In this document: positions 1 to 64,000 of the stretch, one piece after another | Layout of the letters: each line of letters opens with the position of its first letter | Numbering within the stretch: position 1 is the first letter of the stretch | Assembly: GCF_002854065.1 (NCBI RefSeq) | Contig: NZ_CP024147.1 | Direction: 5' to 3' (one strand) | Source of the DNA: Escherichia coli | Lineage (GTDB): Bacteria > Pseudomonadota > Gammaproteobacteria > Enterobacterales > Enterobacteriaceae | Length of the DNA: 64,000 nucleotides | Notes under the pieces: generated by a model | Databases searched by the model: none | Seen by the model: only the letters and a program-made list of their open reading frames with translations | What the model was told of the DNA's origin: nothing | Program-made: the position numbers and the translations under genes

Positions 1-234
1 TCACCCTTTGACGTGGTGATATGGATGACGGATGGCTGGCCGCTGTATGAATCCCGCCTGAAGGGAAAGCTGCACGTAATCAGCAAGCGATATACGCAGC
101 GAATTGAGCGGCATAACCTGAATCTGAGGCAGCACCTGGCACGGCTGGGACGGAAGTCGCTGTCGTTCTCAAAATCGGTGGAGCTGCATGACAAAGTCAT
201 CGGGCATTATCTGAACATAAAACACTATCAATAA
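1..234 (+). CDS. insB: IS1 transposase InsB, C-terminal fragment (5' end outside window)
   Basis: ORF frame open from position 1; protein matches InsB C-terminus. Confidence 0.85.
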
Positions 235-249
235 GTTGGAGTCATTACC
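1..249 (+). mobile_element. IS1 right-end fragment (3' part of insB plus right terminal inverted repeat); the element continues upstream of the window
   Basis: Translation ends ...[29 protein letters not shown], the recognised InsB C-terminus; DNA ends ...aacactatcaataagttggagtcattacc at 249, matching the IS1 terminus. Confidence 0.85.
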
Positions 250-1713
250 GAAAAAGGTTACTGGTTTCACGCTTATCAACCCGAAGATCTTTGTACCATC
301 CACAATCCAATGGGAGATTTGCAGGATTTTATCGCATTGGTTAAAGATGCTAAAAAATTTGGTATCGATATCATTCCTGATTATACCTTTAACTTTATGG
401 GAATCGGGGGTAGTAGTAAAAATGACCTGGATTATCCCTCTGCTGATATACGAGCGAAGATCAGTAAAGATATAGAAGGTGGTATCCCTGGCTATTGGCA
501 AGGTCAGGTTTTGATTCCATTTATTATCGATCCAGTAACAAAAGAACGTAAACAAATCCATCCAGAAGATATACATCTCACTGCAAAAGACTTCGAAGCT
601 AGTAAAGATAATATTTCTAAGGATGAATGGGAAAACCTCCATGCATTAAAAGAAAAGCGTTTAAACGGAATGCCTAAAACAACCCCAAAAAGTGACCAGG
701 TTATTATGCTGCAAAATCAATACGTTCGTGAAATGCGAAAATATGGCGTACGAGGTTTACGTTATGATGCGGCAAAACACTCAAAACATGAACAAATAGA
801 AAGATCAATAACCCCACCGCTTAAAAATTATAATGAGCGATTACACAATACTAACTTATTTAACCCAAAATATCATGAAAAAGTCGTTATGAATTACATG
901 GAATATCTGGTAACTTGCCAGTTGGATGAACAACAAATGTCATCGCTACTTTATGAAAGAGATGATTTAAGCGCCATTGATTTTTCATTGCTCATGAAGA
1001 CGATAAAAGCCTTTTCATTTGGTGGCGATCTCCAAACCCTTGCATCAAAACCGGGTTCCACAATCTCAAGCATCCCATCAGAAAGACGGATATTGATTAA
1101 CATTAACCACGATTTTCCTAACAATGGCAATCTTTTCAATGACTTTCTATTTAACCATCAACAAGATGAACAATTAGCAATGGCATATATGGCCGCTCTC
1201 CCGTTCAGCAGGCCTTTAGTTTACTGGGATGGCCAAGTATTAAAATCAACGACTGAAATTAAAAATGATGATGGGTCGACGCGTGTCGGCGGTGAGGCGT
1301 GGCTTAATAAAGGTTGCTCTACCTATCAGCAGCTCTACAATGAATTCCACGCATTATATATAGATAAAGCAGGAATATGGAGCGCATTTGAGGGTGTATT
1401 TGCAACTAAAAACGTTCTGGCCTTTAGTCGTGGGGATTCTGTGAATATTAATCACTCTCCTCATGACGGACTAGTTATAATAAATAAAGGAAACGAAGAA
1501 GTTGAAGGTACCTGGCCTAACAAATTGCAACCTGGAAAATATAAAAACATGGGGAGTAATAGCGTTAACATTATTATTAATAATACCCGAAAATTTATCC
1601 CCCCTGGTAAAGTATTTACGCTTAGAGGCGGAACTCTAAATATCAATATTCCTGGGCGTAGCGCTCTTCTTTTAGGGAAAACAGGAGAACTGCCGAACTA
1701 TCTCTATTTGTAA
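250..1713 (+). pseudogene. Alpha-amylase family (GH13-like) gene, 3' fragment interrupted by IS1
   Basis: Reading frame is open from the first base after the IS1 end (EKGYWFHAYQPEDL...); contains GH13-like regions (DYTFNFMG, GLRYDAAKH); N-terminal part of the barrel missing; AT-rich codon usage; hairpin terminator follows. Confidence 0.6.
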
Positions 1714-1726
1714 TTTAATGTTATAT

Positions 1727-1748
1727 CTGCCCCGCTAAAACGGGGCAG
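1727..1748 (+). terminator. Hairpin downstream of amylase-like gene (ctgccccg-ctaaaa-cggggcag)
   Basis: Perfect 8-bp inverted repeat directly after stop codon; no strong T-run. Confidence 0.45.
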
Positions 1749-2006
1749 ATAATATGTTTAGTTTACTGACGGTCATTTTGCAGTGAAGCCATTTACTGTT
1801 TTTTATCGACCAGATAATCTGTTCTCTGATGGTAATTCCCCCCTAACCTGTTGCTTTAGTTATTCATTTCCTGTCTCACTTTGCCTTAATACCCTACGTT
1901 AAATGTTACTAATTTGTTGTTTTTGATCACAATAAGTAAACAATATGTCGCTTTTGTGCGCATTTTTCAGAAATGTAGATATTTTTAGATTATGGCTACG
2001 AAATGA

Positions 2007-3026
<1,020 letters not shown>

Positions 3027-3045
3027 GCGCAAAGGAATTGAGCGG

Positions 3046-4314
3046 ATGTATGATTTTGTGATTATTGGCGGCGGCATCATCGGCATGTCGACCGCCATGC
3101 AACTGATTGATGTCTACCCGGACGCCCGCATTGCGTTGCTGGAAAAAGAGTCCGGCCCGGCCTGTCACCAGACGGGCCACAACAGCGGCGTGATCCATGC
3201 CGGGGTTTATTACACGCCCGGCAGTCTGAAGGCGCAGTTTTGCCTGGCGGGAAACCGCGCCACCAAAGCCTTTTGCGATCAAAACGGCATTCGCTACGAC
3301 AACTGCGGCAAGATGCTGGTCGCCACGTCTGAACTCGAAATGGAACGGATGCGCGCCTTATGGGAACGCACGGCGGCGAACGGCATCGAGCGCGAGTGGT
3401 TAAACGCCGATGAACTGCGCGAGCGCGAACCGAATATCACCGGGCTTGGCGGTATTTTTGTGCCGTCCAGCGGCATTGTCAGCTACCGCGAAGTCACGGC
3501 GGCGATGGCAAAAATCTTCCAGGCCAGAGGCGGCGAGATTATCTATAACGCCGAAGTCAGCGCCCTCAGTGAGCATAAAAACGGCGTGGTGATACGTACC
3601 CGTCAGGGCGGTGAATATGAAGCATCGACGCTGATTAGCTGCTCCGGGCTGATGGCTGACCGGCTGGTGAAAATGCTCGGCCTCGAACCGGGCTTTATTA
3701 TCTGCCCGTTCCGTGGCGAGTATTTCCGCCTGGCGCCGGAGCATAACCAGATTGTTAACCATCTGATTTACCCCATTCCCGATCCGGCAATGCCGTTTTT
3801 GGGCGTTCATCTCACCCGCATGATCGACGGTAGCGTCACCGTTGGGCCAAACGCAGTGCTGGCGTTCAAACGCGAAGGCTATCGCAAGCGCGACTTCTCA
3901 TTTAGCGACACGCTGGAGATTTTAGGCTCGTCGGGGATTCGCCGGGTGCTGCAAAACCATCTACGCTCAGGACTGGGCGAGATGAAAAACTCGCTGTGCA
4001 AAAGCGGCTATCTGCGGCTGGTGCAAAAGTATTGTCCCCGGCTTTCGTTAAGCGATCTCCAGCCCTGGCCCGCCGGTGTGCGGGCGCAGGCGGTATCGCC
4101 GGACGGCAAGCTGATTGACGATTTTCTGTTTGTCACCACCCCGCGCACGATCCACACCTGCAATGCGCCCTCCCCGGCAGCGACATCAGCAATTCCTATT
4201 GGTGCGCATATTGTCAGCAAGGTACAAACGCTGTTGGCAAGCCAGAGTAACCCCGGACGCACGCTGCGAGCGGCACGTAGTGTGGATGCCTTACACGCCG
4301 CATTTAATCAATAA
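3046..4314 (+). CDS. lhgO: L-2-hydroxyglutarate oxidase/dehydrogenase (YgaF)
   Basis: Starts MYDFVIIGGGIIGMSTAMQL (FAD-binding GxGxxG); ORF track start at 2980 is an upstream extension overlapping csiD. Confidence 0.93.
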   Translation: MYDFVIIGGGIIGMSTAMQLIDVYPDARIALLEKESGPACHQTGHNSGVIHAGVYYTPGSLKAQFCLAGNRATKAFCDQNGIRYDNCGKMLVATSELEMERMRALWERTAANGIEREWLNADELREREPNITGLGGIFVPSSGIVSYREVTAAMAKIFQARGGEIIYNAEVSALSEHKNGVVIRTRQGGEYEASTLISCSGLMADRLVKMLGLEPGFIICPFRGEYFRLAPEHNQIVNHLIYPIPDPAMPFLGVHLTRMIDGSVTVGPNAVLAFKREGYRKRDFSFSDTLEILGSSGIRRVLQNHLRSGLGEMKNSLCKSGYLRLVQKYCPRLSLSDLQPWPAGVRAQAVSPDGKLIDDFLFVTTPRTIHTCNAPSPAATSAIPIGAHIVSKVQTLLASQSNPGRTLRAARSVDALHAAFNQ

Positions 4315-4336
4315 CCTTTGAAAACAGGATGTAGCG

Positions 4337-5785
4337 ATGAAACTGAACGACAGTAACTTATTCCGCCAGCAGGCGTTGATTAACGGGGAATGGCTGGACG
4401 CCAACAATGGTGAAGTCATCGACGTCACCAATCCGACGAACGGCGACAAGCTGGGTAGCGTGCCGAAAATGGGCGCTGATGAAACCCGCGCCGCTATCGA
4501 CGCCGCCAACCGCGCCCTGCCCGCCTGGCATGCGCTCACCGCCAAAGAACGCGCCAACATTCTGCGCAACTGGTTCAATTTGATGATGGAGCATCAGGAC
4601 GATTTAGCGCGCCTGATGACCCTCGAACAGGGCAAACCACTGGCTGAAGCGAAAGGTGAAATCAGCTACGCCGCCTCCTTTATTGAGTGGTTTGCCGAAG
4701 AAGGCAAACGCATTTATGGCGACACCATTCCCGGTCATCAGGCCGATAAACGCCTGATTGTTATCAAGCAGCCGATTGGCGTCACCGCGGCTATCACGCC
4801 GTGGAACTTCCCGGCGGCGATGATTACCCGTAAAGCCGGCCCGGCGCTGGCGGCTGGCTGCACGATGGTGCTGAAGCCCGCCAGTCAGACGCCGTTCTCT
4901 GCGTTGGCGCTGGCAGAGCTGGCGATCCGCGCGGGCATTCCGGCTGGCGTGTTTAACGTGGTCACCGGTTCGGCGGGCGCGGTGGGTAATGAACTGACCA
5001 GCAACCCGCTGGTACGCAAACTGTCGTTTACCGGCTCGACCGAAATTGGCCGCCAGTTAATGGAACAGTGCGCGAAAGACATCAAAAAAGTGTCGCTGGA
5101 GCTGGGCGGCAACGCGCCGTTTATCGTCTTTGACGATGCCGATCTCGATAAAGCCGTGGAAGGCGCACTGGCCTCGAAATTCCGCAACGCCGGGCAAACC
5201 TGCGTCTGCGCCAACCGTTTATACGTGCAGGACGGCGTGTATGACCGCTTTGCCGAAAAATTGCAGCAGGCGGTGAGCAAACTGCACATCGGTGACGGGC
5301 TGGAGAAAGGCGTCACTATCGGGCCGCTGATTGATGAAAAAGCAGTAGCAAAAGTAGAAGAGCATATTGCCGATGCGCTGGAGAAAGGCGCACGCGTGGT
5401 TTGCGGTGGTAAAGCACACGAACGCGGCGGTAACTTCTTCCAGCCGACCATTCTGGTGGACGTTCCAGCCAACGCCAAAGTGTCGAAAGAAGAGACGTTC
5501 GGCCCCCTCGCCCCGCTGTTCCGTTTTAAAGATGAAGCCGATGTGATCGCGCAAGCCAATGACACCGAGTTTGGTCTTGCCGCCTATTTCTACGCCCGTG
5601 ATTTAAGCCGCGTCTTCCGCGTGGGCGAAGCGCTGGAGTACGGCATCGTCGGCATCAATACCGGGATTATTTCCAATGAAGTGGCCCCGTTCGGCGGCAT
5701 TAAAGCCTCGGGGCTGGGTCGTGAAGGTTCGAAGTATGGCATCGAAGATTACTTAGAAATCAAATATATGTGCATCGGTCTTTAA
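4337..5785 (+). CDS. gabD: Succinate-semialdehyde dehydrogenase (NADP+)
   Basis: 482-aa ORF MKLNDSNLFRQQALINGEWLDANNG..., aldehyde dehydrogenase family. Confidence 0.96.
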   Translation: MKLNDSNLFRQQALINGEWLDANNGEVIDVTNPTNGDKLGSVPKMGADETRAAIDAANRALPAWHALTAKERANILRNWFNLMMEHQDDLARLMTLEQGKPLAEAKGEISYAASFIEWFAEEGKRIYGDTIPGHQADKRLIVIKQPIGVTAAITPWNFPAAMITRKAGPALAAGCTMVLKPASQTPFSALALAELAIRAGIPAGVFNVVTGSAGAVGNELTSNPLVRKLSFTGSTEIGRQLMEQCAKDIKKVSLELGGNAPFIVFDDADLDKAVEGALASKFRNAGQTCVCANRLYVQDGVYDRFAEKLQQAVSKLHIGDGLEKGVTIGPLIDEKAVAKVEEHIADALEKGARVVCGGKAHERGGNFFQPTILVDVPANAKVSKEETFGPLAPLFRFKDEADVIAQANDTEFGLAAYFYARDLSRVFRVGEALEYGIVGINTGIISNEVAPFGGIKASGLGREGSKYGIEDYLEIKYMCIGL

Positions 5786-5798
5786 CTGGAGAATGCGA

Positions 5799-7079
5799 AT
5801 GAGCAGCAATAAAGAGTTAATGCAGCGCCGCAGTCAGGCGATTCCCCGTGGCGTTGGGCAAATTCACCCCATTTTCGCTGATCGCGCGGAAAACTGCCGG
5901 GTGTGGGACGTTGAAGGCCGTGAGTATCTTGATTTCGCGGGCGGCATTGCGGTGCTCAATACCGGGCACCTGCATCCGAAAGTGGTTGCGGCAGTGGAAG
6001 CGCAGTTGAAAAAACTGTCGCACACCTGCTTCCAGGTGCTGGCCTACGAGCCGTATCTGGAGCTGTGCGAGATTATGAATCAGAAGGTGCCAGGCGATTT
6101 CGCCAAGAAAACGCTGCTGGTTACGACCGGTTCCGAAGCGGTGGAAAACGCGGTGAAAATCGCCCGCGCCGCCACCAAACGTAGCGGCACCATCGCTTTT
6201 AGCGGCGCGTATCACGGGCGCACGCATTACACGCTGGCGCTGACCGGCAAGGTGAATCCGTACTCTGCGGGCATGGGCCTGATGCCAGGGCACGTTTATC
6301 GCGCGCTTTATCCTTGCCCACTGCACGGCATCAGTGAAGATGATGCTATCGCCAGTATCCACCGAATTTTTAAAAATGATGCGGCGCCGGAAGATATTGC
6401 CGCCATCGTGATTGAGCCGGTTCAGGGCGAAGGCGGTTTCTACGCCGCTACGCCAGCTTTTATGCAGCGTTTACGCGCGCTGTGTGACGAGCACGGGATC
6501 ATGCTGATTGCCGATGAAGTGCAGAGCGGCGCGGGGCGTACCGGCACGCTGTTTGCGATGGAGCAAATGGGCGTGGCACCAGATCTCACCACCTTTGCGA
6601 AATCGATCGCAGGCGGTTTCCCGCTGGCGGGCGTCACCGGGCGCGCCGAAGTGATGGATGCCGTCGCACCGGGCGGGCTGGGCGGCACCTATGCCGGTAA
6701 CCCGATTGCCTGCGTGGCGGCGCTGGAAGTGTTGAAGGTGTTCGAGCAGGAAAATCTGCTGCAAAAAGCTAACGTTCTGGGGCAGAAGTTGAAAGACGGA
6801 TTGTTGGCGATCGCCGAAAAACACACTGAGATCGGCGACGTACGCGGCCTGGGGGCGATGATCGCCATCGAGCTGTTTGAAGATGGCGATCACAACAAGC
6901 CGGACGCCAAACTCACCGCCGAGATCGTGGCGCGCGCCCGCGATAAAGGTCTGATTCTTCTCTCGTGCGGCCCGTATTACAACGTGCTGCGCATCCTTGT
7001 ACCGCTCACCATTGAAGATGCTCAGATTCGTCAGGGTCTGGAGATCATCAGCCAGTGTTTTGCTGAGGCGAAGCAGTAG
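5799..7079 (+). CDS. gabT: 4-aminobutyrate aminotransferase
   Basis: Recognised GabT sequence from M(S)SNKELMQRRSQAIPRGVGQ; start chosen at second ATG with better spacing to GGAG. Confidence 0.95.
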   Translation: MSSNKELMQRRSQAIPRGVGQIHPIFADRAENCRVWDVEGREYLDFAGGIAVLNTGHLHPKVVAAVEAQLKKLSHTCFQVLAYEPYLELCEIMNQKVPGDFAKKTLLVTTGSEAVENAVKIARAATKRSGTIAFSGAYHGRTHYTLALTGKVNPYSAGMGLMPGHVYRALYPCPLHGISEDDAIASIHRIFKNDAAPEDIAAIVIEPVQGEGGFYAATPAFMQRLRALCDEHGIMLIADEVQSGAGRTGTLFAMEQMGVAPDLTTFAKSIAGGFPLAGVTGRAEVMDAVAPGGLGGTYAGNPIACVAALEVLKVFEQENLLQKANVLGQKLKDGLLAIAEKHTEIGDVRGLGAMIAIELFEDGDHNKPDAKLTAEIVARARDKGLILLSCGPYYNVLRILVPLTIEDAQIRQGLEIISQCFAEAKQ

Positions 7080-7091
7080 CACCGCCCCCAT

Positions 7092-7350
7092 GCCGGAGGC
7101 GACGCTGCGCGTCTTGTCCGGCCTACGAGAGTGTAGGTCGGATAAGGCGTTTACGCCGCATCCGACAATCGGCGCACCCTGCCGGAGGCGATGCTTACGC
7201 GTCTTGTCCGGCCTACGGAAATGTAGATCGGATAAGGCGTTTACGCCGCATCCGACATTCGGCGCATCCATGCCGGAGGCGACGCTGCGCGTCTTGTCCG
7301 GCCTACGAGAGTGTAGGTCGGATAAGGCGTTTACGCCGCATCCTACAATC
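7092..7350. repeat. Three tandem ~90-bp REP/BIME units in gabT-gabP spacer
   Basis: Unit gccggaggcgacgctgcgcgtcttgtccggcctacg...cggataaggcgtttacgccgcatccg repeated three times with few substitutions; classical REP palindromes. Confidence 0.9.
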
Positions 7351-7496
7351 TGTACGTGAACAGGAAGAAATCTATGTTGGCCGGGTAAGGCGGAGCCGCT
7401 CTCCGGCAAAAAGAATCAATAACAATTATACGCGTGACCCGACGCGGGAAATGTCGGGGCGCTCTCCCAAGTGACACACTTTCGAGAGGATTCAGG

Positions 7497-8897
7497 ATGG
7501 GGCAATCATCGCAACCACATGAGTTAGGCGGCGGGCTGAAGTCACGCCATGTCACCATGTTGTCTATTGCCGGTGTTATCGGCGCAAGTCTGTTTGTCGG
7601 TTCCAGCGTCGCCATCGCCGAAGCGGGCCCGGCGGTATTACTGGCCTATCTGTTCGCCGGGCTACTGGTGGTTATGATTATGCGGATGTTGGCGGAAATG
7701 GCGGTTGCCACGCCCGATACCGGTTCGTTTTCCACCTATGCCGATAAAGCTATTGGTCGTTGGGCGGGTTATACCATCGGCTGGTTGTACTGGTGGTTTT
7801 GGGTACTGGTTATCCCGCTGGAAGCCAACATCGCCGCCATGATCCTGCACTCGTGGGTTCCAGGCATTCCCATCTGGTTATTTTCCCTCGTCATTACCCT
7901 CGCCTTAACTGGCAGTAATTTATTAAGCGTTAAAAACTACGGCGAATTTGAGTTCTGGCTGGCGCTGTGCAAAGTCATCGCTATCCTGGCCTTTATTTTC
8001 CTTGGTGCAGTCGCAATTAGCGGTTTTTACCCGTATGCCGACGTGAGCGGTATTTCAAGATTGTGGGATAGCGGCGGCTTTATGCCCAACGGCTTCGGCG
8101 CGGTATTAAGCGCGATGTTGATCACCATGTTCTCGTTTATGGGCGCAGAAATTGTCACCATTGCCGCCGCGGAATCCGACACGCCGGAAAAACATATTGT
8201 CCGCGCCACCAACTCGGTTATCTGGCGTATTTCTATCTTCTATTTATGCTCTATTTTTGTCGTCGTGGCGTTAATACCGTGGAATATGCCGGGGCTGAAA
8301 GCCGTTGGTTCTTATCGCTCGGTTCTGGAATTGCTCAATATTCCCCATGCGAAATTAATCATGGACTGCGTGATATTACTTTCCGTAACCAGTTGCCTGA
8401 ACTCGGCGCTGTATACCGCTTCCAGGATGCTCTACTCCTTAAGCCGTCGCGGTGATGCGCCCGCGGTAATGGGTAAAATCAACCGCAGTAAAACCCCGTA
8501 CGTGGCGGTGTTACTCTCCACCGGCGCGGCATTTTTAACGGTGGTGGTGAACTATTACGCACCTGCGAAAGTGTTTAAATTCCTGATAGACAGCTCCGGC
8601 GCTATCGCCCTGCTGGTTTATCTGGTAATTGCCGTTTCACAGTTGCGGATGCGTAAAATCTTGCTCGCGGAAGGAAGCGAAATCCGCCTGCGGATGTGGC
8701 TTTATCCCTGGCTCACCTGGCTGGTGATTGGCTTTATTACCTTTGTGTTGGTGGTCATGCTATTCCGCCCGGCGCAACAGTTAGAAGTGATTTCCACCGG
8801 CTTATTAGCAATAGGGATAATCTGTACCGTGCCGATTATGGCGCGCTGGAAAAAACTGGTATTGTGGCAAAAAACACCCGTTCATAATACGCGCTGA
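7497..8897 (+). CDS. gabP: GABA permease (APC family)
   Basis: Recognised sequence MGQSSQPHELGGGLKSRHVTMLSIAG...; ORF track start 7434 is an upstream extension into the REP region. Confidence 0.95.
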   Translation: MGQSSQPHELGGGLKSRHVTMLSIAGVIGASLFVGSSVAIAEAGPAVLLAYLFAGLLVVMIMRMLAEMAVATPDTGSFSTYADKAIGRWAGYTIGWLYWWFWVLVIPLEANIAAMILHSWVPGIPIWLFSLVITLALTGSNLLSVKNYGEFEFWLALCKVIAILAFIFLGAVAISGFYPYADVSGISRLWDSGGFMPNGFGAVLSAMLITMFSFMGAEIVTIAAAESDTPEKHIVRATNSVIWRISIFYLCSIFVVVALIPWNMPGLKAVGSYRSVLELLNIPHAKLIMDCVILLSVTSCLNSALYTASRMLYSLSRRGDAPAVMGKINRSKTPYVAVLLSTGAAFLTVVVNYYAPAKVFKFLIDSSGAIALLVYLVIAVSQLRMRKILLAEGSEIRLRMWLYPWLTWLVIGFITFVLVVMLFRPAQQLEVISTGLLAIGIICTVPIMARWKKLVLWQKTPVHNTR

Positions 8898-8917
8898 TAA
8901 TGATCAGGAGTCACACC

Positions 8918-9580
8918 ATGACCATTACGTCTCTGGATGGCTATCGCTGGCTGAAGAACGATATTATTCGCGGTAATTTTCAACCGGATGAAAAATTACG
9001 AATGAGTTTGCTGACATCGCGTTATGCACTTGGCGTTGGGCCGTTACGGGAAGCTCTTTCGCAACTGGTGGCGGAACGGCTGGTCACGGTGGTGAATCAA
9101 AAAGGGTATCGGGTGGCGTCTATGTCAGAGCAGGAGCTGCTCGATATTTTCGATGCCCGCGCCAATATGGAAGCGATGTTAGTGAGTCTGGCGATTGCCC
9201 GCGGTGGCGATGAGTGGGAGGCAGACGTTCTCGCAAAAGCGCATCTGTTGAGTAAGCTTGAGGCCCGTGACGCCAGCGAGAAAATGCTTGATGAGTGGGA
9301 TCTGCGTCATCAGGCGTTTCATACGGCAATTGTGGCGGGCTGTGGTTCTCACTATTTGCTGCAAATGCGTGAACGGTTGTTTGATCTGGCGGCGCGCTAT
9401 CGATTTATCTGGCTGCGACAAACAGTGCTTTCGGTGGAAATGCTGGAGGATAAACACGATCAGCACCAGACCCTGACTGCGGCGGTACTGGCGCGAGATA
9501 CCGCGCGCGCCAGTGAGTTAATGCGCCAGCATTTACTGACGCCAATTCCCATTATCCAGCAGGCGATGGCTGGCAATTAA
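8918..9580 (+). CDS. csiR: GntR-family repressor CsiR
   Basis: Sequence MTITSLDGYRWLKNDIIRGNF...; GGAG RBS 7 nt upstream of this ATG. Confidence 0.93.
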   Translation: MTITSLDGYRWLKNDIIRGNFQPDEKLRMSLLTSRYALGVGPLREALSQLVAERLVTVVNQKGYRVASMSEQELLDIFDARANMEAMLVSLAIARGGDEWEADVLAKAHLLSKLEARDASEKMLDEWDLRHQAFHTAIVAGCGSHYLLQMRERLFDLAARYRFIWLRQTVLSVEMLEDKHDQHQTLTAAVLARDTARASELMRQHLLTPIPIIQQAMAGN

Positions 9581-10030
9581 CTACTCTTCAGGAATACGCA
9601 ACACTTGCCCCGGGTAAATTTTATCCGGGCTTTTTAGCATCGGTTTATTCGCTTCGAAGATTTTATTGTACAGATTGGCGTTACCGTAGACCTGTTTGGA
9701 AATGGCACTCAGAGTGTCGCCAGACTTAACGGTATAAAACTGGCTGGCAGTGGCTGGTGTCGCCGTTTTCACCTGATCATCAACACTGGCAATGCCGGAA
9801 ATATTCCCCACCGCAACAAGGATTTTCTCTTTCGCCTCCTGACTCAGGCCGTCACCAGTGACCGTCGCTTTGCCATCGGCAATTTGAATGTTCACTTTAT
9901 CGGCATCCGGTATACCGGTTTTGTTCAGATGCTCCTGCACCTTCTTCGCCTGATCGTCTTTATCGTGCTGACCTGTAACCGCGTCCCAGAGTTTTTCTCC
10001 GGCATCTTTCACAAAATTGAACAGACCCAT
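9581..10030 (-). CDS. kbp: K+-binding protein Kbp/YgaU (BON + LysM domains)
   Basis: Sequence [21 protein letters not shown]...; stop codon directly abuts csiR stop. Confidence 0.93.
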
Positions 10031-10113
10031 AGCTACCTCATTCGTTAACGGAAACACTCAGAAAGTGTAGCAGAGGAACGCGGCGCGTTAACGCCGCGGG
10101 GATGAGCACAGGT

Positions 10114-10272
10114 TTAATCGCGGGTTTGCACCCAGAACGCGTGAATCAAACCGGGGATATACCCAAGCAGTGTCAGCAGAATATTAATAATGAACGCCCA
10201 ACCGAACCCTTTACCGAGCAGCACGCTGAGCGGCGGCAGAATGATGGTGATGACGATTCTCCAGAAACCCAT
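10114..10272 (-). CDS. yqaE: Small membrane protein YqaE (PMP3/UPF0057 family)
   Basis: Reverse strand encodes 52-aa MGFWRIVITIILPPL...; not in the ORF track because it is under 60 aa. Confidence 0.88.
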   Translation of the reverse strand: MGFWRIVITIILPPLSVLLGKGFGWAFIINILLTLLGYIPGLIHAFWVQTRD

Positions 10273-10454
10273 ATGTACTCCCTATAAGAAAATTACTCAT
10301 TGTTTAAAAAGAGATTTTATCTCTTAAGCGTAGTAATTTTAGCGGAGCCTGCCAGTTTCAGCTTACGCTTTTACTCTCATTTACGCTGCTGAGGCTGGTA
10401 TATGTTGCATTTTTAGTTTAGAGTTTACTTAATTTAGAAAATACTTAAATAAAT

Positions 10455-10754
10455 ATGACTGAACTCGCGCAATTACAGGCCAGTGCCGAACAGGCAGCGG
10501 CCTTATTGAAAGCAATGAGCCACCCTAAACGGTTGCTGATTCTGTGCATGCTTAGCGGTTCCCCCGGCACCAGCGCGGGAGAGCTGACGCGCATTACCGG
10601 ACTGAGCGCCTCTGCGACATCACAGCATCTCGCTCGTATGCGGGACGAAGGACTTATCAACAGCCAACGGGATGCCCAACGCATTCTATATTCCATTAAA
10701 AATGAGGCGGTAAATGCCATTATCGCCACCCTGAAAAATGTCTATTGTCCGTAA
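10455..10754 (+). CDS. ygaV: ArsR-family transcriptional regulator YgaV
   Basis: 99-aa ORF MTELAQLQASAEQAAALLKAMSHPKRLLILCML... Confidence 0.93.
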   Translation: MTELAQLQASAEQAAALLKAMSHPKRLLILCMLSGSPGTSAGELTRITGLSASATSQHLARMRDEGLINSQRDAQRILYSIKNEAVNAIIATLKNVYCP

Positions 10755-10763
10755 GGAGTCACT

Positions 10764-11282
10764 ATGGCTTTGACAACCATTTCGCCGCATGATGCACAAG
10801 AATTAATCGCACGCGGCGCAAAGTTAATCGATATTCGTGACGCTGATGAATATCTTCGTGAACATATTCCTGAAGCAGATCTGGCTCCATTATCCGTGCT
10901 GGAACAGTCAGGTCTCCCGGCTAAATTACATCGCGAGCAAATTATATTCCACTGCCAGGCAGGTAAACGCACCAGTAATAACGCCGATAAATTAGCAGCG
11001 ATTGCCGCCCCCGCAGAAATCTTTTTACTCGAAGATGGGATTGATGGCTGGAAAAAAGCAGGATTGCCAGTAGCGGTAAATAAATCTCAACCCTTGCCGT
11101 TAATGCGCCAGGTGCAGATCGCTGCGGGTGGTTTAATATTAATCGGCGTTATACTGGGTTATACCGTAAATAGCGGTTTCTTCTTATTAAGCGGCTTTGT
11201 TGGTGCCGGGTTACTGTTTGCAGGAATTAGCGGTTTTTGTGGGATGGCAAGGTTGTTAGATAAGATGCCGTGGAACCAATGA
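10764..11282 (+). CDS. ygaP: Membrane-anchored rhodanese (thiosulfate sulfurtransferase) YgaP
   Basis: Rhodanese domain with active-site Cys (HCQAGKRTS) and C-terminal hydrophobic segments. Confidence 0.93.
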
Positions 11283-11334
11283 GCTTGAGAAGCGACGCCG
11301 GACGCGCCATAGCAGTGACATCCGGCCTCAGTAA

Positions 11335-11739
11335 TTAGATCAGGAAATCGTCGAGAGATTTACCTTCTGCCAGCGCCTGAGCGATTGGCTTCGGTGTACG
11401 GCCCTGACCGGTCCAGGTTTTAGTTTCACCGTTAACATCGGTGAATTTATATTTCGCCGGACGCGGCTGGCGTTTTTTACCAGCGCGTGGTGCAGCAGCA
11501 GAGCTATTACCCAATAACTCTTCCGGGTTAATTCCGTCAGCCTTCATCAGCTCCAGCCAGGTGCTAATTTTTTCCTGACGCTCAGCCAGTTCACGCTGCT
11601 GCTGTTCTTCTTCTTCACGTCTTTCTTTAGTGACAACCCTGAATTTTTCGAGCATTTCTTCAAGAACGTCAATGGAGAATTCGCGAGCCATCGCACGGAG
11701 GGTGCGAATGTTATTTAAACTTTGTAACATTACGGACAT
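11335..11739 (-). CDS. stpA: H-NS paralogue, DNA-binding protein StpA
   Basis: 134-aa [36 protein letters not shown]... Confidence 0.96.
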
Positions 11740-12406
11740 AATAAAGAAAACCTTTTAACGCCAAAACAAAAAAGTATTTCGTCGCGTAGTGTAAGCGATC
11801 ACTTATTATATTTCCACAAAATTTAATCTATTTACAGTCCTGCGCGAGATTATTTCAGCTGTTATTTTCTGAAACTCTCAGAATAATTTCAAGATTATAT
11901 ATTAGCCATTTTGATGAGTAATTTAGGTTATTGGTGAACAGAGTGGCGCTCTCTGCTCGCTAATTCCGCAAGCCTGACAAAACCGAAGTGAATAAAAATG
12001 CAATATAAAAGAATAAAAGAAAACACCCCTCACTGGTGCTTTCTGCTGTTAATGTACATTTTCTGGCATAAAAAATGCTGTAAATGACCCGGTCACGACA
12101 TACACCGAATTCTCTACGCTTATAGCGTTACCTCACCCCCAAACTTTCATTAGTGAAATTAAAGACAAGGCCATATCTAATTGATTTAATTGAAAATAAA
12201 TCATATCGGCATGTAAAAATCCACAATGTACAAAAAACGAGCCGTTACGGAATATTTTATCTACAAAAACTGACTAAATAAAAATTTTTCACTAATTGAT
12301 TAGTCATAGCCAGCGATATACGCTATGCGAAAATGCAGATGGCAATGAGATCCACTGCTTTCATCTCCATTAACATCCCATTACGCCTTTATTAAGGAGC
12401 ATTAGC

Positions 12407-12856
12407 ATGTTCTCACCGCAGTCACGCTTGCGTCATGCAGTTGCAGATACGTTCGCGATGGTTGTTTACTGTTCTGTCGTGAACATGTGTATTGAAGTTT
12501 TCCTCTCCGGAATGAGCTTCGAACAGTCTTTTTATTCCAGATTGGTAGCGATTCCGGTGAACATCTTAATTGCATGGCCATACGGTATGTACCGCGATCT
12601 GTTTATGCGCGCGGCACGCAAAGTTAGCCCGTCGGGCTGGATAAAAAATCTGGCGGATATCCTGGCTTATGTGACGTTCCAGTCACCGGTGTATGTGGCG
12701 ATCTTGTTAGTGGTGGGCGCAGACTGGCATCAGATTATGGCGGCGGTCAGTTCAAACATCGTTGTTTCGATGTTGATGGGGGCGGTTTATGGCTACTTCC
12801 TCGATTATTGCCGCCGACTGTTTAAAGTCAGCCGTTACCAGCAGGTAAAAGCCTGA
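12407..12856 (+). CDS. alaE: L-alanine exporter AlaE (YgaW)
   Basis: 149-aa membrane protein [27 protein letters not shown]... Confidence 0.93.
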
Positions 12857-12866
12857 CTCTTCTTTT

Positions 12867-12889
12867 CGCGACTGGCATCGCCAGTCGCG
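12867..12889. terminator. Bidirectional hairpin between convergent alaE and ygaC
   Basis: cgcgactgg-catcg-ccagtcgcg inverted repeat flanked by T-rich runs on both strands. Confidence 0.5.
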
Positions 12890-12892
12890 TCT

Positions 12893-13237
12893 TTAACTGG
12901 CTTCGCCAAATAAACCATTCAAATAACGTTCAAGCGCAACACGCGAACTAAAGCCATGCGGGATACCGTAATGCTCGTGTCGCTCGCCTGCTAAATAGAG
13001 CGGAAATTGCTGGTAATGATCGCAAGTTTTAATATCGGAAGCGGGTTCAGCCAGTGTCGAACTGCGTTCTTTTAATGTTGGATGAATTACCAGAGCGGTA
13101 CGTCCCATTCGCGCTTCGCGATTAACATAGACATAATTTTCCCCACGGCGGTAACCATACGCTTTCTGGGTTACCACATCGACAGTAAAACCGACTTTTT
13201 CAAGTACGCGCGCCACCTCGTCTGGTCGTAAATACAT
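12893..13237 (-). CDS. ygaC: Uncharacterised protein YgaC
   Basis: 114-aa [32 protein letters not shown]... Confidence 0.9.
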
Positions 13238-13388
13238 ATTTGATCCTCGTTATTATCAACCGCGGGCCTACCTTACCTGATTGCGCATTCACAACGCTTT
13301 CAGAAAAGTCCATAAAGCCGCGATGAACCTCAGTTAAGAAAATTATGGTCTACACTGAAAATTACATCGAATTCTAATGGGGGATCAT

Positions 13389-13718
13389 ATGTTTAACCGA
13401 CCGAACCGCAACGACGTTGATGATGGCGTGCAGGATATCCAGAATGATGTCAATCAATTAGCTGACAGCCTCGAATCTGTATTGAAGTCCTGGGGCAGCA
13501 ACGCCAAAGGGGAAGCTGAAGCCGCACGCAGTAAAGCTCAGGCTTTGCTGAAAGAAACCAGGGCGCGAATGCATGGTCGTACTCGCGTTCAGCAAGCCGC
13601 ACGCGATGCCGTTGGCTGCGCGGATTCTTTTGTTCGTGAAAGACCCTGGTGTAGCGTGGGAACTGCTGCTGCGGTAGGTATTTTTATCGGTGCGTTGTTG
13701 AGCATGCGTAAATCGTAG
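13389..13718 (+). CDS. ygaM: ElaB/YqjD/YgaM family membrane-anchored protein
   Basis: Sequence MFNRPNRNDVDDGVQDIQNDV... with C-terminal TM anchor; start at second ATG with RBS. Confidence 0.9.
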   Translation: MFNRPNRNDVDDGVQDIQNDVNQLADSLESVLKSWGSNAKGEAEAARSKAQALLKETRARMHGRTRVQQAARDAVGCADSFVRERPWCSVGTAAAVGIFIGALLSMRKS

Positions 13719-13845
13719 TGAGACGATGACAAGCAGTAGTCTGACTTCTGAAAAGTACTCAGTGCGTCAACGCCTTGTCCGCCTACAGGCCTGAAAAACA
13801 TAGCGCATCAGGGGATTTTGCCCTGGTCACCAGTCTTATAGGACC

Positions 13846-13862
13846 CCGAAGCCTGGCTTCGG
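13846..13862. terminator. Perfect palindrome ccgaagcc-t-ggcttcgg between convergent ygaM and MocR-type gene
   Basis: 8-bp perfect inverted repeat; flanking U-runs weak. Confidence 0.4.
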
Positions 13863-13867
13863 AGTTA

Positions 13868-15202
13868 TTAATTTAAAGCACTGCGCAATTGCTGTGCTAC
13901 CTGTCGCGCCATACTTTCGCTAACGATATTCGTAAACGAGAGCAATAATCCTCCGTCCTCGCTTGAGCGGATACGCCAGTCGCTAAGTGCCTGTACGGCA
14001 AGACCAGCAGCATTGGCTTTATGCACGAATGTCACGTCATTACCTGCTAGTTTGATCACCATCTGGATACCGCCTTTTTGCGGCACAACCTGAAATCCCT
14101 GCTGCGTAAGTGCCTGCTCAATCCACTGCCGTCGCTGGGCATAATGCTGGCGCATTTTCTTCAGATGCCGCCAGAAATGCCCCTCACGGATGAAATCTGC
14201 CAGTGTGTTCTGCCACAGTACGGGTACAGCACATGGTTCCAGTGACGCCTGCTGCCGGAATTGCGAAATCTGCTCCACCGGCACCACCAGCCACGCACAG
14301 CGCAATGCAGGAAATAGCGCTTTGCTGAATGTTCCGGCATAAATCACCCGCTGCGGCGCGTCGAGACTTTTTAGTGCCGGTAACGGCTTACCGTGATAGC
14401 GAAACTCACTGTCGTAATCATCTTCAATAATCCATGCCTGACTACGCTCTGCCCATTCCAGTATCTGATACCTACGCGCTAAAGAGAGTGCCACACCCAG
14501 CGGGCTTTGGTGTGCCGGAGTAATCAGGGCAAAACGCGCATCAGGATAATTTTGTATTCCGCTTGTGACATCCAGTCCGTTGTCATCAACCGGCACAGGT
14601 AAAATTTCCAGACCGTGGCGAGTGACAATCGGGCGAATCAGCGGAAAGCCGGGATCTTCCATCCACATCCCGTCTCCCGGTTGCGCCAGAGCGTGCAGAA
14701 TTAAAGCCATTGAGGCCGCATAACCGTGAGTGATAAAGACCTGCTCTGGCTGACAATCAATCCCACGTGAAACGCGTAAATAATCAACAATAGCCTCGCG
14801 CAAGGCCGCCTCGCCGCAGACATCACCTAATGCCAAATCAAAACGCGTCTGGGTACGCAGACGGCGGCCCATCACCCGCGCCCACAATTCACGCGGAAAA
14901 AGATCAAGTGCAGGTAGCCCCATCTGAAAAGGCAGCGGCTGCTGACTTTCACCAGCAAAAGCCACGACATCCACAGCAGACTGTTGCGGATGTATCTGCT
15001 CACTGACAAAGGTACCCGCCTGTCCCCGCCTGACCAGCCATCCCTGCGCCACCAGCTCAGCATAAGCATTTTCGACAGTGGATCGAGAGACACCCAGCTC
15101 CTGCGACCAGGTACGGCTCGAGGGTAGCCTTGCGCCAGGTTTCAGTTCTCCTTGCTCGATAGCCGTTTTTAACTGACGGGCGATATCCTGATAACGTGGC
15201 AT
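13868..15202 (-). CDS. MocR/GabR-type transcriptional regulator (N-terminal GntR HTH fused to a large C-terminal domain of aminotransferase size)
   Basis: 444-aa ORF; N-terminus MPRYQDIARQLKTAIEQGELKPGARLPSSRTWSQELGVSRSTVENAYAELVAQGW is a GntR HTH followed by a ~350-aa domain; divergent from next gene. Confidence 0.8.
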   Translation of the reverse strand: MPRYQDIARQLKTAIEQGELKPGARLPSSRTWSQELGVSRSTVENAYAELVAQGWLVRRGQAGTFVSEQIHPQQSAVDVVAFAGESQQPLPFQMGLPALDLFPRELWARVMGRRLRTQTRFDLALGDVCGEAALREAIVDYLRVSRGIDCQPEQVFITHGYAASMALILHALAQPGDGMWMEDPGFPLIRPIVTRHGLEILPVPVDDNGLDVTSGIQNYPDARFALITPAHQSPLGVALSLARRYQILEWAERSQAWIIEDDYDSEFRYHGKPLPALKSLDAPQRVIYAGTFSKALFPALRCAWLVVPVEQISQFRQQASLEPCAVPVLWQNTLADFIREGHFWRHLKKMRQHYAQRRQWIEQALTQQGFQVVPQKGGIQMVIKLAGNDVTFVHKANAAGLAVQALSDWRIRSSEDGGLLLSFTNIVSESMARQVAQQLRSALN

Positions 15203-15289
15203 ATGGTCTGCTTTTTTAGGTAATTTATGGCTCTCTTTAGCAGTCCATTATAGTGCTACATTGCGGGCGTTAATAAGAGGAGAAACTGT

Positions 15290-15721
15290 ATGACTACATT
15301 ACGTCAGCCTTACTACGAACTTAGCCCGGCAGTGTATAACGCACTGGTGCAGGCCAAAACGGCACTGGAAAATAGCACGCTGGATACCACGTTGATGGAG
15401 TTAATTTATTTGCGCGTCTCGCAAATCAACGGCTGCGCATTTTGTCTGGAGATGCACAGCAAAGCATTGCGCAAATCCGGTGTGCCACAACACAAACTGG
15501 ACGCCCTGGCAGGCTGGCGCGTAAGCCATCATTTTGATGAACGCGAGCGAGCGGCGCTGGCATGGGCGGAATCAGTGACCGATATTGCCAGAACCCATGC
15601 GGAAGACGAGGTTTATCAGCCTTTGCTTGAGCATTTCAGCGCAGCAGAAATCAGCGATTTAACGTTTGCCATCGGGCTGATGAATTGTTTTAACCGTCTG
15701 GCCGTTTCCATGCGGATGTAA
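15290..15721 (+). CDS. Carboxymuconolactone decarboxylase / AhpD-like family protein
   Basis: 143-aa ORF with CxxCxxxH-type motif (GCAFCLEMH) typical of AhpD-core proteins; divergent from the MocR-type regulator. Confidence 0.75.
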   Translation: MTTLRQPYYELSPAVYNALVQAKTALENSTLDTTLMELIYLRVSQINGCAFCLEMHSKALRKSGVPQHKLDALAGWRVSHHFDERERAALAWAESVTDIARTHAEDEVYQPLLEHFSAAEISDLTFAIGLMNCFNRLAVSMRM

Positions 15722-15929
15722 TTTGCTGTTGCCGGGTATGCGCCCGGCAAAAAAACACAAAATCCCCTACCCCGTTGAGCCATTCACCGGTGGCGTAATC
15801 AATCTAAAATTCCCATATCTTGTGTGGTTGAATCTTTTTTCAACTACATCTAGTATCTCTGTATCAACAGAGAGACAACCCGACGCGTATCATCGCGCCG
15901 TATCTTCATTTTAAACGGAAATACGAATC

Positions 15930-16175
15930 ATGCGCATTACTATTTACACTCGTAACGATTGCGTTCAGTGCCACGCCACCAAACGGGCGATGGAAAACCA
16001 GGGCTTTGATTTTGAAATGATTAATGTCGATCGCGTTCCTGAAGCGGCAGAAGCGTTGCGTGCTCAGGGCTTTCGTCAGTTGCCGGTAGTGATTGCTGGC
16101 GATCTTAGCTGGTCTGGTTTCCGTCCGGACATGATTAACCGTCTGCATCCAGCGCCACACGCGGCCAGTGCATGA
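15930..16175 (+). CDS. nrdH: Glutaredoxin-like protein NrdH
   Basis: 81-aa [29 protein letters not shown]... (CVQC redox motif). Confidence 0.96.
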
Positions 16176-16582
16176 GCCAGCTCGTCTACTTCTCCAGCAG
16201 CTCCGAAAACACGCAGCGTTTTATCGAACGTTTAGGTCTGCCCGCGGTGCGCATCCCGCTCAATGAGCGGGAACGGATTCAGGTAGACGAGCCTTACATC
16301 CTGATCGTGCCCTCTTACGGCGGCGGCGGTACGGCTGGCGCGGTGCCACGACAGGTAATTCGCTTTTTAAACGACGAGCACAACCGGGCGTTGCTTCGCG
16401 GCGTTATTGCTTCGGGTAATCGCAACTTTGGTGAGGCGTATGGCCGCGCTGGAGATGTGATTGCCCGGAAATGCGGCGTGCCGTGGCTGTACCGCTTTGA
16501 ACTCATGGGTACGCAAAGCGATATCGAAAACGTTCGTAAAGGAGTAACCGAATTTTGGCAACGACAACCGCAGAATGCCTGA
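16172..16582 (+). CDS. nrdI: Flavodoxin-like ribonucleotide reductase stimulatory protein NrdI
   Basis: 136-aa [24 protein letters not shown]...; 4-bp overlap with nrdH. Confidence 0.96.
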
Positions 16583-18699
16583 CGCAGGAAACGATGGATT
16601 ACCACGCGCTGAATGCGATGCTTAACCTCTACGATAGCGCAGGTCGCATTCAGTTCGATAAAGACCGCCAGGCCGTTGACGCCTTTATTGCGACGCATGT
16701 GCGTCCGAACAGTGTGACCTTCAGTAGCCAGCAGCAGCGCCTGAACTGGCTGGTCAACGAAGGTTACTATGATGAAAGCGTTCTTAATCGCTACCCTCGC
16801 GACTTTGTCATTACGCTGTTTGCCCACGCACACACCAGCGGTTTTCGTTTCCAGACATTCCTCGGGGCATGGAAGTTTTACACCAGCTATACGTTGAAGA
16901 CATTCGACGGTAAACGTTATCTGGAAGATTTTGCCGATCGAGTCACGATGGTGGCGCTGACGCTGGCACAAGGCGATGAAACACTGGCGACGCAGCTCAC
17001 TGATGAGATGCTGTCAGGACGCTTTCAGCCAGCCACGCCGACATTCCTCAACTGCGGTAAGCAGCAGCGCGGCGAACTGGTTTCCTGTTTTCTGCTGCGT
17101 ATTGAAGACAATATGGAGTCGATTGGCCGGGCGGTAAATTCCGCACTACAACTGTCGAAACGCGGCGGCGGCGTGGCATTTTTGCTGTCGAATCTGCGAG
17201 AAGCGGGCGCGCCAATTAAACGTATTGAAAATCAATCTTCTGGCGTAATTCTGGTGATGAAAATGCTGGAAGACGCATTTTCCTATGCCAACCAACTCGG
17301 CGCTCGTCAGGGGGCTGGTGCAGTCTATTTACATGCTCATCATCCCGATATTCTGCGTTTTCTCGACACGAAACGGGAAAATGCCGACGAAAAAATCCGC
17401 ATTAAAACACTGTCGCTGGGCGTGGTGATCCCGGATATCACTTTCCATCTGGCAAAAGAGAATGCGCAGATGGCGCTGTTTTCGCCTTATGACGTAGAGC
17501 GAGTTTATGGCAAGCCGTTTGCCGATGTGGCCATCAGCCAACACTATGACGAACTGGTTGCCGATGAACGCATTCGCAAAAAATACCTCAACGCCCGTGA
17601 TTTCTTCCAGCGACTGGCAGAAATCCAGTTTGAGTCTGGCTATCCGTACATCATGTATGAAGACACGGTAAACCGTGCTAACCCTATCGCCGGGCGCATA
17701 AATATGAGTAATCTCTGCTCAGAAATTTTGCAGGTTAACAGCGCCTCAGAGTATGACGAGAATCTCGACTATACCCGCACAGGCCATGATATTTCCTGCA
17801 ATTTAGGTTCGTTGAATATTGCGCACACCATGGATTCCCCCGATTTTGCCCGCACGGTAGAGACTGCCGTGCGCGGTTTAACGGCAGTATCAGATATGAG
17901 TCATATCCGCAGCGTGCCGTCCATCGAAGCCGGAAATGCCGCCTCGCACGCCATCGGACTGGGGCAGATGAATTTACACGGCTATCTGGCGCGAGAAGGC
18001 ATCGCTTATGGTTCGCCGGAAGCACTGGATTTCACCAATCTCTATTTCTATGCCATCACCTGGCACGCACTGCGTACCTCGATGTTGCTGGCGCGCGAAC
18101 GCGGTCAAACCTTCGCCGGGTTCAAACAGTCACGCTATGCCAGTGGTGAATATTTTAGCCAATATCTGCAAGGGAACTGGCAGCCGAAAACGGCGAAAGT
18201 TGGCGAACTGTTTACCCGTAGCGGTATTACGTTACCTACCCGTGAGATGTGGGCGCAGCTGCGCGATGACGTGATGCGCTACGGCATTTACAACCAGAAT
18301 CTTCAGGCGGTGCCGCCAACCGGTTCTATCTCTTATATCAACCATGCTACGTCGAGTATTCATCCGATTGTGGCGAAAGTAGAGATACGCAAAGAGGGCA
18401 AAACAGGACGCGTTTACTACCCTGCCCCGTTTATGACTAACGAGAATCTGGCGCTGTATCAGGACGCTTACGAAATTGGCGCAGAAAAGATCATCGACAC
18501 CTACGCGGAAGCGACTCGCCATGTCGATCAGGGGCTGTCGCTGACGCTGTTTTTCCCCGATACCGCCACCACTCGCGATATCAACAAAGCGCAGATTTAC
18601 GCCTGGCGCAAAGGTATCAAAACGCTCTATTACATCCGGCTGCGTCAGATGGCGCTGGAAGGCACTGAAATTGAAGGCTGCGTCTCCTGTGCACTTTAA
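16555..18699 (+). CDS. nrdE: Class Ib ribonucleotide reductase alpha subunit
   Basis: 714-aa [34 protein letters not shown]... Confidence 0.96.
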
Positions 18700-19668
<969 letters not shown>

Positions 19669-20023
19669 GGGTGTTATTTTCAAAAATATCACTACCCGCG
19701 ACAGGGAAATAATTCCCGCCAAATAGCTTTTTATCACGCAAATATTTTGTGGTGATCTACACTGATACTCTGTTGCATTATTCGCCTGAAACCACAATAT
19801 TCAGGCGTTTTTTCGCTATCTTTGACAAAAAATATCAACTTTTCTCGATTTGCTCTCAGCCCTTATATCACGGGAAATTCCGGCGATTTGCTCGCATCAA
19901 TATTCATGCCACATTTGCCATCAGGGGTTGCCTCAGATTCTCAGTATGTTAGGGTAGAAAAAAGTGACTATTTCCATTGGGTAATATATCAACATAAACA
20001 AATAACAGGAATCTTTCTATTGC

Positions 20024-21226
20024 ATGGCAATTAAATTAGAAATTAAAAATCTTTATAAAATATTTGGTGAGCATCCACAGCGAGCGTTCAAATATATCGA
20101 ACAAGGACTTTCAAAAGAACAAATTCTGGAAAAAACTGGGCTATCGCTTGGCGTAAAAGACGCCAGTCTGGCCATTGAAGAAGGCGAGATATTTGTCATC
20201 ATGGGATTATCCGGCTCGGGTAAATCCACAATGGTACGCCTTCTCAATCGCCTGATTGAACCCACCCGCGGGCAAGTACTGATTGATGGTGTGGATATTG
20301 CCAAAATATCCGACGCCGAACTCCGTGAGGTGCGCAGAAAAAAGATTGCGATGGTCTTCCAGTCCTTTGCCTTAATGCCGCATATGACCGTGCTGGACAA
20401 TACTGCGTTTGGTATGGAATTGGCCGGAATTAATGCCGAAGAACGCCGGGAAAAAGCCATTGATGCACTGCGTCAGGTCGGGCTGGAAAATTATGCCCAC
20501 AGCTACCCGGATGAACTCTCTGGCGGGATGCGTCAACGTGTGGGATTAGCCCGCGCGTTAGCGATTAATCCGGATATTTTATTAATGGATGAAGCCTTCT
20601 CGGCGCTCGATCCATTAATTCGCACCGAGATGCAGGATGAGCTGGTAAAATTACAGGCGAAACATCAGCGCACCATTGTCTTTATTTCCCACGATCTCGA
20701 TGAAGCCATGCGTATTGGCGACCGAATTGCCATTATGCAAAATGGTGAAGTGGTACAGGTCGGCACACCGGATGAAATTCTCAATAATCCGGCGAATGAT
20801 TATGTCCGTACCTTCTTCCGTGGCGTTGATATTAGTCAGGTATTCAGTGCGAAAGATATTGCCCGCCGGACACCGAATGGCTTAATTCGTAAAACCCCTG
20901 GCTTCGGCCCACGTTCGGCACTGAAATTATTGCAGGATGAAGATCGCGAATATGGCTACGTTATCGAACGCGGTAATAAGTTTGTCGGCGCAGTCTCCAT
21001 CGATTCGCTTAAAACCGCGTTAACGCAGCAGCAAGGTCTTGATGCGGCGCTGATTGATGCGCCGTTAGCAGTCGATGCACAAACGCCTCTTAGCGAGTTG
21101 CTCTCTCATGTCGGACAGGCACCCTGTGCGGTGCCCGTGGTCGACGAGGACCAACAGTATGTCGGCATCATTTCGAAAGGAATGCTGCTGCGCGCTTTAG
21201 ATCGTGAGGGGGTAAATAATGGCTGA
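20024..21226 (+). CDS. proV: Glycine betaine/proline ABC transporter ATPase
   Basis: 400-aa ORF with Walker [10 protein letters not shown], signature LSGGMRQR and C-terminal CBS domains. Confidence 0.96.
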
Positions 21227-22283
21227 TCAAAATAATCCGTGGGATGCCACGCCAGCGGCGGACAGTGCCGCGCAATCCGCAGACGCCTGGGGTACACCGA
21301 CGACTGCACCGACTGACGGCGGTGGCGCTGACTGGCTGACCAGTACGCCTGCGCCAAACGTCGAGCATTTTAATATTCTCGATCCGTTCCATAAAACGCT
21401 GATCCCGCTCGACAGTTGGGTCACTGAAGGGATCGACTGGGTCGTTACCCATTTCCGTCCCGTCTTCCAGGGCGTGCGCGTTCCGGTTGATTATATCCTC
21501 AACGGTTTCCAGCAATTGCTGCTGGGTATGCCCGCGCCGGTGGCGATTATCGTTTTCGCTCTCATCGCCTGGCAGATTTCCGGGGTCGGAATGGGCGTGG
21601 CGACGCTGGTTTCGCTGATTGCCATCGGCGCAATCGGTGCCTGGTCGCAGGCAATGGTTACTCTGGCGCTGGTGTTAACCGCCCTGCTGTTCTGTATCGT
21701 CATCGGTTTGCCGTTGGGGATCTGGCTGGCGAGAAGTCCGCGAGCGGCGAAAATTATTCGTCCACTGCTTGATGCCATGCAGACCACGCCAGCGTTTGTT
21801 TATCTGGTGCCAATCGTCATGCTATTTGGTATCGGTAACGTGCCGGGCGTGGTGGTGACGATCATCTTTGCTCTGCCGCCGATTATCCGTCTGACCATTC
21901 TGGGGATTAACCAGGTTCCGGCGGATCTGATTGAAGCCTCGCGCTCATTCGGTGCCAGCCCGCGCCAGATGCTGTTCAAAGTTCAGTTACCGCTGGCGAT
22001 GCCGACCATTATGGCGGGCGTTAACCAGACGCTGATGCTGGCCCTTTCTATGGTGGTCATCGCCTCGATGATTGCCGTCGGCGGGCTGGGTCAGATGGTA
22101 CTTCGCGGTATCGGTCGTCTGGATATGGGGCTTGCCACCGTTGGCGGCGTCGGGATTGTGATCCTCGCCATTATCCTCGATCGTCTGACGCAGGCCGTTG
22201 GGCGCGACTCACGCAGTCGCGGCAACCGTCGCTGGTACACCACTGGCCCTGTCGGTCTGCTGACCCGCCCATTCATTAAGTAA
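21219..22283 (+). CDS. proW: Glycine betaine/proline ABC transporter permease
   Basis: 354-aa polytopic membrane ORF overlapping proV stop. Confidence 0.95.
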
Positions 22284-22339
22284 CTCTGCACTTGCCCGGT
22301 GACGCCGGGCATATCACCCTGCCAAAAAAAGGAATAACA

Positions 22340-23332
22340 ATGCGACATAGCGTACTTTTTGCGACAGCGTTTGCCACGCTTATCTCTACACAAACTTTTG
22401 CTGCCGATCTGCCGGGCAAAGGCATTACTGTTAATCCAGTTCAAAGCACCATCACCGAAGAAACCTTCCAGACACTGCTGGTCAGTCGTGCGCTGGAGAA
22501 ATTAGGTTATACCGTCAATAAACCCAGCGAAGTGGATTACAACGTTGGCTACACCTCGCTTGCTTCCGGCGATGCAACCTTCACCGCCGTGAACTGGACG
22601 CCACTGCATGACAACATGTACGAAGCTGCCGGTGGCGATAAGAAATTTTATCGTGAAGGGGTATTTGTTAACGGCGCGGCACAGGGTTACCTGATCGATA
22701 AGAAAACCGCCGACCAGTACAAAATCACCAACATCGCACAACTAAAAGATCCGAAGATCGCCAAACTGTTCGATACCAACGGCGACGGTAAAGCGGATTT
22801 GACTGGCTGTAACCCTGGCTGGGGCTGCGAAGGTGCGATCAACCACCAGCTTGCCGCGTATGAACTGACCAATACCGTGACGCATAATCAGGGGAACTAC
22901 GCGGCGATGATGGCTGACACCATCAGTCGTTACAAAGAGGGCAAACCGGTGTTTTACTACACCTGGACGCCGTACTGGGTGAGTAATGAGCTGAAGCCAG
23001 GGAAAGATGTGGTCTGGTTGCAGGTGCCGTTCTCTGCACTGCCGGGCGATAAAAATGCCGATACCAAACTGCCGAATGGCGCGAATTACGGCTTCCCGGT
23101 CAGCACCATGCATATCGTTGCCAATAAAGCCTGGGCCGAGAAAAACCCGGCAGCAGCGAAACTGTTTGCCATTATGCAGTTGCCAGTGGCAGATATTAAC
23201 GCCCAGAACGCCATTATGCATGACGGCAAAGCCTCAGAAGGCGATATTCAGGGCCACGTTGATGGCTGGATCAAAGCCCACCAGCAACAGTTCGATGGCT
23301 GGGTGAATGAGGCGTTGGCAGCGCAGAAGTAA
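22340..23332 (+). CDS. proX: Glycine betaine-binding periplasmic protein
   Basis: Starts [21 protein letters not shown] (signal peptide); ORF track start 22292 is an upstream extension. Confidence 0.94.
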
Positions 23333-23339
23333 TTTTTAT

Positions 23340-23425
<86 letters not shown>

Positions 23426-23523
23426 CCACACCGCACATTTCAACAATCTATCTTTCATCCCATATTCATCAACATCCGCTATTATTGATTTCCAGCTTAA
23501 TCATCACCTGATGAACAAAAATA

Positions 23524-24708
23524 ATGACTAAACCTAATCATGAGCTTAGCCCGGCGCTGATCGTGCTGATGTCTATCGCCACCGGTCTGGCGGTAGCCAG
23601 TAACTATTACGCCCAGCCATTGCTCGACACCATCGCGCGTAACTTTTCCCTTTCCGCCAGTTCGGCAGGCTTTATTGTTACCGCCGCGCAGTTGGGCTAT
23701 GCCGCAGGTCTACTGTTTCTTGTTCCCCTCGGTGATATGTTTGAACGCCGCCGCCTGATTGTCTCGATGACCTTACTGGCAGCGGGCGGTATGTTAATCA
23801 CTGCCAGCAGTCAGTCACTGGCGATGATGATCCTCGGTACGGCATTAACCGGTTTATTCTCAGTCGTGGCACAAATTCTGGTTCCGCTGGCAGCGACGCT
23901 GGCTTCACCGGATAAACGCGGCAAAGTGGTTGGCACCATTATGAGCGGTCTGCTGTTGGGGATATTGCTGGCACGAACCGTTGCCGGGTTACTGGCAAAC
24001 CTCGGCGGCTGGCGCACCGTCTTTTGGGTTGCCTCGGTGTTAATGGCTCTGATGGCGCTGGCATTATGGCGTGGTCTGCCACAAATGAAATCAGAAACCC
24101 ACCTCAACTACCCACAGTTGTTGGGTTCCGTTTTCAGCATGTTTATCAACGATAAGATCCTGCGCACCCGCGCGTTGCTGGGCTGCCTGACCTTTGCCAA
24201 CTTCAGCATTCTCTGGACCTCAATGGCCTTTTTGCTTGCCGCCCCACCTTTTAACTACAGCGATGGTGTCATTGGTCTGTTTGGGCTTGCGGGAGCTGCC
24301 GGAGCGTTGGGCGCTCGTCCGGCGGGCGGTTTTGCCGACAAGGGCAAATCGCACCACACAACAACTTTCGGTCTGCTTCTGCTGTTACTTTCATGGCTGG
24401 CAATCTGGTTTGGTCACACTTCCGTACTGGCGCTGATTATCGGCATCCTGGTGCTGGACCTCACCGTGCAGGGCGTGCATATCACTAACCAGACGGTAAT
24501 TTATCGAATACATCCTGATGCGCGTAATCGCCTGACCGCAGGTTACATGACCAGCTACTTTATTGGCGGTGCCGCCGGATCGCTAATTTCAGCCTCAGCC
24601 TGGCAACATGGCGGTTGGGCTGGCGTTTGTCTGGCTGGCGCGACGATTGCCCTGGTTAACTTACTGGTCTGGTGGCGAGGTTTTCATCGTCAGGAAGCCG
24701 CAAATTAA
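23524..24708 (+). CDS. ygaY: MFS transporter YgaY (intact here)
   Basis: 394-aa uninterrupted ORF with 12-TM-like hydrophobic pattern. Confidence 0.85.
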   Translation: MTKPNHELSPALIVLMSIATGLAVASNYYAQPLLDTIARNFSLSASSAGFIVTAAQLGYAAGLLFLVPLGDMFERRRLIVSMTLLAAGGMLITASSQSLAMMILGTALTGLFSVVAQILVPLAATLASPDKRGKVVGTIMSGLLLGILLARTVAGLLANLGGWRTVFWVASVLMALMALALWRGLPQMKSETHLNYPQLLGSVFSMFINDKILRTRALLGCLTFANFSILWTSMAFLLAAPPFNYSDGVIGLFGLAGAAGALGARPAGGFADKGKSHHTTTFGLLLLLLSWLAIWFGHTSVLALIIGILVLDLTVQGVHITNQTVIYRIHPDARNRLTAGYMTSYFIGGAAGSLISASAWQHGGWAGVCLAGATIALVNLLVWWRGFHRQEAAN

Positions 24709-24831
24709 GCAATCAGCAACCGTTTTCGTGGCTTTACACTTATAAGGGTGTTAAGAAGCCCATCAGTCTGATAAGGTTAAGATATTCATTCAGTCTATTT
24801 ATAATATTAACAATCGTTAAGCGTACACTCT

Positions 24832-25569
24832 ATGGAAAGCCCTACTCCACAGCCTGCTCCTGGTTCGGCGACCTTCATGGAAGGATGCAAAGACAGTTTA
24901 CCGATTGTTATTAGTTATATTCCGGTGGCCTTTGCGTTCGGTCTGAATGCGACCCGTCTGGGATTCTCTCCTCTCGAAAGCGTTTTTTTCTCCTGCATCA
25001 TTTATGCAGGCGCGAGCCAGTTCGTCATTACCGCGATGCTGGCAGCAGGGAGTAGTTTGTGGGTTGCTGCACTGACCGTCATGGCAATGGATGTTCGCCA
25101 TGTTTTGTATGGCCCGTCACTGCGTAGCCGTATTATTCAGCGTCTGCAAAAATCGAAAACCGCCCTATGGGCGTTTGGCCTGACGGATGAGGTTTTTGCC
25201 GCCGCCACCGCAAAACTGGTACGCAATAATCGCCGCTGGAGCGAGAACTGGATGATCGGCATTGCCTTCAGTTCATGGTCATCGTGGGTCTTTGGTACGG
25301 TAATAGGGGCATTCTCCGGCAGCGGCTTGCTGCAAGGTTATCCCGCCGTTGAAGCAGCATTAGGTTTTATGCTTCCGGCACTCTTTATGAGTTTCCTGCT
25401 CGCCTCTTTCCAGCGCAAACAATCTCTTTGCGTTACCGCAGCGTTAGTTGGTGCCCTTGCAGGCGTAACGCTATTTTCTATTCCCGTCGCCATTCTGGCA
25501 GGCATTGTCTGTGGCTGCCTCACTGCGTTAATCCAGGCATTCTGGCAAGGAGCGCCCGATGAGCTATGA
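24832..25569 (+). CDS. ygaZ: Branched-chain amino acid (valine) exporter subunit, AzlC family
   Basis: 245-aa membrane [34 protein letters not shown]... Confidence 0.93.
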
Positions 25570-25894
25570 GGTTCTGCTGCTTGGGTTACTGGTTGGCGCG
25601 GCGAATTATTGCTTCCGCTATTTGCCGCTGCGCCTGCGTGTGGGTAATGCCCGCCCAACCAAACGTGGCGCGGTAGGTATTTTGCTCGACACCATTGGCA
25701 TCGCCTCGATATGCGCTCTGCTGGTTGTCTCTACCGCACCAGAAGTGATGCACGATACACGCCGTTTCGTGCCCACGCTGGTCGGCTTCGCGGTACTGGG
25801 TGCCAGTTTCTATAAAACACGCAGCATTATCATCCCAACACTGCTTAGTGCGCTGGCCTATGGGCTCGCCTGGAAAGTGATGGCGATTATATAA
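25559..25894 (+). CDS. ygaH: Valine exporter small subunit, AzlD family
   Basis: 111-aa membrane ORF overlapping ygaZ end. Confidence 0.92.
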
Positions 25895-25984
25895 CCCACA
25901 AGAATCATTTTTCTAAAACAATACATTTACTTTATTTGTCACTGTCGTTACTATATCGGCTGAAATTAATGAGGTCATACCCAA

Positions 25985-26515
25985 ATGGATAGTTCGTTTA
26001 CGCCCATTGAACAAATGCTAAAATTTCGCGCCAGCCGCCACGAAGATTTTCCTTATCAGGAGATCCTTCTGACTCGTCTTTGCATGCACATGCAAAGCAA
26101 GCTGCTGGAGAACCGCAATAAAATGCTGAAGGCTCAGGGGATTAACGAGACGTTGTTTATGGCGTTGATTACGCTGGAGTCTCAGGAAAACCACAGTATT
26201 CAGCCTTCTGAATTAAGTTGTGCTCTTGGATCATCCCGTACCAACGCGACGCGTATTGCCGATGAACTGGAAAAACGCGGTTGGATCGAACGTCGTGAAA
26301 GCGATAACGATCGCCGCTGCCTGCATCTGCAATTAACGGAAAAAGGTCACGAGTTTTTGCGCGAGGTTTTACCACCGCAGCATAACTGCCTGCATCAACT
26401 CTGGTCCGCGCTCAGCACAACAGAAAAAGATCAGCTCGAGCAAATCACCCGCAAATTGCTCTCCCGTCTCGACCAGATGGAACAAGACGGTGTGGTTCTC
26501 GAAGCGATGAGCTAA
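25985..26515 (+). CDS. mprA: MarR-family repressor MprA (EmrR)
   Basis: 176-aa [35 protein letters not shown]... Confidence 0.96.
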
Positions 26516-26641
26516 CGCGTCATCTCGCTCAAAAATCCAGATTTATAAAAGAAAAAATGACTGGCCAGCATCGCAACATGCTGGCCTTTTTGGCAAGCAG
26601 GTCGGCTCAGCCGATGAGTTAAGAAGATCGTGGAGAACAAT

Positions 26642-27814
26642 ATGAGCGCAAATGCGGAGACTCAAACCCCGCAGCAACCGGTAAAGAAGAGCGGCAAACG
26701 TAAGCGTCTGCTCCTCCTTCTCACCTTGCTCTTTATAATTATTGCCGTAGCGATAGGGATTTATTGGTTTTTGGTACTGCGTCATTTCGAAGAAACCGAT
26801 GACGCATACGTGGCAGGGAATCAGATTCAAATTATGTCTCAGGTGTCTGGCAGCGTGACGAAAGTCTGGGCCGATAACACCGATTTTGTAAAAGAAGGCG
26901 ACGTGCTGGTCACTCTCGACCCGACAGATGCTCGCCAGGCGTTTGAAAAAGCCAAAACTGCACTGGCTTCCAGCGTTCGCCAAACCCACCAGCTGATGAT
27001 TAACAGCAAACAGTTGCAGGCGAATATTGAGGTGCAAAAAATCGCCCTCGCGAAAGCACAAAGCGACTACAACCGCCGTGTGCCGCTGGGCAATGCCAAC
27101 CTGATTGGTCGCGAAGAGCTGCAACACGCCCGCGACGCCGTTACCAGTGCCCAGGCGCAACTGGACGTCGCGATTCAACAATACAATGCCAATCAGGCGA
27201 TGATTCTGGGGACTAAACTGGAAGATCAGCCTGCCGTGCAACAGGCTGCCACCGAAGTACGTAACGCCTGGCTGGCGCTGGAGCGTACTCGTATTGTCAG
27301 TCCGATGACCGGTTATGTCTCCCGCCGCGCGGTACAGCCTGGGGCGCAAATTAGCCCAACGACGCCGCTCATGGCGGTCGTTCCAGCCACCAATATGTGG
27401 GTGGATGCCAACTTTAAAGAGACGCAGATTGCCAATATGCGTATCGGTCAGCCGGTCACTATCACCACCGATATTTACGGCGATGATGTGAAATACACCG
27501 GTAAAGTGGTTGGTCTGGATATGGGCACAGGTAGCGCGTTCTCACTGCTTCCGGCGCAAAATGCGACCGGTAACTGGATCAAAGTTGTTCAGCGTCTGCC
27601 TGTGCGTATCGAACTGGACCAGAAACAGCTGGAGCAATACCCGCTGCGTATCGGTTTATCCACGCTGGTGAGCGTCAATACCACTAACCGTGACGGTCAG
27701 GTACTGGCAAATAAAGTACGTTCCACTCCGGTAGCGGTAAGCACCGCGCGTGAAATCAGCCTGGCACCTGTCAATAAACTGATCGACGATATCGTAAAAG
27801 CTAACGCTGGCTAA
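26642..27814 (+). CDS. emrA: Multidrug efflux pump membrane fusion protein EmrA
   Basis: Sequence MSANAETQTPQQPVKKSGKRKRLL...; GGAG RBS upstream of this ATG. Confidence 0.95.
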   Translation: MSANAETQTPQQPVKKSGKRKRLLLLLTLLFIIIAVAIGIYWFLVLRHFEETDDAYVAGNQIQIMSQVSGSVTKVWADNTDFVKEGDVLVTLDPTDARQAFEKAKTALASSVRQTHQLMINSKQLQANIEVQKIALAKAQSDYNRRVPLGNANLIGREELQHARDAVTSAQAQLDVAIQQYNANQAMILGTKLEDQPAVQQAATEVRNAWLALERTRIVSPMTGYVSRRAVQPGAQISPTTPLMAVVPATNMWVDANFKETQIANMRIGQPVTITTDIYGDDVKYTGKVVGLDMGTGSAFSLLPAQNATGNWIKVVQRLPVRIELDQKQLEQYPLRIGLSTLVSVNTTNRDGQVLANKVRSTPVAVSTAREISLAPVNKLIDDIVKANAG

Positions 27815-27830
27815 TCCAGAGGTGCGTGTG

Positions 27831-29369
27831 ATGCAACAGCAAAAACCGCTGGAAGGCGCGCAACTGGTCATTATGACGATTGCGCTGTCACTAGCGACAT
27901 TCATGCAGGTGCTGGACTCCACCATTGCTAACGTGGCGATCCCCACTATCGCCGGGAATCTGGGCTCATCGCTCAGCCAGGGAACGTGGGTAATCACTTC
28001 TTTCGGGGTGGCGAATGCCATCTCGATCCCGCTTACCGGCTGGCTGGCAAAGCGCGTCGGGGAAGTGAAACTGTTCCTCTGGTCCACCATCGCCTTTGCT
28101 ATTGCGTCGTGGGCGTGTGGTGTCTCCAGCAGCCTAAATATGCTGATCTTCTTCCGCGTGATTCAGGGGATTGTCGCCGGGCCGTTGATCCCGCTTTCGC
28201 AAAGTCTATTGCTGAATAACTACCCGCCAGCCAAACGCTCAATCGCGCTGGCGTTGTGGTCGATGACGGTGATTGTCGCGCCAATTTGCGGCCCGATCCT
28301 CGGCGGCTATATCAGTGATAATTATCACTGGGGCTGGATATTCTTCATCAACGTGCCGATTGGCGTGGCGGTGGTGTTGATGACATTGCAGACGCTGCGC
28401 GGACGCGAAACCCGCACCGAACGGCGGCGGATTGATGCCGTGGGGCTGGCACTGCTGGTTATTGGTATCGGCAGCCTGCAGATTATGCTCGACCGCGGTA
28501 AAGAGCTGGACTGGTTTTCATCACAGGAAATTATCATCCTTACCGTGGTGGCGGTGGTGGCTATCTGCTTCCTGATTGTCTGGGAGCTGACCGACGATAA
28601 CCCGATAGTCGATCTGTCGTTGTTTAAGTCGCGCAACTTCACCATCGGCTGCTTGTGTATCAGCCTCGCGTATATGCTCTACTTCGGCGCTATTGTTCTG
28701 CTGCCGCAGTTGTTGCAGGAGGTCTACGGTTACACGGCAACGTGGGCAGGTCTGGCCTCTGCGCCGGTAGGGATTATTCCGGTGATCCTGTCGCCGATTA
28801 TCGGCCGCTTCGCGCATAAACTGGATATGCGGCGGCTGGTAACCTTCAGCTTTATTATGTATGCCGTCTGCTTCTACTGGCGTGCCTATACCTTTGAACC
28901 GGGCATGGATTTTGGCGCGTCGGCCTGGCCGCAGTTTATCCAGGGCTTCGCTGTGGCCTGCTTCTTTATGCCGCTGACCACCATTACGCTGTCTGGTTTG
29001 CCACCGGAACGACTGGCGGCGGCATCGAGTCTCTCCAACTTTACGCGTACGCTGGCGGGGTCTATCGGCACGTCGATAACCACAACCATGTGGACCAACC
29101 GCGAGTCGATGCACCATGCGCAGTTAACCGAGTCGGTAAACCCGTTCAACCCGAATGCCCAGGCGATGTACAGTCAACTGGAAGGGCTTGGGATGACGCA
29201 ACAGCAGGCCTCCGGCTGGATTGCCCAGCAGATCACTAACCAGGGGCTGATTATTTCCGCCAATGAGATCTTCTGGATGTCAGCCGGGATATTCCTCGTC
29301 CTGCTGGGGCTGGTGTGGTTTGCTAAACCGCCATTTGGCGCAGGTGGCGGCGGAGGCGGTGCGCACTAA
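27831..29369 (+). CDS. emrB: Multidrug efflux MFS transporter EmrB
   Basis: Sequence MQQQKPLEGAQLVIMTIALSLATFMQV...; the ORF track start at 27822 is an in-frame GTG. Confidence 0.95.
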   Translation: MQQQKPLEGAQLVIMTIALSLATFMQVLDSTIANVAIPTIAGNLGSSLSQGTWVITSFGVANAISIPLTGWLAKRVGEVKLFLWSTIAFAIASWACGVSSSLNMLIFFRVIQGIVAGPLIPLSQSLLLNNYPPAKRSIALALWSMTVIVAPICGPILGGYISDNYHWGWIFFINVPIGVAVVLMTLQTLRGRETRTERRRIDAVGLALLVIGIGSLQIMLDRGKELDWFSSQEIIILTVVAVVAICFLIVWELTDDNPIVDLSLFKSRNFTIGCLCISLAYMLYFGAIVLLPQLLQEVYGYTATWAGLASAPVGIIPVILSPIIGRFAHKLDMRRLVTFSFIMYAVCFYWRAYTFEPGMDFGASAWPQFIQGFAVACFFMPLTTITLSGLPPERLAAASSLSNFTRTLAGSIGTSITTTMWTNRESMHHAQLTESVNPFNPNAQAMYSQLEGLGMTQQQASGWIAQQITNQGLIISANEIFWMSAGIFLVLLGLVWFAKPPFGAGGGGGGAH

Positions 29370-29376
29370 GGTTGTC

Positions 29377-29401
29377 AAAGGGAGCTTCGGCTCCCTTTTT
29401 A
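29377..29401 (+). terminator. Rho-independent terminator after emrB
   Basis: aaagggagc-ttcg-gctccc followed by TTTTT. Confidence 0.8.
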
Positions 29402-29626
29402 TTTGCTCATTGTGCAAACGGTTGTTTTATCCACTCATTCGGTGTATCTTTTCGCCGCCCCAAACTCTTCCATTCACTATTAACCGGTTCTGAGCATTCG
29501 CTCAGGTTGTTAATTCTCTTTTTCCTTCGCCCTCGCTTTCGCGGGTGATACTCACATTTTCCGTTTAACCCCATAACTCGCACCCTCGCGGGCGTACGTT
29601 TATTACACACAAAATAATGGATTATT

Positions 29627-30334
29627 ATGAATACCCAACTTAAATACGGGAGAACCTGGCATTATCCTTTCTCCCCCGGCACCACCAGCGATGACCGCAT
29701 TAACGCCGATTACTGGCAGGATTTACAGGCCATCGCGCAACTGGTGCATACAGAAAAACTCGACGGCGAAAATAACTGCCTTAACCGCTACGGTGTGTTT
29801 GCCCGTTCCCATGCCGCGCCTACGCAGTCGGCATGGACCTATAAAATTCGCCAGCGTTGGCAACTGCTGAAAAACGATCTCGGCGACCTGGAGTTGTTTG
29901 GCGAAAATCTCTACGCCGTTCATTCCATTGAATACCGCGCGCTGGAACAGGACTTTTACCTGTTTGCCGTTCGCTGCCAGGATATGTGGCTGAGCTGGGA
30001 AGAGGTGCAGTTTTACGCCGCCCTGTTTGATTTCCCCTGCGTTCCCGAAATCTCCGGCCCGCAGCCGGGGAATGATGAAAAAAGCTGGCAACGTGATTTT
30101 CTGGCACTGACCAATGCGCGCGGCGCGTTCGATCCCTGGGATACACAAACCGGGCAACCCTGTACTCTGGAAGGCATTGTCAGCCGGAATCGTGATGCGT
30201 TTTCCGTCGCTGACTTTTCGCATAACGTCTTCAAGTATGTGCGCAAAAATCATGTCAAAACCACTGTGCACTGGAAACGACACTGGCAACGGGCGCGGAT
30301 GGCCCATGAGTTCGCTTATGGAGAACAGTCATGA
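29627..30334 (+). CDS. ATP-dependent RNA ligase-like nucleotidyltransferase (Rnl2-type catalytic domain only)
   Basis: 235-aa ORF with covalent nucleotidyltransferase motifs in canonical order and spacing: motif I EKLDGEN, motif [12 protein letters not shown], motif IV LEGIVSR, motif V FKYVRK. Confidence 0.75.
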
Positions 30335-31443
30335 TTTGGCAGCTTACCGACGATAAACGCTGGTCGACACTACGCCAGCGTTTCAGTTGGGTTGAGGAGA
30401 TGCATCACACGCCACAAGACCCGGAGCATCATGGTGAAGGTGACGTCGGCGTGCATACCGAAATGGTGCTTAACGCCCTTGTTACTCAGCCAGAATTCCA
30501 GCAACTCCCCGCTCAACAGCAGGAAGTTTTATGGGCGGCGGCGTTATTACATGATGTTGAAAAGCGCAGCACTACCGTGCAGGAAAACGGACGTATTCAG
30601 TCGCCGGGCCATGCTCGTCGGGGCGAACTGACGGCCCGGCTGATTTTGTGGCGCGATATCCCAACGCCGTTCGTGCTGCGCGAGCAAATCGTTGCGCTGG
30701 TGCGTCTGCATGGGTTACCGCTATGGTTACTGGAACGTCCGGAACCGGAGCGTTTGTTGCTCACGGCTGCAATGCGCATCGACACGCGTCTGCTCACTTT
30801 GCTTGCTCGTGCCGATCTGCTTGGTCGCCAAAGCCCGGATCAGCAATCAATGCTGGAACGCATCGATCTGTTCGAGCTGTTTTGCCAGGAGCAACAGTGT
30901 TGGGGAAAAGTGCGCTCGTTCGTGTCTGATTCCGCACGCTGGCATTACCTGACCCATGAGCAAAGTTCTCCTGATTTTGTTCCCTGGGAGGCTGAACCTT
31001 TTGAGGGCATTTTGCTGTGTGGCTTACCGGGTATGGGCAAAGATCGCTATATCAATGAACAGTGCCAGGGAATGGACGTTATCAGCCTTGATGATATGCG
31101 GCGGCGAATCAATGCCAATCCGGACGACAAAACCGCCACCGGGCGTATTGTGCAACAGGCAAAAGAAGAGGCACGCGTTTTTTTACGCCAGAAAAAGCCG
31201 TTCATCTGGAATGCAACGAACTTTACCCGCCAGCTTCGTAGCCAGCTCATCAGCCTGTTTACGGCTTACGGCGCACGAGTAAAAATAGTTTATCTTGAAG
31301 TGCCATGGGCGCAATGGAAGCAGCAAAATGCCAGACGCGAGTATGCAGTTCCTGAAGCGGTCGTGATGCGGATGGCCTCAAGGCTGGAAGTTCCTCAACC
31401 TGATGAAGCACATAGCGTGGAGTATCGGGTGATTGAAAGGTAA
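30331..31443 (+). CDS. Bifunctional HD-domain phosphoesterase / 5'-OH polynucleotide kinase (HD-Pnk architecture)
   Basis: 370-aa ORF; N-terminal HD metal-ligand pattern ([18 protein letters not shown], further His and Asp); C-terminal P-loop GLPGMGKD followed by [17 protein letters not shown] and [16 protein letters not shown], resembling the T4 Pnk kinase domain; start overlaps upstream stop (ATGA). Confidence 0.75.
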
Positions 31444-31448
31444 AAAAA

Positions 31449-31474
31449 CCGGGCGGTGGTGTCACCTGCCCGGC
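31449..31474. terminator. Bidirectional hairpin terminator between HD-Pnk gene and convergent luxS
   Basis: ccgggc-loop-gcccgg stem flanked by A-run upstream and T-rich run downstream. Confidence 0.6.
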
Positions 31475-31491
31475 TTCTTTTGTTCCACTGA

Positions 31492-32007
31492 CTAAATGTG
31501 CAGTTCCTGCAACTTCTCTTTCGGCAGCGCCAGTTCTTCGTTGCTGTTGATGCGCACGTCACGTTCCAGAATGCTACGCGCAATATCCTGCGCTTCCTGC
31601 AACGAGTGCATCTGGTAAGTGCCACACTGGTAGACGTTCAGTTCCGGGATCTGATTCTGATCCTGCACTTTCAGCACGTCTTCCATTGCCGCTTTCCAGG
31701 CATCAGCAACACGCTGCTCATCTGGCGTACCAATCAGACTCATATAAAAACCGGTGCGGCAGCCCATTGGCGAGATATCGATAATCTCTACACCATTACC
31801 GTTAAGATGGTTACGCATAAAACCAGCAAACAGGTGCTCCAGGGTATGGATCCCTCTTTCTGGCATCACTTCTTTGTTCGGCACGCAGAAGCGCAGATCG
31901 AACACGGTGATTGCGTCGCCATGCGGGGTGTTCATTGTTTTCGCCACCCGAACTGCAGGCGCTTCCATCCGGGTATGATCGACTGTGAAGCTATCTAACA
32001 ACGGCAT
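31492..32007 (-). CDS. luxS: S-ribosylhomocysteine lyase (autoinducer-2 synthase)
   Basis: 171-aa [34 protein letters not shown]... Confidence 0.97.
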
Positions 32008-32041
32008 TTAGCCACCTCCGGTAATTTTTTTAAAAATTTTC

Positions 32042-32070
32042 TGAACTCTTTCTTCCCAGGCGAGTCTGAG
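32042..32070 (+). promoter_or_regulatory. Sigma-E type promoter of micA
   Basis: -35-like tgaactc and -10-like tctga with ~16-nt spacer ending a few nt before the MicA 5' end. Confidence 0.6.
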
Positions 32071-32075
32071 TATAT

Positions 32076-32148
32076 GAAAGACGCGCATTTGTTATCATCA
32101 TCCCTGAATTCAGAGATGAAATTTTGGCCACTCACGAGTGGCCTTTTT
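32076..32148 (+). ncRNA. micA: MicA (SraD) small regulatory RNA
   Basis: Sequence gaaagacgcgcatttgttatcatcatccctgaattcagagatgaaattttggccactcacgagtggccttttt recognised as MicA, including the terminator hairpin and U-tail. Confidence 0.9.
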
Positions 32149-32156
32149 CTTTTCTG

Positions 32157-33740
<1,584 letters not shown>

Positions 33741-33785
33741 TTAATTAGCATAACTGTAATGGTGACCATATGTGCAGGCCTACAA

Positions 33786-34214
33786 TTAGTGCCACCACAT
33801 CATGCCCTGAACGGTCGCTGCTGCAACTGCAACATAGCGTAACGCTTTACCAAGGCACAAAAAAAAGATTACCGGCCCCCAGGAGATGCGCATCCATCCC
33901 GCTAACAGACACAGTAAATCGCCAACCACGGGCATCCAGCTTAATAATAGCGTGACTGCACCATAGCGTTTCAGCCAGCCGGTAGCTTTCTCTTGCCAGC
34001 GCGATGTTTTACGCAATGGAAAGAAACGCCCAAGGATAACGTTAGTTAACCCTCCAAGGCTATTACCCATTGTTGCTGTTAAAACTAAAACCCAGGGATG
34101 ACTGATCCCGGAAAGCAACATTGCCACCAGCACGACTTCGGAGTTGCCGGGTAATAGTGTAGCGCTGAGAAAACTACTGGCAAACAACGAGAAAAGCGAT
34201 AACGCTTCACTCAC
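33786..34214 (-). CDS. yqaA: DedA-family inner membrane protein YqaA
   Basis: 142-aa membrane ORF MSEALSLFSLFASSFLSATLLPGNSEVVL... Confidence 0.92.
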   Translation of the reverse strand: MSEALSLFSLFASSFLSATLLPGNSEVVLVAMLLSGISHPWVLVLTATMGNSLGGLTNVILGRFFPLRKTSRWQEKATGWLKRYGAVTLLLSWMPVVGDLLCLLAGWMRISWGPVIFFLCLGKALRYVAVAAATVQGMMWWH

Positions 34215-34777
34215 AGCAAGCGAACATCCACAGCGTCCATGCCTGCTGCACGGGCCGCCTGAATACCGAAATCGGCATCTTCAAAGACCACACACTGCGT
34301 CGGTTGCACGCCCATACGCTGCGCGCACAACAAAAATGTGTCTGGCGCGGGTTTATGGTGTTTGACGTGATCGGCAGCGACGACGGCGTCAAAATAACGG
34401 CGTAATCCCAGGTGCGCCAGCAATGCCTCAGCGATGGCGCTTTCACTCCCCGTTCCTACAGCCATTGGGCGACGACCATGCCAACTTTTCACCACATCAA
34501 CAAGAGGAAGCGGTTCGACGCTATCCAGCAGCATACTTCTGACTGCTTCTGTTTTTTCACGCGCTAACGCATGCGGGTCGAGATCGGCCTGATTCAGCTC
34601 AATAATTGCCTGAGCAATACGCCAGGTGGGCGAGCCATTAAGCGCAATCATTGCCTGAACATCGTACTGAAGACCGTAGTGCCCTAATACTTCGCGCCAC
34701 GCTTTACGGTGCGTAGGCTCCGTATCCAGGATTGTGCCATCCATATCAAAAATTAAACCTGCATAACGCTCGTACAT
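34211..34777 (-). CDS. yqaB: HAD-superfamily sugar phosphatase YqaB
   Basis: 188-aa ORF with HAD motif I FDMDGTILDT; 4-bp overlap with yqaA. Confidence 0.93.
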   Translation of the reverse strand: MYERYAGLIFDMDGTILDTEPTHRKAWREVLGHYGLQYDVQAMIALNGSPTWRIAQAIIELNQADLDPHALAREKTEAVRSMLLDSVEPLPLVDVVKSWHGRRPMAVGTGSESAIAEALLAHLGLRRYFDAVVAADHVKHHKPAPDTFLLCAQRMGVQPTQCVVFEDADFGIQAARAAGMDAVDVRLL

Positions 34778-34924
34778 GGTCTTCTCGCAAGTCGAAAAAT
34801 ATGACGCTACTTTAGCGTAATTGCTTGATTTTGTCGCTGATGGCGAAGGAGAAGAAAATTCAGGAAATGGATAAAGTAGTTATTTAGAAATGAGATATTT
34901 TTGAAGGAAATTTTTTGGAGAAGA

Positions 34925-35057
34925 TGGTGCATCCGGGAGGATGACTCACTGGCGTTCGCCCTTCGGGCCGTTGCTAAAGCAACGTTATCCTTCCTGGTGC
35001 CTGCGGTTAATTCCGCTACCTCTTCGATATCTTCATTGCTGAAGATTTCGGAGAATA
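34925..35057 (-). repeat. Spacer element A beginning with a 17-nt tRNA-Arg 3'-end fragment (copy 1 of 2)
   Basis: tggtgcatccgggagga duplicates the tRNA-Arg 3' end, followed by ~115 bp containing palindrome cgttgctaaagcaacg; ~85% identical to element B. Confidence 0.7.
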
Positions 35058-35134
35058 TGGTGCATCCGGGAGGATTCGAACCTCCGACCGCTCGGTTCGT
35101 AGCCGAGTACTCTATCCAGCTGAGCTACGGATGC
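35058..35134 (-). tRNA. argQ: tRNA-Arg (anticodon ACG)
   Basis: Reverse complement gives GCATCCGTAGCTCAGCTGGATAGAGTACTCGGCTACGAACCGAGCGGTCGGAGGTTCGAATCCTCCCGGATGCACCA; gene name assigned by position in the array. Confidence 0.95.
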
Positions 35135-35236
35135 ATCGGGAAAATTTATTTTACTGCTGATATTGATATCGCTACTAAAGCCATATCAAATAAGAAAATC
35201 CATCTTAACCATCATCACTGATGATTACGGAGAATA

Positions 35237-35313
35237 TGGTGCATCCGGGAGGATTCGAACCTCCGACCGCTCGGTTCGTAGCCGAGTACTCTATCCAGCT
35301 GAGCTACGGATGC
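35237..35313 (-). tRNA. argZ: tRNA-Arg (anticodon ACG)
   Basis: Identical 77-nt tRNA-Arg copy. Confidence 0.95.
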
Positions 35314-35375
35314 ATCGGGAAATTTATTTTACTGCTGATATTGATACCGCTACTAAAGCCATATCAAGTAAGAGA

Positions 35376-35452
35376 TGGTGCATCCGGGAGGATTCGAACC
35401 TCCGACCGCTCGGTTCGTAGCCGAGTACTCTATCCAGCTGAGCTACGGATGC
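35376..35452 (-). tRNA. argY: tRNA-Arg (anticodon ACG)
   Basis: Identical 77-nt tRNA-Arg copy. Confidence 0.95.
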
Positions 35453-35516
35453 ATCGGGAAACTTACTTTACTGCAGATTTTTTGATACCGCTACTAAAGC
35501 CGTATCAAGTAAGAGA

Positions 35517-35651
35517 TGGTGCATCCGGGAGGATTACTCGCCTTGCGGCTCGCCCTTCGGGCCGTTGCTAAAGCAACGTTATCCTCCCTGGTGCCTGCGG
35601 TTAGTACCGCCACCTCTTCCATACCTTCATCGCTGAAGGTTACGGAGAATA
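35517..35651 (-). repeat. Spacer element B beginning with a tRNA-Arg 3'-end fragment (copy 2 of 2)
   Basis: tggtgcatccgggaggatt then a diverged copy of element A with the same internal palindromes. Confidence 0.7.
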
Positions 35652-35728
35652 TGGTGCATCCGGGAGGATTCGAACCTCCGACCGCTCGGTTCGTAGCCGA
35701 GTACTCTATCCAGCTGAGCTACGGATGC
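35652..35728 (-). tRNA. argV: tRNA-Arg (anticodon ACG)
   Basis: Identical 77-nt tRNA-Arg copy. Confidence 0.95.
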
Positions 35729-35731
35729 AAA

Positions 35732-35824
35732 TGGCGGTGAGGCGGGGATTCGAACCCCGGATGCAGCTTTTGACCGCATACTCCCTTAGCAGGGGAGCGC
35801 CTTCAGCCTCTCGGCCACCTCACC
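35732..35824 (-). tRNA. serV: tRNA-Ser (anticodon GCU), long variable arm
   Basis: Reverse complement gives GGTGAGGTGGCCGAGAGGCTGAAGGCGCTCCCCTGCTAAGGGAGTATGCGGTCAAAAGCTGCATCCGGGGTTCGAATCCCCGCCTCACCGCCA. Confidence 0.95.
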
Positions 35825-36107
35825 ACACGCCTCTTACGAGTGCTTCGAAGAACTTGTTTATCGCTCATCGTCGCTGCGTGGCGCACATATTACTTTCTGA
35901 GACTTATAAGTCAAACAATTTTTCCCACACTTTTATCGTTTGCACACTTCACGCTCAATTAGTCTGTAAAAACGTCAAAAAGAGTGTTTTATCAACAGAA
36001 AAAACGGAAGTCTGACAGATAGCAGTAATGTAAAAAAATGGAGACTTAAGTTGAATGAACGGGAGTAAAGCGAAAAGACTATAGAGTGAAGGAGAAATTT
36101 TGAGGGT

Positions 36108-36133
36108 GCGTCTCACCGATAAAGATGAGACGC
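36108..36133 (-). terminator. Hairpin downstream of csrA
   Basis: gcgtctca-loop-tgagacgc inverted repeat 8 nt after the csrA stop. Confidence 0.45.
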
Positions 36134-36140
36134 GGAAAGA

Positions 36141-36326
36141 TTAGTAACTGGACTGCTGGGATTTTTCAGCCTGGATACGCTGGTAGATCTCTTCACGGTG
36201 AACAGAAACTTCCTTCGGGGCATTTACGCCAATACGTACCTGGTTGCCCTTTACCCCTAAAACTGTCACGGTGACCTCATCCCCAATCATGAGGGTCTCA
36301 CCAACTCGACGAGTCAGAATCAGCAT
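36141..36326 (-). CDS. csrA: Carbon storage regulator, RNA-binding protein CsrA
   Basis: 61-aa [51 protein letters not shown]... Confidence 0.97.
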
Positions 36327-36560
36327 TCTTTGCTCCTTGAAAGATTAAAAGAGTCGGGTCTCTCTGTATCCCGGCATTATCCATCATATAACGCCAAAAA
36401 GTAAGCAATGACAAACACATTACATCTAAGCAGTCATGGCATTACATTCTGTTAAACCTAAGTTTAGCCGATATACACAACTTCAACCTGACTTTATCGT
36501 TGTCGATAGCGTTAATGCGAATGCCGTGAAGCGAGTCCACGGCATTGCCTGACGCTTATA

Positions 36561-39191
36561 TTATTGCAATTTCGCGCTGACCCAGCCTTTCACACTGGCT
36601 AACGCTGCAGGTAAGGCCGCAGCATCCGTACCACCGGCTTGCGCCATGTCAGGACGTCCACCCCCCTTGCCGCCCACCTGCTGAGCGACCATACCAATCA
36701 GTTCCCCTGCTTTCACACGATCTGTGACGTCCTTAGATACGCCTGCAATCAGAGAAACCTTACCTTCGGCTACCGTTGCCAGCACGATAATTGTCGACCC
36801 CAGCTGATTTTTTAAATCGTCAACCATGGTACGCAACATTTTCGGCTCAACACCGCTAAGCTCGCTAACCAACAGCTTAACACCATTAACATCAATTGCC
36901 TTACTGGAAAGATTTGCGCTCTCCTGTGCGGCAGCTTGTTCTTTAAGCTGTTGTAGTTCTTTTTCTAACTGACGCGTACGTTCCAGTACTGAGCGCACTT
37001 TATCAGCCAGATTATTGCTATCGCCTTTCAGCAGATGCGCGACTTCGCTTAAGCGATCGCTGTCTGCATGAACGGTGGCGATAGCGCCTTCTCCGGTTAC
37101 CGCTTCGATACGACGAACGCCTGCAGCAGTACCCGATTCAGAGATGATGCGGAACAGACCAATATCACCAGTGCGGCTGGCGTGAGTACCGCCACACAGC
37201 TCGGTGGAGAAATCGCCCATGCTCAGCACGCGTACGCGCTCATCATACTTCTCGCCGAACAGCGCCATCGCACCTTTCGCTTTCGCCGCTTCGAGATCCA
37301 TGATGTTGGTTTCGATCGGCAAATTGCGACGAATCTGTGCGTTCACCAGGTCTTCGACCGCACGAATCTCTTCTGGTTTCATCGCTTCGTTGTGTGAGAA
37401 GTCGAAGCGCAGCACCTTGTCGTTAACCAGTGAACCTTTCTGCGATACATGAGTACCCAGAACCTGGCGCAGCGCAGCGTGCATCAGGTGCGTTGCGGAG
37501 TGATTCAGACGAATACGGGCGCGACGAGCCTCATCAACATCAGCCTGCACCGCGTCGCCCACTTTCAGAGAACCCGCAGCAAGTTTACCGATGTGACCAA
37601 TCGCCTGGCCGTATTTCTGCGTATCTTCCACCGCAAAGGAGAAGTTAGCGCCTTTCAGTTCGCCTTTATCGCCAACCTGACCGCCGGATTCCGCATAGAA
37701 TGGCGTTTGATCCAGCACGACCACAGCTTCCTGGCCTGCATTGATGGCATCAACCGCTTTACCATCAACAAACAGCGCAGTCACTTTGCCGTTCAGTTCC
37801 AGATGGTCATAACCTTTAAATTCAGATGCACTGTCAACACGGATCATTGCGTTGTAATCGGCACCAAAGCCGCTGGCTTCGCGCGCGCGACGACGCTGCT
37901 CTTCCATTGCAGCTTCAAAACCAGCTTCGTCAACTTTGATGTTGCGCTCACGACAAACATCAGCCGTCAGGTCAACCGGGAAGCCATAGGTGTCGTACAG
38001 ACGGAAAGCAGTTTCACCATCCAGCGTATCACCAGAAAGTTTTGCCAGCTCTTCATCCAGCAACGCCAGACCGCGCTCCAGAGTACGAGCAAACTGCTCT
38101 TCTTCAGTCTTCAGCACCTGCTCAACCTGCGCCTGCTGGCGTTTCAGGTCTTCACCCGCAGAGCCCATAACGTCGATCAGCGGACCAACCAGTTTGTAGA
38201 AGAAGGTTTCTTTCGCGCCGAGCATATTACCGTGACGCACTGCGCGACGAATGATACGACGCAGTACATAACCACGGTTTTCATTGGACGGCATTACGCC
38301 ATCCGCGATCAGGAACGCACAAGAACGAATGTGGTCAGCGATTACGCGCAGCGATTTATTGCTCAGATCGGTTGCGCCAGTAACTTTCGCTACCGCCTGG
38401 ATCAACGTGCGGAACAGGTCGATGTCATAGTTAGAGTTAACGTGTTGCAGCACCGCAGCAATACGCTCCAGACCCATACCGGTATCTACAGACGGCTTCG
38501 GCAGCGGTTCCATCGTGCCATCGGCCTGGCGGTTGAACTGCATGAAGACGATGTTCCAGATCTCAATGTAGCGGTCGCCGTCTTCTTCCGGACTTCCCGG
38601 AGGGCCACCCCAAATGTGGTCGCCGTGATCGTAGAAGATTTCGGTGCACGGGCCGCACGGACCAGTGTCACCCATCTGCCAGAAGTTGTCAGATGCGTAT
38701 GGCGCACCTTTGTTATCGCCGATGCGAATAATACGTTCGCGCGGGATCCCGACTTCTTTTTCCCAGATTTCGTAGGCTTCGTCGTCGCTTTCATAGACGG
38801 TAACCCACAGACGCTCTTTCGGCAGGGCAAACCATTTTTCGCTGGTCAGCAGTTCCCATGCAAACTGAATGGCATCGTGTTTGAAATAGTCGCCGAAGCT
38901 GAAGTTGCCCAGCATTTCGAAGAAGGTATGGTGACGCGCGGTGTAACCGACGTTTTCCAGGTCGTTGTGTTTACCACCCGCACGCACGCAGCGTTGGGAA
39001 GTGGTAGCGCGGGAATAATTACGCTTGTCGAGCCCAAGGAACACATCCTTGAACTGGTTCATCCCGGCGTTGGTAAACAACAAAGTTGGGTCGTTATGGG
39101 GTACCAGGGAGCTGCTGGCAACTACCTGATGTCCCTTACTATGGAAAAAGTCGAGAAACGCCTGACGGATCTCAGCGGTGCTCTTGCTCAT
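36561..39191 (-). CDS. alaS: Alanine--tRNA ligase
   Basis: 876-aa [34 protein letters not shown]... Confidence 0.97.
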
Positions 39192-39318
39192 AATTATCCT
39201 GAAATCAAGCTAACGAAATATCGCCACCAGCTCCAGCGTGTCTTAACCGCCGGGCTGGTAACTGAAAAGTGGGAATAAGATAAGTTTTCTTGACTGGGAA
39301 GTAAAATACCGTATGCGT

Positions 39319-39819
39319 TCAGTCGGCAAAATTTCGCCAAATATCCTGGATATCTTCCATCAGATAGCCACGATAGAGCAGAAAACGCTGGATCTTAACT
39401 TTTTCTGAAAAGACAGTTGGCAAAGGTTCACCATATTTTCGCGTCGCCTGATCGCGCGCCAGTGCGCACCAGTCGATGTCACATTCACGCATCGCTTTTT
39501 CTGTCGCTTCGCGGGAAATACCTTTCTGATTCAGTTCCTGGCGAATACGCGCAGGTCCATAACCTTTGCGGCTACGGCTGGCGATAAAGCGCGCAACAAA
39601 TCGGCTGTCATCGAGATAGCCATGTTCATGGCACCAGGCAATAACGCGCTCGTAATCTTCTGCCGTAGCATCAATCTCTTCTGGGCCATTTTTGCCCATA
39701 ATCGGTGCCGCGAGTTTACGTCGCAGTTCTTGCTCACTGTGATCGCGCACCGCCAGAATGCGTACCGCACGATCCAACAGGCGAGCATATGCCGGGCGAC
39801 GGGACGTTGATTCTGTCAT
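39319..39819 (-). CDS. recX: RecA regulator RecX
   Basis: 166-aa [39 protein letters not shown]... Confidence 0.95.
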
Positions 39820-39980
39820 GGCATATCCTTACAACTTAAAAAAGCAAAAGGGCCGCAGATGCGACCCAAGTTTTGCTGATAAACAGATTTAATAGTCAAT
39901 GAGTGTGCAGAATGTTCCCGCAGGCCCAATTCGTTAGAGGATCGAGGTGAGAGTAATTTTTCACGCCAGTGCTGGCCTGT

Positions 39981-40030
39981 ACCCCTCCCCCTCCCCCTCA
40001 CCCTAACCCTCTCCCCAAAGGGGCGAGGGG
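39981..40030 (-). repeat. G-tract-rich structured element in recA-recX spacer (G-rich on the transcribed strand)
   Basis: Plus strand cccctccccctccccctcaccctaaccctctcccc followed by partner aaaggggcgagggga; mRNA sense carries six or more G3-G5 runs. Confidence 0.6.
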
Positions 40031-40073
40031 ACCGTCCGTGCACACATTATCTATTATCATCAATAACGAACGA

Positions 40074-41214
<1,141 letters not shown>

Positions 41215-41712
41215 TCAAGTGTTTTGTAGAAATTGTTGCCACAAGGTCTGCAATGCATACGCAGTAGCCTGACGACGCACCGCATCACGGTCGCCGCTGA
41301 AGCATTCCCTCCGGGTAATGCCTTCACCGCGGGCAGTGGCAAAAGCAAACCAGACGGTGCCGACAGGCTTCTCTTCACTGCCGCCATCCGGCCCGGCGAT
41401 ACCACTAATAGACACGGCATAATCAGCACGAGCCGCTTTCAGTGCACCTATCGCCATTTCCACCACGACGGGTTCGCTCACCGCGCCATGCTGCGCCAGC
41501 GTCTCTTCGCGTACGCCGATCATTTGCGCTTTGGCTTCGTTACTGTAGGTGACAAATCCGCGTTCAAACCAGGCGGAACTGCCGGCAATATCGGTAATCA
41601 CTTTCGCTACCCAACCGCCGGTACAAGACTCAGCAGTTGTTACGGTTGCGCCACGGGCTTTCAGCGCCTGCCCAACCTGTTCGCTTAACTGCATCAGTTC
41701 ACTGTCAGTCAT
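41215..41712 (-). CDS. pncC: NMN amidohydrolase PncC (YgaD, CinA-like)
   Basis: Sequence MTDSELMQLSEQVGQALKARGAT... Confidence 0.94.
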   Translation of the reverse strand: MTDSELMQLSEQVGQALKARGATVTTAESCTGGWVAKVITDIAGSSAWFERGFVTYSNEAKAQMIGVREETLAQHGAVSEPVVVEMAIGALKAARADYAVSISGIAGPDGGSEEKPVGTVWFAFATARGEGITRRECFSGDRDAVRRQATAYALQTLWQQFLQNT

Positions 41713-41856
41713 CACAACCTCTGTCAGTCAAAAATTTATGCCGGACAAGATAGCACTTTCGTCAGGAAGATGGTGTTGGCGTTGCAATTTTACGAGGAGG
41801 ATTCAGAAAAAAGCTGATTAGCCAGAGGGAAGCTCACGCCCCCCTCTTGCAAATAG

Positions 41857-42942
41857 TTACTGCACGCGCGCCAGCGCCACGGCTTGTCCTAACTGCCAGA
41901 CCGCCATTGCGTAATGGGTGCTGTGGTTATAACGGGTAATGGTGTAGAAGTTCGGCAGACCGTACCAGTACTGGTAACCGGTACCGACATCCAGACGCAG
42001 CAGGCTGGCTTGTTGATGGTTGCCCAGCGGCTGCTGTGGCGTTAAACCTGCCGCGGCAAGCTGCGAAATGCTGTACCTGGTTTTGAAGCCATTTGGCAAG
42101 CCTGGAGCCTGACCGTTTGCCATTACCGCGACCTGATCGCCTTTCACCCAGCCGTGCGCTTTGAAATAGTTCGCCACGCTACCGATCGCATCAACCGGAT
42201 CCCACAGGTTGATATGCCCGTCGCCGCTGAAATCCACTGCATATTGTTTGTAAGACGACGGCATAAACTGTCCGTAGCCCATCGCCCCGGCAAAGGAACC
42301 TTTCAGATTGAGCGGATCGTCCTGCTCGTCGCGCGCCATCAGCAGGAAGGTTTCCAGCTCGCCAGAGAAATACTCCGCGCGGCGTGGGTAGTTAAATGAC
42401 AGCGTTGCCAGCGCATCGAGGATGCGAGTTTTCCCCATCACGCGCCCCCAGCGGGTTTCAACGCCGATAATCCCGACGATAATTTCCGGCGGTACGCCAT
42501 ACACCTGCCATGCGCGATTCAACGCATCTTCATACTGATTCCAGAAAACCACACCGTTCTGCACATTGTCCGGCGTAATAAATTTTTTGCGATAACGCAG
42601 CCATGCGCCGTTCGGACCTGATGGCGGTTTCACCGATGTGGTTGGTGCCTGGTTATCCATCAGCCGCAGTACCGAATCCAGACGTTTCGCCTGGGAGAGA
42701 ATTTCCTGCAACTGCTGACGATCGAAACCGTGTTTGTTCACCATTCTGTCGATGAACTGCTGGGCATTCGGGTTATTAGCGAAATCGCCGCCCATCTGCA
42801 TCACATTGTGCTGCGGCTCAAGCAGGAAGCCGCCAGACGGCGTTCCGGTGGTCGTTTCAGTCTCAGTAGGTTTTGGCTTGCTGCTACAGGCGGCAAGCAA
42901 CACAAAAAGGGGAAGCAATGTTACATAACGACGCTTGAACAT
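41857..42942 (-). CDS. mltB: Membrane-bound lytic murein transglycosylase B
   Basis: Starts MFKRRYVTLLPLFVLLAACSSKP (lipoprotein signal, lipobox LAAC); ORF track start is an upstream extension. Confidence 0.95.
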   Translation of the reverse strand: MFKRRYVTLLPLFVLLAACSSKPKPTETETTTGTPSGGFLLEPQHNVMQMGGDFANNPNAQQFIDRMVNKHGFDRQQLQEILSQAKRLDSVLRLMDNQAPTTSVKPPSGPNGAWLRYRKKFITPDNVQNGVVFWNQYEDALNRAWQVYGVPPEIIVGIIGVETRWGRVMGKTRILDALATLSFNYPRRAEYFSGELETFLLMARDEQDDPLNLKGSFAGAMGYGQFMPSSYKQYAVDFSGDGHINLWDPVDAIGSVANYFKAHGWVKGDQVAVMANGQAPGLPNGFKTRYSISQLAAAGLTPQQPLGNHQQASLLRLDVGTGYQYWYGLPNFYTITRYNHSTHYAMAVWQLGQAVALARVQ

Positions 42943-43179
42943 GAGGGGTCCATTTAACAGATTCAACCAGGGGCAAGTATGGTAAAGCATCACGCCCCGC
43001 ACAAGGAAGCGGTAGTCACTGCCCGATACGGACTTTACATAACTCAACTCATTCTCCTCGCTATCCTTTTACTCAAACTTTCAAATTAAAATATTTATCT
43101 TTCATTTTGCGATCAAAATAACACTTTTAAATCTTTCAATCTGATTATATTAGGTTGCCGTTTGGTAATAAAACAATAA

Positions 43180-44717
<1,538 letters not shown>

Positions 44718-44727
44718 AGGCTGAAAC

Positions 44728-45882
<1,155 letters not shown>

Positions 45883-45889
45883 TCAACAG

Positions 45890-45912
45890 CGGAGATCCGT
45901 TAAGGATCTCCG
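45890..45912 (+). terminator. Hairpin after srlD
   Basis: cggagatcc-gttaa-ggatctccg perfect 9-bp stem; no clear U-tail. Confidence 0.45.
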
Positions 45913-45987
45913 TGAGACTAATAGAATGCCTGATGCGCTACGCTCATCAGGCATACAGGACTTCCGCCACTACATTAAGGAAAAGTT

Positions 45988-46347
45988 ATGGTATCCGCAC
46001 TCATCACTGTCGCCGTTATCGCCTGGTGTGCGCAACTGGCCTTAGGCGGCTGGCAAATTTCTCGTTTTAACCGTGCCTTCGACACACTATGCCAGCAAGG
46101 GCGGGTTGGCGTGGGCCGTTCCAGCGGGCGCTTTAAACCGCGGGTCGTGGTCGCCATCGCCCTGGACGATCAGCAGCGCATCGCCGACACCTTGTTTATG
46201 AAAGGACTGACCGTCTTCGCCCGACCGCAAAAAATTCCCGCAATTACCGGTATGCATGCGGGTGATTTACAGCCCGATGTGATCTTTCCCCATGATCCAC
46301 TATCACAGAATGCTCTATCATTGGCGCTTAAACTGAAACGTGGATAA
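45988..46347 (+). CDS. gutM: Glucitol operon activator GutM
   Basis: 119-aa ORF MVSALITVAVIAWCAQLALGGWQISRFNRAF... Confidence 0.94.
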   Translation: MVSALITVAVIAWCAQLALGGWQISRFNRAFDTLCQQGRVGVGRSSGRFKPRVVVAIALDDQQRIADTLFMKGLTVFARPQKIPAITGMHAGDLQPDVIFPHDPLSQNALSLALKLKRG

Positions 46348-46413
46348 TTTCGTTGTGAATGTTACTTGCTTGCGAAGTTATCATTTTGAAACCTAAATCA
46401 GGTAATCACGCCC

Positions 46414-47187
46414 ATGAAACCTCGTCAGCGTCAAGCCGCCATTCTGGAGTATCTGCAAAAGCAGGGTAAATGCTCGGTTGAAGAATTGGCGCAATACTTT
46501 GACACCACAGGCACAACCATTCGCAAAGATCTGGTCATTCTGGAACATGCCGGAACCGTCATTCGTACTTATGGCGGAGTGGTGTTGAATAAAGAGGAAG
46601 CCGATCCGCCTATCGATCATAAAACACTCATCAACACCCACAAGAAAGAGCTGATAGCAGAAGCTGCCGTTGGTTTTATTCATGATGGCGATTCGATCAT
46701 TCTTGATGCTGGCAGCACCGTTTTGCAGATGGTGCCTCTGCTCTCGCGCTTTAATAACATCACGGTGATGACCAACAGTCTGCATATCGTCAATGCGTTA
46801 TCTGAACTGGATAATGAACAAACTATCCTGATGCCAGGCGGAACGTTTCGTAAAAAATCGGCCTCATTTCACGGGCAGCTGGCAGAGAATGCCTTCGAGC
46901 ATTTCACCTTCGACAAATTATTCATGGGTACTGACGGCATCGATCTCAATGCGGGCGTAACCACCTTCAACGAGGTCTATACCGTCAGTAAGGCAATGTG
47001 CAATGCCGCGCGCGAAGTGATTTTGATGGCGGACTCATCAAAGTTTGGCCGTAAAAGCCCCAACGTAGTTTGCAGTCTTGAAAGCGTCGATAAGCTGATT
47101 ACCGACGCAGATATCGATCCGGCGTTTCGTCAGGCGCTGGAAGAGAAAGGGATCGATGTGATCATAACCGGAGAGAGCAATGAGTGA
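46414..47187 (+). CDS. srlR: DeoR-family glucitol operon repressor
   Basis: 257-aa [32 protein letters not shown]... Confidence 0.95.
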
Positions 47188-48145
47188 AGCACTACTGAAC
47201 GCGGGACGTCAGACGTTAATGCTGGAGTTGCAGGAAGCAAGCCGCTTACCGGAACGTCTGGGCGATGATTTTGTTCGCGCCGCCAATATCATCCTGCACT
47301 GCGAAGGCAAAGTGGTGATTTCGGGAATTGGCAAATCGGGCCACATTGGTAAGAAAATCGCCGCAACGCTTGCCAGTACTGGCACACCGGCTTTTTTTGT
47401 CCATCCGGCAGAAGCACTGCACGGCGATCTGGGGATGATCGAAAGCCGCGATGTGATGCTGTTTATTTCTTACTCCGGTGGCGCGAAGGAACTGGATCTG
47501 ATTATTCCGCGTCTGGAAGATAAATCTATCGCGCTGCTGGCGATGACCGGCAAACCGACGTCACCGCTGGGCCTGGCGGCGAAAGCGGTGCTGGATATCT
47601 CCGTAGAACGCGAAGCCTGCCCGATGCACCTTGCGCCGACCTCCAGCACCGTCAATACCCTGATGATGGGTGACGCGCTGGCGATGGCGGTCATGCAGGC
47701 GCGCGGATTTAATGAAGAAGATTTTGCCCGCTCCCACCCAGCCGGGGCACTGGGCGCTCGCTTGCTGAATAAAGTGCATCATCTGATGCGCCGTGATGAC
47801 GCTATCCCGCAGGTAGCGTTAACCGCCAGCGTGATGGATGCGATGCTGGAACTCAGCCGCACCGGTCTGGGGCTGGTGGCGGTATGTGACGCTCAACAAC
47901 AGGTACAAGGCGTCTTTACCGACGGCGATTTACGTCGCTGGCTGGTTGGCGGCGGCGCACTCACCACGCCAGTTAATGAAGCGATGACGACAGGCGGTAC
48001 CACATTACAGGCACAAAGCCGCGCCATCGACGCCAAAGAGATCCTGATGAAGCACAAAATCACTGCCGCACCGGTGGTAGATGAAAACGGCAAACTCGTC
48101 GGCGCAATTAACCTGCAGGATTTCTATCAGGCCGGGATTATTTAA
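47180..48145 (+). CDS. gutQ: D-arabinose 5-phosphate isomerase GutQ (SIS + CBS domains)
   Basis: 321-aa ORF; stop codon overlaps norR stop on the opposite strand. Confidence 0.95.
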
Positions 48146-49656
48146 TCCTTCAATCCCAGACGTTTCGCCAGCCGATGCAGGTTGGCGACGTCGGTTTCCA
48201 GCATTCGCGCGCAGGCTGCCCAGTTGTGATGATTTTGTGCCAGTGCCTGACGAATAGTTTCACGCTGGAACGCTTCTGTCGCTTCACGCAGGTTTTGCTT
48301 AACAACGGGCACCGCCGCCGCTTCTGGCGGCGGTAACGTCACCTCAGGAAAAGCAAAATGTTGCGCCTCAAGAATCACTTCATCGCCGTTGCGGGTGGCT
48401 CTCGCCAGAACTACCGCCCGATGAATAGCATGTTCCAGTTCGCGCACGTTTCCCGGAAAACTGTAGTGTTGCAGTAAATTTCGCGCTCCGGCACTTAATA
48501 CCACGCGGGAGAGCCCCTGCCGCAAACGACACTGCTCGCAGAAATACCCCGCCAGCAGAATGACATCATCGCCCCGCTCACGCAGCGGCGGCACCGAAAG
48601 TGGAAACACGCTCAGGCGGTGGAACAAGTCAGCGCGAAATCGCCCTGCCAGCACCTCTTCGCGTAAGTCGCGGTTAGTCGCCGCCAGCACGCGCACATCG
48701 ACCCGCAAACTACGGTCATCGCCAACGCGCTGAATATCGCCATACTGCAACACCCTCAGCAGCTTGGCCTGCAATGCCAACGACAACTCGCCGATCTCAT
48801 CCAGAAACAGCGTGCCGTTATCCGCCATTTCAAACTTCCCACTGCGGTTACTGATAGCGCCAGTAAACGCTCCTTTCACATGCCCGAACAACTCACTTTC
48901 CGCCACACTTTCCGGCAGTGCGGCACAGTTGAGATAGACCAGCGGATTCACCGCCCGTGGCGAGGCCTCATGAATCGCTTTCGCCACCAGCTCCTTACCG
49001 GTTCCCGTCTCACCGCTGATCAGGACGTTGAGATCGGACGCCGCCACAATCTCAATCTCTTTTTTCAGTTGCGTCATGCCAGGGGACAAGCCAATCATCT
49101 GCGTCTGTTTCACCGCTTCAAATGGAGCGGCATCGCCCGGCAACATATTCTGGCTTTCCAGTTGCTCAATCAGCAACGCATTGCTTAACGCTCCCGCCGC
49201 CAGCGCGGCAATCAGGCGTAACTCTTCGTCGCTGAAAACATCGAACTGATCGGGCTGCATCCCGTCGAGCGTCAATGCGCCGATCAGGTTTTGCCCGGCA
49301 AACAGCGGCAGACCAACGCAGGCGTGAACCTTCAGACTCTCCTGCCCTGGAATCAAACCGTCATAGGGATCGGGCAATTCGCTGTCTGCGGGAAAGCGCA
49401 CCACATCACCCGCGCGGGCAATCGCTTCCAGCCGTGGATGACCTTCCAGCGCAAAGCGTCTACCGAGTACATCCTTCGCCAGCCCGTCGATGGCAAGCGG
49501 AATAAACTGCCGCGAGTCGTAACGTAGCAACGCAGACGCATCGCACTCCAGCACCTGACGCAGCGTGGTGATCAGGCGCTGAAAACGATCCTGATGACCA
49601 ATCCCACGCTGCAATTCGATGGCGATATTCGCCAGCACATCAACGGAAAAACTCAT
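48142..49656 (-). CDS. norR: Sigma-54-dependent NO-responsive activator NorR
   Basis: Sequence [28 protein letters not shown]... with AAA+ sigma-54 activator motifs ([14 protein letters not shown]); ORF track start is an upstream extension. Confidence 0.95.
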
Positions 49657-49668
49657 CTTTGCCTCACT

Positions 49669-49724
49669 GTCAATTTGACTATAGATATTGTCATATCGAC
49701 CATTTGATTGATAGTCATTTTGAC
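49669..49724. promoter_or_regulatory. Three NorR enhancer sites (GT-N7-AC inverted repeats)
   Basis: gtcaatttgac (49669-49679), gtcatatcgac (49690-49700), gtcattttgac (49714-49724). Confidence 0.85.
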
Positions 49725-49779
49725 TACTCACTAATGAGCATAATTTTATTTATAGAGTAAAAACAATTAGATAAAAAAC

Positions 49780-49795
49780 TGGCACGCAATCTGCA
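49780..49795 (+). promoter_or_regulatory. Sigma-54 promoter of norVW (-24 GG / -12 GC)
   Basis: tggcacgcaatctgca matches TGGCAC-N5-TTGCA about 45 nt upstream of norV ATG. Confidence 0.85.
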
Positions 49796-49842
49796 ATTAG
49801 CAAGACATCTTTTTAGAACACGCTGAATAAATTGAGGTTGCT

Positions 49843-51282
49843 ATGTCTATTGTGGTGAAAAATAACATTCATTGGGTGGGTCAACGTGACTGGGAAGTGC
49901 GTGATTTTCACGGCACGGAATATAAAACGCTGCGCGGCAGCAGCTACAACAGCTACCTCATCCGCGAAGAAAAAAACGTGCTGATCGACACCGTCGACCA
50001 TAAATTCAGCCGCGAATTTGTGCAGAACCTGCGTAATGAAATCGATCTGGCGGATATCGATTACATCGTGATTAACCATGCGGAAGAGGACCACGCCGGG
50101 GCGCTGACCGAACTGATGGCACAAATTCCCGATACGCCGATCTACTGTACTGCCAACGCTATCGACTCGATAAATGGTCATCACCATCATCCGGAGTGGA
50201 ATTTTAATGTGGTGAAAACTGGCGACACGCTGGATATCGGCAACGGCAAACAGCTCATTTTTGTCGAAACACCAATGCTGCACTGGCCGGACAGCATGAT
50301 GACTTACCTGACAGGCGACGCGGTGCTGTTCAGTAACGATGCTTTCGGTCAGCACTACTGTGACGAGCATCTGTTCAACGATGAAGTGGATCAGACGGAG
50401 CTTTTCGAGCAGTGCCAGCGTTACTACGCCAATATCCTGACGCCGTTCAGCCGCCTGGTAACGCCGAAAATTACCGAGATCCTAGGCTTTAACTTACCAG
50501 TCGATATGATAGCCACTTCCCACGGCGTGGTATGGCGCGATAACCCGACGCAAATTGTCGAGCTGTACCTGAAATGGGCGGCTGATTATCAGGAAGACAG
50601 AATCACCATTTTCTACGACACCATGTCGAATAACACCCGCATGATGGCTGACGCTATCGCCCAGGGGATTGCGGAAACCGACCCACGCGTGGCGGTGAAA
50701 ATTTTCAACGTCGCCCGAAGCGATAAAAACGAAATCCTGACCAATGTCTTCCGCTCAAAAGGCGTACTGGTCGGCACTTCGACGATGAATAACGTGATGA
50801 TGCCGAAAATCGCCGGGCTGGTGGAGGAGATGACCGGATTACGCTTCCGTAACAAACGCGCCAGTGCTTTCGGCTCTCACGGCTGGAGCGGCGGTGCGGT
50901 GGATCGTCTTTCCACGCGCCTGCAGGATGCGGGTTTCGAAATGTCGCTTAGCCTGAAAGCGAAATGGCGACCAGACCAGGACGCTCTGGAGTTATGCCGT
51001 GAACACGGTCGCGAAATCGCCCGTCAGTGGGCGCTCGCGCCGCTGCCGCAGAGCACGGTGAATGCGGTAGTTAAAGAAGAAACCTCTGCCACCACGACGG
51101 CTGACCTCGGCCCACGGATGCAGTGCAGCGTCTGCCAGTGGATTTACGATCCGGCAAAAGGCGAGCCAATGCAGGACGTTGCGCCAGGAACGCCGTGGAG
51201 TGAAGTCCCGGATAACTTCCTGTGCCCGGAATGCTCCCTCGGCAAAGACGTCTTTGACGAACTGGCATCGGAGGCAAAATGA
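49843..51282 (+). CDS. norV: Anaerobic nitric oxide reductase flavorubredoxin
   Basis: 479-aa [35 protein letters not shown]... with C-terminal rubredoxin CxxC pairs. Confidence 0.96.
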
Positions 51283-52412
51283 GCAACGGCATTGTGATCA
51301 TTGGTTCGGGCTTCGCCGCCCGCCAACTGGTGAAAAATATTCGCAAACAGGACGCCAGTATTCCATTAACCCTGATTGCCGCCGACAGCATGGATGAGTA
51401 CAACAAACCTGACCTCAGCCATGTTATCAGTCAGGGGCAACGTGCCGACGACCTTACCCGCCAGACGGCGGGTGAATTTGCCGAGCAGTTTAATCTGCAC
51501 CTGTTTCCGCAAACCTGGGTGACGGATATCGATGCCGAAGCCCGTGTGGTGAAAAGCCAGAATAATCAGTGGCGATACGACAAGCTAGTGCTGGCAACCG
51601 GTGCCAGCGCCTTTGTCCCGCCAGTGCCTGGGCGTGAGTTAATGCTGACGTTAAATAGTCAGCAAGAGTATCGCGCCTGTGAAACGCAACTGCGGGATGC
51701 CCGACGCGTGTTGATTGTTGGCGGTGGTTTGATTGGTAGCGAACTGGCGATGGATTTTTGTCGTGCAGGCAAAGCGGTCACGCTAATCGACAACGCTACC
51801 AGTATTCTGGCGTCGTTAATGCCACCGGAAGTAAGCAGCCGCTTGCAGCATCGGTTGACGGAGATGGGCGTTCATCTGCTGTTGAAATCTCAGTTGCAGG
51901 GGCTGGAAAAAACGGATTCTGGCATTGTGGCAACGCTGGACCGCCAGCGTAGTATCGAAGTGGATGCGGTAATTGCCGCCACCGGACTGCGCCCGGAAAC
52001 CGCCCTGGCACGACGCGCTGGGCTGACGATTAATCGCGGCGTTTGCGTCGATAGTTATCTGCAAACCAGTAATGCCGATATTTACGCGCTGGGCGATTGC
52101 GCGGAAATTAACGGTCAGGTACTGCCGTTCCTGCAGCCGATTCAACTTAGCGCGATGGTGCTGGCAAAAAATCTTCTCGGCAATAACACGCCGCTTAAAC
52201 TACCGGCGATGCTGGTGAAAATCAAAACGCCGGAATTACCGCTGCATCTGGCAGGCGAAACCCAGCGTCAGGATTTACGCTGGCAAATTAATACCGAACG
52301 CCAGGGAATGGTGGCGCGCGGCGTTGACGATGCTGACCTGCTTCGCGCCTTTGTGGTCAGTGAGGATCGGATGAAAGAGGCATTTGGATTGTTGAAAACG
52401 TTGCCGATGTAG
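51279..52412 (+). CDS. norW: NADH:flavorubredoxin reductase
   Basis: 377-aa [28 protein letters not shown]... (FAD/NAD binding). Confidence 0.96.
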
Positions 52413-52424
52413 GTGGGCTACTGT

Positions 52425-52525
<101 letters not shown>

Positions 52526-52539
52526 AAATGCAACACGTT

Positions 52540-54792
52540 TTATCCGTTCTGGACTTCACCCGCTAACCAACGCGCCGCAGCAATAACCCCCTGCCCCAGA
52601 GACAAACCGCCATCACCCGCCGGTAAACTCTGTGGAAAGAGCAATGTGAAATCAGCGAGATAATGCGCCAGACGTGCACGCAGCAAACGGTTATGAATAA
52701 CCCCGCCGCTAAATACCAGCGTAGTGATACCACGCATCGTGGCCTGCTCACGCATCAACGCGGCAAAACCCTGCGCCAGCGCATCATGAAACGCCCACGC
52801 GCGTTGATTAACCGGTGCCTGCCAGTTCAGCCACTGCTGCCAGAAAGTGGCGAGATCCAGTTGATTGTCCACCCGCGGCATTGTCACCGGATGCGTCACT
52901 CCGTGGCATGAGGCTGCGAGCGCCTCCAGAGCACAAGCCGCTTCACCTTCATAACTTAACGTGGCTGGCGCACAGCCCAGTGCCGCCGCCACTGCATCGA
53001 ACACCCGCCCACACGATGACGCCAGCGGCGCGTTAATTCCACGCTCAATGGCCCGCGCCAGTACGCTCCAGTTTTGCTGTTGCACACTTGCCGTTTCAGG
53101 GTAATTCTGCCACTCCGGCACAAAGCGCAGGCACTGCGCCAGCAGGTTACGCCACGGCTGCTTCGCCGCCAAATCGCCACCCGGAAGCGCCACTGCAGGC
53201 AAGCCGCCCAGGTGCTCACATTCGCGATAGTTCACCCGCAGGCACTCGCCGCCCCACAAAGCGCCGTTCTCCCCCATACCGATACCGTCGAGCGTCAAAG
53301 CAATGACATCACCGCCCTCCAGTGGCCACTGATGCTCTGCCAGACACGCCGCTGCATGGGCATGATGATGCAGTACCGTTTGCGTCGGCAGATTCATTTC
53401 GCTCGCCCACTGGCTGGAGACATAGCCCGGATGCACGTCATGCACAACGTATTGCGGGGTGAAATCGTAGATGTTTTGCATCAGGCGTAACGCTTCGCGC
53501 CACTGCATCTGGATGCCATCGTCACTTAAATCGCCCAGATGCTGGCTCAACACCGCTTGTTCACCGCGCACCAGGCAGAAGGTATTTTTCAGATCCGCGC
53601 CGAGACACAGCACAGGCGGAACATTTTTAAAGCCCGGAGGCAAAGCCAGCGCATCCGGCACATACCCCCGCGAACGGCGCATCATTTCGCCGCTTTCGCG
53701 CACCACTGAATCATCCATCCGCTGCACGATGTCGCGGTTATGTATTAAGAATCCGTCGGCAATGCCCTGCAAATCCTCCAGCGCCTGTTCGTTGCTGATA
53801 GCCGGTGGTTTACCGCTCAGGTTGCCAGAGGTCATCACCAGCGGGCATTGCAGTTCCTGTAACAGCAAATGCTGAAGCGGATTCGCAGGCAACATTACCC
53901 CGACTTCGTTAAGGCCAGGGGCGATATCATCACAAATCTCAGGTACGTATTTTTTATCCACCAGCACAATCGGCGCAGCGGGCGTGGTAAGCAACTGGCG
54001 CGCAGCGTCTGGTAAACCGTCAGCCACTGGCAACATGACTGCCAGCGGTTTCGCCGGGCGATGTTTGCGCGCCCGAAGTGTCGCCACCGCGTTACTGTTA
54101 CGTGCATCGCAGGCAAGATGAAATCCGCCAATCCCTTTGATGGCGACAATGTTGCCCATTTTTAACTGTGCGATAGCCGCCTGTAATGCCGCCTCTTGTT
54201 CTGCATGTTCACCATGACTTACCCATTCAAGATGCGGGCCACACTCCGGGCAGGCCACCGGCTGGGCGTGGAAGCGACGATCGAGCGGGTCGCGGTACTC
54301 TTTATCACAGGCTGGACACAGCGGAAACGCCGCCATCACGGTAAACGGGCGGTCGTAAGGCATCGCGCGAATAATGGTGAAACGCGGGCCGCAGTGGGTA
54401 CAGTTGATAAACGGATAACGATAACGCCGTTCGCCTGGGGTATTCATTTCGGCAAGGCAAGCAGGGCAAGTAGCGGCATCGGGAACAATTTGCGTATTCA
54501 TGGCGCCGCCCGCGCTCTGGCGGATGGTGAACTCAGTGGGCAGTTGTGACCAGATAAACGGTTCACGCTCAACGCTATCAATACGCGCCAGCGGCGGGCA
54601 GTGCTGATGCAATTGAACAAGAAACGTTTCCGGGTCTTCCAGCAGCCGGACTTCTACGCCATCGCCGTCATTACAGACATCGCCGTGAAGATTTAATTGC
54701 TGTGCCAGTTGCCAGACAAACGGACGAAAACCGACGCCCTGCACTTTGCCACGAATACGCAGTTGGACACCGCAAGATGTGTTTTTTGCCAT
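52540..54792 (-). CDS. hypF: Hydrogenase maturation carbamoyltransferase HypF
   Basis: Sequence [33 protein letters not shown]... (acylphosphatase, Zn-finger CxxC pairs, YrdC and Kae1-like regions). Confidence 0.95.
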
Positions 54793-54944
54793 TGAGTTAT
54801 TCCCGCCATCATGAATTGCGTAACCCGTCCAGCCGGACACGACAGCGTCGCATCCGGCAGTCACAGGTCGGCGATACCGCCCGCTCGGTATTCTACGAAT
54901 ATTTCCGGGAATTCCTTTGATGCCAGAACAGTTCTGTAAGATTT

Positions 54945-55472
54945 TTAGAACATCAGCGCCGTACGGCGGCGTTTTTCTGCGCTCAGTTGTTCAAGTTTAT
55001 TACGATCGACACAAATTAGCGCATGAGTCGGGCAAGCCGCCATACACGCCGGGCCGTCTTCACGATGGTTGCACAGGTCGCATTTATTGGCTTCGGCTTT
55101 GTCAGCCCGTACATTCAGACCCGCGCCGCTGTTGCGGATCACCGGACGTACCACCACTTCCATCGCGCCATACGGGCAAGCCACAACGCAGGTTTTGCAA
55201 CCAATGCAACGTTCCTGCATCACATGAACAAACCCTTTATCACGGCTGATAGCACCATTCGGGCAGACGTTAGCGCACGGTGCATCTTCACACTGACGGC
55301 AAACTGTCGCCGTGGAAATGTTCACACCTTTAATGACATGGATACGCGGTAAAAATGTTTCCGGGGTCAGCGATGCACAGTCCTGATTTTCCTGATGAGA
55401 AACCACGCACGCCACTTCACAGGTACGGCAACCAATACATTTACTCGCGTCAGCAATGATGAAACGGTTCAT
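54945..55472 (-). CDS. hydN: Electron transport protein HydN (4Fe-4S ferredoxin-type)
   Basis: Sequence [27 protein letters not shown]... with four CxxCxxCxxxCP clusters. Confidence 0.95.
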
Positions 55473-55621
55473 CAAATTCTCCAGCTATGACAGTTAATGC
55501 GCCGATACATTCACAAATTATGCCAGTTTTTAATTAACTGTTATTTAAGGAAATTAATTTCTGTAATGCAGGAAAAAAAGATGTCATCGACACTAGTGAC
55601 GATGACATGTGATGACAATGT

Positions 55622-56635
55622 TTATCGCGAAAGAGCAATGAGTGAGTCGCGGCAGATCAGTTTTCCGCTGAAGGTTTTCGGCGGTGAGAAATCCCCGCCA
55701 TCGAGCATAAAAATCAGCCGTCCAATAATTTCCTGAATCATCTCAGTCACCGGAATTTTTACGCTGGAGAGCGCCGGAACGATATAGGGGGCAATTGCGA
55801 TATCATCGAATCCGATAACTGACACCTGCTCTGGCACCGCTACGCCGCGCTCGTGTAACGCTTTCATCGCACCTATCGCCATATCGTCGTTACTGGCAAC
55901 TAACGCGCTAAATTTAGCCCCACGTTCGAGCAACGTTTCTACCCCTTCGGCCCCGCTGGCGGGCGTCCATTTACCGTTAGCGATAAGTTTTTCATTGAGC
56001 GCAATACCATGCTGCGCCAGCGCGTCTTTATATCCGGCAAGACGTTCAACGCTGGTGGGGGAATCCATCGAGCCGGTAAGAAAAGCAATCTCCTGATGCC
56101 CGGCGTTTATCAACTCTGCCACGGCGTTAAAGCTGGTCTGTTTATGATCGCACCAGACGCTATGGCTGCTATTTTTGCGCAGGCGGCGATTAAGCACCAT
56201 TATCGGCTGACTGTGCGCGTCAATGATGTCATCGATCTCATCCACACTTAAAAAACGCGGGTAAATCATAATGGCGTCGCAGCGCAAATCCAGCAGATAC
56301 TGAATCGCCTGGCGCTCTTCTTCGGCGCTGTGTTTACCATCTGCCAATAGCAACTGCCGCCCTTTCTCTTCCGCCATTCGCGCGGCATGAAACAGTAATT
56401 CACTAAAATAAATGCCGTGGTAAAGCGTGTTAGTCACTACCAGCCCCAGCGTCTGGGTACTTTTCGCCGACAGATTGCGCGCCAGCAAGTTTGGACGGTA
56501 ACCGCTCTCTTCTACCGCCTGAAACACGCGATCTTTAGTCTCCTGGCTGACGTAGCCATTACCTGAAAGCACGCGGGAAACGGTCGCTTTTGAAACCCCG
56601 GCGCGCTTCGCCACTTCCAGCATCGTCGTCATCAT
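55622..56635 (-). CDS. ascG: LacI/GalR-family repressor of asc operon
   Basis: Sequence M(M)TTMLEVAKRAGVSKATVSRVLSGNGYVS...; exact start (56632 vs 56635) uncertain. Confidence 0.92.
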   Translation of the reverse strand: MMTTMLEVAKRAGVSKATVSRVLSGNGYVSQETKDRVFQAVEESGYRPNLLARNLSAKSTQTLGLVVTNTLYHGIYFSELLFHAARMAEEKGRQLLLADGKHSAEEERQAIQYLLDLRCDAIMIYPRFLSVDEIDDIIDAHSQPIMVLNRRLRKNSSHSVWCDHKQTSFNAVAELINAGHQEIAFLTGSMDSPTSVERLAGYKDALAQHGIALNEKLIANGKWTPASGAEGVETLLERGAKFSALVASNDDMAIGAMKALHERGVAVPEQVSVIGFDDIAIAPYIVPALSSVKIPVTEMIQEIIGRLIFMLDGGDFSPPKTFSGKLICRDSLIALSR

Positions 56636-56718
56636 TTTCATCCCTTTACACGCAATCAACGCAGTGTACTGCACCGTTTACCGATTGTCCTTGCGCAATC
56701 GGCGGGAAAAATATTCAG

Positions 56719-56732
56719 GTGACCGGTTTCAC
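56719..56732. promoter_or_regulatory. Putative AscG operator palindrome 1
   Basis: gtgaccggtttcac, palindromic around ccgg, in the ascG-ascF divergent region. Confidence 0.55.
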
Positions 56733-56792
56733 AAATATAAAAAATGAACAATTAACTCTCTTGCTTATTTGGTTACAACTATTCATGATTTT

Positions 56793-56806
56793 GTGAAACC
56801 GGTTTC
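56793..56806. promoter_or_regulatory. Putative AscG operator palindrome 2
   Basis: gtgaaaccggtttc, second copy of the same palindromic motif 74 bp downstream. Confidence 0.55.
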
Positions 56807-56891
56807 TTAATTCCGTTTCAGCATCGGCATTTTTCCGTCACGTCGACTGATAACAACTACATCTTCCCTACTGATAACAGGATAAAATCCG

Positions 56892-59782
<2,891 letters not shown>

Positions 59783-59789
59783 GCAACCG

Positions 59790-59875
59790 TGCCGGATGCG
59801 GCGTGAACGCCTTATCCGGCCTACATAGTTCGTGCGACATGTAGGCCCGATAAGCGCAGCGCATCGGGCAATCTG
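59790..59875. repeat. REP elements downstream of ascB
   Basis: gccggatgcggcgtgaacgccttatccggcctac and gtaggcccgataagcgcagcgcatcgggca. Confidence 0.85.
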
Positions 59876-59896
59876 TGGATTGGCATCAGTCAAAAA

Positions 59897-60314
59897 TCAA
59901 AGAAACCATTCAGGCTTAACGCCAAATCGGGCTGAAAGTGCCTTAATGTGGGATATCGTCAGGGATCGTTGTCCAGACAAGATCTGGCTGACCAGGGATT
60001 TAGAACCGATTTCGTTCTTCAAATCCGCATAGTCAGATTATGTTGATCAATCAGCGTACGAAGTAACGCTACGCCAACCGGCATTGCCGCAACGGCTTTG
60101 TCGAACTCTGCAAACTTTTCGTTGTTGTTTTCATATTCTGCAATGCGGCTCGCCAGAAAGTCGATAAGTGGATTGGTGTCATCTTCTTCAATCAATATTC
60201 GACCAGTTCCAGTGCTTCACGATAATCATCTTCTGAGTCACTGCCTCCCAGAAAGGGGACTGCATTGACCAGTTCTCTTGTTGCTTTAACAGCGCGTGCA
60301 GCATTAGCAGTCAT
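59897..60314 (-). pseudogene. HigA-like (HTH-XRE) antitoxin gene remnant with two frameshifts
   Basis: Three reading-frame segments together resemble E. coli HigA: MTANAARAVKATRELVNAVPFLGGSDSEDDYREALELVEY / LIEEDDTNPLIDFLASRIAEYENNNEKFAEFDKAVAAMPVGVALLRTLIDQHNLT / YADLKNEIGSKSLVSQILSGQRSLTISHIKALSARFGVKPEWFL. Confidence 0.6.
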
Positions 60315-60549
60315 TCTTTGTTCTCTCTGTAGTATCGTATCAGACGCCCACTTTTCTAAAATGCCAGGTTTGCTCGGCATCATAAGGCATGGTCAGGAGA
60401 GGTTTCAGCGCCCGCTTTTGCGCATATTCGCTGTCACTCATTGGCAGATATTCGGTAAAGCTGGTGGCCTGTGCAGGCAGCACTAAGCTCAATAAAAAAG
60501 CGCACATCCCTGTTCTGATGTTCAATTCCCTGAATTCCCTAATGAAGAA

Positions 60550-61017
60550 TTATTCTTCCACCGCTAACTGCGCGAAGCCGCCGTTCCCTTCCCAGCCTTC
60601 CAGTCGTTGATAAACGGTTTCTACCGCATCTTTAATCGGCTGTGTCATCGGGTAGTAAAAGCCGACGATATCCGGCTGGATGCCGAGGAAAATCACTTCG
60701 CCAATATCTTCTTTCAACTGATCGATAAGGTAGTTCAACGGCATGTTATGGGTAGTCATCATAAACATCTCGGCGATATCATCCGGGTCGATGATGCGGA
60801 TTTCGCCGGGGTTTAGCCCCATATCCGTGGCGTCGACAATCAGCAGTCGTGTCGGGCGCAGTTCACGGATAGCGACGATGTCGTTTTCCGGTGCGCTACC
60901 GCCGTCAATCACCACCCAGTTACCTTTCGGCGCGGCAGCGCACTTTTCCGCCAGCAGCGGGCCTGCGCCATCATCGCCCATCATGCTATTGCCAACACAG
61001 AGTAAAACGTCAGTCAC
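60550..61017 (-). CDS. hycI: Hydrogenase 3 maturation endopeptidase
   Basis: 155-aa [34 protein letters not shown]... Confidence 0.95.
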   Translation of the reverse strand: MTDVLLCVGNSMMGDDGAGPLLAEKCAAAPKGNWVVIDGGSAPENDIVAIRELRPTRLLIVDATDMGLNPGEIRIIDPDDIAEMFMMTTHNMPLNYLIDQLKEDIGEVIFLGIQPDIVGFYYPMTQPIKDAVETVYQRLEGWEGNGGFAQLAVEE

Positions 61018-61420
61018 GCAGTCTCCTCACCATCAAATAGATGGCGTTTTCCTGATGAATATCATGCAGCATACTTAACAGCATTGTACTCCATTCCTTC
61101 TGCTGCGAAGTTTGCGCTGCCCGGGCTTTATCGAATGCATTAGCCAGCATCGGCACATGGTTAATGTCGATGACGATCTCACCATATTTCGGCACGCCTT
61201 CCATTTTGCGGCGGGCTTCGCTGCCCGCCTCCAGAGTGGCAATCCATGCCAGATAGTCATCCCACGGGCAGGTGAGCGCCGCTTCCAGGCAATCGATAAC
61301 CCCAAGGTGGTGACCAATCGCCAGGCTGTAATAGACCACCTGCTGCGCCTCGGCGGGCGTGGCATCGTTCTCATCAATAAATTTACGGCTCAGTTGACTG
61401 AACACCACCTTTTCACTCAT
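61010..61420 (-). CDS. hycH: Formate hydrogenlyase maturation protein HycH
   Basis: 136-aa [43 protein letters not shown]... Confidence 0.95.
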
Positions 61421-62184
61421 CGGATACGCGCCTCTTCAACAACATGATTCAGATGGCTGACAATCTCGTTCAGACGCGGATCGTTTTCCGCTTCCAGCCA
61501 GCGTGCAACCTGTTCTTCGCCCTGCCCTAACTGTGTCAGGAAGTCATCGGCAATCTGACGACCGTAACGATAACCCGCCAGTCGACGTGCTTCGCGATCC
61601 ACTTTCACACGCAGCGGCTGCACCATATCGCCATGCAGAATTTCTGCCGGTTGTTCATCCTGCTCACCCGGGCCACGGGCGTGAATTTTCTGCTCCAGCA
61701 GGCCGAGCGCCATTGCAAAGCCGTACAGCGTGGCCGCTGGCGTTGGCGGGCAGCCAGGGATATAAACATCCACCGGGACGATTTTATCCGTACCGCCCCA
61801 CACGCAGTAGAGATCGTGGAAGATCCCGCCACTGTTACCGCAGGCACCGTAGGAGATACAGATTTTCGGGTCCGGCGCGGACTGCCACGCACGCAGCGCA
61901 GGGGATCGCATTGCACGGGTGACCGCGCCGGTAAACAGTAAAATATCCGCATGACGCGGTGAAGGAACGACTTTAATGCCGAAGCGTTCTGCATCAAACA
62001 GCGGCGAAAGCGTGGCGAAAATTTCGATTTCGCAGCCGTTGCAGCCGCCGCAGTCCACGCGGTAAACGTAGGCAGAGCGTTTGATTTTTTTCAGTAACGA
62101 CGCCTTCATACTGGCGATGGATTCATCCACCGTCATCGGGACCGGAATGCCGTTGGCGTCACGGGGGCCTAATAAATTGCTCAT
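61417..62184 (-). CDS. hycG: Hydrogenase 3 small subunit (NuoB-like)
   Basis: 255-aa ORF with CGGCNGC and GCPP cluster-binding motifs. Confidence 0.95.
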
Positions 62185-62726
62185 CAGATGGCCTCTTTCA
62201 TATGGCGAGTCAGTTCAATACGGTCGGACGGCACTAGGCATTTCTGGCGCTTACATTCCGGGCAAGTCTCAAAGCTTTCGCGGTGGTTTTCCGCGCGGCT
62301 GTCGCCGTTGTGCTTAAGCAGCGCAATGGCGTAGTCGATCTCTTTCTGAACGGCGAAAGGACGATTGCAGACGCGGCAGTTACACAGCGCGAAGCGGGAC
62401 TGTTGCAGGAAGTCTTCTTTCTTCCACACCGCCAGTTCGTACTCTTGCGACAGTTTGATCGCCGCCGTCGGGCAAACTTCTTCGCAGCGTCCACAGAAGA
62501 TGCAACGCCCGAGATTAAACTCCCACGCAAGCTCTCCTGTGGCGAGATCAGTTTCAACCGTTAAGGCGTTTGACGGGCAGGCATTGACGCAGGCCGCGCA
62601 GCCGATGCACTGCTGCGGGTTCTGCTCTGGCTTACCACGGAAGTTTTTATCAACCGCAATCGGCTCCAGCGGATAAGACGAGGTCGCCGTGCCGGTTTTG
62701 ATGACTTTTTTGATAAAGGTAAACAT
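62184..62726 (-). CDS. hycF: Formate hydrogenlyase iron-sulfur subunit HycF
   Basis: 180-aa ORF with two CxxCxxCxxxCP ferredoxin motifs. Confidence 0.95.
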
Positions 62727-62735
62727 GGCGATTCC

Positions 62736-64000
62736 TTATTTCAGCGGCGAGTTTTTACGCTCAATGCTGTAACGCTCGAGTTCTTTGTACGGCACCACTT
62801 TGCTCTTCTTCTTACGCACATCGACCACGGTCATGCGGTCGGTACAGGAGTAGCAAGGGTCGAGGCTACCGATAATCAGCGGCGCATCGGAAACGGTATT
62901 GCCACGCAGCATGTAGCGCAGGGTCGGCCAGTTCGCGTAAGTCGCGGCACGGCAGCGCCAGCGGTACAGCTTCTGGTTGTCGCCGGTCATGCTCCAGTGG
63001 ATATCGTCGCCGCGCGGCGCTTCGGCAAAGCCCAGCGCAAAGCGGTGCGGAATGTAGGTAAAGCCTTCCACCATCAGCGGGCCACCCGGCAGGTTATCCA
63101 GACCGTAGTCGATCATGTTCAGCGCGGTATAGACTTCGTTGATACGCACTTTCAGACGGGAAATAACGTCGCAGCCCTGCTCGCTGTGGACTTCCATTGG
63201 CAGCAAGCCATAACCAACAAACGGGTGATCGGCGCGAGTATCGCGGGCGTGACCGCTGGCGCGGACCATCGGGCCAACGTTACTGAAGTCGCGAGCGATT
63301 TCCGGGTCCAGACGACCAATGCCGACAGTGCGCTGTTCCATGTTCGGCGTACTCAGCAGCACATCCACCAGCTCCTGCACTTCACGACGCATCTGTTGCG
63401 CCAGTTGACGGGTCTGGATCATGTCATCTTTCAGCAGATCGCGACGAATCCCGCCGATCAGGTTCAGGCCGTAGGTTTTACGCGCACCGGTAAGGATCTC
63501 TGCCATTTTCATGGAGGTTTCACGCACGCGGAAGAACTGCATAAAGCCGGAGTCGAAGCCGGTAAAGTGGCAGGCGAGGCCGAGGTTGAGCAGATGCGAG
63601 TGCAGGCGTTCCACCTCCAGCAGAATGGCGCGGATCATCTGCGCACGTTCTGGCACCTGAATACCCATCGCGTTTTCCACCGACGTGGTGTAGGCGGTGC
63701 TGTGAGCAAAGCCGCAGATCCCGCACACACGGTCAGAGAGGAAGGTCACTTCGTTATAACCCATGCGGGTTTCCGCCAGTTTTTCCATGCCGCGATGGAC
63801 GTAGAACAGACGGTAGTCGGCGTCGATAATGTTTTCGCCATCGACGAACAGACGGAAGTGACCCGGTTCGTCAGAAGTGACGTGCAGCGGACCAATCGGC
63901 ACGACGTTGTTTTTCTTGTCGCCCAGTTCGTTGATGAACTCGTAGGTTTCAGCATCGGTGGTCGGTGCCGGACGTTGACGATAATCCATGCTGTCTTTAC
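62736..64000 (-). CDS. hycE: Hydrogenase 3 large subunit HycE, C-terminal part (5' end beyond window)
   Basis: Open frame to the window edge; sequence ...MDYRQRPAPTTDAETYEFINELGDKKNNVVPIGPLHV... ending DPCYSCTDR (NiFe-binding). Confidence 0.93.
   Translation of the reverse strand, partial: KDSMDYRQRPAPTTDAETYEFINELGDKKNNVVPIGPLHVTSDEPGHFRLFVDGENIIDADYRLFYVHRGMEKLAETRMGYNEVTFLSDRVCGICGFAHSTAYTTSVENAMGIQVPERAQMIRAILLEVERLHSHLLNLGLACHFTGFDSGFMQFFRVRETSMKMAEILTGARKTYGLNLIGGIRRDLLKDDMIQTRQLAQQMRREVQELVDVLLSTPNMEQRTVGIGRLDPEIARDFSNVGPMVRASGHARDTRADHPFVGYGLLPMEVHSEQGCDVISRLKVRINEVYTALNMIDYGLDNLPGGPLMVEGFTYIPHRFALGFAEAPRGDDIHWSMTGDNQKLYRWRCRAATYANWPTLRYMLRGNTVSDAPLIIGSLDPCYSCTDRMTVVDVRKKKSKVVPYKELERYSIERKNSPLK

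Follow-up and report, generated by a model that had tools for sequence, protein, structure and literature searches.

Adjacent deletions and recombination between insertion sequence (IS) copies are documented causes of missing target duplications, and adjacent deletions often lengthen in steps (PMC11708052). The gene ygaQ, on which an IS1 element abuts in the DNA described here, has been studied in other respects. In Escherichia coli K-12, ygaQ and ygaR are reported to be separate or fused open reading frames (ORFs) depending on the strain, and the 110-aa K-12 'YgaQ' ORF, when over-expressed, is reported to behave as a nuclease of ssDNA and as a mitomycin C resistance factor (PMC4725251). Experiments in PMC7229825 took ygaQ as an example of a horizontally acquired gene that is silenced by H-NS and has an intragenic promoter.

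We compared with these systems the ygaQ locus at the start of a 64-kb stretch of E. coli DNA (the window, that is, the whole of the DNA that was analysed). As judged from its sequence, the ygaQ copy in the window is a pseudogene remnant fused to the right end of IS1, and we put the probability that its 5' part was removed by an IS1-adjacent deletion or by IS1-IS1 recombination at roughly 70%. A first-pass annotation of the same DNA had recognized an IS1 end, a GH13-like frame, a 3' gene fragment and a foreign composition, all of which stood. Its reading of the locus as a simple insertion gained no support in the form proposed, the predicted fusion products and the close relatives speaking indirectly against it.

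The IS1 end and the ygaQ remnant

The window opens inside IS1, 519 nt into the element, and the last third of IS1 lies within the window (positions 1-249, plus strand). This 3' terminal part is of the IS1A/IS1B type. All 249 of its 249 nt matched the ends of complete 768-bp copies: the final 249 nt of the complete copies in CUWW06 and in the NCTC assembly GCA_900449015.1 were 100% identical to window positions 1-249. At 1-231, the window encodes the final 77 residues of the IS1 transposase, which matched PF03400 (DDE_Tnp_IS1) at E=3e-42 over positions 55-131 of the 131 in the profile, and translation together with Pfam defined a coding part in the insB frame at 1-234 (plus strand) that ends with a TAA stop at 232-234. 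The right terminal inverted repeat (IRR) was located at 223-249 on the minus strand by an exact 27-nt match, with its outer end at base 249. Its sequence, GGTAATGACTCCAACTTATTGATAGTG, was matched once in the 64-kb window, compared with 0 matches expected from shuffles. The terminal inverted repeat of the IS1 family is ~23 bp long and begins GGTAATGACTCCAACTTATTGAT; the left end of IS1 reads GGTGATGCTGCC. The inverted repeat, the InsB stop and the identity to complete copies bore out the earlier placement of the IS1 right end at 249. Compared with IS1A/IS1B (768 bp), the window copy is alike in its terminal inverted repeat, in the InsB C-terminus and in 249/249 nt, but it begins inside the element, and its left end lies beyond the window. 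The frames of insB and ygaQ coincide; because the TAA at 232-234 intervenes, no fusion protein would be made, and an insB-ygaQ fusion was rejected.

It was found that the ygaQ frame is open from base 250, immediately after IS1, to a stop at 1711-1713, with the first ATG at 310. The feature at 250-1713 (plus strand) was assigned to a 5'-truncated, GH13-like ygaQ comprising codons 264-750 and the stop, by its 100% nucleotide identity to E. coli 100416 and by Pfam. The identity to 100416 extends over window positions 250-2050. The remnant corresponds to nt 790-2253 of the intact 2253-nt gene of that strain (locus L001, 5001-6464), which encodes a protein of 750 aa (WP_032281467.1), so that exactly 263 codons (the 5' 789 nt) are missing from the ygaQ of the window. 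These results agreed with the earlier proposal of a 3' fragment with an open frame directly behind IS1 and a methionine only later. In 100416, the intact gene lies between tRNA-Ile (ileY) and glaH, directly upstream of glaH and without IS1. The remnant was regarded as the ygaQ orthologue on the basis of its identity to 100416 and of the conserved site upstream of glaH, beside ileY. The locus is at the edge of the ssrA/ileY (CP4-57-like) island, beside the glaH-lhgO-gabDTP cluster. At least 80% of window 250-2050 was covered at one place in 3,895 of 5,426 E. coli genomes. The product of the 100416 gene is named 'alpha amylase C-terminal domain-containing protein', and intact 750-aa proteins of strains other than K-12, such as WP_032281467.1 and WP_021557110.1, are named 'alpha-amylase family glycosyl hydrolase'.

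The longest ATG-initiated ORF in the remnant, at 310-1713 (plus strand), encodes 467 aa; it was taken from the ORF list and is called as a gene in draft assemblies. The exact 467-aa product is on record, on contigs ending in IS1. No Shine-Dalgarno sequence was evident by inspection upstream of the ATG at 310. If the 110-aa K-12 'YgaQ' ORF represents the N-terminal part of the gene, it falls in the portion that is absent here.

Profile search confirmed that the ORF belongs to the amylase family, as had been suggested. The catalytic domain PF00128 scored 24.1 bits against a curated cut-off of 22, with the match starting at profile position 49, and PF02806 (Alpha-amylase_C) scored 29.5 bits against a cut-off of 21.2. 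Both matches were weak, as were the PDB matches to the B. subtilis alpha-amylase and to R. bromii Amy16 (E about 1e-7), indicative of a divergent family member. In the PDB alignment, residues 217-312 of full YgaQ were aligned with residues 6-99 of the B. subtilis alpha-amylase, and the GH13 barrel would thus start near residue 215 of full YgaQ. With such a start, the break at 263/264 would remove the first strands of the barrel and the whole N-terminal domain of ~215 residues. The break is located ~50 residues into the GH13 catalytic barrel. Because the break lies inside the barrel, the remnant was considered to be a pseudogene; on this predicted domain layout, it cannot be a functional barrel enzyme.

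Region II, GLRYDAAKH (residue 432), is kept in the remnant and aligned with GFRYDAAKH of the B. subtilis enzyme. Candidates for region III (NYMEYL) and region IV (NINHDF) were picked out by inspection alone. In region I, DIIPDYTFNF, the same PDB alignment placed a Phe opposite the His of the B. subtilis enzyme; a His in region I is canonical for GH13. A MalS-type amylase equivalog was rejected: the NCBIfam scores were far below threshold, and therefore no equivalog assignment was made. The parts of PMC4725251 and PMC7229825 available to us contain no enzymatic data on full-length YgaQ.

Composition and surroundings of the remnant

The remnant has a GC content of 37.9% and a GC3 of 32%, compared with 54-58% and 66-68%, respectively, for glaH, lhgO, gabD and gabT. 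A search of 5.8 billion proteins showed that the YgaQ family is almost confined to Escherichia. In E. coli, 15,629 members form one cluster; beside it stand a homologue from E. albertii with 60% identity and one metagenomic protein with 34% identity, and beyond these, the next matches were cyanobacterial amylases with 22-24% identity. The AT-rich composition, the H-NS literature (PMC7229825) and the confinement of the family to Escherichia therefore support a horizontal origin of ygaQ, which was known already. The first reading of the locus had come to the same view from the AT-rich codon usage relative to the gab genes, and the GC3 values upheld it.

A published H-NS-repressed intragenic promoter fragment, 'ygaQ 1.1', corresponds to window 841-987 (plus strand), as determined by primer mapping: primers given in PMC7229825 map to 841 and to 961-987. 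The same source describes this promoter as H-NS-repressed and AT-tract-dependent. Because the fragment is retained, spurious transcription inside the remnant is possible. In a promoter scan of positions 1-2100, sites were no more numerous than in shuffled sequence, and no promoter created by IS1 is therefore claimed.

Directly after the ygaQ stop, a consensus scan detected a terminator-like, GC-rich hairpin at 1724-1751 (plus strand) with an 11-bp stem containing 7 GC pairs, which presumably functions as a terminator. The whole spacer between ygaQ and glaH (1714-2048) shows no difference from strain 100416, whose locus is intact, and the intergenic region at 1752-2048 (plus strand) is accordingly intact. 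This region would have a regulatory role for glaH; we take the glaH/csiD promoter of E. coli K-12 to lie within the ygaQ-glaH intergenic region. The glaH (csiD) gene itself, the first of the glaH-lhgO-gabDTP cluster, is at 2049-3026 (plus strand), as assigned by the RefSeq annotation of identical sequence and by Pfam CsiD. Because the intergenic region is intact and the hairpin follows the ygaQ stop, the cluster is probably unaffected.

Three further features of the window were recorded. Between gabT and gabP, at 7083-7350, a tandem 90-bp REP/BIME-like unit is present in 3.0 copies with 88% matches. The near-identical CUWW06 and 100416 are 180 bp shorter at this array, and the copy number of the unit therefore varies among very close relatives. 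In the stpA-nrdH region, at 13868-15202 (minus strand), a MocR/PdxR-like regulator of 443-444 aa carries a GntR HTH and a class I/II aminotransferase domain. It is called 'pdxR' or 'PLP-dependent aminotransferase family protein' by RefSeq in other strains, and to our knowledge it is absent from the K-12 map of this region. Between emrB and luxS, at 29627-31443 (plus strand), an accessory module consists of two genes with a 4-nt overlap. The first encodes an RNA ligase family protein (PF09414, E=4e-28) and the second an AAA_33/KTI12-like ATP-binding protein of 370 aa, and the two resemble a pair for RNA repair or a kinase-ligase pair. In only 998 of the 5,426 complete E. coli genomes was the module query matched over 80% or more of its length.

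The IS1 junction and its probable origin

The exact 249/250 junction, sought as a single-piece match, was found in 0 of the 5,426 complete RefSeq E. coli genomes, and 0 matches to it were obtained among the GTDB representative genomes. The same junction was present in draft contigs from GCA_035821435.1, from Logan ERR3970133 and from one ENA metagenome (loci L003, L004 and L006, respectively), and two further samples are recorded as holding the Logan contig. Every contig with the window junction breaks inside IS1. Because the junction was assembled independently in a draft genome, a Logan contig and a metagenome, it was considered to be real and to mark a lineage. It can thus be used as a lineage marker, absent from the complete genomes and present in a handful of draft or metagenomic assemblies.

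The nearest relative, the NCTC assembly GCA_900449015.1, showed 0 mismatches over 12.7 kb. In this genome, an identical and identically oriented IS1 lies 1011 bp upstream of the position seen in the window, stopping 222 bp short of the ygaQ ATG. This IS1 is flanked by CCCGTAATT on the left and TATAGAACT on the right; the two flanks are unrelated, and there is therefore no target duplication. The left flank lies within a yagJ-like gene of a CP4-57-like island. CUWW06 showed 2 mismatches over 12.8 kb and has an identical IS1, also in the same orientation, 51 bp deeper into ygaQ than the window. Its left flank adjoins intA (GCCAATTTG), again without a target duplication, and a junction of the CUWW06 type was also found in one gut-metagenome contig. 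In other contigs with the same GlaH allele, the right end of IS1 is in ypjA. Relative to glaH, the right junctions are at -8111, -2810, -1799 (the window) and -1748, and the orientation of IS1 is identical across every relative examined.

The left junction of the NCTC type is widespread in Logan samples, where the 42-aa remnant at this junction was found in 47 blocks, and it was found in none of the complete genomes. Such a distribution is as expected of an older, fixed IS1 end with variable right end-points. A 110-aa IS1 fusion product is indexed in the NCTC sublineage only. As a separate observation, the CP4-57-like island of GCA_900449015.1 contains two IS1 copies that are identical, in direct orientation and separated by 4.9 kb (locus L019, 747-1514 and 6423-7190). 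A clean duplication of 9 bp (GATTTTAAC) surrounds the first; the second has none. With two direct copies, the island is primed for further IS1-IS1 deletion.

IS1 junctions in ygaQ were also found in other E. coli. Simple IS1 insertions, with perfect 9-bp duplications and the 5' fragment in place, are present in the complete genomes MB10, Ec-2939, a7 and 2015-01-466, the duplicated sequences being CGGCAAACA, GGTCCAGCT, AAATTTCCC and TAACATTCC. Six complete genomes with IS1 in the first third of ygaQ were examined; four had a simple insertion and two were of the deletion type. Outside the lineage of the window, simple insertions into ygaQ are thus common. With the window and CUWW06 included, the right end of IS1 was verified at eight or more different positions within the first ~840 nt of ygaQ. 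Spacings among the best 30 matches listed suggest ~19 different IS1 sites in the same orientation, within ygaQ or a short way upstream of it. IS1 prefers AT-rich DNA, with which its repeated entry into ygaQ is in keeping. At several other junctions of the locus there is no duplication, and the left flank is foreign: an integrase, a Qat anti-phage gene cluster or a yagJ-like gene; with or without a duplication, all junctions at the ygaQ locus have the same orientation. In E. coli 23AR1101 (locus L029, 634-1826), the left flank of IS1 consists of qatD and another gene of the Qat anti-phage system, and the ygaQ remnant is further interrupted by an IS5-like ISKpn26.

In the deletion that we favour, an upstream IS1, already present in the same orientation, would have attacked an AT-rich target in ygaQ by intramolecular transposition, and the DNA between the old IS1 site and the new target would have been lost, leaving the 249/250 junction. 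The same outcome would follow from homologous recombination of two IS1 copies in direct orientation. By either route, the 5' 789 nt of ygaQ would be gone from this position. The left flank of the window copy and any target duplication are beyond the window. The signature of a foreign flank without a duplication was seen in GCA_900449015.1 and CUWW06, and for the window copy we infer the left flank and hence the deletion mechanism. These two close relatives do not share a left junction, and any scenario therefore has to include more than one event. The alternative put forward in the first-pass annotation was a simple transposition into an intact ygaQ. Such an insertion would be at codon 264-266 and would duplicate GAAAAAGGT, leaving the 5' 798 nt just to the left of IS1, preceded by ileY. 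The four independent cases with perfect 9-bp duplications demonstrate that IS1 repeatedly enters the AT-rich ygaQ in this way, and 100416, intact, without IS1 and 100% identical over the remnant, indicates that an intact target existed in the clade. However, a 0-SNP relative already has an identical, same-orientation IS1 1 kb upstream, and neither close relative has a target duplication. A simple insertion also makes a prediction for the 5' side. With the 9-bp duplication, the product would have 274 aa (YgaQ 1-266 followed by GDAANLLI from the IS1 left end); with an 8-bp duplication, it would have 272 aa. The 5' allele of ygaQ is identical in 100416 and GCA_900449015.1, and the predicted fusion is therefore well defined. 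Neither product is on record in the assembly gene index, although the 3' product is, and control products are indexed: the 110-aa IS1 fusion of the NCTC sublineage, and the 201-aa YgaQ-GDAANLLI protein that a simple insertion of the MB10 type yields, the latter in 25 index blocks. Absence from this index is not proof, as products of annotated pseudogenes go unrecorded (none is recorded for the CUWW06 remnant), and five contigs only carry the 3' (467-aa) product. Because the 5' fusions were absent while control products were indexed, a junction without an adjacent 5' fragment is favoured. Simple insertion is thus unsupported as it had been stated and is the distinctly less probable course of events, although it deserves more weight than the other alternatives.

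Intramolecular replicative transposition yields inversions as well as deletions. An IS1-mediated inversion or long-range rearrangement, by which the 5' part of ygaQ would now be elsewhere in the chromosome beside another, inverted IS1 copy, is consistent with the content of the window. No evidence was found in its support: deletions account for all related junctions examined, no relative has IS1 in the opposite orientation, and the window runs collinear with other E. coli for 25 kb or more. A rearrangement of this kind is very improbable. A chimeric join at the IS1 repeat was also considered, as multi-copy IS1 often breaks or mis-joins assemblies. But the junction was assembled independently in the NCBI draft, in the Logan contig (with its two further samples) and in the ENA metagenome, and both a complete genome and a metagenome contain a second junction 51 bp away. 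An assembly artefact can therefore be practically dismissed.

Significance and comparison with known systems

There is nothing unusual or new in finding ygaQ truncated by IS1. The case adds to the known IS-mediated inactivations of accessory, H-NS-silenced genes, ygaQ being a pseudogene in K-12 as it is, and it matters little alone; equivalent IS1-truncated copies of ygaQ are already annotated by RefSeq. What needs correcting is the fate of the missing 5' part of ygaQ, for which deletion is more probable than displacement. Considered with its relatives, the window provides a natural series of IS1 junctions, with and without duplications, that bears on the preference for AT-rich DNA and on the erosion of islands. 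A livelier reading would be that the 467-aa ORF is alive and, separately, that the ygaQ edge is an unusually active IS1 erosion front, at which nested deletions remove the H-NS-silenced island. Transcripts of the ORF could start at the H-NS-repressed intragenic promoter, which is retained, or be read out of IS1, and the ORF product could keep a putative activity of the C-terminal two-thirds of YgaQ, e.g. carbohydrate or nucleic-acid binding. We regard this reading as highly doubtful.

The remnant occupies the same locus, directly upstream of glaH/csiD, as ygaQ of other E. coli, and it is equivalent to the 3' 1464 nt of the 100416 gene. It differs from intact ygaQ in that the first 263 codons are absent, with IS1 in their place; in K-12, ygaQ/ygaR is a pseudogene already. 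The closest annotated counterpart is ACNHKQ_RS17485 of CUWW06, described by RefSeq as 'incomplete; missing N-terminus'. It shares with the window the same IS1, the same orientation, the same gene and a near-identical background, whereas its junction is 51 bp further in, and its left flank is visible, beside intA. Among described processes, the locus on the favoured reading resembles the IS-adjacent deletions and IS-IS recombination events documented for IS1, IS903 and IS150, for example in the Lenski long-term lines (PMC11708052), in which the IS is kept and the flank is lost. As in those deletions, the relatives of the window have no target duplication, and the right end-points form a series in close strains. 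Unlike in those deletions, the signature of a missing duplication and a foreign left flank was seen in the relatives only, and for the window copy itself we infer it.

Follow-up and report, generated by a model that had tools for sequence, protein, structure and literature searches.

The spacer between gabT and gabP on the Escherichia coli contig NZ_CP024147.1 (assembly GCF_002854065.1) carries a threefold tandem repeat of palindromes, which is crossed by open reading frames on both strands and matched by the Rfam model of the small RNA naRNA4. This raises the question of what kind of element the repeat is, whether any part of it acts as a gene, and whether its number of units bears on the expression of the gab genes. 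We addressed this question in a window of 64,000 nucleotides, which is the whole stretch of DNA that was analysed, and compared the locus with the same site in other genomes. We hold with high confidence that the gabT-gabP array is a non-coding BIME-2 of the Y/Z2 class, comprising three REP pairs in a transcribed spacer; its effects as RNA hairpins and on DNA would be those known from other REP and BIME loci.

In RefSeq relatives, glaH (csiD) and lhgO lie upstream, which gives the cluster glaH(csiD)-lhgO-gabDTP-csiR. Around the repeat, the window contains the following features:

4337-5785, + strand: gabD (NCBIfam equivalog)
5793-7079, + strand: gabT, 4-aminobutyrate--2-oxoglutarate transaminase (NF005985 equivalog, 911.5 bits)
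7083-7350, no strand: BIME-2 array of three tandem 90-bp units (Tandem Repeats Finder, direct-repeat family D1, Rfam naRNA4 matches)
7420-7496, + strand: gabP leader, outside the repeat (invariant block in the spacer alignment and in other species)
7497-8897, + strand: gabP, GABA permease (NF007566 equivalog, 1060.4 bits, aligned over 1-466 of 466; RefSeq relatives)
8900-9580, + strand: csiR (NCBIfam equivalog)

For gabP, the mechanical ORF list gives a GTG start at 7434 (487 aa; 7434-8897), and both the RefSeq relatives and the NCBIfam model favour ATG 7497.

Tandem Repeats Finder (TRF) delimited the repeat at 7083-7350 with a period of 90, 3.0 copies, 88% matches and a score of 439, and a gapless repeat search returned three 88-nt direct-repeat copies (family D1) at spacings of 90 and 90 nt. 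The preliminary description had placed the repeat at 7085-7360, and these coordinates were essentially correct. It had also called the units near-identical, which holds for units 1 and 3 (95.6% gapped pairwise identity) and is generous for unit 2 (89.0% to unit 1 and 86.8% to unit 3). The array has a G+C content of 62% versus 52% for the window, and it lies wholly between the stop codon of gabT and the start codon of gabP and is therefore extragenic. The statement that the units fill the spacer needs to be narrowed: they cover 268 of its 417 nt, and the remainder consists of a degenerate REP at 7376-7409 and the conserved gabP leader.

On the + strand, each unit is composed of a 36-37-nt Z2 palindrome ending GGCCTAC (TGCCGGAGGCGACGCTGCGCGTCTTGTCCGGCCTAC), a 6-nt linker and a 34-nt Y palindrome beginning GTAGG (GTAGGTCGGATAAGGCGTTTACGCCGCATCCGAC), and the units are linked tail to tail by ~13-14 nt. 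The same head-to-head junction (...GGCCTAC-6 nt-GTAGGTCGG...) is found in all three. The individual REPs are as follows:

7091-7126, - strand: Z2-type REP of unit 1, a + strand iREP ending GGCCTAC; RNA hairpin of -20.3 kcal/mol
7133-7166, + strand: Y-type REP of unit 1 (GTAGGTCGGATAAGGCGTTTACGCCGCATCCGAC), inverted repeat I4; hairpin of -17.4 kcal/mol with an AA/GC mismatch, aligned to the naRNA4 Y hairpin
7180-7216, - strand: Z2-type REP of unit 2, a divergent copy with the centre GATGCTTACGCG; 91.9% identical to the Z2 REP of unit 1 (blastn-short); hairpin of -19.7 kcal/mol, aligned to the naRNA4 Z2 hairpin
7223-7256, + strand: Y-type REP of unit 2 (GTAGATCGG...), 97% identical to the Y REP of unit 1; hairpin of -15.3 kcal/mol
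7271-7306, - strand: Z2-type REP of unit 3, 100% identical over 36 nt to the Z2 REP of unit 1
7313-7346, + strand: Y-type REP of unit 3, whose stem foot carries a G>T substitution (CATCCTAC); weaker hairpin of -11.8 kcal/mol
7376-7409, + strand: seventh REP, degenerate and Y-like (GTTGGCCGGGTAAGGCGGAGCCGCTCTCCGGCAA), not part of the tandem array; the fourth copy in direct-repeat family D2; hairpin of -15.4 kcal/mol

All six array REPs have GTAG (Y) or CTAC (Z2, on the + strand), and an internal AA/GC mismatch is present in each of the three Y hairpins. Strains CUWW06 and 100416 have one unit each, and it carries the same stem-foot T as unit 3. Folded singly as RNA, the six array palindromes ranged from -11.8 to -20.3 kcal/mol, and REP pairs reached -39 to -45 kcal/mol per pair. 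The minimum free energy structure of the pair was one long hairpin for units 1 and 3, formed by pairing of Z2 with Y over the 6-nt linker, and two separate REP hairpins for unit 2. The region 7070-7420 as a whole folded at -175.3 kcal/mol (z = -7.9 versus shuffles).

BIME-2 is the Y/Z2 class of bacterial interspersed mosaic element (Gilson, Bachellier, Hofnung and colleagues). The array shares with this class its alternating inverted z2 and y REPs, a 6-nt head-to-head linker, GTAG/CTAC feet, a tandem arrangement, an extragenic position within an operon and copy numbers that vary between strains, and a comparison of the two yielded essentially no difference. As an identity check, its palindromes also match Y and Z2 REPs elsewhere in the genome. 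We therefore regard the array as an actual member of BIME-2, beyond mere resemblance, on the definition given in PMC3333891. The preliminary description, which had spoken of a BIME made of inverted REP pairs, is thereby confirmed and refined to BIME-2, with z2 and y REPs, a short head-to-head linker and tandem units. A pair of inverted REPs is also found in BIME-1 (y + z1, the RIP/RIB elements), which is present in single copy with a long IHF-binding L linker, whereas the array is a tandem with z2 REPs and a 6-nt linker that leaves no room for an L motif. BIME-1 identity was rejected, the array having neither the L linker nor a z1 REP.

Three further REP or BIME loci are present in the window, at 23342-23419, 52436-52513 and 59793-59824; they comprise a BIME-2 junction (76.4 bits to naRNA4), a Z2 and Y pair and a single Y REP. 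The window-wide Rfam scan also returned the MicA sRNA (83.9 bits) and a five-tRNA cluster, - strand, at 32076-32147 and 35061-35824.

To follow the array across strains, we surveyed 5,426 complete E. coli genomes. Multi-unit alleles were counted with a junction-spanning query at a strict E-value; query coverage is unfit for unit counts, as a single unit in the subject is matched by BLAST to each of the three in the query. A REP-type allele with any number of units was found in 4,083 of the 5,426 genomes (75%) and an unrelated, REP-free spacer in 1,304 (24%). The REP-type alleles almost always have one unit, as in K-12, the gabT-gabP spacer of which is 237 nt long; a second unit joined to the first was detected in 80 of the 5,426 genomes (1.5%). 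Examples of the longer forms are EC42405 with two units, TB06051, ECNB21-M121 and 33F4 with three, 2018-05-2CC, FDAARGOS_943 and GPT24-02 with four, and D8 with five. Among the sampled alleles, the units are mosaics from a shared pool of variants.

Strain 042 has 1.5 units in a spacer of 263 nt, in which recombination has joined the Y REP of unit 2 to the degenerate REP that follows (GGTCGGGTAAGGCGGAGCCGCTCTCCGGC). This fusion identifies the corresponding sequence of the window, 7376-7409, as a recombination-competent REP homologue. In the junction-query survey, the fusion form of 042 was present in at least 25 genomes among the best 60 matches listed.

The REP-free allele has ~310 nt of unrelated sequence in place of the BIME and the degenerate REP. 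It was seen in E. coli Nico21(DE3) (BL21 type; 301-610 of the examined segment), in 'E. coli' E69 and in Pseudocitrobacter faecalis DSM 27453, and it bears G-rich palindromes (GTCCCCTCGCCCCTCTGGGGAGAGGG... and CCCTCTCCCTGAGGGAGAGGG), which we take to resemble the boxC repeat class. The REP-free spacer is nearly identical between E. coli and Pseudocitrobacter faecalis, which raises the possibility that the gab region has been exchanged between genera.

The same site was compared in other Escherichia species:

E. albertii: 2 units
E. whittamii: 1 unit
Escherichia sp. E1V33: 3 units
Escherichia sp. MOD1-EC7003: 15.7 units (period 95, 94% matches, TRF score 2595, ~1.49 kb)

The presence of the BIME at this site in other species of the genus implies that it predates E. 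coli. In MOD1-EC7003 the BIME-2 array directly follows gabT (1229-2718 of the examined segment), and to our knowledge it is larger than any known K-12 BIME array. The gabT-gabP site is thus a persistent copy-number hotspot, with 0 to ~16 units across Escherichia. That copy number would vary between strains, as anticipated in the preliminary description, was borne out by the comparison of units, which number 1-5 in E. coli and reach 15.7 in another species of the genus. Variation of BIME copy number between strains had been described before (PMC3333891 and its reference 39). A metagenome-assembled (MAG) contig labelled uncultured Pseudocitrobacter sp. (k127_123204, 8,636 nt) ends within an E. 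coli-like gabT-gabP BIME-2 of at least four units; the array probably interrupted assembly of the short reads, and binning contamination from Escherichia may account for the contig.

The most recent change at the site could be followed in strain CUWW06, whose gabDT is 100% identical to that of the window. Over 3,500 nt before the array and 1,413 nt after it, the two sequences match at every position, and their sole difference is 180 bp, that is, two units. Because 4.9 kb of flanking sequence contains no substitution, the change of two units must be very recent. Units 1 and 3 share identical cores of 72 bp, and a simulated deletion between unit 1 and unit 3 of the window reproduced the CUWW06 spacer exactly, including the diagnostic CATCCTAC. 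A single unequal exchange or replication slippage between these 72-bp cores would yield the 180-bp change. Recombination mediated by TnpA(REP) would be an alternative route for changes in copy number: TnpA(REP) binds GTAG together with a mismatched stem and recombines BIMEs in vitro (PMC3333891). Both determinants are kept by the Y REPs of the array.

We think that deletion from three units to one is the simpler direction, because unit 2, with 87-89% identity to its neighbours, could not arise by duplication of a resident unit. Both of the closest relatives, CUWW06 and 100416, have a single unit. Flanking differences numbered 0 for CUWW06 and 3, all private, for strain 100416, and these three taxa cannot be rooted, so that the counts are uninformative on direction.

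A consensus scan found no sigma-70-like promoter in 6900-7600, and within the same limits there was no + strand intrinsic terminator, the sole site lying on the - strand at 7446-7431. Together, these results fit co-transcription of gabT and gabP by read-through. A separate gabP promoter in the spacer was rejected by the consensus scan of the + strand, and the array as an intrinsic terminator was rejected in the absence of a + strand hairpin with a U run in 6900-7600.

Like the malE-malF intercistronic REP stabilisers, the array places REP hairpins directly 3' of a cistron on a polycistronic mRNA. At other loci, such hairpins stop 3'-to-5' exonucleases and stabilise the mRNA that precedes them, and transcription is partly attenuated by BIMEs (Higgins 1988, Espeli 2001 and Khemici 2004, cited in PMC4550694 and PMC12306157). 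By analogy, the stable pair hairpins (-39 to -45 kcal/mol) on the polycistronic mRNA would impede 3'-to-5' exonucleases and favour partial attenuation of transcription. The gabDT segment would then be held above the level of gabP, and the barrier would strengthen as units are added; our best estimate is that, with three units, it is somewhat stronger between gabT and gabP than with the one unit that is usual.

The position of the array may matter for translation as well. A REP located at most 15 nt past a stop codon reduces translation of the gene that ends there (PMC12306157, citing its reference 17). The TAG of gabT ends at 7079 and the first REP stem starts at 7092, leaving 12 nt between them, which is under the 15-nt limit. 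In its position the array is like the stop-proximal REPs of Liang, Rudd and Deutscher (2015, as cited in PMC12306157). The distance of 12 nt is constant in all E. coli REP-type alleles seen, and it would lower gabT translation. Effects of the array on gabT/gabP mRNA stability, attenuation and gabT translation are thus plausible by analogy.

On DNA, the Y REPs would be likely sites of gyrase binding and cleavage: gyrase binds and cleaves some BIME-2 in vivo with a preference for y REPs (PMC6379681). Neither gabT nor gabP is listed in two supplementary files of this gyrase Topo-seq paper, and our literature search found no paper mentioning the REPs at gabT-gabP.

The gabP leader (~75 nt) is unchanged in every allele examined, including the REP-free one, and across Escherichia species. 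In it, the Shine-Dalgarno sequence (GAGAGGA) is overlapped by a CUCUC...GAGAG pairing and closely preceded by a CA-rich stretch (ACACAC), and the leader is a possible candidate for translational control or an sRNA target site. A search for GcvB regulation of gabP, considered as an explanation of the CA-rich leader, found no paper.

Because 24% of genomes are REP-free and the copies range from 1 to ~16, the array is dispensable for gab function, and we take any effect that it has to be modulatory and dispensable; it may be largely neutral. An alternative takes the array as a selfish or neutral VNTR, generated by slippage, unequal recombination or TnpA(REP), which has no measurable effect on gab expression. 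It agrees with our preferred explanation on the identity of the element and differs on function only. The REP-free allele in 1,304 of the 5,426 genomes, the range of 1 to 15.7 units at one site and the change of two units without accompanying substitutions all speak for neutrality, as do the mosaic units, which are expected from frequent exchange. However, intercistronic REP and BIME hairpins measurably affect mRNA decay, attenuation and translation elsewhere (literature cited in PMC4550694 and PMC12306157), and the constant distance from the gabT stop codon in the E. coli REP-type alleles seen does not favour neutrality either. We consider complete neutrality possible, if on balance unlikely, and retain as the preferred explanation a BIME-2 with plausible modulatory effects.

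The sRNA model required closer inspection. The naRNA4 family (RF02564) matched 7136-7213 with 77.7 bits and 7226-7303 with 61.9 bits at a gathering score of 59.5, and both internal Y-linker-Z2 junctions aligned over the full length of the model (1-77 of 77), with both hairpins matched. The tail-to-tail linkers AATCGGCGCACCC and ATTCGGCGCATCCA fell on the linker of the model derived from REP325; their posterior probability was lower than that of the hairpins. The z2 stems of the array read GCCGGAG...GTCCGGC versus GCCTGAT...ATCAGGC in the Rfam consensus, compensatory changes keeping the stem. The naRNA4 model goes back to REP325, in which six units of Y and Z2 palindromes are connected by a linker l (PMC4550694). 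The array is like REP325 in its Y-l-Z2 type of unit, with a linker that aligns with 'l', and in its full-length matches above the gathering score. It is unlike REP325, which has six units between yjdM and yjdN, in having three units between gabT and gabP. A discrete processed RNA, HU binding and nucleoid condensation are features of REP325, to which the array is likened by sequence alone.

Taken at face value, the two full-length matches above gathering would make the units genes for nucleoid-associated sRNAs of the naRNA4 kind, which bind HU and bridge cruciform DNA as REP325 does. In addition, ~80% of REPs are transcribed, and the RNA requires two hairpins, Y and Z2 (Qian et al. 2015, PMC4550694). 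But the model is built from a BIME-2 unit and scores any Y-linker-Z2 junction: the opposite strand of the array reached 49-50 bits, and because another locus in the window scored 76.4 bits, the model cannot tell REP325 from other BIME-2. Moreover, the locus is gabT-gabP and not REP325, and most E. coli hold one unit here, which provides no complete Y-linker-Z2 junction. An sRNA-gene function of the units is therefore improbable, and we read the naRNA4 matches at this locus as generic BIME-2 matches to a model that is itself a BIME-2 unit, not as sRNA genes.

A more speculative extension of the BIME-2 interpretation is that the number of units serves as a heritable, fast-mutating, contingency-like 'rheostat', which would adjust either the ratio of GabT to GabP or how much Y/Z2 hairpin RNA is made in stationary phase under sigma-S control, and that expansions are selected. 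If this were true, expansions in individual lineages, such as the ~1.5-kb array of 15.7 units in MOD1-EC7003, would be selected and not neutral. We give this idea little credence.

The difference between three units and one might also be an artefact, through collapse or expansion of the repeat in one of the assemblies. The identical 72-bp core could be collapsed by short-read graph assemblers to exactly the one-unit product, and one MAG contig does end inside the array. This origin is nevertheless very unlikely, given that distinct and internally consistent multi-unit alleles occur in dozens of unrelated complete genomes and in other species, and that BIME copy-number polymorphism has been documented independently (PMC3333891). 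We continue to regard the difference as a genuine and recent change in copy number.

Two ORFs cross the array, one of 120 aa on the + strand (6997-7359) and one of 312 aa on the - strand (6471-7409), and the preliminary description had considered such long ORFs on both strands to be spurious. We agree and virtually dismiss the reading of them as real proteins: although long and stop-free, they gave no Pfam match above gathering, only sub-threshold ones (PF13563 with 25.0 bits at a cut-off of 27, PF11516 with 18.6 bits at a cut-off of 25) with no stretch that passes alone; the - strand ORF is largely antisense to gabT; the frames that are stop-free through the array differ between alleles because the units vary from 85 to 91 nt; and no CDS is annotated in the gabT-gabP spacer in any of the 14 RefSeq records examined. 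Protein coding by the array was thus rejected on the Pfam scans and the unconserved openness of the frames. Residues 60-96 of the + strand ORF are a translated REP that comes near the threshold for PF13563 (2_5_RNA_ligase2); this REP-derived pseudo-protein may resemble part of the model, or the match may be purely compositional.

The kind of element, its presence at gabT-gabP in K-12 and the variation of BIME copy number between strains are all established already, and new are only the details, namely the allele frequencies, the change of two units with zero substitutions and the expansion to 15.7 units in a cryptic Escherichia lineage. The finding is of little importance beyond annotation, where recognition of the BIME-2 keeps the ORFs of 120 and 312 aa from being called as genes and explains the naRNA4 matches. 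The array is also likely to break assemblies and might be used as a marker for strain typing. For the biology of Escherichia, its alleles of 0, 1, 2, 3, 4, 5 and ~16 units in near-identical contexts may constitute a natural allelic series for the dosage of REPs in intercistronic decay, attenuation and stop-proximal translation.

Follow-up and report, generated by a model that had tools for sequence, protein, structure and literature searches.

Two pairs of convergent genes, csiR/kbp and gutQ/norR, meet without intergenic sequence in the Escherichia coli chromosomal DNA analysed here (contig NZ_CP024147.1 of assembly GCF_002854065.1; the whole stretch of 64,000 nt is called the window below), and the transcripts of both pairs overlap. 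We consider it highly probable that these are maximally compacted convergent gene ends, in which the RNA end signals are displaced into the coding sequence of the partner, because the intergenic space is nil, and the RNAs overlap tail to tail. At csiR/kbp, the csiR RNA would stop at an intrinsic terminator made of kbp codons, and the far more abundant kbp RNA would run into csiR, with the polymerase most likely continuing until it is released by Rho a few hundred nucleotides further on; the kbp RNA would then be trimmed back to a GC hairpin by exonucleases. The overlapping csiR and kbp RNAs would pair in vivo, and RNase III would cut the duplex. At gutQ/norR, the gutQ RNA probably extends beyond a strong hairpin until Rho terminates it inside norR, in antisense. 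The duplex RNA formed tail to tail would be a by-product of compaction.

The two junctions leave no space between the genes

The members of both pairs are tail-to-tail neighbours on opposite strands in the list of open reading frames and in the RefSeq annotation, and the features discussed below are collected in Table 1. At csiR/kbp, the TAA stop codon of csiR adjoins the CTA at 9581-9583, which is the TAG stop codon of kbp on the minus strand; the plus strand reads GGC AAT TAA and continues directly with CTA CTC TTC, giving a spacer of 0 nt. With no nucleotide in common, the two coding sequences formally do not overlap. At gutQ/norR, the plus strand reads ATT ATT TAA, and the TTAA within it carries the gutQ stop codon at 48143-48145 and, as the reverse complement of 48142-48144, the norR stop codon. 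This overlap of 4 nt is confined to the stop codons, two nucleotides being common to both, and leaves the sense codons untouched. A preliminary description of this DNA, made from the letters and the open reading frames, had reported a csiR stop codon immediately followed by that of kbp at a distance of 0 bp, and gutQ and norR stop codons overlapping within TTAA. Both statements agree with the sequence, with the list of open reading frames and with RefSeq. For both pairs, RefSeq places the ends identically in K-12 MG1655 and in a strain of 100% identity (csiR ...3581 and kbp 3582...; gutQ ...44270 and norR 44267...). Compared with strain 100416, the window is 100% identical over the queried csiR-kbp kilobase and 99.9% identical over the gutQ-norR kilobase; identity to K-12 MG1655 is 98.6%.

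Table 1. Features of the csiR/kbp and gutQ/norR junctions, in window coordinates
Feature	Position	Strand	Description	Evidence
csiR (= glaR) CDS	8918..9580	+	GntR/FCD repressor; final gene in the glaH(csiD)-lhgO-gabDTP-csiR cluster; stop TAA 9578-9580	ORF list, RefSeq, Pfam
Bicyclomycin-sensitive (Rho) region, peak	~9055 (approximate)	-	Antisense to csiR, ~430 nt past the kbp 3′ end	Adams et al. 2021 Supplementary file 2
dsRNA cluster S-217 ('csiR ygaU')	9330..9613		p19-captured, RNase III-derived; 3′ convergent	Huang et al. 2020 Table S1e
kbp 3′ UTR	9484..9580	-	97 nt, antisense throughout to the last 32 codons of csiR	Term-seq, folds
Segment common to both mature RNAs	9484..9635	none	152 nt	Difference of Term-seq ends
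Zero-spacer junction TAA-CTA	9578..9583	none	Abutting stop codons	Sequence
kbp (ygaU) CDS	9581..10030	-	BON-LysM potassium-binding protein	ORF list, RefSeq, Pfam
csiR intrinsic terminator	9609..9635	+	In kbp codons	Terminator scan, folds, Term-seq (K-12)
gutQ CDS	47180..48145	+	Arabinose-5-phosphate isomerase, last srl/gut operon gene	ORF list, RefSeq, Pfam
norR CDS	48142..49656	-	Sigma-54 activator of norVW	ORF list, RefSeq, Pfam
TTAA overlap of coding sequences	48142..48145	none	4 nt	Sequence; identically annotated in K-12 and in two divergent E. coli strains
Strong hairpin	48156..48194	+	11-49 nt past the gutQ stop codon, in the last norR codons	Fold
Rho termination region, peak	~48655 (approximate)	+	Antisense to norR, ~510 nt past the gutQ stop codon	Adams et al. 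2021 Supplementary file 2

The abutment and the overlap would be merely apparent if one stop codon of each pair were not the true protein end. Pfam assigns GntR and FCD domains to CsiR, BON and LysM to Kbp, SIS and CBS to GutQ, and GAF and Sigma54_activat (sigma-54 AAA+) to NorR. The FCD domain of CsiR ends at residue 206 of 220, and the C-terminal tail outside it differs in length between genera, which is the one observation in favour of such an artefact. However, stop codons are given by the sequence itself and not chosen by an annotator, and conserved domains fix the reading frames up to 2-4 residues from the ends of Kbp (BON 24-89 and LysM 99-147 of 149 residues, at most 2 residues from the C-terminus) and GutQ (CBS reaching residue 317 of 321, 4 residues short of the end). 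The same ends are found in thousands of genomes, and the Kbp C-terminus is RIPEE or RIPE, directly before the stop codon, throughout close relatives. Misannotation of the gene ends is thus essentially excluded.

Within the species, both junctions are nearly fixed. A 50-nt stretch across the csiR/kbp junction has an ungapped match in 5,412 of the 5,426 complete E. coli genomes, and an allele with a 3-nt spacer occurs in four genomes. E. coli lineages with a local identity of just 92-94% still have the TTAA overlap. Six convergent pairs lie in this 50-kb stretch of K-12, with spacers of 0, 46, 36, 63, -4 and 127 nt; two of six with a spacer of 0 nt or less represent at most a mild local excess. 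Convergent stop codons can interlock without touching a sense codon only through TTAA, TTAG, CTAA or CTAG, so that a 4-nt overlap is the expected minimal form. Huvet and Stumpf (2014, PMC4161906) counted 75 convergent overlapping pairs of coding sequences in E. coli; gutQ/norR belongs without difference to the minimal, 4-nt stop-on-stop kind of these short overlaps, whereas csiR/kbp, with its spacer of 0 nt, formally falls outside them. Both gene-end arrangements are ordinary for E. coli and not beyond expectation.

The csiR 3′ end lies at an intrinsic terminator composed of kbp codons

All transcript data used here come from K-12 MG1655, 98.6% identical to the window, and not from this strain. 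We mapped the flanking strings printed in the Term-seq tables to K-12 and to the window, where both ends described below gave the same coordinate offset (16509), and the position of the 3′ end within these strings (base 51 of 61) was checked against the thrL entry. In MG1655, a csiR 3′ end was mapped to U00096.3 2796391(+), labelled 'antisense ygaU', with 1,697 reads in LB at OD 2.0 (Adams et al. 2021, eLife 62438, Supplementary file 1, PMC7815308). This end corresponds to 9635 in the window, the last T of a T-run, and defines a csiR 3′ UTR of 55 nt (9581-9635).

A pattern scan of the plus strand located a terminator 28-55 nt beyond the csiR stop codon, with a 9-pair stem (5 G-C) and a loop of 3 at 9609-9629, followed by a C and five U residues (U5, 9631-9635). 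Its folding energy ranges between -12.3 and -13.8 kcal/mol, depending on the fold (z near -2.3). With a GC stem-loop, a U tract and an in vivo end within the tract in the K-12 data, the csiR 3′ end has the features of intrinsic termination, and the element is of the canonical, textbook intrinsic type, built of the last codons of kbp; its termination activity is predicted from the sequence together with the K-12 ends. Terminator-like patterns by themselves were not enriched over shuffled sequences (3 found against 1.6 expected), and the significance of the pattern at 9609-9635 therefore comes from its coincidence with the Term-seq end and not from scan enrichment.

The stem is written by the codons for a conserved LysM peptide, P-D-K-I-Y-P-G, whose palindromic sequence is CCGGAT AAA ATT TAT CCGGG, and the U tract results from reading the Lys-Ser codons of kbp, AAA AGC, on the opposite strand. 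All 16 csiR-adjacent sequences retain hairpin and T-run (T4-5). However, the conserved Kbp peptide entails the hairpin nearly everywhere, and the T-run also occurs in some genomes without csiR (L018-L022, L034, L037, L038, L042 and L061 in our comparison). We considered the retention of hairpin and T-run as a sign of selection for termination and rejected this reading, as the combination is not specific to csiR-adjacent genomes. At each variable position of this stem, a synonymous site faces a fixed, non-synonymous one, so that covariation is impossible in principle.

The kbp 3′ end lies behind a hairpin in csiR, with a Rho region beyond

The kbp 3′ end was mapped in MG1655 to U00096.3 2796240(-), labelled 'antisense csiR', in all three Term-seq conditions, with 23,751 reads in LB at OD 0.4 and 614,566 reads in LB at OD 2.0 (Adams et al. 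2021, PMC7815308). Further along the same strand, a Rho region at 2795811(-) was reported with a score of 6.6 and p = 1.3e-18 (Adams et al. 2021 Supplementary file 2, PMC7815308). In the window, the 3′ end falls at 9484, 3 nt beyond the stem of a GC hairpin at 9487-9514, which has an 8-pair core (CUGGCGCG/CGCGCCAG), a folding energy of -16.7 kcal/mol and no U tract; the sequence after the hairpin is UACC up to the mapped end and GCCGCAG past it. The RNA between the hairpin and the Rho peak is C-rich and G-poor (C/G 1.54 over 484 nt), which is weak evidence because the antisense of coding DNA is generally C-rich.

The kbp hairpin is encoded by the csiR codons for L-A-R ... R-A-S, and its core is nearly invariant in Escherichia, Salmonella and Citrobacter. 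It contains one compensatory change from G-C to A-U (C. braakii) and two G-U pairs, and covariation with this one compensatory pair was not significant (141 of 500 shuffles scored as high). At both csiR/kbp hairpins, selection on RNA structure cannot be separated from the constraint of the protein-coding sequence.

The kbp end, with its stem-loop and the Rho region beyond, resembles a class of ends described by Dar and Sorek (2018, NAR gky274, PMC6061677), in which Rho-terminated RNAs have stable ends just past a stem-loop without a U tract, formed by 3′-5′ trimming. The kbp end shares with that class the position just past such a stem-loop and, downstream, a C-rich sequence and a bicyclomycin-sensitive region. 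It differs in that the stem-loop and the Rho loading region at kbp are the antisense of a coding gene, whereas in the described class they are intergenic. The kbp end thus fits the Rho-dependent class with a protective stem-loop, and by analogy its mature form may arise through exonuclease trimming to the hairpin.

The csiR and kbp RNAs overlap and yield double-stranded RNA

The Term-seq end of the csiR RNA lies 55 nt into kbp, and that of the kbp RNA 97 nt into csiR. This agrees with the preliminary description, which had argued that the 3′ UTRs necessarily run antisense to the coding sequence of the partner. It had named 3′-end mapping as the check, with ends located inside each gene ahead of the junction as the contrary outcome; in the published Term-seq data, neither the csiR nor the kbp end lies before the junction. 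Its further statement that there is no room for terminators stands for the intergenic space, but not for the signals themselves, which lie inside the partner, in the case of csiR as an intrinsic terminator in kbp codons.

Double-stranded RNA has been recovered from the same place. Cluster S-217 was reported at U00096.2 2794108-2794391 in stationary phase, at ~150 RPM (Huang et al. 2020, PMC7373196), and was converted to window coordinates through the 5′-end string at 2794362, which corresponds to 9584. The S-217 row itself cross-references a convergent operon overlap of 412 nt attributed to Conway et al. 2014 (via PMC7373196). The cluster extends ~150 nt past the mapped kbp end at 9484, which is consistent with pairing of readthrough kbp RNA with the csiR mRNA. 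The gutQ/norR pair is absent from the list of p19 dsRNA clusters (Huang et al. 2020, PMC7373196). Transcriptional interference, which the preliminary description had suggested, is a possibility; what is observed at csiR/kbp is the formation of dsRNA and its processing by RNase III, and any effect on expression would be a further step.

Both pairs are listed as convergent excludons

The excludon concept reportedly goes back to Sesto et al. in 2013. From 58 RNA-seq data sets, Sanmartin et al. (2025, NAR gkaf686, PMC12288877) compiled the excludome of E. coli MG1655, with transcript overlap in at least 50% of the data sets as the criterion, and the 165 convergent excludons in their Table 1 include both 'glaR-kbp' and 'gutQ-norR'. 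We take glaR as the newer name of csiR because of its position in the genome-ordered list and because kbp has a single convergent neighbour. This listing, based on RNA-seq coverage, supports antisense 3′ UTRs for both pairs.

[quoted passage not shown] Both pairs share with them adjacent convergent genes, overlapping RNAs and a terminator in the neighbour's unit, and RNase III-processed dsRNA is documented for csiR/kbp. The genes of E. coli excludons are separated by 95 nt on average (PMC12288877), compared with 0 and -4 nt here, which is the extreme; at these spacers, the overlapping part is coding sequence instead of UTR alone. Mutually exclusive expression, the defining outcome of excludons, is at most a possibility for the two pairs, and the parallel increase of the csiR and kbp ends at OD 2.0 hints against strict exclusion.

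The gutQ transcript probably ends through Rho inside norR

The Term-seq tables contain no 3′ end for gutQ or norR (Adams et al. 2021, PMC7815308), perhaps because both genes were weakly expressed in the conditions sampled, and the supplements of the SMRT-Cappable-seq study mention none of csiR, kbp, gutQ and norR. Shortly past the gutQ stop codon, the RNA can fold into a hairpin at 48156-48194 (-23.5 kcal/mol; z = -4.45; stability reached by 0 of 200 shuffled sequences), and four E. coli lineages have exactly the same stem. It is followed by GGUUUCC only, with three U residues, and does not fit the pattern of an intrinsic terminator; the terminator scan was empty near the TTAA for both gutQ and norR. 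This hairpin is a candidate and may either protect the 3′ end of the gutQ RNA or act as its weak terminator; by analogy with kbp, where Rho termination is combined with a protective hairpin, it may mark the stable end of the gutQ RNA.

Beyond the hairpin, a Rho region was reported at 2831288(+) with a score of 5.3 and p = 2e-12 (Adams et al. 2021 Supplementary file 2, PMC7815308), and a further Rho termination region lies inside srlR (PMC7815308). On the norR side, the terminator scan, the folds and the comparison of lineages revealed no convincing end element. An Rfam search found no family at either junction.

The csiR/kbp abutment is derived

We compared 80 loci encoding Kbp relatives, with one genome per species. 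The abutment of csiR and kbp occurs only in Escherichia, Salmonella and Citrobacter (14 of the 80 loci), where 0, 3, 6 or 12 nt separate the two genes. The tail of CsiR varies in length between genera, ending in ...AMAGN, ...AMTGKMKPGAA or ...AMSGKLLTE directly before the stop codon. Downstream of kbp, the other Enterobacterales carry normal intergenic terminators consisting of a hairpin and a T-run. As kbp has such terminators elsewhere and the abutment is restricted to three genera, the abutting arrangement is derived, which makes the end signals inside the genes its consequence.

Alternative explanations

The arrangement could instead be a regulatory excludon maintained by selection, with the overlap kept since expression of one gene lowers that of the other through collision, RNase III or both. 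For example, CsiR, which represses glaH-lhgO-gab, would decrease when kbp is strongly transcribed in stationary phase or under osmotic stress, and readthrough from srl/gutQ would lower NorR. The classification of both pairs as excludons (PMC12288877) and the dsRNA/RNase III cluster at csiR/kbp agree with this, as does a spacer that stays tiny, at 0-12 nt, across three genera. The kbp 3′ end also exceeds the csiR end ~360-fold in LB at OD 2.0, so that nearly every csiR end could pair, and an rnc mutant contains more gabD and gabT mRNA, although this effect may be indirect. Several observations point the other way: the simultaneous rise of the csiR and kbp 3′ ends at OD 2.0 is co-expression and not mutual exclusion, the variation of the spacer and of the CsiR tail between genera is as expected for drift at an unconstrained junction, and gutQ/norR is not among the p19 clusters. 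We therefore regard selection for mutual regulation as unlikely, and prefer compaction with duplex RNA as its by-product.

The hairpins without a U tract, at the kbp end and likewise on the gutQ side, also bring to mind termination driven by collision, in which one hairpin element pauses both polymerases, and head-on and trailing collisions release them. Overlapping bidirectional terminators between convergent genes were reportedly found by Ju et al. in 2019 with SEnd-seq. For hundreds of convergent pairs in E. coli, such termination was described as independent of both Rho and a U tract (Wang et al. 2022, preprint 10.1101/2022.10.23.513370). Convergent genes and overlapping mapped 3′ ends are common to that class and csiR/kbp. 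However, a single palindrome between the genes is absent at csiR/kbp: its ends use two different hairpins and lie 152 nt apart with no shared element, and that of csiR is a canonical intrinsic terminator. Furthermore, both antisense regions are sensitive to bicyclomycin, whereas the described class is Rho-independent. Collision-driven termination at a shared element is thus improbable for these junctions, and displacement of separate end signals into the partner genes through compaction accounts better for the csiR/kbp ends.

Significance

Both junctions are already known: the geometry is contained in every E. coli annotation and the transcript overlap in a published genome-wide list. For csiR/kbp, the end coordinates have been public since 2021 and the dsRNA cluster since 2020, and the two pairs have been in print as excludons since 2025.

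The kbp 3′ UTR could conceivably exist as a discrete, very abundant RNA of ~101 nt (9584 to 9484, minus strand) that acts as a cis-antisense regulator of csiR, an idea we hold to be rather improbable. Its bounds would be the Term-seq 3′ end at 9484 and a 5′ end located exactly at the stop codon of kbp (window 9584), which is attributed to Dornenburg et al. 2010 as cited in PMC7373196. Such an RNA would be perfectly complementary to the last 97 nt of csiR plus the stop codon. Near the csiR/kbp junction, our promoter scan detected nothing that resembles a sigma-70 site and thus lends no support to the 5′ end at 9584 being a promoter. If the RNA did exist, it would couple the induction of kbp by potassium or osmotic conditions and in stationary phase to de-repression of the CsiR-controlled glutarate/GABA catabolic genes via RNase III. 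Whether the large excess of the kbp 3′ UTR over the csiR end regulates CsiR and gab/glaH is a question of some value. As it stands, csiR/kbp offers a clean worked example of a convergent pair that has lost its spacer, with termination and 3′-end stabilisation taken over inside the partner gene.

Candidate antisense RNA at the csiR-kbp junction

An antisense transcription start site (TSS) entered by Dornenburg et al. 2010 falls exactly on the kbp stop codon (window 9584, minus strand), with 11 reads, an RNA start of GTAGTTAATTGCC and a -10 element that matches at three of six positions. Together with the Term-seq 3′ end at 9484, which is very abundant, this 5′ end would delimit an RNA of ~101 nt, which would derive from the kbp 3′ UTR and would be completely complementary to the end of csiR. 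The 5′ end at 9584 could equally be a processing site instead of a TSS; Thomason et al. give no antisense TSS for this stop-codon site, the promoter scan at 9584 returned no match, and no Rfam family was found in the region 9584-9484.

The tail of CsiR that follows the residues QQAM varies in length by genus (window ~9540-9580), reading AGN* or AG* in E. coli, TGKMKPGAA* in Salmonella and SGKLLTE* in Citrobacter, as compared across loci that encode Kbp relatives (L004-L015, L023 and L024). In the same loci and the window, the csiR-kbp spacer measures 0, 3, 6 or 12 nt. Relative to the other genera, the junction in E. coli appears to have contracted by roughly 24-30 nt.

Other convergent genes and RNA elements

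The genes ygaP and stpA also converge (window ~11290-11340). In K-12, a strong Term-seq 3′ end of stpA (2798048; 237,656 reads), classed as 'primary, antisense' with respect to ygaP, maps ~4 nt away from the stop codon of that gene. ygaP/stpA is a third convergent pair of the window with RNAs that overlap, nearly or actually. The ygaP CDS is two codons shorter in the window strain than in K-12. A published Rho termination region lies inside srlR (window ~46713, plus strand; K-12 2829346, Rho score 3.7). By implication, transcription that starts at the srl promoter and reaches gutQ is already attenuated before the gutQ/norR junction.

Two of the three naRNA4 matches form a tandem pair between gabT and gabP, with the third further downstream, and MicA adjoins luxS as it does in K-12.

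Coordinates of gabD/gabT and of RNA elements in the window
Feature	Window position	Strand	Basis or K-12 position
gabD/gabT	upstream of 7434		U00096.2 2789295-2792037
naRNA4 (CssrE, REP-type)	7136-7213	+	Rfam match
naRNA4 (CssrE, REP-type)	7226-7303	+	Rfam match
naRNA4 (CssrE, REP-type)	23342-23419	+	Rfam match
MicA sRNA gene	32076-32147	+	Rfam, 83.9 bits

gabD and gabT mRNA levels in an RNase III mutant

In the RNase III mutant rnc-14, gabD mRNA is raised 4.3-fold in exponential and 1.9-fold in stationary phase, and gabT mRNA 2.3-fold and 2.1-fold, respectively (Huang et al. 2020, Table S2, PMC7373196). The rise of both mRNAs could be an indirect effect, or it could be tied to duplex formation at the 3′ end of the operon.

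Follow-up and report, generated by a model that had tools for sequence, protein, structure and literature searches.

The stpA-alaE gap of Escherichia coli is very probably a shared divergent control region

The 667-bp gap between the divergent genes stpA (minus strand) and alaE (plus strand) of the Escherichia coli chromosome is, in all likelihood, a control region shared by both genes, with no gene in its central 332 bp. The gap occupies positions 11740-12406 of the window, which is the whole 64-kb stretch of DNA that was analysed and to which coordinates refer unless another record is named. It is an ordinary, already known divergent promoter region and not a new kind of element. The two genes that border it are listed here.

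11335-11739, minus strand: stpA coding sequence (H-NS paralogue), a 134-aa open reading frame, 100% identical to the StpA of K-12 and of strain 100416
12407-12856, plus strand: alaE coding sequence (L-alanine exporter), a 149-aa open reading frame, annotated as AlaE in K-12 and in strain 100416

Location, composition and distribution of the gap

The gap has 34.8% GC where the window as a whole has 52.2%, and just 0.1% of the 667-bp segments in the stretch are as AT-rich. Based on the PGAP annotation of the identical strain 100416, the gap is the longest of approximately 60 intergenic gaps in the 64 kb, the next-longest being 355 bp (between nrdF and proV, the proU upstream region) and 335 bp. 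The longest open reading frame wholly within the gap encodes 42 aa (12153-12281, plus strand), and the lack of longer frames is simply the ordinary outcome for AT-rich non-coding DNA. An earlier note on this DNA had described an unusually long, AT-rich non-coding region of 667 bp between stpA and alaE with no open reading frame of 60 aa or more, a description that holds in its coordinates, its length, its composition and its coding content.

The gap is 100% identical to that of E. coli strain 100416 and is present as a single copy; it is found in 5419 of 5426 complete E. coli genomes. Among the matches listed, no E. coli record carries an annotated feature under the match. The K-12 stpA-alaE (ygaW) region is the same locus, a gap of 668 bp at NC_000913.3 2798496-2799163 that is flanked by the same genes, is approximately 97% identical as counted from the alignment, and has no annotated gene, RNA or regulatory feature. 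The two strains differ by strain-level substitutions, which lie nearly all within 11927-12195 and hence mostly in the spacer described below, and by one 1-nt indel, while the promoter-proximal parts are 98-100% identical. In the swine isolate E. coli QL57EC (NZ_CP172108.1, 3843-4610), an IS1X2 element has taken the place of the N-terminus of alaE and of the half of the gap next to it; at least one strain can therefore dispense with both alaE and its promoter.

Conserved architecture among Enterobacteriaceae

The comparison covered 80 AlaE-encoding loci, with one genome per species, and two E. coli loci, for a total of 82. The stpA gene lies divergently upstream of alaE in 60 of the 82 loci, separated by a gap of 475-789 bp with 31-43% GC. 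Recurring in these 60 other enterobacterial loci, the length and the AT-richness of the gap are conserved properties that do not reflect chance, and the long AT-rich divergent gap is hence ancestral to the Enterobacteriaceae.

Conservation along the gap is sharply uneven and separates the stpA promoter and leader, a fast-evolving spacer, the alaE array and promoter, and the alaE leader. The layout is one of approximately 100 bp of conserved stpA promoter and leader, a 332-bp spacer, approximately 160 bp of alaE upstream array and core promoter, and an alaE leader of approximately 76 nt. Within Escherichia, the 100 bp or so adjoining stpA display 90-100% identity.

The stpA promoter and leader

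The features predicted on the stpA side of the gap are the following.

11788-11816, minus strand: predicted stpA core promoter, with -35 TGGAAA at 11816-11811, a 17-bp spacer and -10 TACACT at 11793-11788
11740-11782, minus strand: predicted stpA 5' UTR of approximately 42 nt, or approximately 60 nt from an alternative -10, placed by the conserved hexamers

The conserved pattern of the stpA promoter in a 59-species alignment is cTGGAaAT-N17-TAcacT, from which the hexamers and the transcription start site (TSS) of stpA are predicted. A perfect TATAAT at 11810-11805, within the spacer between the -35 and the -10, is an alternative -10, and two -10 candidates remain. The segment 11800-11838 is the most AT-rich of the gap, with 20.5% GC. 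The predicted leader carries a weak Shine-Dalgarno sequence, AAAGG, and is 90-98% identical across Escherichia. The supplements of Mendoza-Vargas 2009 contain no TSS entry for stpA or ygaW. Two promoters that Shimada et al. 2014 predicted in the stpA-alaE intergenic region (TTTACA-17-TTTAAT and GTGATA-17-TCTAAT; PMC3946193) were not adopted here, as they occupy non-conserved positions that are distant from both genes.

The alaE array, promoter and leader

On the alaE side, three features are distinguished.

12174-12295, plus strand: alaE upstream regulatory array, a putative Lrp platform, from -157 to -36 of the predicted TSS, with an A/T-rich UP-like block
12296-12324, plus strand: predicted alaE core promoter, with -35 TTGATT at 12296-12301, a 17-bp spacer and -10 TACGCT at 12319-12324
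12331-12406, plus strand: predicted alaE 5' UTR of approximately 76 nt, with Shine-Dalgarno AAGGAG at 12394-12399

The pattern TTGnnn-N17-TAnnCT, with its fixed 17-bp spacing, is present in all 61 orthologous gaps (60 loci and the window) and lies 72-84 nt upstream of the ATG in each except one locus with an insertion in the leader. The hexamers place the alaE TSS near 12331. A ChIP peak of sigma-S RNA polymerase has been reported at the alaE promoter (PMC4447067), with which the TAYRCT-type -10 would be compatible.

Upstream of the core promoter, an ungapped 59-species alignment anchored on the -35 reveals conserved blocks at -157 to -140, -122 to -95, -83 to -62, and -56 to -41. From -157 to +1 there is not a single indel among the 59 species, and conservation is gone upstream of -160. 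The array, with 25.6% GC, is a probable Lrp nucleoprotein platform. The assignment of its conserved blocks to Lrp would rest on published ChIP and genetics and not on sequence: the Lrp consensus YAGHAWATTWTDCTR, at three mismatches or fewer, has 3 matches in the gap compared with 3.3 in dinucleotide shuffles, and individual Lrp sites within the four indel-free AT-rich blocks between -157 and -41 are not resolvable by consensus.

Within the alaE leader, the GGAG of the Shine-Dalgarno sequence is invariant across the aligned genera. The only other conserved leader sequence, as seen in approximately 20 genera, is a C/A-rich motif at about 12342-12358 (+12 to +28) with the consensus CAA-CCnAAAnCACTA, which could be a putative translational enhancer or sRNA target site. 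The alaE leader of Citrobacter amalonaticus is approximately 205 nt long in place of approximately 76, owing to a GC-richer insertion of approximately 130 nt between the promoter and the Shine-Dalgarno sequence that may be a repeat element.

Regulators of the two genes

The stpA-alaE (ygaW) regulatory region is reportedly the subject of a study by Ihara et al. 2017 (J Biosci Bioeng 123:444), and earlier studies of the region are said to include those of Free & Dorman 1997 and Sonden & Uhlin 1996. Genomic SELEX located an H-NS site and a site for the RpoD holoenzyme in the spacer between stpA and alaE (Shimada et al. 2014, PMC3946193). Transcription of stpA is derepressed without H-NS and is subject to auto- and cross-regulation (PMC2814080; PMC4668568). 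The gene is induced by osmotic and temperature upshift, and Lrp sustains its expression in minimal medium (PMC4668568; PMC2814080).

Strong Lrp ChIP-seq peaks are present at stpA-alaE, which is the model locus of Ziegler & Freddolino 2023 (PMC10127797). In that work, Lrp bridges the stpA-alaE DNA to a second site in ygaP, as seen by AFM, and thereby affects the regulation of both stpA and alaE; removal of the ygaP site reduces Lrp-dependent activation of stpA more than 5-fold. Lrp slightly represses a PalaE-lacZ fusion in minimal medium and activates it strongly when leucine, isoleucine and valine are present, and qRT-PCR is also among the evidence for Lrp dependence at the locus (PMC10127797). 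Addition of valine raises alaE expression more than 300-fold (PMC7066862). Just within alaE, at K-12 coordinate 2799166, a PhoB ChIP site that is transcriptionally inert has been reported (PMC10294691); in the window this site is AGTCACGCTTGCGTCATG, at 12421-12438.

The earlier note had proposed that regions of this type are regulatory hubs bound by H-NS and StpA. The SELEX, hns derepression, Lrp and sigma-S data cited above bear this reading out, and it is right but already known from published experiments. Low GC of the H-NS type characterizes the gap as a whole and reaches 20-26% in the promoter-proximal blocks. Matches to the H-NS (TCGATAAATT), Lrp (YAGHAWATTWTDCTR) and IHF consensus sequences in the gap are no commoner than in dinucleotide shuffles, and sequence alone therefore does not reveal which proteins bind. 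A Fis-like pattern occurs at two palindromic sites (4 hits compared with 0.7 expected), a signal too weak to interpret.

The central spacer

Between the two promoter regions lies a single further feature.

11839-12170, no strand assigned: variable AT-rich spacer between the promoter regions, 332 bp, 38% GC

The spacer evolves faster than synonymous sites. In this segment E. coli and the other Escherichia species are 0.52-0.61 identical, compared with 0.76-0.79 at the four-fold degenerate sites of alaE. The spacer is unalignable outside Escherichia, and its length ranges from 137 to 450 bp across genera. A mobile-element origin was considered and rejected: plasmid and phage collections match it in only a few near-identical E. 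coli records, consisting of three multi-Mb records misfiled as plasmids and one unannotated 1.7-kb host fragment filed as phage.

Across the Escherichia sequences, the invariant positions of the spacer form clumps: three runs of at least 7 occur, compared with 0.16 expected by column permutation, an excess that alignment anchoring may inflate. Such clumping may mark a small number of short binding sites specific to the lineage, or no more than the anchoring of the alignment. The islands that are invariant in all seven Escherichia sequences are ATTATTTC at 11849-11856, GTTATTT at 11861-11867, ATGCTG at 12075-12080 and ATTCTCTAC at 12109-12117, and the rest of the spacer around them is approximately 55% identical. 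The island ATTCTCTAC is also present in S. enterica subsp. arizonae, about as far from alaE as in Escherichia.

One alternative holds that the spacer is functionless, a neutrally drifting filler that owes its AT-richness to mutational bias and not to selection for H-NS or Lrp binding. This reading is possible though doubtful. It accommodates a divergence in excess of that at four-fold degenerate sites, the variable length, the absence of motif enrichment, and a GC content that leaves the spacer less AT-rich than the conserved functional blocks (20-26%); the 38% GC could indeed result from plain mutational drift without selection for H-NS binding. However, all 61 loci keep a long gap, the shortest spacer being approximately 137 bp, the invariant positions are clumped (subject to the effect of anchoring given above), and the results of H-NS SELEX and of the Lrp bridging work point to the entire region. 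In the preferred reading of the gap as a shared divergent control region, the central spacer would separate the two promoters and would at most provide a non-specific binding surface for nucleoid proteins.

Searches for RNA genes and structured leaders

The earlier note had also suggested that the gap could hide small RNAs, a suggestion left unsupported by Rfam, the terminator scan, Term-seq, RNAalifold and fold z-scores. At E<=10 over 11000-13200, Rfam returned chance-level matches only (CRISPR-DR63, rli43 and others), far below the gathering scores and none better than E=0.37. Elsewhere in the window, the matches at gathering thresholds were MicA, three naRNA4 repeats and five tRNAs. MicA, which served as the positive control, scored 83.9 bits at 32076-32147 (plus strand) in the gshA-luxS gap, and the recovery of MicA and the other RNAs demonstrates that the Rfam search works in this window. 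MicA is unannotated in the PGAP record of the identical strain. The three naRNA4 matches (REP-type nucleoid-associated RNA) are located at 7136-7303 and 23342-23419 (plus strand), after gabT and after proX.

The promoter and terminator scan found one terminator-like hairpin inside the gap, at 12044-12018 on the minus strand, with a 10-pair stem and a TTTATTCTTT tail. This hairpin and the short islands invariant within Escherichia are what would favour an unannotated, Escherichia-specific sRNA in the spacer, for example a minus-strand transcript ending at the hairpin. Such an sRNA is very unlikely. Two K-12 substitutions cut the stem to 8 pairs, the hairpin is unalignable in E. albertii and the cryptic clades, and no promoter-like site lies upstream of it on the minus strand. 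No 3' end is recorded between 2798243 and 2800533, or at 27985xx-27990xx, in the Term-seq data of Adams et al. 2021. As a terminator the hairpin was rejected, being weakened in K-12, absent from other Escherichia and unmatched by a Term-seq 3' end. No Rfam match falls in the spacer even at E<=10, and full-text searches retrieved no paper reporting an sRNA in the stpA-alaE gap. Taken as a whole, the gap shows no conserved promoter paired with a terminator, no Rfam family and no significant structure. Weak or condition-specific transcription from the spacer may occur.

Folding of sliding 100-nt windows gave no plus-strand window below z -1.8, and the spacer never fell below -1.8 on either strand. 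Minus-strand dips at 11725-11824 and 12275-12424 reached z -2.8 to -3.3 with 100 shuffles. With 200 shuffles both dips were only z -1.8 and -1.95 and were thus not reproduced; one lies antisense to the alaE leader, and in the other, over the stpA promoter and leader, the pairing involves bases that precede the predicted stpA TSS. In RNAalifold, 25 alaE leaders yielded 5 pairs, which show little or no variation and 0 compensatory changes, at -2.6 kcal/mol, and 22 stpA leaders yielded 0 pairs.

These results bear on the proposal that the alaE or stpA leader is a structured cis-regulatory RNA, such as an alanine riboswitch, a thermosensor or an attenuator. The proposal could draw on the more than 300-fold induction of alaE (PMC7066862), on the 100-shuffle dips, and on an E. 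coli segment, CTCCATTAA at 12364-12372, which by inspection could pair with the Shine-Dalgarno region. The RNAalifold result for the alaE leader argues against a riboswitch or attenuator, and the stpA leaders share no pairs. Moreover, the dips shrink with more shuffles and concern the antisense strand or sequence upstream of a predicted TSS, the leaders are short (approximately 42-76 nt) and show little conservation beyond the Shine-Dalgarno sequence and the one C/A-rich motif, and Term-seq records no premature 3' end. A structured leader is accordingly extremely improbable.

Searches for small proteins and an upstream open reading frame

Small proteins were the other content that the earlier note had thought might be hidden in the gap, and frame conservation, the codon-position pattern and the protein-collection look-up lend them no support. 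The gap contains 19 open reading frames of at least 10 aa. Not one of them is preserved intact across the six other Escherichia sequences, and their Shine-Dalgarno-like matches span no more than 3-4 nt. The peptides of the eight largest frames (20-42 aa), together with the K-12 variant of the upstream open reading frame (uORF) considered next, are absent from a collection of 15 billion proteins by exact look-up.

The uORF has 20 codons (12333-12395, plus strand), and its TAA stop overlaps the alaE Shine-Dalgarno sequence, ending inside TAAGGAG. It might be supposed that the uORF is translated and is coupled to, or controls, alaE translation. The window strain, K-12, Escherichia sp. MOD1-EC7003 and E. 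albertii all have the intact frame, and its start lies 2 nt from the predicted TSS, which would possibly yield a near-leaderless message. Nevertheless, the uORF is without a Shine-Dalgarno sequence. An early stop and a 6-nt deletion disrupt its frame in three further Escherichia lineages, and Salmonella, Citrobacter, Enterobacter and Klebsiella do not have it. As counted from the alignment, the E. coli and E. albertii versions share 9 of the 20 residues, and their differences number 7, 4 and 6 at codon positions 1, 2 and 3, a spread that carries no coding signature. The exact peptide, like its K-12 variant, is missing from the 15-billion-protein collection. A full-text search linking alaE with a uORF, leader peptide or ribosome profiling found nothing relevant among the papers listed. 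Translation of the uORF in this role is highly unlikely. It is likewise improbable, if slightly less so, that the invariant islands bind a further regulator or mark where a lineage-specific transcript silenced by H-NS begins and ends, or that the uORF tunes alaE translation in E. coli and E. albertii.

Neighbouring features

Beyond the gap, a GC-rich inverted repeat, GCGACTGGC-ATC-GCCAGTCGC, lies at 12857-12892 between the convergent genes alaE and ygaC and looks like a putative shared bidirectional terminator; it has a chance-level Rfam match to Pseudomon-groES. Further along, at 13868-15721 between ygaM and nrdH, the window carries a gene for a MocR-like PdxR regulator (minus strand) and a divergent gene of the carboxymuconolactone decarboxylase family. 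Only a 247-bp gap separates ygaM from nrdH in K-12, so this segment is a strain-variable insert of approximately 2 kb.

Proposed mechanism and related systems

As a shared control region, the gap would contain two core promoters of the sigma-70/sigma-S type, approximately 550 bp apart, that fire outward. The stpA promoter at about 11788-11816 (minus strand) would give rise to a leader of 40-60 nt, and the alaE promoter at 12296-12324 (plus strand) to a leader of approximately 76 nt. The approximately 120 bp of AT-rich, strictly spaced DNA upstream of the alaE -35 would act as an assembly platform for Lrp oligomers, which would switch alaE on at high levels of alanine or leucine. H-NS and StpA would bind the AT-rich DNA and silence stpA, whereas Lrp at the gap would bridge to the second Lrp site in ygaP and so lead to stpA activation.

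Two known systems resemble parts of this arrangement. The proU (proVWX) upstream region is likewise a long AT-rich gap before an inducible transporter operon, represented in the same window by the 355-bp nrdF-proV gap. It is a classic H-NS-silenced promoter and a known H-NS target. The two differ in that proU has a downstream regulatory element inside proV and is under osmotic control, while stpA-alaE is divergent and its alaE side is dominated by Lrp.

The second system, ilvIH, is activated by Lrp through six Lrp sites from about -260 to -40. The alaE promoter is similar in having a strictly spaced AT-rich array from approximately -160 to -40, with block centres near -148, -108, -72 and -48, and in its Lrp-dependent, leucine/alanine-responsive expression (PMC10127797). 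The effector acts in opposite directions, however, as it raises activation at alaE and leucine relieves activation at ilvIH.

Significance

No sRNA, small protein or structured leader is detectable in the gap, which is therefore removed from the candidates for follow-up. The comparative map, comprising the stpA -35 and -10, the indel-free alaE array and the fast-evolving spacer, could aid the design of promoter deletions. The region represents a textbook-style divergent promoter under H-NS/StpA and Lrp, and an experimental model fragment for Lrp bridging.

Follow-up and report, generated by a model that had tools for sequence, protein, structure and literature searches.

A MocR-type regulator and an AhpD-like protein encoded between ygaM and nrdH: a probable regulator–target module of Enterobacterales that Escherichia coli K-12 has lost

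Why do some Escherichia coli chromosomes carry two genes between ygaM and nrdH, and what might these genes do? In the 64,000-nucleotide stretch of DNA analysed here (the window), the end of ygaM at 13718 and the start of nrdH at 15930 enclose a gene for a MocR-type transcription factor and a gene for a small AhpD-like protein of the carboxymuconolactone decarboxylase (CMD) family. A preliminary description had proposed a 444-aa GntR-HTH reading frame and a divergent 143-aa frame with a CxxCxxxH motif, and both are confirmed in position and size. It further suggested that the pair forms a strain-variable islet, that the regulator controls its neighbour, and that the vicinity of the nrdHIEF operon is notable. 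As judged from the sequence comparisons that follow, the locus is probably an ordinary, old enterobacterial two-gene unit, in which a regulator of the PLP-binding type is combined with a small thiol-redox protein as its probable target.

The two genes are divergent and separated by an intergenic region of 87 bp; the positions of all features are collected in Table 1. The hairpin between the convergent ygaM and regulator genes is common to K-12-like genomes too, and hairpins occur at the equivalent place 3' of the CMD gene in other genera, some of them with a proper T-run. A search against Rfam gave no matches in 13300–16200.

Table 1 Features of the locus between ygaM and nrdH, in window positions.
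Feature	Position	Strand	Remark
GC-rich hairpin between the convergent ygaM and regulator genes	13843–13865		ygaM terminator; inverted repeat I9
MocR-type transcription factor gene	13868–15202	-	444 aa; ORF call
Operator box 1, ATGGTCTG	15203–15210	+	abuts the regulator start codon; predicted
Operator box 2, ATGGCTCT	15227–15234	+	repeats box 1 directly, starting 24 bp downstream of its start; predicted
Operator box 3, CAGTCCAT	15241–15248	+	inverted copy of box 1; CAGACCAT in many genera; predicted
Overlapping face-to-face -10 elements	15247–15254		read from the sequence; inferred, not mapped
Shine-Dalgarno GAGGAG of the CMD gene	15277–15282	+	columns nearly invariant in the alignment of 20 enterobacterial intergenic regions
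AhpD-like / CMD-family gene	15290–15721	+	143 aa; ORF call
Hairpin directly 3' of the CMD stop codon	15730–15749	+	followed by an A-run, not a U-tract; fold computed

The assignment of the regulator to the MocR/GabR/PdxR type holds. Profile searches identify a GntR winged HTH at residues 4–66 (Pfam PF00392, E 1.3e-17), followed by a linker and, at about 100–440, an aminotransferase-like PLP domain of fold type I, within which residues 126–395 match Aminotran_1_2 (Pfam PF00155, E 5.4e-27). Two solved structures match over the full length, namely B. clausii PdxR (7pq9, E 4.6e-65), which is the best solved relative, and B. subtilis GabR (4n0b, E 7e-59). In a structure–sequence alignment K312, D279, Y281 and R319 of GabR correspond to K294, D261, Y263 and R301 of the regulator, which places the PLP lysine at K294. 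Together with S293 these are the predicted PLP residues, and the signature is complete: K294, D261, Y263 and S293 are invariant in 78 relatives and R301 is kept in 74 of the 78.

The GabR–gabTD system of B. subtilis thus shares with our regulator both the domain architecture and the PLP-binding Lys, Asp, Tyr and Arg. GabR is also encoded divergently from its target, and its operator spans the target's -35 region as well as the regulator's own promoter. The two systems differ in what is controlled, an aminotransferase/dehydrogenase pair in the case of GabR and, as predicted here, a redox protein. They also differ at Arg207 of GabR, reportedly the residue that binds the carboxylate of GABA, which corresponds to Leu188 at a position that is variable among the regulator's relatives. 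If this role of Arg207 holds, GABA is unlikely to be the effector.

Could the regulator be a true PdxR, as a newer RefSeq name implies? It would then act on vitamin B6 synthesis or salvage genes elsewhere, with PLP as sole effector, and the AhpD-like gene beside it would be of incidental or secondary significance. The PdxR equivalog of NCBIfam, NF052282, reaches 416.8 bits (cut-off 320), a PdxR is the closest solved structure, and the PdxR operator has two direct repeats and one inverted repeat, much like the box layout described below. However, the rhizopine MocR model of NCBIfam also scores high (368.8 bits), so these family models cross-hit, and none of the 19 closest loci of other enterobacterial species has pdxST, pdxK, pdxH or a B6 transporter gene next to the regulator. 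E. coli synthesizes PLP by the DXP-dependent route and lacks pdxST. In contrast to the PdxR–pdxST systems of B. clausii, C. glutamicum, Listeria and Streptococcus, the orthologous loci considered here are devoid of PLP synthesis or salvage neighbours. Moreover, the study that defined the PdxR, PdxW and PdxQ groups sets the enterobacterial group apart and gives COG2128 as its sole target in most genomes (PMC5320631). A true PdxR is therefore an unlikely identity, and the name "pdxR", which finds no support in the genomic context, is probably an over-annotation.

The AhpD-like character proposed for the neighbouring protein is likewise borne out. Its residues 13–94 match CMD (Pfam PF02627, E 3.6e-21), and the NCBIfam model ahpD_dom (TIGR00778) scores 56.1 bits, above the cut-off of 27.8. 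In the translation the CxxCxxxH motif reads C49-A-F-C52-L-E-M-H56, and with E37 the set of catalytic-type residues comprises E37, C49, C52 and H56. Among 60 homologues C49, C52 and H56 are invariant, while E37 is found in 41 and F51 in 48. The four residues correspond to E36, C48, C51 and H55 of PA0269 from P. aeruginosa (structures 2o4d and 2ijc), which is 40% identical over the full length. AhpD of M. tuberculosis belongs to the same CMD fold family and has the same CxxC with a downstream His and an upstream Glu, but its motif is located C-terminally in a protein of 177 aa, whereas the 143-aa protein consists of a single domain with an N-terminal motif. A further difference concerns the fifth relay position, which is occupied by Phe51 here, by Tyr50 in PA0269 and by His132 in M. 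tuberculosis AhpD. Since the middle proton-relay residue is a phenylalanine, peroxidase chemistry may be weak or absent. For PA0269, a weak reduction of H2O2 that depends on cysteine and is sensitive to NEM has been described (PMC3141380). The CMD protein is most likely a hexamer-type AhpD-like CxxC thiol oxidoreductase, which would reduce a peroxide, a disulfide or an electrophile-damaged substrate.

Two more specific identities were considered and rejected. Membership in the canonical AhpC/AhpD system is contradicted by a score of 30.7 bits for TIGR00777, with a cut-off of 191.95, and by flanks in which ahpC is absent. A gamma-carboxymuconolactone decarboxylase (PcaC) does not fit either: the protein contains the CxxC, which gamma-CMD members lack (PMC3141380), and its neighbours are ygaM, the regulator and nrdH, not pca genes. 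As a separate observation, the product of z3974, a candidate for the CMD gene in O157, bound to a salicylidene acylhydrazide resin from an O157 lysate, which a Far Western did not confirm.

How closely are regulator and CMD gene associated in other genomes? In 79 loci picked by similarity of the regulator alone, a CMD homologue is found at most 3.5 kb away in 62 and is both divergent and adjacent in 35. The divergent partner is the CMD gene in every one of the 19 closest loci found in other enterobacterial species. The pairing of a MocR regulator with COG2128 is not new, as it has already been published as a predicted regulog. Suvorova and Rodionov (2016) defined a MocR group 'Spro_3719 - Enterobacteriales' with COG2128 as predicted target, whose members include STM2803 of Salmonella LT2, CKO_04020 of C. 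koseri, Ent638_0497 of Enterobacter, and representatives from Klebsiella and Serratia (Spro_3719); the same target is predicted for their 'PA0268' group, and COG2128 is listed 53 times in the regulon tables (PMC5320631). By its context our locus may belong to the former regulog: the COG2128 target and the enterobacterial hosts agree, and the Citrobacter loci that we examined share the layout. The E. coli copy is missing from the published list because that study used K-12, in which there is no pair (PMC5320631).

A counterpart of the pair in Pseudomonas is PA0268, a MocR regulator predicted to control PA0269, although its regulon includes a cupin (COG1917) as well (PMC5320631). Pseudomonas relatives of the regulator are about 44–49% identical to it, and in several cases a further gene separates regulator and CMD. 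In Salmonella, STM2803 and STM2804 would presumably sit between ygaM and nrdH, going by the numbering of the locus tags. One paper reports that STM2804 is about 5 kb from stpA, which agrees with this placement.

If the regulator acts on its neighbour, can we find its footprint in the DNA between them? The intergenic region contains three predicted operator boxes, and in the alignment of 20 enterobacterial intergenic regions ATGG.CT of box 1, ATGGC of box 2 and AG.CCAT of box 3 are invariant. A conserved T-run follows box 1 at 15212–15217. The two putative -10 elements are TATAGT for the CMD gene (15249–15254, plus strand) and TATAAT for the regulator (reverse complement of 15247–15252); their core positions are invariant in the same alignment and the remainder is conserved across genera. 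The predicted start sites of transcription lie near 15260 (+) for the CMD gene and near 15240 (-) for the regulator. The three-box operator overlaps both of them, and box 2 additionally overlaps a weak -35 position (TATGGC / TTATGG) of the CMD promoter. A strict two-hexamer sigma-70 scan returned no promoter in the intergenic region, which we attribute to this weak -35. In the 20 enterobacterial loci the operator keeps a fixed distance to the CMD -10 but a variable one to the coding alignment of the regulator.

The complete three-box pattern occurs once in the 64-kb window and in none of 100 shuffles. The same layout is found in Budvicia, Hafnia, Rahnella, Collimonas, Burkholderia, Herminiimonas, Terasakiispira and Sorangium; beyond Enterobacterales, where it is conserved, the predicted operator can be recognised in some Betaproteobacteria as well as in Terasakiispira and Sorangium. 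Part of the conservation of box 1 could reflect translation initiation and not protein binding, because the box overlaps the regulator's start codon. The segment 15203–15248 provides a concrete candidate operator for a widespread MocR-to-AhpD-like regulog that has so far only been predicted.

Conserved gene pairing and a deeply conserved operator footprint back the idea that the regulator controls the adjacent gene. We consider it likely that the locus is a self-contained regulator–target module, ancestral in Enterobacterales and lost in K-12, that comprises the MocR regulator, the three-box operator and the AhpD-like target. We infer its DNA binding, effector and sign of regulation, like the enzyme activity considered above. 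As a MocR-subfamily GntR factor, the regulator would hold PLP on Lys294 of its aminotransferase-like domain, and by analogy to GabR and PdxR a dimer would bind the two direct ATGG(T/C)CT boxes, 24 bp apart, and the one inverted copy. Relative to the CMD promoter the operator would extend from about -58 to -13, and in the opposite direction it would take in the entire leader of the regulator mRNA; from this position the regulator is expected to repress itself and to set the transcription of the AhpD-like gene. The signal may be PLP, or an amine that forms an external aldimine with it. Given a weak CMD -35 that box 2 overlaps, effector-dependent activation, as in GabR, seems somewhat more likely than simple repression of the CMD gene. 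We found no functional study of the MocR–CMD pair in the literature, be it on binding, effector or expression; once identified, the effector would account for one of the commonest classes of MocR targets.

The preliminary description had also pointed to the oxidative-stress-linked nrdHIEF operon as a notable neighbour. Could the AhpD-like protein be coupled to this class Ib ribonucleotide reductase operon, either by read-through into nrdHIEF or as a redox partner of NrdH, so that NrdEF regulation in carriers would be unlike that in K-12? The CMD gene has the orientation of nrdH, with 208 bp between its end and the start of nrdH, and nrdH lies beyond the CMD gene in 16 of the 19 closest loci. 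In Escherichia the hairpin 3' of the CMD gene is devoid of a U-tract, and carriers and K-12-like genomes differ strongly in the 40 bp that precede the nrdH core promoter. However, nrdH's own promoter and the NrdR-box region are conserved in every genus examined, terminators 3' of the CMD gene occur in several genera, with a canonical hairpin and T-run in Pseudocitrobacter and Rahnella, and the more distant MocR–CMD pairs of Pseudomonas, Burkholderiales and others come without nrdH. A conserved order of unrelated genes is also common among enterics. Coupling to the reductase thus appears very unlikely, and the suggested tie to nrdHIEF is not supported.

We attach slightly less weight to a more elaborate version, which we also deem very unlikely. 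Here the regulator would sense a PLP-reactive metabolite, such as an amine or a carbonyl stress signal, and switch on the CxxC protein, and part of the transcript would pass the U-tract-less hairpin into nrdHIEF. If this were true, carriers such as O157:H7 and B2 uropathogens would have a second, PLP-linked input to the manganese ribonucleotide reductase, an input that is absent in K-12. In K-12-like strains the changed sequence in front of the nrdH promoter would then be a compensation for the loss.

This leads back to the question of whether the pair was gained by some E. coli strains or lost by others. In K-12 MG1655 ygaM (b2672) is directly followed by nrdH (b2673), as the preliminary description had stated, with a gap of 247 bp, and both genes of the pair are absent. 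Of 5426 complete E. coli genomes, 1387 (25.6%) carry the 1.89-kb stretch, always as a single chromosomal copy, which substantiates the claimed variability among strains. Such a patchy distribution would fit a strain-specific islet that came in by horizontal transfer between ygaM and nrdH, and so would the two E. coli allele classes, which differ by ~8–11% in the regulator gene and suggest at least one import by recombination.

The surroundings tell a different story. In the 19 closest loci from other enterobacterial species ygaC or ygaM is found beside the regulator in 18, and the same order recurs in E. albertii, Citrobacter, Kluyvera, Pseudocitrobacter, Pseudescherichia, Cedecea, Pluralibacter, Shimwellia, several Enterobacter-named isolates and also Rahnella. 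Integrase, transposase, tRNA and long flanking repeats are all absent at the locus, whose GC content of 0.50–0.56 equals that of the flanks. A repeat search revealed no notable flanking repeats, as an 11-nt perfect inverted pair (13810–13820 / 15758–15768) is about what chance would produce in 2.1 kb. An extra spacer after ygaM was considered as REP-like and rejected, its sequence being single-copy and confined to 364 genomes of the window type.

The position of the pair in most of these loci and in Rahnella, the flank-like GC content and the absence of mobility genes identify the K-12 state as a loss: K-12 and about 74% of sequenced E. coli have lost the pair by a deletion of ~1.9 kb. The deletion would begin directly behind the ygaM terminator and end at the hairpin 3' of the CMD gene. 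In the alignment with K-12-like sequence its right edge falls in or beside this hairpin, and the K-12 junction, which carries a T-rich microhomology, resembles a deletion in which the ygaM terminator has been joined to the hairpin's right arm. An acquired islet is thereby largely refuted and scarcely tenable; from the original proposal the variability stands, the acquisition does not. Hence, the arrangement in K-12 is the derived state, and the "extra" genes of O157:H7 and B2 strains are ancestral. The overall importance of this finding is modest, but it corrects a natural misreading of K-12 as the reference state.

Is the module in those E. coli strains that retain it still in use, or is it a decaying, effectively neutral remnant without current function? 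Besides its loss from about three quarters of the genomes, one may point to Salmonella, where STM2804 has served as a neutral site for marker insertion (PMC3723669). Yet purifying selection acts on both genes (dN/dS 0.03–0.12): values range from 0.07 to 0.12 for the regulator and from 0.03 to 0.08 for the CMD protein, and between the two E. coli allele classes they are 0.10 and 0.06, respectively. Near full-length copies are found in 1276 of the 1387 carriers, neither reading frame is disrupted in 1276 genomes, and the operator shows no variation. Decay to a neutral remnant seems improbable. The module is nevertheless dispensable in many niches, as indicated by the ~74% of E. coli without the pair and by the about 111 carriers that have only a partial copy (68–76% covered). 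In the one partial carrier examined (NZ_CP031215.1) the regulator is truncated by a 585-bp deletion that removes its codons 1–195, and the CMD gene is intact.

Between ygaM and nrdH lie two divergent genes, 87 bp apart, whose sizes and coordinates the preliminary description had exactly right: one for a GntR-type protein with an aminotransferase-like domain (the regulator) and one for an AhpD-like protein of the carboxymuconolactone decarboxylase family (the CMD gene). K-12 MG1655 has the order given there, with ygaM (b2672) followed after 247 bp by nrdH (b2673), no gene between them and both members of the pair absent. The pair is an ordinary ancestral MocR–AhpD-like module, lost by K-12 and previously predicted, and its reading as a regulator with its putative target is sound.

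Features of the ygaM–nrdH region (window coordinates)
Feature	Position	Strand	Basis
ygaM end	13718
Regulator ORF, 444 aa	13868-15202	-	ORF read from sequence
Box 1, ATGGTCTG	15203-15210	+	conserved in 20 enterobacterial intergenic regions; T-run next
Box 2, ATGGCTCT	15227-15234	+	conserved in the same alignment
Box 3, CAGTCCAT (CAGACCAT in many genera)	15241-15248	+	same alignment; inverted copy of box 1
Predicted -10 of regulator gene, TATAAT	reverse complement of 15247-15252	-	sequence
Predicted -10 of CMD gene, TATAGT	15249-15254	+	sequence
CMD ORF, 143 aa	15290-15721	+	ORF read from sequence
Hairpin past CMD stop	15730-15749
nrdH start	15930

Scanning the regulator protein against one genome per species gave 79 loci. 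The 19 closest (61-93% amino-acid identity) come from E. albertii, B2-like E. coli, three Citrobacter species, Kluyvera, two Pseudocitrobacter, Pseudescherichia and its relative ESNIH1, two Cedecea, Pluralibacter, Shimwellia, several Enterobacter-named isolates and one Klebsiella-named isolate. The CMD gene is divergent and adjacent in 19/19, ygaC and/or ygaM lies past the regulator 3' end in 18/19, and nrdH follows the CMD gene in 16/19; Rahnella, with a regulator of 47% identity, shares the gene order of the window. At 0.50-0.56 GC, the pair matches its flanks in composition, and neither mobility genes nor meaningful flanking repeats were found around it. When K-12-like genomes (those without the pair), UTI89, E. 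albertii and the window are aligned, the K-12 junction joins the T-run of the ygaM terminator to the right arm of the post-CMD hairpin across a microhomology of a few Ts, which marks the K-12 form as the product of a roughly 1.9-kb deletion. As read from these alignments, the K-12 state is a loss, not a gain. The proposed strain-variable islet thus varies among strains but, given the neighbours kept in relatives and the flank-like GC, was not acquired.

The extent of this variation was surveyed in complete E. coli genomes. The flanks are present in 5421/5426, the 1.89-kb stretch 13867-15756 in 1387/5426 (25.6%), and the stretch is chromosomal and single-copy in every carrier and near full-length in 1276. 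One allele class has >=99% identity to the window (358 genomes, O157:H7 and O145:H28 among them), the other ~92% (1023 genomes, UTI89 and Nissle 1917 among them). Partial copies covering 68-76% of the stretch occur in ~111 carriers. In the one examined, NZ_CP031215.1, a 585-bp deletion takes out regulator codons 1-195 and leaves operator, promoter and CMD gene intact. This deletion (L002, the locus in that genome, 1976-2809; window ~14620-15205) destroys the frame, has one edge exactly at box 1 and shows CACAT microhomology.

Between window-type (O157:H7-like) and UTI89-type alleles, 13450-15150 is hyper-divergent: identity is 80-86% in the ygaM 3' half, the regulator 3' end and the linker region, and 95-100% in ygaC, the CMD gene and nrdH. 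With dS of 0.43 for the regulator, 0.37 for ygaM and 0.05-0.14 for the flanks, and dN/dS near 0.1, the pattern points to a segment imported long ago, by recombination, from some divergent lineage of Escherichia. The window-type allele also carries ~94 extra bases (13739-13832) between ygaM stop and terminator hairpin, absent in UTI89, E. albertii and K-12-like genomes. A 127-bp ygaM spacer, single-copy and found only in 364 genomes (O157:H7, O145:H28, others), stands in place of their TGATAATAAATACGC stretch.

The assignment to the MocR/GabR/PdxR type holds. Pfam places GntR at residues 4-66 and Aminotran_1_2 at 126-395, and end-to-end alignments pair the regulator with B. clausii PdxR (7pq9, E 4.6e-65) as well as with B. 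subtilis GabR (4n0b, E 7e-59). GabR K312, the PLP lysine, D279, Y281 and R319 align to K294, D261, Y263 and R301; D261, Y263, S293 and K294 are invariant in 78 relatives, and R301 is kept in 74/78. GabR Arg207 contacts the GABA carboxylate; its position is taken by Leu188, variable among relatives, which would speak against GABA as effector. The dN/dS of the regulator is 0.07-0.12 in four pairwise comparisons.

Labels for this gene differ between RefSeq records: 'PLP-dependent aminotransferase family protein' in older PGAP runs, 'aminotransferase-like domain-containing protein' in one record, and 'pdxR: MocR-like pyridoxine biosynthesis transcription factor PdxR' in newer PGAP. The last name arises because the regulator scores 416.8 on the NCBIfam PdxR equivalog, above the cut-off of 320. 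Because the rhizopine MocR model also scores high (368.8 bits) and B6 genes are absent from the vicinity of the regulator in all orthologous loci, we do not file it as PdxR. Gene context does not support the name.

The CMD protein belongs to PF02627 and carries the expected CxxCxxxH motif as C49-A-F-C52-L-E-M-H56. Over its whole length it is 40% identical to P. aeruginosa PA0269, an AhpD-like hexamer whose relay consists of Glu36/Cys48/Tyr50/Cys51/His55 and which reduces H2O2 weakly and in an NEM-sensitive manner (PMC3141380). The relay corresponds to E37, C49, F51, C52 and H56, with Phe in place of Tyr. Among 60 homologues drawn from loci selected by regulator, C49, C52, H56, R42, E86, N135 and R136 are invariant and 41 retain E37; position 51 holds Phe in 48 and Tyr in the other 12. 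The protein falls short of the subfamily model for canonical AhpD (30.7 bits vs a cut-off of 191.95) and has no ahpC neighbour in its flanks. The dN/dS is 0.03-0.08.

Does the regulator control its neighbour, as had been proposed? Although the 79 loci were chosen by regulator similarity alone, 62 have a CMD homologue <=3.5 kb away: divergent and adjacent in 35, divergent with another gene between in 14, downstream on the same strand in 11 and otherwise arranged in 2. Five Pseudomonas loci (L021, L024, L025, L031, L043) show a ~1.2-kb gap with room for one gene between the two; a cupin (COG1917) is given as co-target in the PA0268 regulon (PMC5320631). The intergenic alignment contains a sharp footprint of three boxes and a -10 element, with TA(T/C)AGTGCTA directly past box 3. 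The distance from the boxes to the CMD -10 is fixed, while that to the start of the regulator coding alignment varies. The layout recurs in Budvicia, Hafnia, Rahnella, Collimonas, Burkholderia, Herminiimonas, Terasakiispira and Sorangium, and the complete three-box pattern has a single match in the window and none in 100 shuffles. Pairing and this conserved predicted operator support the proposed control.

The module is already predicted in the literature. The regulon reconstruction of Suvorova and Rodionov (2016), which spans more than 250 genomes, has COG2128 53 times in MocR regulons overall (PMC5320631). It is the target in most members of their group "Spro_3719 - Enterobacteriales" (Salmonella LT2 STM2803, C. 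koseri CKO_04020, Ent638_0497, Klebsiella, Serratia, Pectobacterium) and occurs also in group "PA0268" (P. aeruginosa, Burkholderia, Ralstonia); the E. coli copy is missing because K-12 was their E. coli genome (PMC5320631 and supplement). Our literature search turned up no experiments on the pair. An unconfirmed pull-down match is z3974, which from the tag numbering we take to be probably the CMD gene. Salmonella STM2804 has served as a neutral marker site with "no known function" (PMC3723669).

While domains, residues, pairing, footprint, selection and evolutionary history are shown by the analysis, the mechanism is modelled on GabR and PdxR. A regulator dimer loaded with PLP would sit on the CMD promoter from about -58 to -13 and also across the entire leader of its own mRNA. 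It would therefore repress itself and, depending on PLP or a PLP-amine aldimine, gate transcription from the CMD promoter. Box 2 covers the CMD -35, a poor match (TATGGC or TTATGG); accordingly, a strict scan of the intergenic region found no promoter. Because of this -35, activation may be slightly favoured over repression. At 15200-15218 the E. coli start codon of the regulator abuts box 1, and in the genera read through (Cedecea, Kluyvera, Collimonas) box 1 is overlapped by an ATG in frame. The mRNA leader upstream has an A-run but no evident Shine-Dalgarno sequence, and initiation of translation may therefore be coupled to occupancy of the operator.

The association with nrdHIEF drawn in the preliminary description fared poorly. 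The CMD-then-nrdH order is conserved in Enterobacterales, but nrdH has a promoter and NrdR-box region of its own that is conserved in every genus examined, Pseudocitrobacter and Rahnella have canonical terminators past the CMD gene, and distant MocR–CMD pairs occur without nrdH. The Escherichia hairpin is followed by AAAAAAA with no U-tract, and some read-through toward nrdH is therefore possible; a functional link is nevertheless very improbable. Citrobacter FP75 and Pluralibacter have hairpins similar to that of Escherichia, and the one in Shimwellia is terminator-like. The roughly 40 bp immediately before the nrdH core promoter (15777-15815) are near-identical between the window, UTI89 and E. 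albertii and very different in K-12-like genomes; a changed distal upstream region thus accompanies pair loss. All genera examined share the conserved sequence that runs from about 15806 on (NrdR-box-like ATATCTTGTGTGG, TTGAAT, TAGTAT).

What the first reader, a model, noticed from the sequence alone, without database searches (positions are those of the whole stretch)
23524..24708. ygaY appears intact
The MFS transporter gene is a single uninterrupted 394-aa frame here, whereas I recall it annotated as a disrupted pseudogene in K-12. This supports the window coming from a non-K-12 lineage and offers an intact version for functional study.
Basis: partly seen in the sequence, partly recalled or inferred. 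Interest (0 to 1): 0.25.

Follow-up and report, generated by a model that had tools for sequence, protein, structure and literature searches.

The report
Intact ygaY transporter gene, broken in K-12
This E. coli window carries the normal, intact form of the membrane-transporter gene ygaY, which is broken only in the laboratory strain K-12 by loss of one copy of a 7-base tandem repeat. The finding is correct but ordinary and already reflected in public annotation.

Summary
Window 23524..24708 (+) is one 394-codon frame encoding a Major Facilitator Superfamily protein (Pfam MFS_1, 1e-40). It lies in the E. coli context proVWX–ygaY–ygaZH–emrR(mprA)–emrAB.

K-12 MG1655 annotates ygaY (b2681) as a 1178-bp pseudogene. 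The lesion is a 7-bp deletion in codons 86-90, inside TM3, and translation stops after 88 residues. E. coli C carries a perfect tandem repeat, GCGGCAT·GCGGCAT, at that site. Removing one copy reproduces K-12 with one other difference in 1178 nt.

- The progenitor tract occurs in 684 of 5426 complete genomes.
- The K-12 junction occurs in 353 genomes, and all 60 sampled are K-12 laboratory derivatives.
- In a systematic sample of 60 genomes, 55 have exactly 1185 bp.
- dN/dS among intact alleles is 0.008–0.06, so the gene is under strong constraint.

The intact frame is therefore the ancestral, usual state. The protein resembles DHA1 exporters and belongs to TCDB family 2.A.1.36 (YnfM). Its substrate is unknown. 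Already known; low interest.

The parts
23524..24708 (+). ygaY coding sequence, intact, 394 aa plus stop. It encodes a 12-TM Major Facilitator Superfamily transporter (TCDB 2.A.1.36.3, YnfM family).
   Evidence: ORF. Pfam MFS_1 140 bits against a cut-off of 33.4. Identical CDS annotated in strain 100416. Full-length alignment to YnfM. Model matches SotB at TM-score 0.84.
23779..23793 (+). Tract homologous to the K-12 lesion site (CDS nt 256-270, codons 86-90, inside TM3). Here it reads GCAGCGGGCGGTATG, which is not a perfect repeat. In the K-12 progenitor allele it reads GCGGCATGCGGCATG, and K-12 has lost one 7-nt copy.
   Evidence: Pairwise alignment with K-12. Allele comparison. Deleting one copy from the E. 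coli C allele reproduces K-12. Tract comparison.
23731..23754 (+). MFS motif A (G70-D71-M-F-E-R75-R76-R77) in the cytoplasmic loop between TM2 and TM3, immediately upstream of the K-12 lesion site.
   Evidence: Motif search on the translated sequence. D71 and R75 are invariant in the alignment that includes YnfM.
23333..23523 (+). proX-ygaY intergenic region. The 100 nt before the ATG are identical in the window, K-12 and O157:H7. No consensus sigma-70 promoter was detected.
   Evidence: Alignment A2. Promoter scan.
23342..23419 (+). REP/BIME palindromic element in the proX-ygaY spacer (matches Rfam naRNA4). Its copy number varies between strains.
   Evidence: Rfam RF02564, 76.4 bits against a gathering score of 59.5. 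REL606 has a 100-bp extra copy.
22340..23332 (+). proX, the upstream neighbour and last gene of proVWX.
   Evidence: ORF. Annotation of the identical locus in strain 100416.
24832..25569 (+). ygaZ, the downstream neighbour (L-valine exporter subunit). A promoter-like site lies at 24777..24805.
   Evidence: ORF. Annotation. Promoter-like TTAAGA-17-TATAAT.

Best explanation
The window carries the ancestral, functional allele of ygaY, a chromosomal core gene of E. coli that encodes a 12-helix Major Facilitator Superfamily secondary transporter of the YnfM family (TCDB 2.A.1.36). The K-12 pseudogene is a derived lesion private to that lineage. The K-12 progenitor allele, still present in E. coli C and about 13% of complete genomes, contains a perfect tandem repeat, GCGGCAT-GCGGCAT, in codons 86-90. 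Loss of one copy, most likely by replication slippage, shifts the frame inside TM3 just after motif A and ends translation at residue 88. Shown here: the intact frame, the exact lesion, its restriction to K-12 derivatives in the sample, and strong purifying selection on intact alleles. Inferred: the protein works as a proton-coupled alternating-access carrier. Export of a small organic metabolite or toxic compound is more likely than uptake, because its nearest relatives by sequence and fold are DHA1-type exporters. The substrate is unknown.
For: There is a single 394-aa ORF, matching MFS_1 at 1.1e-40. K-12 ygaY is annotated as a pseudogene of 1178 bp. A 7-nt gap is the only indel against K-12, and 34 of the other 35 differences are synonymous. 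Deleting one GCGGCAT from the E. coli C allele reproduces K-12 with one other difference in 1178 nt. The exact progenitor 67-mer is in 684 of 5426 genomes. The K-12 junction 60-mer is in 353 of 5426, and all 60 listed are K-12 laboratory derivatives such as MG1655, BW25113, C600, J53, JM109, TG1, MC4100 and EPI300. In a systematic sample of 60 genomes, 55 span exactly 1185 bp, 4 span 1178 bp (all K-12) and 1 has a large deletion. Six inspected natural alleles are annotated intact. dN/dS is 0.008-0.06. Intact 394-aa orthologues at 93% identity or more occur in Shigella, E. fergusonii, E. marmotae, E. albertii and Citrobacter. YgaY aligns over its full length with YnfM at 26% identity, E 1e-20, and TCDB lists it as 2.A.1.36.3 (PMC5417439). 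The AF2 model (pTM 0.74) matches SotB, MdfA and NorA at TM-scores 0.75-0.84. Motif A is present.
Against: Nothing contradicts the intact-versus-K-12 result. Several limits apply. The census of K-12-junction genomes rests on 60 listed names out of 353, so a wild isolate carrying the deletion cannot be excluded. Nonsense mutations in non-K-12 genomes were not surveyed beyond six alleles. On function, no NCBIfam equivalog reaches its cut-off. The DHA antiporter motif C (G-x-x-x-G-P-x-x-G-G in TM5) is absent, and the protein has no GP dipeptide at all. The model is only moderately confident, with mean pLDDT 69 and four of five models below 45. No consensus promoter or obvious Shine-Dalgarno sequence was found upstream. 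No paper in the searched library reports a substrate or phenotype.
Confidence: 0.95

Rival explanations
1. Intact YgaY is an uptake carrier (a proton symporter for a nutrient or osmoprotectant) rather than an exporter.
For: Antiporter motif C is absent. The best PDB sequence match is the glucose/H+ symporter GlcP, though only over the N-terminal half (E 4e-8). The top NCBIfam subfamily hit is aromatic acid/H+ symport, far below its cut-off. The gene sits next to the osmoprotectant uptake operon proVWX.
Against: The full-length sequence and fold matches are to exporters: SotB, EmrD, MdfA, NorA and Cmx/CmrA, Bcr/CflA. In K-12, ygaY transcript levels were reported as largely insulated from proVWX osmoregulation.
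Confidence: 0.3
2. The open frame is retained but the gene is not expressed or is functionally dispensable, a silent gene on its way to decay as in K-12.
For: K-12 lost the gene without a known phenotype, and the locus is used as a neutral site. One wild isolate, PCP06021, has a deletion removing most of ygaY and all of ygaZ. No consensus promoter was found. H-NS has been reported at ygaY in K-12.
Against: dN/dS is 0.008-0.06 across divergent alleles with dS up to 0.18. The length is exactly 1185 bp in 55 of 56 non-K-12 genomes sampled. The protein is conserved at 93% identity in Citrobacter. Transcripts are detectable even in K-12.
Confidence: 0.05
3. The K-12 'pseudogene' is a sequencing or annotation artefact, so the difference from the window is not real.
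For: None found.
Against: The identical 60-nt deletion junction occurs in 353 independently assembled genomes of K-12 derivatives. RefSeq flags it as a pseudogene or frameshift in both MG1655 and ET12567.
Confidence: 0.01

Closest known systems
E. coli K-12 ygaY (b2681; formerly split as ygaX/ygaY; UniProt P76628; TCDB 2.A.1.36.3)
   Same: It is the same gene at the same locus between proX and ygaZ. The 100 nt upstream of the start are identical. Outside the lesion there are 35 nucleotide differences and one amino-acid difference, N209S.
   Different: K-12 lacks 7 nt in codons 86-90, so its product stops at residue 88. The window allele is uninterrupted, and its sequence at that site is not a perfect tandem repeat.
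E. coli YnfM (b1596), type member of the TCDB 2.A.1.36 'acriflavin-sensitivity' MFS family
   Same: The two align over their full length at 26% identity, E 1e-20. They share motif A residues D71 and R75, and R151, H319 and many glycines are invariant in the joint alignment.
   Different: It is a distant paralogue at another locus, with a divergent LysR-type regulator, ynfL. No regulator gene adjoins ygaY. Substrates of both proteins are unknown or poorly defined.
DHA1 drug/metabolite:H+ antiporters with solved structures (SotB 6kkk, MdfA 4zp0, NorA 8tth)
   Same: They share the 12-TM MFS fold. Foldseek gives TM-scores of 0.75-0.84 over about 385 columns, and phmmer matches SotB across residues 13-383.
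   Different: Sequence identity is only 14-19%. YgaY lacks antiporter motif C. No NCBIfam equivalog threshold is reached.

Membership tests
Major Facilitator Superfamily (Pfam MFS_1, PF07690) | Profile-HMM score above the curated gathering threshold | tested here: met
   140 bits against a cut-off of 33.4, E 1.1e-40.
Major Facilitator Superfamily (Pfam MFS_1, PF07690) | Twelve transmembrane helices in two six-helix bundles | tested here: met
   The model is all-helical with helices spanning the full length and superposes on 12-TM SotB at TM-score 0.84. A strict hydropathy threshold alone resolves 9 distinct segments, one of them listed twice as overlapping windows. Model confidence is moderate (pLDDT 69).
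Major Facilitator Superfamily (Pfam MFS_1, PF07690) | Motif A (G-x-x-x-D-x-x-x-R-[RK]) in the TM2-TM3 loop | tested here: met
   G70-D71-MFE-R75-R76-R77, with a weaker second-half copy G268-G-F-A-D-K-G-K275.
TCDB 2.A.1.36 YnfM family | Significant full-length homology to YnfM and listing in the family | tested here: met
   BLASTP gives 26% identity over 409 columns, E 1e-20. YgaY P76628 is cited as 2.A.1.36.3 in PMC5417439.
TCDB 2.A.1.36 YnfM family | Transport phenotype (acriflavine susceptibility or efflux) | not testable with these tools
   This requires expression and MIC or transport assays.
DHA1 drug:H+ antiporter family (TCDB 2.A.1.2) | Antiporter motif C (G-x-x-x-G-P-x-x-G-G) in TM5 | tested here: not met
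   TM5 reads G142-LLL-G146-I-LL-A-R, and the protein contains no GP dipeptide.
DHA1 drug:H+ antiporter family (TCDB 2.A.1.2) | Match to a curated equivalog or subfamily model above its cut-off | tested here: not met
   The best hits are PRK03545 (SotB-like) at 65 bits against 401, Cmx/CmrA at 53 against 400, and Bcr/CflA at 51 against 201.
Intact (non-pseudogene) ygaY allele | 1185-nt frame without the K-12 7-nt deletion or any in-frame stop | tested here: met

The most novel reading that the evidence does not exclude
YgaY is conserved under very strong purifying selection throughout Escherichia and Citrobacter, at a fixed position between proVWX and the exporter genes ygaZH and emrRAB. It may therefore have a specific physiological substrate, for example a metabolite or host- or environment-derived toxic compound, whose export or uptake has gone unnoticed because the reference strain K-12 lacks the gene. 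If so, restoring the missing 7 nt in MG1655 would uncover a phenotype.
Probability: 0.25. Interest if true: 0.3.

Novelty: already known. Interest (0 to 1): 0.07.

Why it matters
It matters little beyond book-keeping. It confirms that the window is from a wild, non-K-12 E. coli lineage, and it is a reminder that K-12 is not a complete reference for E. coli transporters. The modest new detail is the mechanism and origin of the K-12 lesion: loss of one copy of a perfect 7-nt tandem repeat that is still present in 684 natural-isolate genomes, E. coli C among them. That gives a one-step route to repair the K-12 gene for functional tests. The strong constraint (dN/dS at or below 0.06) suggests the uncharacterised transporter does something useful in nature.

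Tried and rejected
- My first two guesses at the undeleted K-12 progenitor junction had no exact match in 5426 genomes; the best matches had 1 mismatch. One guess inserted the window's 7 nt and the other used the REL606-type GGCGGCA repeat. Fetching E. coli C gave the true progenitor tract.
- The promoter and terminator scan found no consensus sigma-70 promoter upstream of ygaY and no terminator downstream.
- NCBIfam gave no equivalog, so no substrate could be inferred.
- Three literature searches found ygaY only as a K-12 pseudogene, neutral integration site or control, as an H-NS contact point near proVWX, and as a TCDB entry. None reported a functional study.
- The homologue search listed only close relatives (93% identity or more), all named 'MFS transporter'. 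The alignment for structure prediction was therefore shallow and the model only moderately confident.
- PADLOC gave nothing for the two genes of the neighbouring emrB-luxS insert.
- I rejected the idea that the window's intact frame might be a reversion or an artefact, because the intact form is the overwhelming majority state.

Full report
**Observation.** The window has one open reading frame at 23524..24708 on the + strand, with an ATG start and 394 codons plus a stop (sequence read). With the window's base composition (52% G+C), a run of 394 sense codons has a chance probability of about 3e-8. The flanking ORFs are proW, proX, ygaZ, ygaH and mprA/emrR. The same order is annotated in E. coli K-12 and in strain 100416: nrdEF, proVWX, ygaY, ygaZH, mprA/emrR, emrAB. 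The protein matches Pfam MFS_1 at 1.1e-40, 140 bits against a gathering score of 33.4.

**Comparison with K-12.** NC_000913.3 annotates ygaY (b2681, 2808316..2809493) as a pseudogene of 1178 bp. Aligning the two sequences gives one indel, 7 nt missing in K-12, plus 35 substitutions. Of those, 34 are synonymous and one changes N209 to S. In K-12 the original frame ends after 88 residues ('...TLLAAC*') and then contains 14 stops. The remaining 305-318 codons continue in another frame.

**Nature and origin of the lesion.**
- REL606-type alleles read GGCGGCA-GGCGGCA at the site.
- E. coli C reads CTG-GCGGCAT-GCGGCAT-G, a perfect 7-nt tandem repeat covering CDS nt 256-270.
- Deleting one copy in any of nine equivalent registers reproduces the K-12 sequence, leaving a single other difference (nt 874) across 1178 nt.
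- The exact 67-nt progenitor sequence is present in 684 of 5426 complete E. coli genomes.
- The 60-nt K-12 deletion junction is present in 353 genomes.
- All 60 of those listed are K-12 laboratory strains or transconjugants made in them: MG1655, BW25113, BW2952/MC4100, C600, J53, JM109, TG1, RV308, EPI300, S17-1 and others.

From established knowledge, deletion of one unit of a short perfect tandem repeat is the typical outcome of replication slippage. The mechanism is inferred; the sequence relationship is shown. The window's own tract, GCAGCGG-GCGGTAT-G, is not a perfect repeat. My first two guesses at the progenitor junction had no exact match.

**How usual is the intact form?** The CDS matches 5418 of 5426 genomes, and 5413 of them over at least 80% of its length. 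In an evenly spaced sample of 60 records:
- 55 span exactly 1185 bp;
- 4 span 1178 bp, and all four are K-12 laboratory strains;
- 1 (PCP06021, seawater) retains only the first 158 nt.

The PCP06021 annotation shows a deletion running from ygaY through ygaZ into ygaH. Six natural alleles that I fetched are all annotated as intact 394-aa proteins and translate without stops: GN4554, 08-00022, REL606, O157:H7 NE1127, E22 and E. coli C. Nei-Gojobori estimates among the intact alleles give dS up to 0.18 with dN/dS of 0.008-0.06; one nearly identical pair (REL606 and GN4554) has dN = 0. That is strong purifying selection. The exact window protein is on record on 471 contigs, in a 90%-identity cluster of 3984 members. 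Intact 394-aa orthologues at 93-99% identity occur in Shigella, E. fergusonii, E. marmotae, E. albertii and Citrobacter, all named only 'MFS transporter'. The intact frame is thus the ancestral and usual state, and the K-12 condition is the exception.

**Lineage of the window.** A 24-kb stretch around the gene is 100% identical to strains CUWW06 (wastewater) and 100416 (human stool, Gambia). The next-best genomes are at 98.4-98.9% and include O145:H28 strains. For ygaY itself only two records reach 99% identity, O157:H7 is at 98.7% and K-12 at 96.5%.

**What the protein is and how it probably works.**
- Hydropathy analysis shows strongly hydrophobic segments throughout.
- MFS motif A is present as G70-D71-MFE-R75-R76-R77 between TM2 and TM3, with a weaker second-half counterpart at 268-275.
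- The K-12 deletion lies in TM3 (residues 78-96) just after motif A, so the K-12 product cannot form a carrier.
- YgaY aligns over its full length with K-12 YnfM at 26% identity, E 1e-20.
- PMC5417439 cites YgaY (P76628) as TCDB 2.A.1.36.3 in the YnfM family.
- By sequence, the solved structures matched are GlcP (N-terminal half only), a quinidine-resistance protein (N-terminal part only), EmrD (residues 13-308) and SotB (full length).
- An AlphaFold2 model from a shallow 9-sequence alignment is moderately confident, with pLDDT 69 and pTM 0.74.
- Foldseek places the model nearest the DHA1 exporters SotB (TM-score 0.84), MdfA and NorA, followed by VMAT2.

I infer a proton-coupled alternating-access carrier, with export somewhat more likely than uptake. 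Several points argue against filing it as a DHA1 member. No NCBIfam equivalog cut-off is reached. The antiporter motif C is absent, since the protein has no GP dipeptide at all. No experimental substrate was found in the searched literature. In those papers ygaY appears only in four roles: as a K-12 pseudogene control, as a neutral integration site, as a cryptic gene contacted by an H-NS bridge from the proVWX downstream regulatory element, and in a gene list.

**Regulatory surroundings.** The proX-ygaY spacer holds a REP/BIME element at 23342..23419, which matches Rfam naRNA4 at 76 bits. REL606 has a further 100-bp copy. The last 100 nt before the start codon are identical in the window, K-12 and O157:H7. 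No consensus sigma-70 promoter was found upstream of ygaY. A promoter-like site at 24777..24805 precedes ygaZ.

**Verdict.** The finding is ordinary and already reflected in public annotation and the literature. The only added value is the precise description of the K-12 lesion and its progenitor allele, together with the evidence that the intact gene is under strong constraint. Interest is low, and the novelty class is 'already known'.

Noticed in passing
window 29627..31443 (+): Two overlapping genes lie between emrB (ends 29369) and luxS (31492..32007, - strand). One is a 235-aa RNA ligase family protein (PF09414, 3.7e-28). The other is a 370-aa protein with a C-terminal AAA_33 kinase-like domain (PF13671, 1.2e-31). 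K-12 has only about 64 bp between emrB and luxS, so this is a roughly 2.1-kb insert absent from K-12. It looks like an RNA-repair-type ligase plus polynucleotide-kinase pair. It has no PADLOC match.
   Followed up: partly
window 23342..23419: A REP/BIME palindromic element in the proX-ygaY spacer scores above the Rfam gathering threshold for naRNA4 (76.4 bits). REL606 has a 100-bp extra tandem copy. Four other genomes in the sample, E24377A among them, match in two pieces with a span about 99 bp longer, which was not inspected. Some strains lack the first ~97 bases of the query, i.e. the left part of the spacer.
   Followed up: partly
L009 (NZ_CM129877.1, strain PCP06021) 3001..3463: A seawater isolate from Galapagos has a deletion joining the first 158 nt of ygaY to ygaH. 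It removes most of ygaY and all of ygaZ, so it is an independent natural loss of the gene.
   Followed up: partly
P0016 (ENA metagenome protein, 596 aa): The top hit of the homologue search is a 596-aa protein that scores 1093 bits, more than a self-match, at 73% identity. This suggests a partial tandem duplication or an assembly artefact of ygaY on a 5.4-kb contig.
   Followed up: no
window 23790..23802 and homologous positions in L001, L006, L008, L011: The synonymous variants just downstream of the lesion site are shared in a patchwork. K-12, E. coli C and E22 read TTGATTACC, while the window, O157 and REL606 read TTAATCACT. This does not follow overall allele similarity and hints at intragenic recombination within ygaY.
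   Followed up: no
window 24777..24805 (+): A promoter-like site (TTAAGA, 17-nt spacer, TATAAT; 10 of 12 matches) lies 27 nt upstream of the ygaZ start. This is consistent with ygaZH being transcribed separately from ygaY.
   Followed up: no

Follow-up and report, generated by a model that had tools for sequence, protein, structure and literature searches.

The locus analysed here lies in a window of 64,000 nucleotides of Escherichia coli DNA (contig NZ_CP024147.1) and comprises two genes located between emrB, whose stop codon is at 29369, and luxS. ORF1 (29627-30334, plus strand) starts with ATG and encodes 235 amino acids; ORF2 (30331-31443), in the same orientation and also with an ATG start, encodes 370. 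The luxS gene is convergent with the pair, its coding sequence including the stop codon occupying 31492-32007 on the minus strand. An earlier note on this DNA had placed two co-oriented reading frames between the emrB and luxS terminators, and these coordinates were confirmed. The same holds for the translational coupling that it had proposed: the ATG of ORF2 lies over the TGA of ORF1 in a 4-base ATGA overlap (30331-30334), with a GGAG (30320-30323) 7 nt upstream of the ORF2 ATG, the whole junction covering 30320-30334 (+). In K-12 MG1655 the pair is absent, as the earlier note had stated, and the emrB-luxS gap is just 63 bp. ORF1 and ORF2 are not chance open reading frames because they match PF09414 and AAA_33, have more than 2000 homologues each, show dN/dS values of 0.04-0.15 and are both present in the RefSeq annotation of an identical locus. 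The neighbours are all housekeeping genes (ygaZH, emrRAB, luxS, gshA, yqaAB and tRNA genes), and the locus annotation bears out the claim that no toxin, nuclease or phage gene stands next to the pair; nor does an RNA-repair or immunity gene adjoin it within the locus. We found no integrase, transposase or repeat boundaries at the site. Neither protein matched any family of the PADLOC-DB v2 defence models at E<=0.01, and a literature search returned no paper tying emrB, luxS and RNA ligase together.

The emrB gene is followed by an intrinsic terminator hairpin (29377-29398, plus strand), AAAGGGAGC-TTCG-GCTCCCTTT and then a T run. This is an "occupied-site" version of the terminator, unlike that of K-12, and it is kept in the other pair-carrying genera. 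At the other end, a bidirectional intrinsic terminator (31442-31483), made up of an A run, a hairpin (31449-31473) and a T-rich tail, is common to the pair and the convergent luxS. The interval 29420-29626 (+), ahead of the pair, is its putative 5' leader or promoter. When E. coli was compared with Klebsiella, Phytobacter and UBA3516, identity was 81-87% in a core at 29444-29512, 58-71% just 5' of it (29420-29443) and 32-65% just 3' of it (29513-29578). The leader can form a hairpin with an invariant stem, CTGAGC (29490-29495) and GCTCAG (29500-29505), and a loop of variable length. This conserved leader may be a promoter, an attenuator or a leader RNA. A sigma-70 consensus scan upstream of the pair gave no site on the plus strand, and an Rfam scan found no family in the leader, MicA alone being detected, at its expected place. 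The palindrome CTG-N10-CAG at 29490-29505 was considered as a LexA box and rejected; since its spacer is GC-rich and differs in length among genera (about 10 to 12 nt), an RNA hairpin fits better.

ORF1, hereafter LIG (29627-30334, +), had been described as a minimal RNA-ligase-type nucleotidyltransferase, and the profile searches that were run agree with this description. It matches Pfam RNA_ligase PF09414 (E=4.8e-28) and phrog_24030 'RNA ligase' (E=1.9e-31). All five nucleotidyltransferase motifs (I, III, IIIa, IV and V) are conserved together with the active-site lysine, K44 (29756-29758), which lies in motif I, EKLDGEN. In the family alignment K44, E93, F113, E182-G183, K203 and R206 are invariant, and the N terminus carries the signature KYGRTxHYPFSPG..DD. 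LIG is 35% identical to D. radiodurans DR_B0100 over 91% of its length (E=5e-27), K44 being aligned to K40, on which formation of the AMP adduct depends. The AF2 model of the 235 residues contains the NTase fold alone, and its best PDB matches by Foldseek are all RNA ligases: NgrRnl, Trl1-LIG, T4 Rnl2 and archaeal Rnl3. NgrRnl is the top match, in its NTase domain only (TMt 0.35, 19-20% identity), fungal Trl1 ligase domains are among the top matches with TMq up to 0.53, and T4 Rnl1 takes ranks 33-35 of the 35 structural matches at E<=0.001 (TMq 0.38-0.41). A LIG family profile found no relative in the PDB, the best E being 0.07. Mollusc hemocyanins, which came up in a single-sequence LIG search of the PDB (E=2e-9), were discarded: the score summed weak repeats, every domain i-Evalue exceeded 0.3, and the matches were gone with the family profile. 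Among more distant relatives of LIG, a Pnk-type kinase domain is fused in six of the seven long proteins tested. Judged by profile and modelled fold, ORF1 is an ATP-dependent polynucleotide ligase homologue of the RNA-ligase type, reduced to the nucleotidyltransferase domain.

ORF2, hereafter HD-Pnk, had been read as an HD phosphoesterase joined to a T4-Pnk-like 5'-OH kinase, and both halves of this reading hold up in profile and fold comparisons. The N-terminal HD phosphoesterase domain spans about residues 1-190 (30331-30900, +). It matches the NCBIfam CCA-addition/repair HD region (E=7.7e-5) and HDIG (E=0.0034), and Pfam HD weakly (E=0.075); the HD-Pnk family profile matches the HD region of the tRNA nucleotidyltransferase structures 3wfo/3wfp (E=2.5e-5), and the fold match agrees. 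Across 23 homologues, Q29, H34, H42, H74-D75 (30550-30555), K78, H94, H127, D162 and R166 are invariant. The C-terminal P-loop 5'-OH polynucleotide kinase domain covers about residues 222-370 plus the stop codon (30994-31443, +). Here Pfam AAA_33 matches residues 227-355 (E=2.2e-31), and TIGR04075 bacter_Pnkp matches the kinase region only (E=8.5e-8), at 30.8 bits against a cut-off of 750. The P-loop reads G231-LPGMGKD-238, in which Asp replaces the usual Ser/Thr throughout the clade; D254, R257, N294-A295-T296 and R303 are further invariants of the kinase domain. The HD-Pnk profile matches the CthPnkp kinase and T4 Pnk structures, and the AF2 model (pLDDT 93.5) is matched by Foldseek to the CthPnkp kinase (TMt 0.72-0.75), T4 Pnk (TMt 0.73, 26-28% identity) and mammalian PNKP. 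Homologues of HD-Pnk are 367-379 amino acids long, and D. radiodurans DR_B0098 (DraHD-Pnk) aligns with it end to end (29% identity, E=8e-34). By these comparisons, ORF2 joins an HD phosphoesterase to a 5'-OH kinase of the T4-Pnk/CthPnkp type, and its conserved residues predict 5'-OH kinase and 2',3'-cyclic, 3' and 2' phosphoesterase activities. The catalytic residues of both LIG and HD-Pnk are invariant across homologues from Proteobacteria, Bacteroidota and Firmicutes; profile searches of the PDB returned no solved structure for either family.

The ligase gene lies directly 5' of HD-Pnk in every full-length locus examined, in Enterobacterales, Bacteroidota, eight Lachnospiraceae loci and a jumbo phage that also carries the pair; in Deinococcus just a macro/PARG gene stands between them. 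The ATGA overlap is kept in all Enterobacteriaceae, Xenorhabdus and Providencia loci examined, and in Serratia, Chitinophaga and Niastella the two genes overlap by 13-23 nt. In 10 of the non-Escherichia loci, from four Serratia species and several Bacteroidota, a gene for RtcB lies no more than about 4.5 kb away; in five of these surroundings (the four Serratia species and Adhaeribacter) rtcB2-prfH is immediately 5' of it. RtcB2-PrfH repairs ribosomes cut by colicin E3, and this context favours RNA as the target.

Within E. coli, the pair was found in 999 of 5426 complete genomes (about 18%) and is missing from the other 82%; all matches in this genome collection are chromosomal. Among the carriers are O145 EHEC and ExPEC strains, ExPEC XM being one of the latter. 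The pair is decaying in some carriers: the ligase is frameshifted in Nissle 1917, and some other strains have IS200C or IS3 insertions. The pair is under purifying selection, dN/dS against orthologues being 0.04-0.15 for both genes. The earlier note had described the cassette as inserted between emrB and luxS, which is now doubtful. The same site is occupied in five other genera (Klebsiella spallanzanii, Phytobacter, Enterobacter sp., Superficieibacter and an uncultured Enterobacteriaceae genome), the dS values of the pair resemble those of emrB, luxS and gshA, the core genes that flank it, and E. albertii has a remnant left by a 1772-bp deletion. These three observations make a recent insertion less likely than an ancient presence at the site with repeated losses. 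The pair is thus probably an old accessory module of the Enterobacteriaceae, inherited with the chromosome and missing today from many E. coli lineages, K-12 among them, through loss. We also considered insertion scars as evidence of polarity and abandoned them: outside the gene ends, the 63-bp spacer of K-12 aligns with neither junction, and the sole candidate scar is a weak imperfect repeat, TT..CCACT.A.T, flanking the pair. Consequently, the K-12 site is silent on polarity.

LigB/HD-Pnk cassettes have been known since 2007 in Deinococcus and since 2017 in Runella. In Runella slithyformis (Munir & Shuman 2017, J Bacteriol 199:e00739-16), as described in PMC6097658, LIG precedes HD-Pnk and its ORF overlaps the HD-Pnk start; HD-Pnk consists of an N-terminal HD 2',3'-phosphoesterase and a C-terminal 5'-OH kinase; and the pair is linked to Tpt1, an RNA 2'-phosphotransferase, and to an MTase-HIT protein. 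The same paper states that Runella LIG forms ligase-AMP and left the standard DNA and RNA substrates tested unjoined, and it cites the enzyme paper under a title that names a DNA/RNA end-healing enzyme (PMC6097658). Matched by description, the E. coli and Runella pairs have the same genes, order, overlap and sizes, whereas the adjacent Tpt1 and MTase-HIT genes of Runella have no counterpart at the E. coli locus. PMC6097658 speaks of HD-Pnk as a 2',3'-phosphoesterase only; Munir and Shuman (2017) reportedly found that it also removes 2'-phosphates. Runella was not among the matches of a single-protein genome scan, and we infer kinship to this prototype from the 54-57% identity of HD-Pnk to other Bacteroidota homologues (61-64% for LIG).

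In D. radiodurans, the ligB (ddrP) operon of megaplasmid MP1 encodes DR_B0100 (LigB), DR_B0099 (PARG) and DR_B0098 (HD-Pnk), and its expression rises after ionising radiation. The HD-Pnk of this operon helps the cells to withstand such radiation and mitomycin C, and the HD-Pnk mutant was reported to be radiation-sensitive. DR_B0098 has 5'-OH kinase activity. DR_B0100, like E. coli LIG a nucleotidyltransferase-only ligase, adenylylates itself but failed to join the standard substrates, DNA or RNA, that it was given in vitro. DNA joining by this enzyme in the presence of DR_B0098 and PprA was reported in one study. The Deinococcus PARG-type macro domain strips ADP-ribose from nucleic-acid phosphate ends. 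The two systems differ in that the macro/PARG gene separates the two genes of D. radiodurans while the E. coli pair overlaps directly, in the P-loop (GSGKS versus GMGKD), and in that the D. radiodurans operon is plasmid-borne and radiation-induced, with phenotypes pointing to DNA repair, whereas the E. coli pair is chromosomal.

Other repair systems share the logic of the pair and differ in their parts. Phage T4 Pnkp and Rnl1 likewise combine a 5'-OH kinase, whose fold is common to both, a 3'-end phosphoesterase and an ATP-dependent ligase, but the T4 phosphatase is a DxDxT (HAD-type) acylphosphatase instead of an HD domain, Rnl1 has a C-terminal tRNA-specific domain that the 235-residue LIG lacks, and the T4 genes include no fused HD-Pnk. 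The bacterial Pnkp/Hen1 and Pnkp1-Rnl-Hen1 systems have in common with the E. coli pair a Pnk-type kinase and heal-and-seal logic; bacterial Pnkp, however, relies on a metallophosphoesterase of the lambda-phosphatase type and carries a ligase domain in the same polypeptide, and its partner, the Hen1 methyltransferase, is not encoded next to the E. coli pair. RtcB-type repair (RtcBA; RtcB2-PrfH) deals with the same break chemistry, a cyclic phosphate or 3'-P and a 5'-OH, but RtcB is an unrelated GTP-dependent ligase that seals 3'-P/5'-OH ends directly without healing, and it is not encoded beside the pair in E. coli. Rnl5 ligases (DraRnl/NgrRnl), which seal nicks, have ahead of the adenylyltransferase domain a fused N-terminal OB domain that E. 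coli LIG lacks. Judged from sequence, then, the E. coli pair belongs to the already described LIG/HD-Pnk cassette type and is not a new kind of system.

We consider it probable, though well short of certain, that the pair is a translationally coupled "heal-and-seal" module, in which the ends of a break are first healed and then joined. On the 3' side of the break, the HD domain of ORF2 would strip off a 2',3'-cyclic phosphate, a 3'-phosphate or a 2'-phosphate, and the C-terminal P-loop domain of the same protein would phosphorylate the 5'-OH side; ORF1, charged with AMP on Lys44, would then seal the resulting 3'-OH and 5'-phosphate ends. Since LIG has no nucleic-acid-binding accessory domain, it would probably need HD-Pnk as a complex partner, or a particular structured substrate, to join ends. 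Sealing, complex formation and the RNA target are the steps that we infer. The earlier note had credited the two proteins with every activity needed to heal and seal such breaks. The domains and catalytic residues for this are present, but sealing is a prediction, and it has to be set against the behaviour of the two homologous ligases that have been studied, both of which adenylylate and neither of which joins standard DNA or RNA in vitro. Also at odds with this function are the 82% of complete E. coli genomes that do without the pair, its decay in some carriers, the absence of RNA-repair, toxin or immunity genes beside it in E. coli and the lack of a PADLOC match. RNA breaks, the target that the note had named, draw support from the RtcB and PrfH neighbours seen elsewhere and from the Tpt1 link in Runella; they are nevertheless not the sole candidate, because the radiation induction and resistance phenotypes of the Deinococcus system point to DNA damage.

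Repair of DNA strand breaks, in which HD-Pnk would clean the 3'-phosphate and 5'-OH DNA ends that oxidation or radiation leaves behind, for the ligase to close the nick, deserves to be weighed first among the alternatives, although we think it unlikely. The same role has been put forward for the D. radiodurans ligB operon, whose DR_B0100 and DR_B0098 are homologous to LIG and HD-Pnk, and it accords with the induction of that operon by radiation, the sensitive HD-Pnk mutant and the single report of DNA ligation. The title of the Runella enzyme paper, as cited in PMC6097658, names DNA alongside RNA, and mammalian PNKP, which repairs DNA, is among the structures that the kinase domain matches in fold. 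LIG, however, is of the RNA-ligase type (PF09414), has no OB or other DNA-clamping domain and finds its best folds among RNA ligases. The recurrent neighbours are the RNA enzymes RtcB and PrfH, plus Tpt1 in Runella, and the leader has no LexA-type operator of fixed spacing, the spacer of its palindrome varying among genera. E. coli is not known to have PprA, which also counts against DNA repair.

A further alternative, and in our view a distinctly improbable one, is that LIG is not a canonical sealer of 3'-OH/5'-P ends at all: it would need a 2'-phosphate or other modified end, or would only transfer AMP as an end modification. Two independent homologues that adenylylate and leave standard substrates unligated speak for this, as does the linkage of the Runella pair to Tpt1 and the MTase-HIT protein described in PMC6097658. 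The action of the Deinococcus PARG-type macro domain on nucleic-acid phosphate ends points the same way, and the best folds include fungal Trl1 ligase domains, fungal and plant tRNA ligases being enzymes that need a 2'-phosphate. Yet all five motifs of the three-step ligase pathway are conserved, and the removal of 2'-phosphates with which HD-Pnk is reportedly credited would destroy the very 2'-PO4 required. Moreover, no Tpt1, macro or HIT neighbour of the pair occurs in the Enterobacteriaceae loci, and the negative results in vitro may simply mean that a partner was lacking or that the substrates were not the right ones.

More speculatively, LIG might be a specialised sealer of ribotoxin-cut RNA held in a particle, silent on naked substrates, and the pair a second, ATP-dependent arm of RtcB(2)-PrfH ribosome rescue and repair; we regard this as a long shot. 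The leading candidate substrate would then be 16S or 23S rRNA in a damaged ribosome, or tRNA, and the pair would take ends unsuited to RtcB, for instance those bearing a 3'-OH or a 2'-phosphate, or trimmed ones. In a variant of this scheme, LIG would need or leave a 2'-phosphate and so provide a substrate for the orphan bacterial Tpt1/KptA. 

The recurrent linkage of the pair to rtcB2-prfH yields the testable hypothesis that it repairs ribosomes or tRNAs after colicin or CDI ribotoxins have cut them. If this were true, survival in competition by toxins would depend, strain by strain, on whether the pair is present. As about 18% of complete E. coli genomes carry the pair, intact and under selection, at a fixed chromosomal site, the question of substrate and sealing can now be asked in the most tractable genetic host.

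That the pair is a functionless relic, or a recently acquired mobile or defence islet lying by chance between emrB and luxS, is very improbable: its absence from most E. coli genomes, the Nissle 1917 frameshift, the IS200C or IS3 insertions and the E. albertii deletion remnant are outweighed by the low dN/dS of both genes and a dS like that of emrB, luxS and gshA, by the shared site in five other genera and the exclusively chromosomal matches in the E. coli collection, by the lack of integrase, transposase, repeat boundaries or a PADLOC match at the locus, and by the protein identity of 61-64% kept between E. coli and Bacteroidota.

The E. coli feature is real, it is a member of a family already described, and the linkage of that family to RtcB2-PrfH is the new part. 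As the ORF list and the sequence confirm, the pair reported in an earlier note consists of two co-oriented ORFs between emrB and luxS, a ligase gene (ORF1, 29627-30334, 235 aa) and, on the same strand, an HD-Pnk gene (ORF2, 30331-31443, 370 aa), which meet in an ATGA overlap with GGAG 7 nt ahead of the ORF2 start codon. A hairpin terminator follows emrB (29377-29398), and a bidirectional hairpin (31449-31473) is common to ORF2 and the convergent luxS. The genes emrR, emrA and emrB lie 5' of the pair and luxS, MicA and gshA on its 3' side, with the MicA sRNA (32076-32147; Rfam RF00078, 83.9 bits) in its expected place between luxS and gshA. In strain CUWW06, whose locus is 100% identical, RefSeq names the two genes "RNA ligase family protein" and "ATP-binding protein" and shows only housekeeping genes on the flanks, in agreement with the earlier statement that no nuclease, toxin or phage gene is adjacent. 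K-12 lacks the pair, as that note also had it: in MG1655, emrB and luxS are only 63 bp apart.

Residues 38-205 of ORF1 match Pfam RNA_ligase (PF09414, E=4.8e-28), and the protein also matches phage RNA-ligase PHROGs. Aligning 22 homologues drawn from Proteobacteria, Bacteroidota and Lachnospiraceae showed no variation in the ligase/capping-enzyme motifs (K44 within EKLDGEN, E93, F113, E182-G183, K203, R206) and conservation of an N-terminal signature, KYGRTxHYPFSPG..DD. The only significant PDB neighbours of its AlphaFold model (pLDDT 78.6) are ATP-dependent RNA ligases (Naegleria Rnl5, the fungal Trl1 ligase domain, T4 Rnl2, archaeal Rnl3 and T4 Rnl1; TMq ~0.4-0.5, 14-20% identity), and the family profile found no solved relative among PDB sequences (best E=0.07). 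Given the motifs, the RNA-ligase-only fold neighbours and the lack of a sequence relative in the PDB, ORF1 is a distinct minimal ligase clade, the nucleotidyltransferase domain alone. A single-sequence phmmer match of ORF1 (29627-30331) to mollusc hemocyanins in the PDB (E=2e-9) is a search artefact, since it is summed from many weak repeats and is gone with the family profile. Remoter relatives (35-42% identity) are fused to a Pnk-type kinase domain in 6 of the 7 long proteins tested. A ligase relative and a PNKP-like kinase domain are found together in P0285, P0289, P0297, P0300, P0314 and P0355 (homologue-search proteins of 650-1400 aa), P0297 having an apparent second RNA-ligase-like region.

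ORF2 matches AAA_33 over residues 227-355 (E=2.2e-31) and, weakly, HD over residues 62-136; NCBIfam groups its C-terminus with bacterial Pnkp and PSTK kinases, and for its N-terminus the NCBIfam match is to the CCA-adding/repair enzyme, in the HD region. The HD metal ligands (H34, H74-D75, H94, H127, D162) and the kinase residues K237, D254, R257 and R303 are invariant in 23 homologues. The family profile matches PSTK, the C. thermocellum Pnkp kinase, T4 Pnk and the HD-containing tRNA nucleotidyltransferases 3wfo/3wfp; the confident model (pLDDT 93.5, pTM 0.92) agrees, its fold matching the CthPnkp kinase (TMt 0.72-0.75) and T4 Pnk (TMt 0.73). Families, profiles and folds thus bear out the domains first proposed, a ligase-type nucleotidyltransferase and an HD phosphoesterase joined to a Pnk-like kinase. 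Throughout the 23 aligned homologues the P-loop is GLPGxGKD. The Walker A of ORF2 (31021-31044) reads GLPGMGKD, with Asp at the usual Ser/Thr position; this Asp is invariant across the Proteobacteria, Bacteroidota and Lachnospiraceae clade, and the D. radiodurans HD-Pnk has GSGKS.

The pair belongs to a described cassette family and is not a new kind of system. According to a 2018 paper by Shuman's group, the HD-Pnk of Runella slithyformis comprises an N-terminal HD 2',3'-phosphoesterase and a C-terminal 5'-OH kinase; a putative ATP-dependent ligase ORF precedes it, overlapping its start, and Tpt1 and an MTase-HIT protein lie upstream in the cluster (PMC6097658). By tblastn of plasmid records we reached a locus on D. 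radiodurans megaplasmid MP1 with, in a row, an RNA ligase family protein, a TIGR02452 (PARG/macro) protein and an AAA family ATPase. These are DR_B0100 (LigB/DdrP), DR_B0099 and DR_B0098. With DR_B0100 the E. coli ligase shares 35% identity (E=5e-27), and its K44 falls opposite K40, the lysine that DR_B0100 was shown to need for its AMP adduct. DR_B0098, studied by Schmier & Shuman (2018) as "Deinococcus radiodurans HD-Pnk", is 29% identical to the E. coli HD-Pnk (E=8e-34), the alignment running from one end to the other. DR_B0100 alone is adenylylated and did not ligate either DNA or RNA; DNA ligation requiring DR_B0098 and PprA was reported in one study. The ligB operon is radiation-induced, and an HD-Pnk mutant is reportedly radiation-sensitive. 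A 2025 paper on this operon still gives its role as "RNA and/or DNA repair".

Comparative genomics placed a ligase gene immediately upstream in every locus examined with a full-length HD-Pnk. These loci came from Escherichia, Klebsiella, Phytobacter, Enterobacter, Superficieibacter, Serratia, Xenorhabdus, Providencia and Salmonella, together with 8 loci of Lachnospiraceae and at least 8 of Bacteroidota. The genes overlap by ATGA in Enterobacteriaceae, Xenorhabdus and Providencia, and by 13-23 nt in Serratia, Chitinophaga and Niastella. Sequence conservation between E. coli and Bacteroidota (ligase 61-64% identity, HD-Pnk 54-57%) is unusually high. An adjacent pair is also present in the uncultured 462-kb jumbo phage LR756500.1 (locus L040, 3856-6059), whose 364-aa ligase has an HNH-like N-terminal extension matching HNH endonuclease PHROGs. 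In Chryseolinea sp. (locus L037, 6135-8351), the ligase gene is two ORFs in the available assembly; 3' of HD-Pnk lie a co-oriented metallo-beta-lactamase-fold gene and next, on the opposite strand, a beta-CASP/RMMBL protein (RNase J/CPSF-like).

In four Serratia species (loci L010, 5480-9116; L011; L012; L019), the pair directly follows rtcB2 and prfH, all four genes running in one direction with no more than 83 nt between them, and the same order is found in Adhaeribacter, of the Bacteroidota (L036, 2009-6110). Four genes in one orientation, rtcB2-prfH and then the pair, are thus clustered in two phyla. RtcB also flanks the pair, in two copies, in a Flammeovirgaceae MAG, and four further Bacteroidota loci (L015, 5302-8787; L017, 3834-7316; L038/L039, 7776-11107) have the pair, RtcB and then an FtsH-like AAA/M41 protein. 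The last, of ~690 aa, combines a Clp/AAA-like region with an M41 peptidase region of FtsH type and is a possible further recurrent partner of the pair. RtcB thus lies within ~4.5 kb of the pair in 10 loci of two phyla; because RtcB is about one gene among thousands, such proximity would be far beyond chance. In Xenorhabdus and Providencia the pair stands alone, its neighbours being unrelated genes. RtcB2-PrfH is known to rescue and religate ribosomes with 16S rRNA cut by colicin E3, and the papers showing this describe a two-gene operon and do not mention ligase or HD-Pnk neighbours. The linkage is new and open to direct test. Neighbouring genes in E. coli give no clue to the target; the RtcB/PrfH linkage, together with Tpt1 in Runella, favours RNA of the translation apparatus.

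On balance, we favour a heal-and-seal mechanism for the pair as a whole. HD-Pnk would heal both sides of a cyclic-phosphate/5'-OH break; end healing was shown for the Runella homologue (PMC6097658), and the residues for it are conserved in the E. coli protein. The K44-charged ligase would then seal the healed ends, adenylylation having been shown for two of its homologues. The ligase lacks any accessory domain for binding nucleic acid, and translational coupling of the two genes holds everywhere; on these grounds it probably acts together with HD-Pnk as a complex, or else on a particular structured substrate, a requirement that would account for the negative in-vitro ligation results. The strongest competitor, repair of DNA breaks, draws its main argument from the Deinococcus genetics and seems to us unlikely; we give still less weight to a ligase that requires non-canonical ends or serves in AMP transfer.

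The earlier note had the pair inserted between emrB and luxS. K-12 does lack it, but insertion is doubtful, and the pair is best read as a long-standing occupant of the emrB-luxS site in Enterobacteriaceae that has disappeared or decayed on many occasions, the K-12 lineage being one of the cases. Five observations argue for long residence. First, the same site holds the pair in K. spallanzanii, Enterobacter sp. BIGb0383, Superficieibacter and the MAG UBA3516, where extra genes separate it from luxS; in Phytobacter massiliensis it directly follows emrB, with no luxS match within the fetched stretch. (The extra genes 3' of the pair in UBA3516 and Phytobacter, L006 6997-11699 and L007 7074-9166, are mostly on the opposite strand and encode 470/576 aa and 121 aa.) Second, the pair is comparable in synonymous divergence with its flanks emrB, luxS and gshA (dS of the window copy against Nissle, 0.12-0.14 versus 0.04-0.16 for these flanks; against Klebsiella, 1.8-3.2 versus 0.9-1.4). 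Third, its dN/dS is 0.04-0.15. Fourth, E. albertii NBRC 107761 (L028, 7964-8270) retains the emrB terminator typical of occupied loci, followed directly by the last 88 HD-Pnk codons, the remnant of a 1772-bp internal deletion (window 29411-31182 missing); a REP-like element of ~145 bp lies between this remnant and luxS. Fifth, there are degraded copies: the Nissle 1917 ligase is annotated as frameshifted (L034, 4758-5455), its locus being 10 bp shorter than in the window and ~12 bp shorter than in most similar carriers, a length shared by 3 of 40 evenly sampled carriers, and IS200C or IS3 insertions occur at the locus in a few E. coli strains. The K-12 spacer itself is uninformative on insertion versus loss. 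That the pair is a relic or mobile islet we regard as very improbable; no integrase, transposase or clear target duplication was found at its locus, and it is chromosomal in all 999 carriers among 5426 complete E. coli genomes, which include Nissle 1917, ExPEC strains such as ExPEC XM, and O145:H28. The practical value is that E. coli, with its natural null alleles, offers a tractable model for a cassette type known since 2007.

Upstream of the ligase gene, a leader core of ~70 nt (29444-29512) shows 81-87% identity when E. coli is compared with Klebsiella, Phytobacter and UBA3516, genera between which coding dS exceeds 1; its flanks are less alike (29420-29443, 58-71%; 29513-29578, 32-65%). 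No sigma-70 consensus site or Rfam match was found in the leader. The core contains a hairpin (29490-29505) with an invariant 6-bp stem, CTGAGC/GCTCAG, and a loop of variable length, which is present in Salmonella contigs and not 5' of the pair in Xenorhabdus and Providencia. Candidate roles for the leader core are those of an unusual promoter, of an attenuator and of a leader RNA.
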